From Candidatus Hodarchaeota archaeon (GTDB taxonomy: Archaea > Asgardarchaeota > Heimdallarchaeia > Hodarchaeales > Hodarchaeaceae): 18,427 bases of DNA. The position numbers were made by a program, and so were the translations under genes. Positions 1 to 18,427 of this stretch are shown piece after piece (the stretch's first letter is position 1; every line of letters begins with the position of its first letter). The notes under the pieces were generated by a model, which was not told where the DNA came from, did no database searches, and saw nothing but the letters and a program-made list of their open reading frames with translations. The stretch lies in NCBI GenBank assembly GCA_016839815.1, contig JAEOTM010000151.1:1-18427 (forward strand), written 5' to 3'.

Positions 1-360
1 AAATTCCAAGTATGCCAAATCGAACGGAAGTGAGAATGAAATAAGTACCTCGTCTTTTCCGGCAAAAAATCCAATTAAAAGTGAGATAATGAAAAGTTTA
101 ATCGTAGAACCTAAGATATATGTCTCTGCAGCGATTCTTTTCCTTTCAAGGTTACTAAGAATCAGGAAGAGTATAGTAGCTGTAAAAGAGATCACACGAA
201 ATATGGGTTCTGGTTTAAAAAAGATAGAAGTACAAAACCAGAATGCGAGAGAGACTATATAGGCTCTATCCATTGGGCCACGTGGTTGTAGAAAATCATT
301 TACTGCTCTGGTTGAATATCTATTCAGATATTGAGCTGTATCAAAGCTTGGAATACTCAT
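1..360 (-). CDS. Hypothetical membrane protein, partial (runs off the left edge; not in the ORF track)
   Basis: Manual translation: ATG at 360, open for 120 codons to base 1 (MSIPSFDTAQYLNRYSTRAVNDFLQPRGPMDRAYIVSLAFWFCTSIFFKPEPIFRVISFTATILFLILSNLERKRIAAETYILGSTIKLFIISLLIGFFAGKDEV...). About three hydrophobic segments. Confidence 0.75.
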   Translation of the reverse strand, partial: MSIPSFDTAQYLNRYSTRAVNDFLQPRGPMDRAYIVSLAFWFCTSIFFKPEPIFRVISFTATILFLILSNLERKRIAAETYILGSTIKLFIISLLIGFFAGKDEVLISFSLPFDLAYLEF

Positions 361-600
361 ATGATCTTTTCCTTTTAGGGTTGAAATTTGGAATAAAAGT
401 TAGGTTAGAGAAACTCCTGAATCATAATTTTAGATCGGGAGTAACCAGAAGGAGATAATTACTAATAATCTTTTTCAGTATGGTAAAATTCATGAATTAT
501 CATTTTTTACTGTCCATTTCCTTACCAATTTCCAAAGAAAAATCGTCTTTATCCTTCTGAATCCATTTAAAAAAGTGTCATTAATGTTACCGTTTACTGT

Positions 601-625
601 CCTGCAGTATTCCAATCATTTTTAA
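601..625 (+). promoter_or_regulatory. Putative promoter module (upstream motif + TATA box) of the MacB-like permease
   Basis: CCTGC-AGTATTC-CAATCA-TTTTTAA; 16/25 identical, ungapped, to the module at 10896. Confidence 0.45.
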
Positions 626-696
626 ATCGCAGCTTAACAATTTTTACAGAAAGATTAGTCAAAAATTTGATAGATTAGGGCAGCAATTCTTACGTT

Positions 697-3459
697 GTGG
701 ATTCAATGTTAACTTTAGCAATACGAAATATTCAACGATCAAAATGGCGTTCGTTCCTCCTAATATTTGGTATTCTAGTTACGATTGCATTGGAGACAGG
801 TATCGTTGTCACAGTTGATACTATTTTTGAGGATTTTCTTTATGATAACAGAAATCAGAATTATACTGATATCACAGTCAATCCAAAATCTTGGATTGAA
901 TTAGAAGATCTCCGAGAAATTACTAAAACAATTGGTTCATTATCAGGTGTTAGTAAAGCATCTGAAGTTTATTACCTATCTACAGATCTAATAAAAAACC
1001 AATCAGGAGATTGGATAAATCCGTTGATTTATGGAATAAATCACCATACTCACCCTGATTACAACTCCTTGAATTTAATTGATGGATCCCTATCCCTTGG
1101 TGGGACTTCGATACTTATTTCCCAAGCAATTCAAGATGCTATAGGTGTCTCAATAAATGGAGAGCTAGTAATACAGGAGCAAAATGATATTGGGTTTACG
1201 GGTATTACATTGAGAGTTGCGGGTATTTTTTCTACTCCACCCTTCTTTGGTAACAGAGAAGATCCATTAGTAATACTAATGGATATCGAAACTCTATTAG
1301 AGTCTTTTCAGGTATCAGAATCAGCTGATGCTTTGAGGAGTAAAATAGATATTCGGACGTCGAACTTGTTAAAAATTGATAAGGTAGCTGATCGAATCAG
1401 GGATACTATTGGACCAGAATATAGTGTTTATGTTGAGAAATACATCTCTGAATTCCAATCCCTCGGAATTTCTGCGTACACTGCAGCTATGAATCTGATA
1501 ATACTTGCATCTCTTCTTATGGAATTTCTCTTTTTAACAAATATACTAACGATGGCTATTCGGGAAAGACAAAAAGAACATGGAATTCTAAGGACCGTTG
1601 GTATAAGTTCTAAACAATTATTTCTGGTAATCATTAACGAAATACTCATTTATTCTATTATTGGGGTTCTATTTGGAATTATAGTTGGAATCGGATTTGC
1701 TAATCTCTTAGTGGACACTTTGGATCAATATTATTCCAGTTTTGAATTTCGTGATATATTAATCAAATCTTCGTCTATATTTGTGATTGCTTTATCGGGA
1801 CTAATAATCGCTTTACTATCTGGAATATATCCAATTTATATTGCCCTCAAAGTACCTGTAATCAGAAATATCCATTATCGGATGAGAAGTTCAGATGATT
1901 CACTTATTAGAAATTATTGGAAATATACGTTAATATTTGGGGCAATACTGGCCATTTCTGGATTTATTTTTTCCTTATTTACTAGTCCTGCTGGATTTTT
2001 AGAATTCTCTATTTTTTCAAATCATTTTCTTGTAATAATCTATATTTTCATTGGAACTTTGTTGATTGAGGCAGGATTACTCGTATTATTGCCTAGAATC
2101 GGTGAAAAATTTTTGATTATTTTCAATAAAGTACCTCGTCAAATTTCTATGCGTAATATCCGTCGAGAATTTCATAAATCGTTATTTACTGTGATCTCTT
2201 TCTCTGTAGCAATTGCATTTATCATTCTCGTGGGAATTGTATCCAATGTTGTTATTATTAGTGTACCAGAATTCTATGAAGATCAGTGGGGATCCATTGA
2301 TCTTGTTGCAGAAACTAATGATGCTAATTCCCTCCCTTTGAACTTTACTGAAGAACTTGTGTCCAATGAACGTATCAAGCGGGCTTCATATATACAAGAA
2401 TCACGTATAACAATCGATTCAGTTAGTACTAATGTTTATGGGGTTGATCCAATGCAGTATTCTGAATTTCGTGAGATAACTTACGAAAAAATATCCTCAG
2501 AATTAAGTCATCAATTGCTTTCGAAAAATTCCTCATATGGGACTAATGCATTAGTTTCTGATATTCTATATAATTCGCTTGATGTTTCCTTGGGGGAGAA
2601 TATTTTGCTTAAATTTCCTTCGTTACCCTCTGTAAATATCACAATAGCAGCTGTAATAAAAGGAAACTCCTTTTTGGGAAATGGGAGGTATCTTTACTTA
2701 GCCTCAACTCATTTCCAAAGATTTTTTAATACTACAAGGGCAAAAATCTTTATTTGTGATGTTTACGAAGGTTTAGACATCCATGAAGCGCAAAGGAATA
2801 TATCCCGTTCATATCCAATTTTCAATGAAGTTTTCGGGGTGGATTATTATCGAGATGTGATTGAGCGAAGTTTAAAATTTCAAGCGAATTTATTTCAAGT
2901 CTTGGTTATGGAATCGTTTATTCTTGCAGGATTAGCTCAATTTGTAAGTATATTAATATCCACAATAAACACAGAAAGAGAAATGGGAATAATTAGAAGT
3001 ATGGGATTAACACGATGGGGAGTATTTAGCATTTATTTTGCCGAATCAACAACATTAGGAATTTGCTCATTAGTTATTGGATTAGTGGATGGCGTACTTG
3101 GAGCAGTTCTACTACTTTGGTATTTATCCTCAAGTATCCCGATTCAGATGGTACTTCCACTGGATCATATCCTCACATGGATTATCTTTGCTTTCATTCT
3201 TACACTCATAAGTACAATCGTTCCTGCTCTCCGGTCGAGTAAAAATGATATTGCAGCCACGATTTCTGCAAGACCAATCAAACTGATTCCAGATAAAAAA
3301 GGGAAATTACAGAAGGCTACTTCTTTTCTTCGGAAAATTGGCAATCTTTTCTATTATGCGCTTTTAATTGTTGTGGCATATTTTATACTAGTTTTCTCAA
3401 TTTTAATAATTGGATATATTATTGTATTTATTTTGTGGTTTTTTAATGATGTCTTTTAA
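697..3459 (+). CDS. MacB/FtsX-like (type VII) ABC transporter permease with two permease repeats
   Basis: N-terminal LAIRNIQRSKWRSFLL and internal SMRNIRREFHKSLFT; two FtsX signatures (RERQKEHGILRTVGIS, EREMGIIRSMGLT); two large extracellular domains. GTG start at 697 or ATG at 706. Confidence 0.9.
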   Translation: MDSMLTLAIRNIQRSKWRSFLLIFGILVTIALETGIVVTVDTIFEDFLYDNRNQNYTDITVNPKSWIELEDLREITKTIGSLSGVSKASEVYYLSTDLIKNQSGDWINPLIYGINHHTHPDYNSLNLIDGSLSLGGTSILISQAIQDAIGVSINGELVIQEQNDIGFTGITLRVAGIFSTPPFFGNREDPLVILMDIETLLESFQVSESADALRSKIDIRTSNLLKIDKVADRIRDTIGPEYSVYVEKYISEFQSLGISAYTAAMNLIILASLLMEFLFLTNILTMAIRERQKEHGILRTVGISSKQLFLVIINEILIYSIIGVLFGIIVGIGFANLLVDTLDQYYSSFEFRDILIKSSSIFVIALSGLIIALLSGIYPIYIALKVPVIRNIHYRMRSSDDSLIRNYWKYTLIFGAILAISGFIFSLFTSPAGFLEFSIFSNHFLVIIYIFIGTLLIEAGLLVLLPRIGEKFLIIFNKVPRQISMRNIRREFHKSLFTVISFSVAIAFIILVGIVSNVVIISVPEFYEDQWGSIDLVAETNDANSLPLNFTEELVSNERIKRASYIQESRITIDSVSTNVYGVDPMQYSEFREITYEKISSELSHQLLSKNSSYGTNALVSDILYNSLDVSLGENILLKFPSLPSVNITIAAVIKGNSFLGNGRYLYLASTHFQRFFNTTRAKIFICDVYEGLDIHEAQRNISRSYPIFNEVFGVDYYRDVIERSLKFQANLFQVLVMESFILAGLAQFVSILISTINTEREMGIIRSMGLTRWGVFSIYFAESTTLGICSLVIGLVDGVLGAVLLLWYLSSSIPIQMVLPLDHILTWIIFAFILTLISTIVPALRSSKNDIAATISARPIKLIPDKKGKLQKATSFLRKIGNLFYYALLIVVAYFILVFSILIIGYIIVFILWFFNDVF

Positions 3460-3522
3460 GAATAAACCAAAGTATTGAACAATTAAAGTCAAAAGGATTC
3501 TTCAATCCTGAAAGACATACGT

Positions 3523-3945
3523 TTAATAAGATTTTAGAGCAAACTCGTTTATTAAGACACCAAACATTGTACCTAGGATGTAAATTGGAAACATAAGGAA
3601 AAACAAAGGTAAAGTTTCTCCTATTTGTTGGTAGGCAAAAACATCGCTCTGTGATGGAAAAACTCCTAGTAATGCTGGAGTTATACGAGCGAATAAGATC
3701 AGAAAAAGAGAACCCATTAAAGACATAATCATTGCTAGAATGGATTCCTGGATTTCCTCATTGAGTAAACCAATATAGATCGCAGGTACTATAATGATAA
3801 AACCAGCAGAAACCTGGGTTAATGGAAGAATTTTGGTGTATGAAGAATGAATTATTGCACTTGTAACTATAGTTCCCCCTATGGATGAAATTAAGAACTC
3901 CTTCTTCTTAATGACCCTTTCAAGTGCATTTATTCTTTCATTCAT
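3523..3945 (-). CDS. Hypothetical membrane protein (about 4 TM), probably co-transcribed with oppB
   Basis: 140-aa ORF starting 7 nt after the oppB stop; four hydrophobic segments. Confidence 0.8.
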   Translation of the reverse strand: MNERINALERVIKKKEFLISSIGGTIVTSAIIHSSYTKILPLTQVSAGFIIIVPAIYIGLLNEEIQESILAMIMSLMGSLFLILFARITPALLGVFPSQSDVFAYQQIGETLPLFFLMFPIYILGTMFGVLINEFALKSY

Positions 3946-3952
3946 GATATAA

Positions 3953-4960
3953 TCACAGGTACTTGATTCTAGGATCCAATATACCGTAAAGTAAATCCGC
4001 TAGGATATTTGCTATGATTACCGTTATTGAAATCAACCAGAATAAGGCCTGTGATACAGGCCAATCATTTTCAATGAGTGAAGTGAATAGAAGTCGTCCC
4101 ATACCATACCAAGCAAAGACAGTCTCTGTTAATATTGCTCCACTTACTATGTATGCAAAGCTAATCGCAATAACAGTAATGAGGGGTAAGAAAGCATTGC
4201 GTACTGCATGCTTATAGAGTACTGTACGCTCCTGTAGACCCTTTGCTTTCGCAGTGAGAATATAATCTTCATTGAGAACATCCACTAAAGTATTACGCAT
4301 GAGAAGCATATAGCCTCCAAAGAATGCCAGAGTTAGTGTAACTACAGGTAAGGTTAGGTGCCAAATAAGATCCCACAATTGTTCAAGTGAAGTCATATTC
4401 CGCCAAACATCAGGAGAACTCTTTGTATGGCCGAGTGGAAAGATAGGAAAAATGTAAGCGAAGACCATGAGTAGCATCATTCCTAACCAAAACACAGGGA
4501 AACTGTACAACGAAAGACCTACGGTAATTAATCCAGTATCAAGTTTACCTCCATGACGACTAGCTGCCCAAATGCCAGCTACTACTCCCACAATAATCGC
4601 TAAAATTGTTGAAGTTCCCATTAATAAGAGAGTATTTGGAAGACGTTCGGTAATCTCATCAGTGACTGGACCAAATGAAGTGAAACTTCGTCCGAAATTA
4701 AGAGTCAGCATATTCTGCATATACTTGATAAAATGATCAAACCACGGCCAAAATCCAGCACCTCGTTCAGGTATTCCATAGATGACTCGTAATCTCTCTA
4801 TCACTTCAGCATCCATTTGAGGATCTGTATATAGCGTCATTGGATCTCTTCCAAGCATAAAAATTGGTAGCCGGAAAATGAAAAAATTGAACACTAAGAC
4901 CGCAAGAAACAAAAACACCGCAATAGTAACTCGTTTTAGTAAGTAACTTCGTAAGCTCAT
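3953..4960 (-). CDS. oppB: Oligopeptide/dipeptide/nickel ABC transporter permease OppB/DppB
   Basis: YLLKR N-terminus, NFGRSF, ERLPNTLLL, EAA motif EDYILTAKAKGL, HAVRNA, ILTETVFAWYGMG, C-terminal LDPRI; RBS AGGAGA at 4970-4965. Confidence 0.95.
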   Translation of the reverse strand: MSLRSYLLKRVTIAVFLFLAVLVFNFFIFRLPIFMLGRDPMTLYTDPQMDAEVIERLRVIYGIPERGAGFWPWFDHFIKYMQNMLTLNFGRSFTSFGPVTDEITERLPNTLLLMGTSTILAIIVGVVAGIWAASRHGGKLDTGLITVGLSLYSFPVFWLGMMLLMVFAYIFPIFPLGHTKSSPDVWRNMTSLEQLWDLIWHLTLPVVTLTLAFFGGYMLLMRNTLVDVLNEDYILTAKAKGLQERTVLYKHAVRNAFLPLITVIAISFAYIVSGAILTETVFAWYGMGRLLFTSLIENDWPVSQALFWLISITVIIANILADLLYGILDPRIKYL

Positions 4961-5031
4961 AATATCTCCTCTACGCTTTACTCAAGGTTTTACTTAAAGG
5001 TAGTAAACATATGAAACTTCATAAAGGGGAA

Positions 5032-5060
5032 ATCTTTATAAAGATATAGATTGGAGCAAT
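5032..5060 (-). promoter_or_regulatory. oppB promoter module containing a palindromic, possibly bidirectional, TATA box
   Basis: Minus strand 5060-5036 reads ATTGC-TCCAATC-TATATC-TTTATAA; ATCTTTATAAAGAT (5032-5045) is a perfect palindrome between divergent genes. Confidence 0.6.
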
Positions 5061-5082
5061 TTTCATTTGGATAAGACCGAAA

Positions 5083-5310
5083 ATGACTGAAGAACATGAA
5101 GGAAGAGCTATTGTCGCGACCCATGCAACATTGAAGTGGTTCATAGTAATTGGTGTAATCCTCGGAGTCATTGGTATTGTAATTTATACAGTTATAACTC
5201 CTTTCATTGGCTCTATTGTAATCTTATTAGGGTTTATCCTAATTGCTCTCTGTACCATCTCATTACTATTTCTGTGGTTAACCGAAAGAATGCTTCCACA
5301 ACCAAAGTAA
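5083..5310 (+). CDS. Small 2-TM hypothetical protein
   Basis: 75 aa, ATG start, two hydrophobic helices, fills the intergenic gap, TATA box about 45 nt upstream. Confidence 0.7.
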   Translation: MTEEHEGRAIVATHATLKWFIVIGVILGVIGIVIYTVITPFIGSIVILLGFILIALCTISLLFLWLTERMLPQPK

Positions 5311-5426
5311 AATATCATAATAATGATATTTTCTACTAGTTAAGACGATAGATGAATTTCCTGTAATTAGGAACCTTTCGAGGTCACTTCCTATTTTAAT
5401 ACGCATTTTAGTTGAATTTTTAAGGT

Positions 5427-5942
5427 TTAGAATATTGGCAATGAGGGGGGATTTATAGTAACACCTGTAAACTCCTGTGATCGATCATATTGCCCTGATT
5501 CTAGTAAGCTAGATTCTAGATTCACAGTAATTGTAAAGCTCCAATTCCAATTATTAGATGAATTAGCTTCACTGAAAATTTCGACAAACTGTGGTAAGAT
5601 ATCATAAGTTAAGATGATCGTCCTATGAGATTGAGCAGGTATCGTTATAATCAACCAATGAACTTTCCGAAGATATTCTGACCCTTCACCATTTAAAACA
5701 ACAACATTTTCAATGGATTTAAGTCGAACAGATGAAAACCAAGAGGGATTCGAAAAATCTCCAGTGAGTCTAAAATTGTCAAAGTGGCCAGAACTGTTCC
5801 GAGAAATGGATACATCCAACACTTGGAACCTCATACACATAACGGTTTGATAAGAATCTATTTCGTATATTGTGGAGTACGCTAACATCACAGAAGAAAC
5901 AACGACGATGATACTCCATGTGACTAATATAATCCGTCTCAT
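5427..5942 (-). CDS. Membrane-anchored/secreted hypothetical protein, possibly LEA_2-like beta-sandwich
   Basis: N-terminal signal/anchor MRRIILVTWSIIVVVSSVMLA; beta-strand pattern with FSNPS...VRLKSIENVVVLNGE and TIPAQSHRTIILT, resembling LEA_2/WHy domains (pattern recognition only). Confidence 0.7.
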   Translation of the reverse strand: MRRIILVTWSIIVVVSSVMLAYSTIYEIDSYQTVMCMRFQVLDVSISRNSSGHFDNFRLTGDFSNPSWFSSVRLKSIENVVVLNGEGSEYLRKVHWLIITIPAQSHRTIILTYDILPQFVEIFSEANSSNNWNWSFTITVNLESSLLESGQYDRSQEFTGVTINPPSLPIF

Positions 5943-6024
5943 CCTATCAAACCCTATTTACTTCTCAATTGAATTTCGACTAGTGATATCATATATCTAG
6001 ATCACACACTTTCTGGTTGTAGTA

Positions 6025-6049
6025 TTAATAAGCTTTTGAATGGTGCAAT
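6025..6049 (-). promoter_or_regulatory. Promoter module of the 171-aa gene
   Basis: Minus strand ATTGC-ACCATTC-AAAAGC-TTATTAA; 18/25 identical to the module at 10716. Confidence 0.6.
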
Positions 6050-6064
6050 AATCGTCAATTCTTC

Positions 6065-6155
6065 TTTGTCACAATCTATAGATTAATAAGTGGGCTTTAG
6101 ACAACGCTACAGACTGATAATATCGATATTATTGGAAAATCCTACAACTTTAAAA
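6065..6155 (+). promoter_or_regulatory. Two promoter modules and a 16-bp palindrome upstream of oppC
   Basis: TTTGT-CACAATC-TATAGA-TTAATAA (6065-6089) and ATTGG-AAAATCC-TACAAC-TTTAAAA (6131-6155); palindrome ATAATATCGATATTAT (6117-6132). The proximal TATA starts 29 nt before the GTG, consistent with a near-leaderless mRNA. Confidence 0.55.
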
Positions 6156-6177
6156 TAGCATTTATATTTGATACACG

Positions 6178-7686
6178 GTGTTTGTTTTGAAAAAACGGAA
6201 AATTGCTCATCGTAGAAGTCGAAAAGATCAGTTTGTGGTGACATGGAAGAGATTTTATGAGGTTAAGCATGGCGTTGTTGGAATTATCATCGTAACCATC
6301 TTTATTGCAATGGCGTTAAGTGCACCAACATTATTTCCCCGCTATCCAGGAGAATTAGCTCGTGTAGGTCCAAACTATGCTGCACCTTCTTGGACTCGCT
6401 TTACAGACCCTAACGCGCCACCATTAAAGAATTATCTACCAGATACGGAATTTAAAGACGAAACAGCGTGGAATATGAGTGTTACAAATTATTATACTGG
6501 ATTTCCAGATGATCATGGATCATTTTCTTATGATACTACGGATTTCACTGCTGGTAACCAATCATTGAAGCTTACACTTACAGACAACAGTGAATCAGCC
6601 TATTATCCCACTAATGTCAAAGCAGTCACCTCTTTCCATTATGATTACTCAACTCCGACTTGGGTAACTGTAAATTATGATATGAAATCCAATCTAACTG
6701 GTGATCTGAATCCGAATTCAGTTGTTCCTTATATTCGATTGACAATGCCACCTGAAGCTATTGAGGATTTAGGTCCATATGCAGAGACTTTATCACGGAT
6801 TGATACTAGGCCACGATATCCTACTGAATGGACATCCTATTCTCGAAATATTACTTTCCTCGCCTATTATTATATTTTTCAACCTAACTCAACTGTTACC
6901 TTTGAGTTTGGATTAGAATACTCAAGAACGAGTGTAAATGCATCTGAAACTGGGAATGCAGAATTTTGGTTTGATAACGTTGAAATTATCTGTTTCCCCT
7001 CCTTTTGGGGTCCTCTTGGGACTACCGATAAAGGTCAAGACGTTATGGCCCAATTATTTTGGGGATGCCAAGTTTCACTCTATGTAGGTATCATCGCGAC
7101 CGTTATTGGTGTTGTAGTAGGCCTTATTGTGGGATTAGTAGCTGGCTATTTCTCTGGCATTATAGATGAGCTTCTTATGCGAATAGTCGACTTTTTCTTA
7201 ATAATACCCACATTACCTATCATGATGGTTCTCGCAGCTGTCCTGAGTCCGAGTTTAGAAGTGACTACAATGATTATTGCAATTTTTGCTTGGCCTGGAC
7301 CATCTCGAGTAATTCGGTCACAAGTATTGGTGGAAAAAGAAAAGGCGTATGTTGAAGCAGCTAAAGCCGCTGGTGCAGGTGATGTATACGTTATTTTCAA
7401 GCACGTTTTCCCGAACGTACTCACCTTAGTATTTGTTCAACTAGCAACTGGTGTTTCAGGAGCCATTCTTGCAGAATCAGGTTTGAGTTTCTTAGGATTA
7501 ACACCGCAGAATCTAGTATCCTGGGGACATATGCTTCAGGCAAGTTATGCAACGGGTGCTTTGTTAAACGGAGCTTGGTGGTTTGTTATCCCCCCAGGGC
7601 TAATGATCGTGTTGCTATCAATGGGATTTGTATTTATTGGCTATGCTGTTGATATTGCAATGAATCCACGACAACGAAAACTATAA
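6178..7686 (+). CDS. oppC: Oligopeptide/dipeptide ABC transporter permease OppC/DppC with a large inserted extracellular domain
   Basis: PLGTTDKGQDV, SLYVG, LMRIVDFFLIIP, EAA motif YVEAAKAAGA, HVFPN, ESGLSFLGL, SWGHML, WWFVIPPG, NPR; about 190-aa insertion after TM1. Confidence 0.95.
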   Translation: MFVLKKRKIAHRRSRKDQFVVTWKRFYEVKHGVVGIIIVTIFIAMALSAPTLFPRYPGELARVGPNYAAPSWTRFTDPNAPPLKNYLPDTEFKDETAWNMSVTNYYTGFPDDHGSFSYDTTDFTAGNQSLKLTLTDNSESAYYPTNVKAVTSFHYDYSTPTWVTVNYDMKSNLTGDLNPNSVVPYIRLTMPPEAIEDLGPYAETLSRIDTRPRYPTEWTSYSRNITFLAYYYIFQPNSTVTFEFGLEYSRTSVNASETGNAEFWFDNVEIICFPSFWGPLGTTDKGQDVMAQLFWGCQVSLYVGIIATVIGVVVGLIVGLVAGYFSGIIDELLMRIVDFFLIIPTLPIMMVLAAVLSPSLEVTTMIIAIFAWPGPSRVIRSQVLVEKEKAYVEAAKAAGAGDVYVIFKHVFPNVLTLVFVQLATGVSGAILAESGLSFLGLTPQNLVSWGHMLQASYATGALLNGAWWFVIPPGLMIVLLSMGFVFIGYAVDIAMNPRQRKL

Positions 7687-7711
7687 TCAAACATAGAAAA
7701 ATGGTGATAAA

Positions 7712-8713
7712 ATGTCTCTTCAAGTAAAGGATCTTAAAATTTACTATTGCATGAAACGTGGAGATTGTAAAGCAGTCGAGGATATATCTTTCAATATCGA
7801 AAAAGGAGAATCCGTAGGATTGGTTGGGGAATCTGGATGTGGAAAGAGTACTGTAGCTTATAGTATATTACGAATGCTACCTTTTCCTGGACAAATTGTT
7901 GATGGAAAAATATGTCTTGATGAAGAAGATCTAAGCTCTTTAACAGAAGAAGAAATGCGGAAATATAGATGGGCTAAAATAGCTATGGTATTTCAAGGAG
8001 CAATGAATGCACTTAATCCGATAATCCGGGTCAAAGAACAAATAACAGAAGCTATTCGACAGCATGAACCTAATGTCTCAAAAAAAGAAGCTTTAGAGAG
8101 AGCTCGTGAATTATTTAAATTAGTAGGGATGGATCCAAATCGAATAAACAATTATCCTTTCGAATTCAGTGGGGGGATGAAACAACGTGCGATGATTGTT
8201 ATGGCGTTGGCATGTAATCCCAAATTTCTAATTGCGGATGAACCAACCACGGCTCTAGATGTCACAGTTCAAGCTCAAATCATGGAGCTTCTTCGAAAAC
8301 TTGTTGAAGACCTTGGAATCACCCTAATGCTGATAACTCACGACCTTTCTGTAGTAGCTGAAACATGTAAGAGGGTAATCATTATGTACGCTGGTAAAAT
8401 AGTGGAGTCTGGATCGGTGCTTGAAATTTTTGCTCAACCTCTACATCCATACTCCCAAGGTTTAATAGCTTCAATCCCCTCGATTGAAAAATCACGAGAT
8501 CAAGCATTAGCCTCAATTCCAGGACAGCCACCTAATCTTCTTGAACCTCCAACAGGATGTCGTTTCCATCCACGATGTCAATATAGTCAAGAAATTTGTA
8601 GTACTGAAGATCCACCCGTAGAAGAAATAGAACCAGATCATTATGTAGCATGCCACCTCTCATCAGGGCGTATTGTATCAGAAAAGTATAATCGTGTCAT
8701 TCGGAATGAGTAA
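7712..8713 (+). CDS. oppD: Oligopeptide/dipeptide ABC transporter ATP-binding protein OppD/DppD
   Basis: Walker A GESGCGKS, FSGGMKQR, ADEPTTALDVTVQAQI, H-loop ITHD, C-terminal HPY and GCRFHPRC; RBS GGTGA upstream. Confidence 0.97.
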   Translation: MSLQVKDLKIYYCMKRGDCKAVEDISFNIEKGESVGLVGESGCGKSTVAYSILRMLPFPGQIVDGKICLDEEDLSSLTEEEMRKYRWAKIAMVFQGAMNALNPIIRVKEQITEAIRQHEPNVSKKEALERARELFKLVGMDPNRINNYPFEFSGGMKQRAMIVMALACNPKFLIADEPTTALDVTVQAQIMELLRKLVEDLGITLMLITHDLSVVAETCKRVIIMYAGKIVESGSVLEIFAQPLHPYSQGLIASIPSIEKSRDQALASIPGQPPNLLEPPTGCRFHPRCQYSQEICSTEDPPVEEIEPDHYVACHLSSGRIVSEKYNRVIRNE

Positions 8714-8715
8714 AA

Positions 8716-9768
8716 ATGATTAGTAATGAAGAACCTTTAGTATCTTGTCGTGGATTACGGAAATGGTTTCCAGTCCGAAACGATTTCTTTTCACAATTAA
8801 GAGGAAAAGAAATATGGTTGAAAGCTGTCGATAATATAGACCTTGATATATTTCAAAATGATATGTATTGTTTAGCTGGAGAATCTGGATGTGGAAAAAC
8901 CACAATAGGTAAATTACTAATAGGTTTACTAGAACCAACTGAAGGAACCGTAATTATTGAAGGAAATGACCTTACTACCTTAAATCGTAGGGAATTTAGA
9001 AAACTAAGAGCAAAGATTCAAACAATATTTCAAGATCCTTACTCATCATTAAATCCACGATTGAGTCTTTACGATACAGTATCAGAACCGTTACGATTAA
9101 ATAAATTGGTTTCATCAAAAGATGAAGAGGAGGAGCGTGTTGTAAAAGCGTTTGAAGCTGTTCAACTTGCTCCAGCAGAAGAATTCACTTTTCGATATCC
9201 ACATGAGCTCAGTGGAGGCCAGCGTCAAAGAGTCGCAATTGCACGAGCAATTGTTGTAAATCCAAAATTTATTGTTGCAGATGAACCAGTCTCAATGCTT
9301 GATGTGTCTATCAGATCTGAAATCTTAAATCTCCTTCAAAATATACGTCAGGAATTTGGGATTGCTTATATATACGTTACACACGATTTATCAGTGGCTA
9401 GTTATATTGGAGATAAGATAGCAATTATGTACCTCGGAAAAGTTATGGAGCGAGGTTCGATTAAACAAGTCATACATGGGGCAGTACATCCCTACTCACG
9501 AGCATTAATCTCAGCTGTGCCATCTCCAAACCCCACAAGTATGCGAAAAAGAGAGATCCTTCCTGGAGAACCAGGAAATCCTATTAATCCTCCTCCAGGG
9601 TGTCTTTTCTCTCCGAGATGTAAATACGCAAAACAAAAGTGTTTCTCCGAGGAACCACCATTAGCGGAAGTAGAACTTGGGCATTTTTCATCATGCTGGT
9701 TCCCTCAAGAACCACTTCAGCTTGACTTTGATCCTAGTGAAACACTTGTGCAAACCTCTCAAAATTAA
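8716..9768 (+). CDS. oppF: Oligopeptide/dipeptide ABC transporter ATP-binding protein OppF/DppF
   Basis: GESGCGKT, FQDPYSSLNPR, YPHELSGGQRQR, ADEPVSMLDVSIR, HPY, GCLFSPRC. Confidence 0.97.
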   Translation: MISNEEPLVSCRGLRKWFPVRNDFFSQLRGKEIWLKAVDNIDLDIFQNDMYCLAGESGCGKTTIGKLLIGLLEPTEGTVIIEGNDLTTLNRREFRKLRAKIQTIFQDPYSSLNPRLSLYDTVSEPLRLNKLVSSKDEEEERVVKAFEAVQLAPAEEFTFRYPHELSGGQRQRVAIARAIVVNPKFIVADEPVSMLDVSIRSEILNLLQNIRQEFGIAYIYVTHDLSVASYIGDKIAIMYLGKVMERGSIKQVIHGAVHPYSRALISAVPSPNPTSMRKREILPGEPGNPINPPPGCLFSPRCKYAKQKCFSEEPPLAEVELGHFSSCWFPQEPLQLDFDPSETLVQTSQN

Positions 9769-9817
9769 TTTAATAAATATATGAAAGGACAATTAGAAAA
9801 TTGAGTATGATGGTTTT

Positions 9818-10213
9818 ATGATTCAAGAAATTATATTAGAGGAATTAGAATGCATCAATCAACTCCTCGACTTGTGTTTATACCGAATGAAAGATATTTT
9901 AGGTTCTAAGCCCAGAGATTTTCTTTGGCGAATGTTCTTTCCAGCAGGACAATTCATGCAACGAAAGTCAATTGCACGTAAAACTTCATATGAATTACTG
10001 AAACTTGATACAAGACTAAGAGAAATGGAACAGGTTTTAGAAGAGCGAGAACATCCAGTAAAACCGCAGATAAGTAAAATTCTTGACACAGATTTAGTAA
10101 TGATGTCTAGTAGGCTTGTGGATTTACCTGAACGAGCACAGTACATGATTTCACAAATTGAAAATATCAAATTTACTATTGAAAACGTTATTCGTGATTC
10201 TAAATTAAATTAA
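9818..10213 (+). CDS. Hypothetical soluble, probably helical protein
   Basis: 131 aa, ATG start, same strand 49 nt after oppF, amphipathic-helix composition; no recognisable motif. Confidence 0.7.
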   Translation: MIQEIILEELECINQLLDLCLYRMKDILGSKPRDFLWRMFFPAGQFMQRKSIARKTSYELLKLDTRLREMEQVLEEREHPVKPQISKILDTDLVMMSSRLVDLPERAQYMISQIENIKFTIENVIRDSKLN

Positions 10214-10277
10214 TTCACTTATGTATTCACAGAAATAAGCAGTAGAAAAATTTAGACAAATTTAAAGGAAGGATTGA

Positions 10278-10619
10278 ATCATTTCATCATCCAAAGAATA
10301 CAAAGTTGTTTATCGACGATGGGTATTAGTAATACCCTGTCTTCTGATTTTACTTGGGTTAATAATTCTAACATTCCAAGATACTGCTGATTCAGGTTTA
10401 ACAATTCTTTCTTACTTATTAATTCTTATAGGAATACTAACTCTTGGACCTCTTCTTGTAGGAATATTGGCAATATCTCTTTCTGCAAAAACAATAGCAA
10501 AATCTAGTCAAACTCAACCTTCGTTCCGCGAGCGAGTTGAAACATCAGAAAAATTAGTAGAAAACGCTACAATTAACGAAAAAGGGAGTACAGTTAATTC
10601 TCGAAAAAGTTTTGACTGA
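10278..10619 (+). CDS. Probable 2-TM protein with no canonical start codon (not in the ORF track)
   Basis: 113 open codons: IISSSKEYKVVYRRWVLVIPCLLILLGLIILTFQDTADSGLTILSYLLILIGILTLGPLLVGILAISLSAKTIAKSSQTQPSFRERVETSEKLVENATINEKGSTVNSRKSFD*. SD-like AGGAAGG at 10266-10272, ATC/ATT at 10278/10281, T-rich tract after the stop. Confidence 0.55.
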   Translation: MISSSKEYKVVYRRWVLVIPCLLILLGLIILTFQDTADSGLTILSYLLILIGILTLGPLLVGILAISLSAKTIAKSSQTQPSFRERVETSEKLVENATINEKGSTVNSRKSFD

Positions 10620-10715
10620 GTAAGTTCACAAGTTTTTCTTTCTTATCTAGGACTTATTTATTGTTTGAAGATCTTAAAATCATTCCATACAAGAATGATT
10701 TATTTTCATCTAATT

Positions 10716-10980
10716 ATTGCCACATTCAAATACTTTAAAAATAAATTTCATATATCATAAGCTTTAAATAGGGGAGTGGTATCCCTCCGTTTCTTTACTA
10801 GAAGTATTGCATCATTCACATTGTTTAAAAGCAAATTTCACTTATGGAAGGGTTTAAATATAAAAACTATAAAAGTGAGATTTTCACCTTTCCTAATTGC
10901 CACATTCCATTGATTTAAAAAGGCAAAAGAAGGTTTGTTTTTTTTTCTGGTAATTTCTTCACATATCAATGACTTTAAAA
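10716..10980 (+). repeat. Degenerate 90-bp-period repeat made of six TATA-containing 25-bp modules upstream of oppA
   Basis: ATTGC..CATTC......TTTAAAA at exactly 10716, 10806 and 10896; variant modules (TTCA...TTTAAA) at 10745, 10835 and 10956. Confidence 0.8.
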
Positions 10981-11004
10981 GGGTCTTACTATTGTTTCCA
11001 GTTC

Positions 11005-11086
11005 ATAGCATTGAATAAGAATTATGCTATCGATCCTATGTTATTTTCGAGGATCTTCCAAAAGATGGATAATAACCAAAAATTGG
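11005..11086 (+). promoter_or_regulatory. Putative structured 5' leader of oppA (four consecutive hairpins)
   Basis: ATAGCAT/ATGCTAT (11005-11030), GATCCT/AGGATC (11032-11055), TCCA/TGGA (11057-11069), CCAA/TTGG (11076-11086). Confidence 0.4.
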
Positions 11087-13012
11087 ATGAATGAAAAAAT
11101 GGGAAAAATAAAAATATTAACCCTAGGCACTGCATTGGCTGTGATGGCACTTGTGTGCTTCAGTACTGCTGTTGCCACACCAATGAGCTCTGCATCAGCT
11201 TTAATATGGACATCAGACTTCACTCCTCACGGAGCATACATTGATGAAATGGTATTTACTGTGTTTACAACCTCAGAAATTCCACAAGCAATGTTAGCCA
11301 TACAAGCTGGTGAACAGGATGCATATGATGAACGAGTATTAGCTAGTTACCTACCAAATCTCGTGAATGACCCTGATATTGATGTGAAGTATAGTTTAGG
11401 AAGTTCTTATCGAGTACTAGTATTAAACAGTCAGAAATTTCCGATTAACATTACTGGTTTCCGACGTGCAATGGCATTTGGAATGGACAAGTACAGAGTA
11501 AATACTGAAGCGATCGGTGGTGCTGGTGTACCATTGGACAGTTATGTTCCACTAGTTGCTACCGAATGGACAGTTGAAGATCAACTCACCACACATTTCT
11601 ATGACAAAGATATTGTATCTGCCAATGCTTCTTTGGAAGCCTCCGGATTTAGAGATCTTGATGGTGATGGCTATCGAGAATACGATGCTGATGATAGCGG
11701 TGATTGGTCTGCTGGTGATCTTGATGACGATGATCCCATGATGCAAGTTGAATTATGGCCTACTTTGGAATATGGTCCTGCAATTGCAGCTACATCTGTC
11801 ACTGCAGCAGGAATGCTAGAAATGGGTTTACATGCTACCGTTGTAGAGAAAGACTGGAATACTTTGGTTAATGCTATTGAACAAGGTGACCACTGGGTTG
11901 CCTGTTGGACAGAAAACATTCCTATAGTTAATCCCACTAAAGTATTGTACGATTATTACCGTACAGGGACTCCAGAAAATGTCCTTTATTATCGCTTTAG
12001 TAACGCCTCCATTGATGCTGTTCTTGATCAAATGAGTGCAGCAACCACTCCGGAAGATGTAAAAACTTACGCTCGACAAGCAACGCTGATGCTTGCCTAT
12101 GAACAGCCATTAATTGTCTGTTATAATGATGCAAATATCAATACTTACAGAACGGATAAATTCGAAGGATTCTTTGAATTTTCTGGTCTTGGATATACTA
12201 ATGGAGGAAATCCATATGTTGCTTCAAAAGTTCGTCTAAAAAGCGGTGAATTGGGTGGTGTATTCAAATACATCTTATCAGAAACACTAGATACAACAAG
12301 TTGTATTCTAACCTCAACTGGTTATGAAGATACTGTTATGCAATATGTCTATGAAACTCTCTGGAATATCGATCCAAATACTTGGGATCCAATTCCTGGA
12401 TTGGCATATGATTGGAGTATTGACGACACATCTGCAGGTGTTGGTGAAGCTTGGGTACAAGATGGACAAAAGTTCACATTCAACCTTTATGACAACGTAA
12501 CTTGGCACGATGGGACAGCTTTCACTTCTGAAGATGTAAAGTATTCCTTTGATACAGTTTGGCCCCAATCTCCCCAAAGGACTTCCGAAATGGATGATAT
12601 CTATCGTGTTGAAACACCAGATGCTTATACAGTGGAATTATATGTAAACAAAACAGGGTATTTCGAGTGGGCAGCCACAACTGATGGTGTTTATATCGTC
12701 CCCAAACACATCTGGACAGCTGGAGAAGCAGATTTCACAACCTTTATTCCAAATAACAATCAAATGGTTGGTACTGGTCCTTTCATGTGGAACGAGTATA
12801 CTCCTGGTGAATATATCAGCATGCTTCGCTATGATGATTGGCGCTGGGATATCCGAGAAACAATGGATGATACAACCACAGATGGTACTGGTCCAGATGA
12901 TACCACTACAACAGAAGACGACGATGGTGGCGCTCCAGGATTTGGATTATTCGCTGCTATTGCTGTTATCATCACATCTGGTGCTGTGTTTTCCAGACGA
13001 CGAAGAAAATAG
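11087..13012 (+). CDS. oppA: Family 5 (OppA/DppA-like) ABC substrate-binding protein, circularly permuted, with PGF-type C-terminal anchor
   Basis: Signal peptide begins at M22 (11087) or M26 (11099) of the 11024 ORF; SBP_bac_5 motifs FRRAMAFGMD, FTFNLYDNVTWHDGTAFTSEDVKYSF, VGTGPF; Thr/Asp linker then PGF-TM-RRRRK. Confidence 0.92.
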   Translation: MNEKMGKIKILTLGTALAVMALVCFSTAVATPMSSASALIWTSDFTPHGAYIDEMVFTVFTTSEIPQAMLAIQAGEQDAYDERVLASYLPNLVNDPDIDVKYSLGSSYRVLVLNSQKFPINITGFRRAMAFGMDKYRVNTEAIGGAGVPLDSYVPLVATEWTVEDQLTTHFYDKDIVSANASLEASGFRDLDGDGYREYDADDSGDWSAGDLDDDDPMMQVELWPTLEYGPAIAATSVTAAGMLEMGLHATVVEKDWNTLVNAIEQGDHWVACWTENIPIVNPTKVLYDYYRTGTPENVLYYRFSNASIDAVLDQMSAATTPEDVKTYARQATLMLAYEQPLIVCYNDANINTYRTDKFEGFFEFSGLGYTNGGNPYVASKVRLKSGELGGVFKYILSETLDTTSCILTSTGYEDTVMQYVYETLWNIDPNTWDPIPGLAYDWSIDDTSAGVGEAWVQDGQKFTFNLYDNVTWHDGTAFTSEDVKYSFDTVWPQSPQRTSEMDDIYRVETPDAYTVELYVNKTGYFEWAATTDGVYIVPKHIWTAGEADFTTFIPNNNQMVGTGPFMWNEYTPGEYISMLRYDDWRWDIRETMDDTTTDGTGPDDTTTTEDDDGGAPGFGLFAAIAVIITSGAVFSRRRRK

Positions 13013-13032
13013 GTTTTCAACCTATTTTCCAA

Positions 13033-13051
13033 TTTTTTTTCTTTTTTTTTT
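13033..13051 (+). terminator. Archaeal oligo-T terminator of oppA
   Basis: T8-C-T10 about 20 nt after the stop codon. Confidence 0.75.
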
Positions 13052-13361
13052 AGAACTCAATTCTTTTCACAACCTCTTAACCTCCATCCCCCATTCTTCA
13101 ATCCTCAGTGGATGGAATGATGTCAAAAAAACGTAATCTAATGAGCTGAAACTTGTTTATATGGTCCTTTCAGATAAAGTGTATTACTGTAGAGAGCCTA
13201 TTTGCTACAGAAAACTTGTAGGATTATGCCCTATAAATAACAAAGTAGCATTCTCTAATTTGAGAACACCTTAATCAGGATGTGAACTCCCTTAAATTCA
13301 GTCTATTTACCTATTAATTGAAAATTTAATGAAATTGTCCTGTTGAGTAGAAAAATTCAAA

Positions 13362-13390
13362 GTTTACACATGTGAACATTTTTATAAAAA
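13362..13390 (+). promoter_or_regulatory. feoAB promoter: imperfect inverted repeat abutting a TATA box
   Basis: GTTTACA-CA-TGTGAAC (13362-13377) followed by TTTTTATAAAAA (13379-13390); ATG at 13407. Confidence 0.55.
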
Positions 13391-13406
13391 GAAAAGTCAC
13401 TATCCT

Positions 13407-13688
13407 ATGAAGATAATGTTTCCCCATTCCGTTAGGAAGAAGAAGAATACGACTAATAAACCAGATATTACCGTACTTGATCTGAATATAGGACAGAAAG
13501 GGAAAATAATAGAAATTAGAGGTGGTAGAGGAGTAAATCAGCGACTTAATGATCTTGGACTTACAATAGGAACAGAAGTAACACTCTTAAACAAATCCCC
13601 TTTTACTGGACCCGTTCTTCTTCTAATACGTGGTTCATCTTTAGTTCTAGGACGTGGAATTGCTGGAAAAATATATATTCGACATTAA
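13407..13688 (+). CDS. feoA: Ferrous iron transport protein A
   Basis: LNIGQKGKI, QRLNDLGLTIGTEV, PFTGPV, IRGSSLVLGRGIAGKI (FeoA SH3-like pattern); directly upstream of feoB. Confidence 0.93.
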   Translation: MKIMFPHSVRKKKNTTNKPDITVLDLNIGQKGKIIEIRGGRGVNQRLNDLGLTIGTEVTLLNKSPFTGPVLLLIRGSSLVLGRGIAGKIYIRH

Positions 13689-13755
13689 GAGAAATTTAAC
13701 CTCATTTTATCAGTACATTCTTCTAAAGTTATTATTAGAATGGTCATGAAAAAAA

Positions 13756-15753
13756 ATGAACCGTGAGATCAAAAAAATTCGTGTAGCTTTGACAGGAAAT
13801 GCTAATGTAGGTAAAAGTGTTATTTTTAATTATCTTACAGGGTTACATCAGCACATTGGAAACTGGCCTGGAAAAACTGTTGAACGAGCAGTAGGATCAG
13901 TCTATTTCAAAGGATTTGAAATTAAAGTTATCGATTTACCAGGGATTTACTCCCTTAGTACGTATTCTATTGAAGAAATAATCTCTAGGGAGTTTCTTTT
14001 GTCTGAAAGTCCTGATATCATTATCAATGTTGTCGATGGTTCAATTTTAGAGCGAAACTTATTTTTTACTCTCCAATTAATGGAATTAGAATTGCCAATG
14101 ATTATGCTGATAAATCAGATGGATATTGTAAACGAAAAAGGGATTGAAATTGACGTTGAGAAATTAGAATCCAAACTAGGATTTCCTGTTATTCCAACTA
14201 TTGCAACAAGAGGAATTGGTTTTTCCCAGCTCCTAGAAAGGATAATTGAAATAAATAATACAAAGAAAAGTGCTATACCTAAGACAATCTACTATGGACA
14301 AGAACTCGAGTCCCAACTTGAGCGTCTTCAGAATGCTGTGAAGGTGAAAAAGAGTTATTCTTCTTATCCACAAAGATGGTTTGTCCTCAAGATTTTGGAA
14401 GAAGATAAATTAATTCTTGAACGTATCCAGACGGAAGAAAAAGAAGCTTTATCAATTTATAATAAGCATACTAAATATCTGGATAATGAAACTGGGATAA
14501 TTTCATTAGGTAAATCTATAATCACCATGTTAGAAGAGTTACATGGTCACTCTTGCGGAGAATTAATTACCAATGAGAAATATGGGAGGATAAATCAGAT
14601 AATCAATGAGGTTCAACGTACTAAGGTTCAGCAGAGACTCCCACTAAGAGATTACTTTGATAAAGTATTTTTACATCCAGTTTTGGGATATCTGACATTA
14701 TTTGGGACTGTACTTTGTCTTCTTTATGGAGTGTTTCTTTTTGGTGATTTAACTTCAAATCTTCTGCTTAGTTGGTTTGAGAGCTTAAAACCTGAGTTCA
14801 ATCAATTTTTCGGAGGAGGAGTACTTCCTGAGCTGTACTGGAGCTGTTTTGAAGGCCTTATGGGTGGGATTACAATTGCCCTGCCATATATTCTTCCGTT
14901 CTACTTCATATTAGGAGTACTGGAAGATTCAGGTTATATCACACGAGTAGCATATCTTATGGACAGATTTATGCATATAATAGGTTTACACGGAAAAGCT
15001 TTCATTCCATGTATGCTAGGAATTGGATGTAATGTTCCTGGATGTTTAGGTTGTCGGATAATGGAAAGACAGCGCGATCGAACGTTAGCGATTTTTGTTA
15101 TTACATTAATTCCTTGTACCGCTCAATCAATTATTATTTTTGCAGTTATAGGCAAATATCTTGGATTCTATTGGGTTATTCTTTTGAATTTGTTTATTCT
15201 CCTCCTGATAATGATCTCTGGAAGAATAGCCTCTAAAATGATTCCGGGTGAACCAATGGGACTTATCATGGAAATGGTAACATTAAGGAAACCTAATTTG
15301 AAAGTTGTGCTTGTACAAACTTGGTTTCGACTAAAAGAATTTCTTTTCATAGCATTACCATTAATTATGATTGGTAGTGTGCTCCTTAAAATTCTGGAAC
15401 TTGCACAATTGCTTGAATTTTTGAATAAATTACTAATGCCCATTACAGTAGGTTTATTGAATCTTCCAGAAGAGATTGGTATTGCTTTCATAGTTGGTAT
15501 AACACGGAAAGAACTTGCTGTGGTTTTATTAGGAACTCTCCTGGGAACAACTGATTTAGCATCCGTTTTAAGTCCTATACAAATGATAGTCTTTTCTCTG
15601 GTTACTACTTTTTATATCCCCTGTTTAGCAACAATTGCAGCTCTATATCGGGAATTGAAATGGAAAAAAACATTATTCATTGTAGGTTCTGAAATTATTT
15701 TTGCATTCACATTAGGAGCTATCGTTAGTCGAATGCTAATATTCGTATTATAG
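13756..15753 (+). CDS. feoB: Ferrous iron transport protein B
   Basis: G1 GNANVGKS, G2 NWPGKTVE, G3 DLPGIYSL, G4 NQMD; membrane domain LEDSGY..R, GLHGKAFIP, GCNVP, YIPCLAT. Confidence 0.97.
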   Translation: MNREIKKIRVALTGNANVGKSVIFNYLTGLHQHIGNWPGKTVERAVGSVYFKGFEIKVIDLPGIYSLSTYSIEEIISREFLLSESPDIIINVVDGSILERNLFFTLQLMELELPMIMLINQMDIVNEKGIEIDVEKLESKLGFPVIPTIATRGIGFSQLLERIIEINNTKKSAIPKTIYYGQELESQLERLQNAVKVKKSYSSYPQRWFVLKILEEDKLILERIQTEEKEALSIYNKHTKYLDNETGIISLGKSIITMLEELHGHSCGELITNEKYGRINQIINEVQRTKVQQRLPLRDYFDKVFLHPVLGYLTLFGTVLCLLYGVFLFGDLTSNLLLSWFESLKPEFNQFFGGGVLPELYWSCFEGLMGGITIALPYILPFYFILGVLEDSGYITRVAYLMDRFMHIIGLHGKAFIPCMLGIGCNVPGCLGCRIMERQRDRTLAIFVITLIPCTAQSIIIFAVIGKYLGFYWVILLNLFILLLIMISGRIASKMIPGEPMGLIMEMVTLRKPNLKVVLVQTWFRLKEFLFIALPLIMIGSVLLKILELAQLLEFLNKLLMPITVGLLNLPEEIGIAFIVGITRKELAVVLLGTLLGTTDLASVLSPIQMIVFSLVTTFYIPCLATIAALYRELKWKKTLFIVGSEIIFAFTLGAIVSRMLIFVL

Positions 15754-15817
15754 AAATTCTCGAAAAAACCCCCCCATTAAGAGAAGTTGCCCTTACGTTC
15801 TAATATTTATTTTTCTT

Positions 15818-16588
15818 CTAGCGCTTCCTCCAAGCAACATTACTGTAGAGGATTAAACCAATTCCCAATAGAAGCGTAGATAACATGATACTCAACATTA
15901 TTTGAACGAAGGTTAGTGGATTGTATCCAACCACTTCGGGACTTTCGAGTACATACACAATGGGAGCATAAGCTGCCGTTAATGGGATAATTCGAGATAT
16001 AACCTGCAATTCAGATGGTAATTGGGTGTATGGAATTCCTATTCCAATAAAAAATAACAATAGACTGAATCCTATCCCTAAATGTGTAACAGCCGATTCT
16101 CCATTAATAGTTGATGAAATAATTAAACCAATCCCTGTAGATGCAATAAAAATTAATAGCAGAAAGAAAAATGCTATCACAAGCTCAACGATATTAAATG
16201 TAAATTTCGCACCATAGATGACTCCAACAAGGGAAAGGAAGGCTATACCTATAAAGCTAAAGATTAATGAGGCAAAAATTCTCCCAAGTACTTCTTTAAC
16301 TGGATTAAGAGGCAAGGAAGAAATCTTTCTATAAAGTCCACGTTCTCTATCAGCAACAATAGAACCTGAAAGATTGGATTGCCCAATAATCATAACAGTT
16401 AGAGTTATTTGAGCTAATGTATTTATACCCTTAAGAGTAGGCAAAAATTCTCCAGGAACATCTCCAAAAAATACAACAGGTAGTATCAATATAAATAATA
16501 CTGGAATACCAAAAGTAGATCCAATAATCGCTTTACCTCTCAAATATTCTTTTAATGATCTGTTGTAAGCAGCGTATATTTGATTCAC
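15818..16588 (-). CDS. ABC-2 type exporter permease
   Basis: About 6 TM; DRERGLYRKISSLPL, LPSELQVISRIIPLT; GTG start overlaps the ATPase stop by 4 nt. Confidence 0.9.
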   Translation of the reverse strand: MNQIYAAYNRSLKEYLRGKAIIGSTFGIPVLFILILPVVFFGDVPGEFLPTLKGINTLAQITLTVMIIGQSNLSGSIVADRERGLYRKISSLPLNPVKEVLGRIFASLIFSFIGIAFLSLVGVIYGAKFTFNIVELVIAFFFLLLIFIASTGIGLIISSTINGESAVTHLGIGFSLLLFFIGIGIPYTQLPSELQVISRIIPLTAAYAPIVYVLESPEVVGYNPLTFVQIMLSIMLSTLLLGIGLILYSNVAWRKR

Positions 16589-17535
16589 ATTTCTACCTCC
16601 AGATCATTGCTAGATTCTTGTTGTGTAAGAAAGAAGAAAATATCCTCAAGAGACGCAGGATTCACCTCAACTTTGGCCTCAGGATAGCCATTATCATTCA
16701 GATAACCAATTATTTGGGGAATAATTTCTTCAGGACGTTCACAGTATACCTTATAACCTTCTCCTGTCCCAATTACCCTTCTACCTTTGTTGAAACTCAT
16801 TAATTTCTTATGAATAACTGAATTCTTTGTAGCTAATTTGACATCTATTGCAGTTCTTTCTTTGAATCTTATTTTCAAATTTTTGGGGTCATCTTGTACA
16901 ATTATTTGACCATTCTTCATAAATGCTACCCTTTTAGCTACCCCTGCATCTTCACCAATGTGTGTAACAAGAAAAATAGTTATTCCCTCTCGATTAATTT
17001 CTAGTAATGAACCCAATAACATTTTTCTAGCAGCTGGATCGAAACCTGTAGTTGGTTCGTCTAGAATGAGTAATTTTACGCCAGGTACGAGTGCTGTAGC
17101 TACTTCCAGACGTTTACGCATACCCCCACTGTATTTTGATACGAATTTATCCGCATCTTCTGTAAGTCCCATTTTTTCCAGTATATCATCTACCCATTGT
17201 TTTGCTGTTCGACGATTTAATCCAGAGAGCAGAGCAAAGTAAAAAAGATTCTCTCTCCCTGTTAAACGAGGACTTGAGAAACTTTCTTGAGGTACATACC
17301 CAATTAAGGATTTTACTTCTCTAGGTTCCTCAAAAAGATTACGACCATGAATATTAACTACACCTTTAGTTGTAGGTGTTGTTCCAGTAATGATAGAAAC
17401 TAATGTTGATTTTCCTGACCCATTTGGCCCCATCAAACTAAAAAATTCCCCCTTTTCGATTGTTAAATCTATTGTTTTCAATATAGTTTTTGGGCCATAG
17501 TTTTTTACTAAATTCTTAACGACTATTGCATTCAT
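16585..17535 (-). CDS. ABC-2 (DrrA/multidrug-type) exporter ATP-binding protein
   Basis: GPNGSGKST, GYVPQE, LTGRENL, YSGGMRKRL, LDEPTTGFDP, C-terminal SLEDIF; RBS GGTGAA at 17548-17543. Confidence 0.95.
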   Translation of the reverse strand: MNAIVVKNLVKNYGPKTILKTIDLTIEKGEFFSLMGPNGSGKSTLVSIITGTTPTTKGVVNIHGRNLFEEPREVKSLIGYVPQESFSSPRLTGRENLFYFALLSGLNRRTAKQWVDDILEKMGLTEDADKFVSKYSGGMRKRLEVATALVPGVKLLILDEPTTGFDPAARKMLLGSLLEINREGITIFLVTHIGEDAGVAKRVAFMKNGQIIVQDDPKNLKIRFKERTAIDVKLATKNSVIHKKLMSFNKGRRVIGTGEGYKVYCERPEEIIPQIIGYLNDNGYPEAKVEVNPASLEDIFFFLTQQESSNDLEVEM

Positions 17536-17909
17536 TTACAATTTCACCATAAATTTTCATCTGAAACAATCTTATCACTGATATTTTTAAGATAGGACTA
17601 TTTTCTGTAACGCAGAAACAAACTCTGCAATCCAGAATTAACATTCATCAAATGTATTATCTAAATAATGTAGGAGGATAGATAAAAATGCTAAATTTGC
17701 AAGAAATAATTCACATTTTAGAAATGAAGGCTGTTACATATATAAAACAGGTTTTATGATGATATTTCTTTCTGTGAAAAATTTTCAAGGTGAAAATGTT
17801 CCATTAGTACTAGATGACCACATCTACTGTGGAAAACATGTTTATTTTGTAATACAGAGTAGAGCTTGTTATTATATAGCAGATAGATAATTAGTTAAGC
17901 GTGAGTCCA

Positions 17910-18427
17910 ATGGAAAATCTAGGAAAAATCAGTGAATCTTTCCTGATCATTGATAGGTATTCAGATTATCTTTACCGTAAGGCATGGGGGAAAGTCTTAA
18001 CAATTTGGGGCTTAATATTACCAATAGCAATAGTAATATTTACATTTAATGCTCAAATATCTATCATACTTGATGTAGAAGAGAAGTTTTTACTATTTAT
18101 AACCACAGTTTTAACAATTGTGTTTGGTACTGGTTTAACTCTTTATATCTTTCTCACAGTCCCAAAAGTGAAACTAGGAGTTAAAAAGGAGGAAGATACG
18201 ACTTCTTTCGTTAGTCATTATCATGGAGTAATCTTAGGACTATTGTGGTTTATCTTGTTTCAAATTCCAAATTTTATAATAAAACCTTTCAATATTGTAG
18301 CGTATGTGATAGCAAGTGGTATTGCACTAATAGTTTCCTATGTATTTTTACAAAGAATTCACGGAAAATATAAGGAATTATTTATATCTGGAATAATACT
18401 TCTCGTGTCAGCCATTCCGCTAGTGTT
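17910..18427 (+). CDS. Hypothetical multi-pass membrane protein, partial (runs off the right edge; not in the ORF track)
   Basis: Manual translation MENLGKISESFLIIDRYSDYLYRKAWGKVLTIWGLILPIAIVIF..., open to the window end with at least 5 hydrophobic segments; alternative in-frame GTG at 17901. Confidence 0.8.
   Translation, partial: MENLGKISESFLIIDRYSDYLYRKAWGKVLTIWGLILPIAIVIFTFNAQISIILDVEEKFLLFITTVLTIVFGTGLTLYIFLTVPKVKLGVKKEEDTTSFVSHYHGVILGLLWFILFQIPNFIIKPFNIVAYVIASGIALIVSYVFLQRIHGKYKELFISGIILLVSAIPLV

Follow-up and report, generated by a model that had tools for sequence, protein, structure and literature searches.

How the scattered units of a split oligopeptide ABC transporter might be switched together is the question raised by an 18-kb contig of Candidatus Hodarchaeota archaeon, a member of the Asgard archaea (Hodarchaeales). 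The contig (18,427 nt, JAEOTM010000151.1, GCA_016839815.1), analysed at its full length and called the window below, belongs to a 4.24-Mb genome (G000). Its cluster is arranged as a macB-like gene, p131-oppF-D-C divergent from p171, p75 divergent from oppB-p140, and oppA (Table 1). The gene set also occurs in the sister species G018 and in G005, G007, G021, G009, G011 and G014, giving eight genomes of the genus with G000; OppC identity among them is 59% to 77%, and G018 and G000 share about 75% nucleotide identity across the locus. By sequence reading, the products of p140, p75 and p171 are membrane-protein-like and lack a Pfam family, while the p131 product is a four-helix bundle that gave no fold match. 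Pfam and neighbourhood inspection identified no gene for a DNA-binding protein in the cluster, beside it or among its conserved neighbours.

Table 1. Genes, promoter modules and associated elements of the window
Feature	Coordinates	Strand	Details
Conserved cluster core	3523..10213		p140 to p131; delimited by Pfam and the gene set common to other genomes
macB-like permease gene	697-3459	+	flanks cluster core; GTG at 697
p140	3523-3945	-	cluster core gene
oppB	3953-4960	-	cluster core gene; ATG at 4960
p75	5083-5310	+	cluster core gene; ATG at 5083; divergent from oppB
p171	5427-5942	-	cluster core gene; ATG at 5942
oppC	6178-7686	+	cluster core gene; GTG at 6178
oppD	7712-8713	+	cluster core gene
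oppF	8716-9768	+	cluster core gene
p131	9818-10213	+	cluster core gene
oppA	11024-13012	+	flanks cluster core; ATG at 11024
macB-like promoter module	601..625	+	CCTGCAGTATTC, N6, TTTTTAA; 96 nt before GTG
oppB promoter module	5036..5060	-	box 5060-5049, spacer 5048-5043, TATA-like TTTATAA 5042-5036; 26.3 bits; 100 nt before ATG
p171 promoter module	6025..6049	-	box 6049-6038, TATA TTATTAA 6031-6025; 26.6 bits; 107 nt before ATG
oppC-1 promoter module	6065..6089	+	degenerate box TTTGTCACAATC, spacer, TTAATAA; 22.3 bits; 113 nt before GTG
oppC-2 copy	6131..6155	+	13.2 bits with this copy excluded from training
oppA distal module A1	10716..10740	+	strict box, N6, TTTAAAA; 29.4 bits; aligns to a module in G018
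Degenerate module B1	10745..10769	+	ATTTCATATATC, N6, TTTAAAT; 29 nt past A1; 9.3 bits
oppA distal module A2	10806..10830	+	exactly 90 bp past A1; box identical in G018
Degenerate module B2	10835..10859	+	29 nt past A2; from sequence reading, under matrix threshold
oppA distal module A3	10896..10920	+	exactly 90 bp past A2; box identical in G018
T-rich tract	10934..10946	+	TTTGTTTTTTTTT; between A3 and proximal promoter; conserved in G018
Proximal oppA promoter, module B3	10956..10980	+	CTTCACATATC, N6, TTTAAAA; 7.7 bits

The original prediction held that one 25-nt architecture precedes five transcription units, and every sequence on which it was built was recovered in place (5060-5036 and 6049-6025 on the minus strand; 6065, 6131 and 601 on the plus strand), as were three copies before oppA (10716, 10806 and 10896, plus strand). 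In G000 the box is 12 nt long, ATTGC-nn-CAwTC, with a strict core of ATTGCNNCAWTC. The genus consensus is wTTGC-wT-nn-TTC, in most cases with AA after it, which gives the outer positions an imperfect dyad symmetry, TTG-N7-CAA. This dyad is weak: only the outer TTG and CAA pair, the inner positions being mostly asymmetric. In six other genomes 10 of 12 sites show it, as do all three distal modules upstream of oppA in G018 and only some of the copies in G000.

The strict core occurs 37 times in the genome, five times on this contig. Six of the 37 are intergenic according to our own gene calls, and five of these six lie in the window (binomial P 2e-11, or 6e-7 with the oppA triple counted as one event). 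In all five, exactly 6 nt separate the core from a TATA-like heptamer downstream, and the full 25-mer (core, N6, TTWWWAA) has five matches genome-wide, all on this contig. The box thus spans positions -18 to -7 from the start of the TATA, the 6-nt spacer filling the BRE position. With one mismatch allowed, the window holds 10 matches, compared with 2.85 +/- 1.78 in 200 shuffles. In a shuffle test that allows for post-hoc choice (which takes, within the window's intergenic DNA, the most over-represented word of such a shape), 0/1000 shuffles reached the observed value; after the tandem oppA triple was collapsed to one, 27/1000 did, so that the window by itself is only moderately convincing. The weight of the evidence rests on the fixed TATA spacing and on conservation across genomes. 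Between genes, the 12-mer did not exceed its frequency in coding DNA (146 intergenic and 1811 coding matches, intergenic DNA being 11.4% of the genome).

The copies differ in quality from promoter to promoter. The p171 module is identical to its G018 counterpart at 25/25 positions. At oppB, the G018 box keeps ATTGC and the spacer while CAATC has become GAAAC, and the boxes before oppB of G009 (TTTACATATAAC) and G007 (TTTGCATTCATG) are likewise degenerate. The two copies proposed for oppC fared differently. The one at 6065, head-to-head with the p171 box, is degenerate yet 24/25 identical in G018, where the divergent p171 and oppC boxes are separated by a 10-bp insertion; related boxes (TTwrCAGATAyC, N6, TTAATAA) precede oppC in G005, G021, G011 and G014. 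The weak copy at 6131 has lost its TATA in G018 (TTCGGTT instead) and is probably not a functional module. As had been anticipated, the macB-like copy is also weaker, scoring near background at 8-10 bits (8.2-9.6 bits, with 1.6 such matches expected by chance in the window; 7.3 bits with a matrix trained on other genomes). When its upstream region is aligned to G018, CTGCAGTwTTC and the TATA form a conserved island amid drifting flanks, and macB-like promoters of other genomes keep a TGCA box at the same TATA distance. Upstream of the ABC-2 exporter, feoA and the edge genes, a matrix scan of the window identified no copy, in line with the original prediction, which gave feoA only a weak one.

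A sense orientation had been claimed for all copies. Since oppB/p75, p171/oppC and the macB-like gene with its neighbouring edge gene are divergent pairs, orientation is informative at oppA and uninformative elsewhere; in the three divergent gaps, the two orientations are indistinguishable by sequence.

The array of six modules before oppA is the unusual part of the system. The modules lie on a lattice of approximately 30 bp, at offsets of 0, 29, 90, 119, 180 and 240 nt; this lattice is confined to oppA, the other promoters having a single box. The copies are evident tandem duplicates, and the three distal boxes keep their exact 90-bp phase in G018, where the counterpart of B1 reads ATTTCATCATTC, one base off the strict box. 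B3 is strongly conserved in G018 and its TATA lies approximately 50 nt before the oppA ATG; in G009, G011 and G007, oppA is preceded by B3-like boxes (CTTCATCAATC / TTTGTCCAAAC) and then a TATA. Because modules are as little as 29 nt apart, initiation complexes could not occupy all of them simultaneously, and the TATA-like parts of the array need not be promoters. The T-rich tract is a candidate stop for transcripts started upstream.

Conservation extends well beyond the sister species. At the oppB and p171 promoters, a block of approximately 30 nt with sharp edges (wTTGC-N4-TTC, AAyAGA, TTATTAA, TAC) is present in all eight cluster-bearing genomes. Information content stays at 0.0-0.5 bit between -40 and -3, reaches 1.4-2.5 bits within the box, at positions 2-5 and 11-12, is elevated across the spacer and TATA, and is again at background after about +29; the best-conserved box bases lie 14-17 nt upstream of the TATA. 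The box-to-TATA spacing is N6 in 5/5 strict G000 copies and N6-7 at 12 sites of six other genomes, while the distance from box to start codon ranges over the eight genomes from 77-139 nt (oppB) and 107-127 nt (p171). Box and spacer also vary by lineage: C8-A9 is found in the G000/G018 lineage at oppB (G000 only), p171 and the three distal oppA modules, with other bases elsewhere, and both promoters carry the spacer AATAGA in G005, G007 and G021 and AACArA in the G009/G011/G014 group. Such concerted change matches what co-evolution with a trans-acting reader would predict. A 12-mer matrix trained on the six genomes other than G000 and G018 (at least 7 bits, intergenic, TATA at 5-7 nt) gave 25 matches in G000. 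Four of them lie in the window, whose share of the intergenic DNA is 0.5% (P = 8e-6).

Few sites lie beyond the cluster. One further credible G000 site precedes a GNAT acetyltransferase gene, with the box kept in two other genomes; the macB-like, oppC and GNAT sites have the box in common but differ in spacer and TATA version. The original prediction of a regulon serving the split transporter is supported by the box at oppB and p171 in 8/8 genomes and by the independent matrix; its extent, however, appears very small and centred on the cluster. The expected enrichment at peptidase or proteolysis genes was not demonstrable in G000, where the one candidate, an M24 peptidase gene, has no close orthologue.

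We consider it reasonably likely that the box is an operator, or upstream activating site, of one dedicated putative transcription factor acting just upstream of BRE and TATA. Protein binding, the kind of binder and an activating sign of regulation are what we infer here. As the box is common to the transporter units and kept in eight genomes, one regulator probably switches these units together. Each unit of the split transporter (oppB-p140, p171, oppC-D-F-p131, oppA and, probably, the macB-like permease next to them) presents the box at a fixed distance, 5-7 nt from the TATA and just past the TFB-recognition element, so that one factor could switch them all. By analogy with TFB-RF1 and Ptr2, the bound factor would most likely aid loading of TBP and TFB, that is, activate. 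In the 122-nt oppB/p75 gap, the quasi-symmetric TTTATAA is the sole TATA and would serve both directions; a factor bound between it and the p75 start site could repress p75 while driving oppB. Before oppA of G000 and G018, multiplication of the box and TATA to six modules would probably raise the factor's local occupancy ahead of the proximal promoter. Such control would be of a familiar archaeal type, newly recognised in this lineage, with a Hodarchaeales peptide transporter whose separately transcribed parts are probably under one regulator.

Other readings have to be weighed against a dedicated factor. The original prediction had offered a lineage-specific extended core-promoter element as its second possibility. 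Apart from the position of the box beside the TATA, nothing speaks for such an element, to which we give almost no credence: at 800 sense-oriented intergenic TATA sites of G000, every position from -30 to -1 carries at most 0.17 bit, with no clear BRE consensus, the 12-mer lacks intergenic enrichment, and G000 has five full matches, with 0-2 per genome in 21 genomes of the genus. A lineage-wide element is accordingly rejected for this genome, nor does the spacer and TATA block constitute a general type of promoter. The archaeal BRE consists of 6-7 nt abutting the TATA, is present at most promoters and sets or supports promoter direction and strength; like it, the box lies upstream of and near the TATA, but at 7-18 nt and confined to one cluster. 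Chance likeness among AT-rich promoters is very improbable as well. The 27/1000 shuffles that equal the observed word once the oppA triple is collapsed, and the near-background copies at 601 and 6131, would fit chance; the TATA distance fixed in 5/5 copies, the sharply bounded conservation of orthologous promoters in eight genomes, the recovery of the window by an independent matrix (P about 1e-5) and the control pattern (0 matches against 10) do not.

The two remaining alternatives are more substantial, though each seems unlikely to us. The box might act in the opposite orientation, as an operator or an element of the initially melted region, placed between a quasi-symmetric TATA and the start site of the divergent gene (p75 opposite oppB, oppC opposite p171), where a bound repressor would block RNA polymerase. 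The TATA elements do come close to symmetry (TTTATAAA; TTTATTAA read as TTAATAAA). The gap before p75, 110-160 nt long, contains no second TATA; in the reverse reading this TATA stands 47-51 nt from the p75 start codon, which is preceded by AGGTGA in G007, G021, G009, G011 and G014, and counting 6 and then 12 nt on from the TATA brings the far edge of the box to where transcription would be expected to start. However, all six oppA modules face oppA, with no gene in the reverse direction, oppC has a conserved TATA of its own in the p171/oppC gap, 34 nt beyond, and the spacer AAyAGA is purine-rich, BRE-like, on the sense strand of oppB and p171. This alternative is partly compatible with a dedicated factor if action at oppB/p75 is dual. 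It is similarly doubtful that there is no dedicated regulator and that the cluster has acquired a promoter flavour through common descent, duplication or gene conversion, perhaps a special class read by one of the four TFB paralogues of G000. The conserved block does extend over the BRE position and the TATA to three bases beyond, the oppA copies are clearly tandem duplicates, and the oppB and p171 modules within one genome are often more alike than orthologous modules; gene conversion could keep two promoters approximately 1 kb apart alike. Yet the best-conserved bases, 14-17 nt upstream, lie outside the approximately 6-7 bp upstream of TATA that TFB contacts. The module flanks share nothing (0.0-0.5 bit), so that conversion would need tracts of exactly module length in all eight genomes, and the macB-like, oppC and GNAT sites carry the box without a common spacer or TATA version.

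The dedicated-factor reading has parallels among known archaeal systems. Lrp/AsnC (FFRP) operator arrays, such as those of Ss-LrpB and FL11, consist of imperfect 13-15-bp dyads with A/T-rich centres at sites approximately 30 bp apart; these factors are linked to amino-acid and peptide supply (E. coli Lrp controls opp), and the regulator gene is often adjacent and autoregulated. The TTG...CAA ends, the approximately 30-bp phasing before oppA, the link to peptide supply and the approximately nine AsnC-domain matches in G000 may recall such arrays. Away from oppA the box stands singly at each promoter, the dyad is broken at position 4/10 in most copies, and the AsnC-type genes all lie on other contigs, with none in the window or near the cluster; assignment of the box to an Lrp/AsnC factor is a guess. 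TrmB/TrmBL1 (Tgr) reads the Thermococcales glycolytic motif TATCAC-N5-GTGATA at sugar ABC-transporter and glycolytic promoters, a large metabolic regulon that includes binding-protein-dependent ABC transporters, activating from upstream of BRE/TATA and repressing from downstream of TATA. As read from sequence, the oppB/p75 geometry would permit the same dual logic, but the motif differs and no TrmB-family gene is linked to the cluster.

The closest of these comparisons in layout is with TFB-RF1 (PF1088) of the Thermococcales, whose motif (TRBM) is a 13-nt palindrome, TCTGAAnTTCAGA, placed upstream of a weak BRE and TATA at a distance that is conserved (PMC5937170). Its regulon comprises two operons, one including an ABC transporter, with the motif conserved at orthologous promoters across the group (PMC5937170); its gene lies beside one target, and it activates its own operon and recruits TFB to a weak BRE. 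The box described here, wTTGCwTnnTTC(AA), is unrelated in sequence to TCTGAAnTTCAGA and has a weak dyad, the cluster contains no regulator gene, and there are four to five separate units, one of them preceded by a six-module array. Both systems nevertheless have a motif at a fixed distance upstream of BRE and TATA, a tiny regulon, an ABC transporter as target and conservation at orthologous promoters.

The opp genes of this contig share a 12-nt box, ATTGC-nn-CAwTC, which forms a module together with a 6-nt spacer and a TATA-like heptamer. The original prediction of this module describes something real: every 25-mer that it quoted is present where it was reported. The window makes up an entire contig (C123; 18,427 bp). 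The source genome (G000) is a metagenome-assembled genome of 4.24 Mb with a 36% G+C content, 89.5% completeness and 7.8% contamination, and its closest named relatives, MAGs labelled 'Candidatus Hodarchaeota' or Heimdallarchaeota, place it in the Hodarchaeales (Asgard archaea); our own gene calls, which are crude, give 3796 ORFs and 88.6% coding DNA. Counted on both strands, this genome has 37 copies of the strict core ATTGCNNCAWTC, including five within the window contig; only five copies genome-wide are followed by N6 and TTWWWAA, and each of these lies in this contig. By the same gene calls, six of the 37 cores are intergenic; the window contributes 0.5% of the intergenic DNA and contains five of these six (P = 2e-11, or 6e-7 when the oppA triple is taken as one). 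A search of the window allowing one mismatch returned 10 matches, compared with 2.85 +/- 1.78 in shuffles. In a test that takes the post-hoc choice of motif into account, the box is the top over-represented word of its shape in the intergenic DNA of the window and was matched by none of 1000 shuffles; with the tandem oppA copies collapsed, the observed value was reached by 27 of 1000. Evidence from the window alone is modest, and is strong only when combined with the constant distance to TATA and the comparison between genomes.

Genes and oppA promoter modules of the opp cluster (window coordinates)
Feature	Position	Strand	Basis
MacB/FtsX-type permease	697-3459	+	
p140, membrane protein	3523-3945	-	sequence reading
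oppB	3953-4960	-	
p75, small membrane protein	5083-5310	+	sequence reading
p171, N-terminal anchor	5427-5942	-	sequence reading
oppC, oppD, oppF	6178-9768	+	
p131	9818-10213	+	
oppA strict modules	10716, 10806, 10896	+	
oppA degenerate modules	10745, 10835, 10956 (last: proximal promoter)	+	
oppA	11024-13012	+	
feoAB and ABC-2 exporter	downstream of oppA		

OppC orthologues are encoded by nine of the 22 genomes of the genus, and synteny was examined in eight; the comparison covered one close and six distant relatives. In the close relative, a sister species (G018; JAEOTC01...), the entire cluster is syntenic with that of G000 at approximately 75% nucleotide identity. Six more genomes carry p131-oppF-D-C, p171, p75 and oppB-p140, plus oppA and macB, with OppC identities of 59-69%. 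A metagenome search for further relatives returned two distant OppC loci and no others. Cluster order is rearranged among species at the unit boundaries, and every unit retains its own promoter module. In G007, G009 and G011 (loci L059, L061 and L062), the order is oppA<-p100<-p140<-oppB, p75, p171, oppC-D-F-p131 -> <-macB; the flanks are swapped in G000 and G018 (macB -> ... -> p100, oppA; window 697-13012), as if the core block from p140 to p131 had been inverted. In G005 (L043/L058), oppA and macB lie side by side on a separate contig. The upstream neighbour of oppA in all relatives is a small membrane-protein gene (10274-10619 in the window, with the motifs YRRW ... SFRER). Its frame in G000 is open from 10278 with no in-frame ATG, GTG or TTG until 10467, and the likely start, TTG at 10274, is out of frame; possible causes are a frameshift at the N-terminal end, a misassembly or an atypical start.

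The individual modules are conserved to differing degrees in the sister species. The p171 module is kept at 25 of 25 positions and the first oppC module (6065) at 24 of 25, while the oppB site retains ATTGC and the spacer, with CAATC changed to GAAAC. The original prediction also included a second oppC copy at 6131, which is probably not a functional module (its TATA is gone in G018), and a copy before macB at 601, which is weak but forms a conserved island amid a drifting upstream region. The head-to-head p171 and oppC boxes are separated in G018 by an additional 10 bp (one helical turn). The region 6025-6140 is conserved above the flanking coding DNA throughout. It includes a perfect 16-bp palindrome, ATAATATCGATATTAT (6117-6132), that occurs once in the genome, lies in the oppC leader 28-43 nt past the TATA start and has one central mismatch in G018; possible roles are a second operator or a hairpin in the 5' leader.

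Across all eight genomes, the oppB and p171 promoters have the form wTTGC-N4-TTC, followed by AAyAGA, (y)TTATTAA and TAC, with the box 77-139 nt (oppB) or 107-127 nt (p171) from the start codon. In 16 box-anchored promoters, positions -40 to -3 carry 0.0-0.5 bit of information, whereas box positions 2-5 and 11-12 carry 1.4-2.5 bits; the content is still elevated across the spacer and TATA, and is near background (mostly 0.2-0.5 bit) past about +29. To avoid circular use of the originally predicted sites, a 12-mer matrix was trained on the six distant genomes only; with the filter "intergenic and TATA at 5-7 nt" and a threshold of at least 7 bits, this matrix has 25 matches in G000, four of which are in the window (P = 8e-6). 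The sharply bounded block of ~30 nt at two promoters in eight genomes is a clean cis-element linking four or five transcription units of the importer, and it shows the scattered genes p75, p131, p140 and p171 to be one functional unit with the opp genes.

The original prediction offered two explanations for the box: a lineage-specific extended core-promoter element or an activator regulon. The former is refuted by three results: the profile upstream of 800 sense-oriented intergenic TTTA[AT]A sites is flat (at most 0.17 bit at every one of 30 positions), 12-mer matrix matches number 146 in intergenic DNA vs 1811 in coding DNA (intergenic matches being rarer, if anything), and the genus version of spacer plus TATA is not a common promoter form. 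The regulon explanation is right in a narrow sense. Using a 25-mer matrix built from the sites of the window, which themselves score 22-29 bits, the top outside match (22.8 bits; G000:C93:1490-2549, L039) lies 97 nt ahead of a gene for a tandem-GNAT acetyltransferase. This gene is convergent with the adjoining one, which encodes a 517-aa ArsR-type HTH protein, and the box core (TTGCCAyAA...) is retained before its orthologues in G018 and G021. The second match (20.0 bits) precedes an M24 peptidase gene with no close orthologue among five relatives, and weaker matches precede unrelated genes. A large peptide/proteolysis regulon was looked for and not found: the genes behind the candidate outside sites are unrelated, encoding GNAT, GNAT-OB, zinc-ribbon, ubiquitin-like, DUF998 and beta-propeller proteins and an MFS fragment. 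On these results the regulon is small and opp-centred, perhaps with a few lineage-variable extra targets.

A pattern search of the 22 genomes gave 23 matches, compared with six for a reversed control. The exact sequence ATTGCCACATTC with N6 and TATA precedes a conserved MJ1316-domain locus in G009 (L023, G009:C1:4682776-4685800) and G014 (L025), and close variants of the box are present at this locus in G012 (L066), G007 (L082), G003 (L071) and probably G006 (L069); in G000 it was not detected. In G009, G014, G007, G003 and G006, a conserved TCCCTGTTT comes next; 170-250 nt without an ORF and a 94-aa MJ1316-domain gene then follow, with ABC-exporter genes after these in G009. No Rfam families were detected in the window or the MJ1316 loci. 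A related box is found at a membrane-protein gene in G005 and G009, a locus that G000 does not have. Elsewhere in G000 (C135:5617-8512), a TFB paralogue (7544-8512, - strand) is tail-to-tail with an OppA paralogue 49% identical to the OppA of the window; upstream of the OppA paralogue, an ATTGC box is followed after 6 nt by a TATA-like TTTATTT.

The box is positioned 7-18 nt upstream of TATA, just past the BRE position, where archaeal activators such as TFB-RF1 and Ptr2 bind (PMC5937170), and by analogy with these it can be read as the target of a dedicated factor, which would co-ordinate the units of the transporter, probably as an activator. The nearest described case is TFB-RF1, which targets two operons (including that of one ABC transporter) through a 13-nt dyad; this motif lies a constant distance before a weak BRE and TATA and is conserved across the Thermococcales (PMC5937170); a fixed site upstream of BRE/TATA, a transporter target and a small number of targets are common to both. 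The gap between oppB and p75 (110-160 nt) contains a sole, quasi-symmetric TATA. Viewed from p75, the box falls between TATA and the predicted start site, a position from which the factor that serves the oppB side could also repress p75.

Box variants also show signs of a putative trans-acting reader. The spacer is AATAGA at both the oppB and p171 promoters of G005, G007 and G021, and AACArA at both promoters of G009, G011 and G014; G009 and G011 are grouped in an OppB+D+F tree (support 89/91). G000 and G018 have in common a C8-A9 flavour of the box, found at oppB (G000 only), p171 and the three distal oppA modules. Such parallel changes at distinct sites are expected if the box co-evolves with a protein that binds it; a competing explanation is gene conversion across the ~1 kb between the sites. 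With respect to the identity of a binding protein, neither the cluster nor the conserved genes around it include a regulator gene; in G009, G007 and G011 the latter encode an epimerase, hydrolases, endonuclease V and a 2205-aa protein. Outside the cluster, G000 encodes about nine AsnC-type proteins and four TFB paralogues. An Lrp/AsnC-type reader would fit the TTG...CAA ends of the box, the ~30-bp lattice at oppA and a connection with peptide supply, although this is a guess. For the product of p131 (P0002), the last gene of the oppCDF unit, the predicted structure is a four-helix bundle at pLDDT 90.5, and it has no significant match in the PDB. Its family of 24 homologues is almost confined to Hodarchaeales-labelled genomes and has an invariant W..FFP.GQF motif (alignment A2); this protein may act as an accessory of the transporter on the cytoplasmic side.

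Hodarchaeales is the Asgard order placed nearest to eukaryotes. We know of no experimental work on gene regulation in this order, and a literature search found no description of Hodarchaeales promoter motifs. A factor site placed immediately before BRE/TATA at the promoter of a transporter is a principle already known from other archaea, and the box is, on the present reading, a fresh example of this well-known kind of control element in an unstudied, evolutionarily important lineage. The conserved block can serve as bait for the first specific transcription factor of the lineage and as a defined promoter for reporter or in vitro systems.

The oppA promoter region differs in having six modules, at offsets of 0, 29, 90, 119, 180 and 240 nt (a lattice of ~30 bp). 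G018 retains the boxes, the TATA-like parts, the exact 90-bp phase and a T-tract (10934-10946). In G009, G011 and G007, the oppA regions have no strict boxes and one proximal degenerate box only, which places the origin of the array in the lineage of G000 and G018; the region upstream of oppA in G005 is unalignable and lacks the array. Since a module spacing of 29 nt excludes simultaneous initiation complexes at all six modules, it is more likely that the array concentrates the putative factor than that it works as six promoters. It is improbable, in our estimation, that the array goes further and is an enhancer-like loading platform, on which the box factor and TBP/TFB, possibly with archaeal histone (in 30-bp steps) or Lrp-type oligomers, would assemble cooperatively and feed or insulate the proximal promoter; if true, promoters in the archaeal order closest to eukaryotes would be subject to control that uses multiple sites and acts over a distance. 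A conserved RNA hairpin within the array was considered and rejected, as the hairpin at 10770-10786 is absent from the parts conserved in G018. Further downstream, at 11005-11030, ATAGCAT ... ATGCTAT form an inverted repeat of 7 bp around a 12-nt loop; it is conserved in G018, and the resulting hairpin would pair the oppA start codon.

Follow-up and report, generated by a model that had tools for sequence, protein, structure and literature searches.

A six-copy promoter-like array upstream of an oppA-like gene in a Hodarchaeal genome: anatomy, conservation and possible function

What could six promoter-like modules, set at steps of about 30 bp, be doing in front of a single transporter gene? 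The question is raised by a contig from the Hodarchaeales, the archaeal order closest to eukaryotes. To our knowledge, transcription regulation in Asgard archaea is almost entirely undescribed, and our literature search found no paper on Asgard promoters. The window analysed here is one whole 18.4-kb contig of a metagenome-assembled genome (G000; 4.24 Mb, 36% G+C), and it carries the genes of an opp-type ABC importer in a scattered arrangement: oppB (3953-4960, minus strand), oppC (6178-7686), oppD (7712-8713), oppF (8716-9768) and, on the plus strand, an oppA-like solute-binding protein gene of the SBP_bac_5 family (11099..13012; Pfam PF00496, E 1.3e-40). The start of oppA was placed at 11099 because the upstream frame is closed in the related genome G018. 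All six modules are housed in the non-coding gap of 479 bases that lies between a small membrane ORF (10278-10619) and the binding-protein gene.

The neighbourhood holds several further features. The small membrane ORF is a 113-codon open frame on the plus strand for a two-helix membrane protein, and its DNA is 66% identical to that of G018; ATG, GTG and TTG are all missing before codon 64, and a TTTAAAG box lies near the frame at 10261. A hairpin followed by a T-rich tail (10677..10708, plus strand; fold z-score -2.8) lies 5' of the array and probably terminates the transcript of the upstream small ORF. The oppCDF genes are followed by a 131-aa ORF (9818-10213, plus strand) that is kept in G018 and encodes the sole unexplained cytoplasmic protein among the ORFs of the window. 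We rejected it as a regulator of the array, given that Pfam, Atlas and PDB sequence searches returned no family match and that its model is a plain, generic four-helix bundle (pLDDT 74); domain searches found no DNA-binding domain in any ORF of the window. Downstream, oppA ends in a conserved terminator hairpin (13005-13052, plus strand; AAAATAGG ... CCTATTTT) followed by runs of T8 and T10, a clear instance of the hairpin-plus-T signal in this lineage. About 29 nt 5' of the start of feoA stands a 19-nt island, TGTGAACATTTTTATAAAA (13368-13390, plus strand), without a single change in G018; it is likely to be a leaderless feoA promoter with a candidate iron-regulator operator. Elsewhere in G000, a second OppA-like gene (C135:5635-8119; 49% identical) stands tail-to-tail with a TFB paralog (C135:7571-8119, minus strand).

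Each module spans 25 nt and consists of a 14-nt left box (ATTKC-AYMWWTC-AA; sequence ATTGCNNCATTCAA), a variable stretch of 4 nt and TTTAAAW as the T/A box. The preliminary description had placed six of them at 10716, 10745, 10806, 10835, 10896 and 10956 (offsets 0, 29, 90, 119, 180 and 240), and we found all six at these positions, where they contain the sole TTTAAA hexamers within 10270-11100. The modules, all on the plus strand and of two types, A and B, were scored with a PWM trained solely on twelve array modules, six from G000 and six from G018. Module A1 (ATTGC-CACATTC-AAATAC-TTTAAAA, 10716..10740) scored 30.0 bits and is identical to its G018 counterpart at 22/25 positions; the corresponding values are 22.7 bits and 18/25 for B1 (ATTTC-ATATATC-ATAAGC-TTTAAAT, 10745..10769), 27.6 bits and 20/25 for A2 (10806..10830), 21.5 bits and 20/25 for B2 (10835..10859), and 26.1 bits and 19/25 for A3 (10896..10920). 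Module B3 (10956..10980; T/A box 10974-10980) is the best conserved, at 23/25. Folds and the alignment further revealed that A3 is flanked by an inverted repeat, TTGCC ... GGCAA, which in G018 reads ATTGCC/GGCAAT. The B modules had been described as sharing one register; they do keep to a 30-bp register, but B3 is displaced from the position that B1 and B2 take in the 90-bp unit, and starts 60 nt after A3, not 29.

How such an array could have arisen is indicated by comparing its parts with one another. Type A modules match each other at 18-21/25 positions, type B modules at 16-18/25 and A with B at 13-16/25 (a likeness of 52-84% across the array modules), and the 36-nt spacers within the array match at 11/36 positions, which is the random level. 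The array was not called by TRF, because its units are only about half identical overall. From these comparisons, the array goes back to an old, not a recent, duplication in which the 90-bp unit comprised A, B and spacer; the random-level spacers, the missing TRF call and an array older than the split between G000 and G018 thus bear out the earlier suggestion that no recent duplication is involved.

We also compared the array with the rest of the genome. The strict pattern ATTGCNNCATTC-N6-TTTAAAA, allowing at most 1 mismatch, has 3 matches in the 4.24-Mb genome, all of them in the array, and the reversed control pattern has no match in the same 4.24 Mb. The hexamer TTTAAA itself is slightly rare (3447 occurrences genome-wide, 0.81 per kb), and its six copies in 270 bp form the densest cluster of the genome, the runner-up holding five. 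Genome-wide, TTTAAA phasing at 30, 60 and 90 bp amounted to small bumps at 60 and 90 bp that are due to unrelated pairs, and a lag scan of the genome for other repeat arrays returned coding repeats and arrays of period 66-69 only. Direct repeats with a period of 66-69 bp at C36:797-1354 and C166:46-317 of G000 resemble CRISPR arrays. The flanks of TTTAWA upstream of ~2000 long ORFs contain no conserved general motif, and the module was therefore rejected as a genome-wide promoter feature. Similarly, no wider regulon was found: over 83 genomes of the class, the strict pattern gave single matches, mostly intragenic, and the other top PWM matches in G000 fall in coding DNA or at ordinary promoters. 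A perfect single type-A module (ATTGCCACATTC-N6-TTTAAAA; L064 at G009:C1:4684276 and L067 at G014:C212:1114, both on the minus strand) is present in each of two further species of the genus, in a conserved intergenic stretch, 176-263 nt 5' of a 94-aa zinc-ribbon-like ORF; these modules have no relation to opp genes.

Among 21 genomes of the genus, G018 alone, whose OppA is 84% identical, matches the intergenic DNA of the array. Six modules are present there, with start-to-start distances identical to those in G000 (29, 61, 29, 61 and 60). Between the two genomes, the modules are identical at 122/150 positions (81%) and the spacers at 50% overall (Fisher p 9e-8). Spacers 1 and 2 are near random, at 39% and 36% identity, respectively, and spacer 3, which holds a T9 tract, is 74% identical. 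Within the modules, conservation is concentrated in two blocks, positions 0-13 (87%) and 18-24 (88%), with 50% identity in the intervening 4 nt. The substitutions found in the T/A boxes stay T/A-rich (TTTAAAA to CTTATAA, TTTTAAT or CTTAAAA), as would be expected of TBP sites rather than of base-specific operators. Further, no indel has occurred in the 265 bp of the array, compared with ~3.2 expected (P about 0.04) from the 25 gap events that we counted in 2040 bp of other intergenic DNA of G000 and G018; this is suggestive of a constraint on spacing but not compelling. As controls, the feoA and MacB-like promoters and the gap at 17.5-17.9 kb each contain one conserved T/A-box island in the same alignment, compared with six in the oppA gap. 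The motif and its spacing were thus conserved at the orthologous locus of one close relative, G018. The array is missing at the next closest OppA locus examined (G005, 67% identity, with different neighbours) and at ~38 paralogous binding-protein loci, so that, among the loci compared, it is found in two genomes only, G000 and G018; by protein, further OppA relatives are P0002 (87% identical) and P0004 (73% identical). Overall, the alignment reveals that the modules are under purifying selection, in a pattern that fits a constraint on geometry. The selection that had been proposed is well borne out for the modules themselves (81% identity versus 36-39% in spacers 1 and 2) and more modestly for their geometry (no indels).

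Single copies of the module also occur at other genes of the opp locus. The PWM found 11 non-array matches of at least 16.9 bits in the genome, 2 of which lie in the 18-kb window, where about 0.04 would be expected; at 19 bits or more there are 9 matches in the genome and 7 in the window, namely the 6 array modules and one before a gene for a 171-aa protein. The latter module (ATTGC-ACCATTC-N6-TTATTAA; 6025..6049, minus strand; 19.1 bits) is identical in G018. The other precedes oppB (ATTGC-TCCAATC-N6-TTTATAA; 5036..5060, minus strand; 16.9 bits), with its T/A box 82 nt before the ATG at 4960, and retains ATTGC and the T/A box in G018. Both single copies are oriented in the sense of the gene and lie 82-89 nt 5' of the starts of oppB and the 171-aa gene. 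The composite ATTGCNNCA[AT]TC plus T/A box occurs 6 times in the genome, 5 times at the opp locus and once as an intragenic chance match. A possible weak module before oppC (TTTGT-CACAATC-N6-TTAATAA; 6065..6089, plus strand) is conserved in G018 but, at 5.2 PWM bits, is not statistically supported, and module copies at oppC and the MacB-like gene were set aside as unsupported (5.2, 10.0 and 2.0 bits). The oppB module sits in a 122-bp gap that separates oppB from a divergent, unannotated-looking 75-aa membrane ORF (5083-5310, plus strand), itself well kept in G018. The leader of the 171-aa gene also contains a palindrome, GTGAT-N13-ATCAC (5985-6008, plus strand), that is largely kept in G018.

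Between A3 and B3 lies a conserved TTTG + T9 tract (10934..10946, plus strand), which resembles a terminator and could act as an insulator. In this genome, sense T-runs of at least 8 nt concentrate at 10-30 nt past the stop codon (54 over two bins of 10 nt, compared with a background of ~2-5 per bin), and the same genome-wide count revealed no enrichment of A-runs. The T9 tract, then, looks like a terminator that should stop transcripts arriving from upstream, and because it lies between five of the six modules and oppA, those five probably deliver no mRNA to the gene. The predicted start of A3 lands within the tract itself, and, since 29 bp separate the T/A box of an A module from that of the B module paired with it, a start driven by A would fall within that B box. 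The earlier view that the array drives or tunes oppA is thus sustained as regards a regulatory role at the opp locus, to which the sense copies at oppB and the 171-aa gene point, but not as regards additive firing, against which the T9 tract argues. The leader 3' of B3 is 72% identical in G018. At the predicted B3 transcript start, a palindrome that is unique in the genome (ATAGCAT-N12-ATGCTAT; 11005..11030, plus strand) has arms that are invariant and a loop that varies in G018; it could be either an operator or a 5' hairpin. Shine-Dalgarno sites are heavily used in this genome (280/1591 long ORFs, with the site at -14 to -10); oppA has none by that pattern and instead has a fully conserved CCAAAAATTGG hairpin directly 5' of its start (11060-11098, plus strand).

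From the anatomy, uniqueness and conservation of the array, the motif shared within the locus and the link between T tracts and gene ends, we infer what binds, which module fires, in which direction the output is moved and whether loading is cooperative. The reading that we prefer, and to which we give an even chance, is that a module combines a box for an opp-specific factor with a weak-BRE TATA promoter, that the last copy is the oppA promoter and that the five distal copies are auxiliary docking sites for the factor or TBP. The asymmetric 14-nt box would be recognised by a transcription factor, or by one of four TFB paralogs, the four free bases would occupy the BRE position and the T/A box would be bound by TBP. 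One such unit would drive oppB and one the 171-aa gene; before the binding-protein gene, the unit would have been multiplied to six, with starts at multiples of ~30 bp. Module B3 (T/A box 10974) would be the mRNA promoter, its transcript beginning at ~11003 at the conserved palindrome and having a leader of ~95 nt. The five distal copies would contribute no mRNA, since the T9 tract would halt their transcripts and insulate the promoter; they would load the factor, perhaps with TBP/TFB, in a cooperative manner along a single face of the DNA, and this loading would raise or sharpen the induction of the subunit that the transporter needs most. Activation is assumed here because the left box lies upstream of the T/A box. 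What counts against docking is the strict conservation of the distal T/A boxes, which a pure factor-docking model does not require. It may also be that TBP does not recognise the T/A boxes, or that B3 is not alone in firing.

By the Sulfolobus BRE rule (A at -3 and A/G at -6; PMC5817253), which is that of another phylum, A is present at -3 in 1/6 and A/G at -6 in 5/6 array modules, and the BRE region genome-wide in G000 has a faint A bias only, at -7 to -4. By analogy, the module may have a weak BRE and so might resemble the activator-dependent weak-BRE promoters of the ARA box, PF1088 and ArnR (PMC5817253). The genome encodes a single TBP, at least 7 histone-fold proteins and the four TFB paralogs, which lie on C135, C6, C22 and C127. 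A bolder reading, which we regard as highly improbable, is that each unit nucleates a factor/TBP/TFB complex and that these complexes stack at 30-/90-bp steps on the gyres of a histone superhelix, as a putative enhancer-like hub feeding one promoter; if true, such a chromatin-embedded hub would be a prokaryotic forerunner of clustered promoter-proximal enhancers. In a milder variant of this bolder reading, the left box may be a putative extended BRE that is read by one TFB paralog and defines a private promoter class.

Other explanations for the array fare less well against the same evidence. Were all six modules to fire as tandem promoters, their summed output would raise transcript of the binding-protein gene far above that of the membrane subunits, which would suit the general finding that ABC importers usually require their binding proteins in excess of the permeases; the array modules also have the architecture of the single oppB and 171-aa gene promoters, and their T/A boxes are conserved in 6/6 cases. 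However, the conserved T9 tract intervenes between modules 1-5 and oppA in a genome where T-runs mark transcript ends, initiation complexes on A and B boxes 29 bp apart would be mutually exclusive, with the A start inside the B box, and the A3 start is predicted inside the tract, so we consider summed firing unlikely. Rather less likely still is a repressive role, in which the whole 25-nt unit, TTTAAA included, is a bipartite operator and an Lrp/AsnC-type octamer, or a chromatin protein or histones, coats ~270 bp and silences oppA until freed by a ligand. The sites do begin at multiples of ~30 bp, the step of both Lrp-type clusters and archaeal histone dimers, the at least 7 histone-fold genes are at hand, and Lrp controls opp in E. 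coli; in addition, the left box of type A is framed by a palindromic shell, TTG-N7-CAA (5/6 pairs in the TTGCATCATTCAA variant), and TTGC-N20-GCAA inverted repeats surround the T/A box in 4/6 A modules. Against this, the boxes are asymmetric and all in one orientation, with the B boxes non-palindromic; the lone gene-sense units before oppB and the 171-aa gene must include a promoter; the T/A boxes degenerate in the manner of a TATA box; and 90 bp corresponds to 8.6 turns at 10.5 bp/turn, so that the sites would be phased only at 10.0 bp/turn.

The history of the array could also be its whole explanation: a 90-bp promoter unit was duplicated twice, the proximal copy works and the rest are decaying. 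The 90-bp unit structure and the similarity of A to B do show an origin by duplication, and the array is confined to two species. But the duplication is older than the split between G000 and G018, long enough ago for spacers 1 and 2 to have drifted to 36-39% identity, and the five distal modules are still 72-88% identical without an indel, whereas decay would have hit modules and spacers equally; we therefore think a mere relic very improbable. Hardly to be credited at all is an RNA or repeat element, whether a set of nested small RNAs ending at the T9 tract or a degenerate array of CRISPR-like repeats or iterons. The constant length of the spacers (35-36 nt), their lack of relation between the species and the position of the T9 tract on the 3' side would suit it, but a search of Rfam at E up to 1 returned nothing, the folds predicted for hypothetical transcripts are no more stable than those of shuffled sequences (z -0.55 to +1.08) and the transcribed parts are the unconserved ones. 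Moreover, the repeats are merely 52-84% alike, the window has no cas-like or Rep-like gene, and the lone sense copies at other opp genes fit a promoter element. Two specific forms were rejected: a CRISPR array, on the grounds that there are three units only with so low a repeat likeness, no cas-like domain in the window and a conserved spacer 3; and a replication origin with iterons, on the grounds that no orc1/cdc6 or Rep gene is nearby and that the gene-sense opp copies favour transcription. A sigma-70 scan gave matches at shuffle level, which is in any case not relevant to an archaeon.

The locus presents a compact, selected cis-element, a 14-nt box with a T/A box, found singly at oppB and at the 171-aa gene and as six phased copies at oppA. 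The left box offers a ready bait for finding a Hodarchaeal transcription factor, and the array is a natural test of how the copy number and spacing of promoter units set expression levels in an archaeon that has histones. Should the distal copies dock factors without initiating, archaea would have an instance of site clustering that resembles enhancers; should they instead fire and have their transcripts end at the T9 tract, the array would exemplify decoy or insulating transcription.

Four known systems invite comparison with the array. In the archaeal histone hypernucleosome, each dimer covers 30 bp and a superhelical turn about 90 bp; these numbers match those of the array, and the genome does encode histone-fold proteins, but the 90-bp period is already explained by duplication of a 90-bp unit. 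The rRNA operon of Halobacterium cutirubrum has tandem promoter repeats, P1-P8. Like the array, such haloarchaeal promoters are units that tandem duplication multiplied ahead of a strongly expressed gene; however, their units each fire and read through, whereas in the array the T/A boxes are paired 29 bp apart and the T9 tract separates five units from oppA. Operator clusters of the Lrp/AsnC family, such as the three Ss-LrpB boxes, FL11 and the sites of E. coli Lrp at ilvIH and opp, share with the array a regular spacing of about three helical turns and a physiological connection with the uptake of peptides or amino acids. The Lrp sites, however, are palindromes of 13-15 bp, whereas those of the array repeat directly, all facing the same way and each coupled to a T/A box; in our palindrome check, the TTG-N7-CAA shell of type A had 3-5/6 symmetric pairs and type B was asymmetric. 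Closest in design are the ARA box of the Sulfolobus araS binding-protein promoter, the PF1088 (TFB-RF1) site, the ArnR box and Ptr2, in which, as in the array, a largely non-palindromic element is fixed shortly 5' of the T/A box (PMC5817253). The likeness to the ARA-box class may extend to a weak BRE, and it includes an element that several transcription units of a single transport locus have in common, the binding-protein gene among them. What sets the present locus apart from that class is that the whole unit, box and T/A box together, is repeated six-fold at multiples of ~30 bp, and that its host is an Asgard archaeon.
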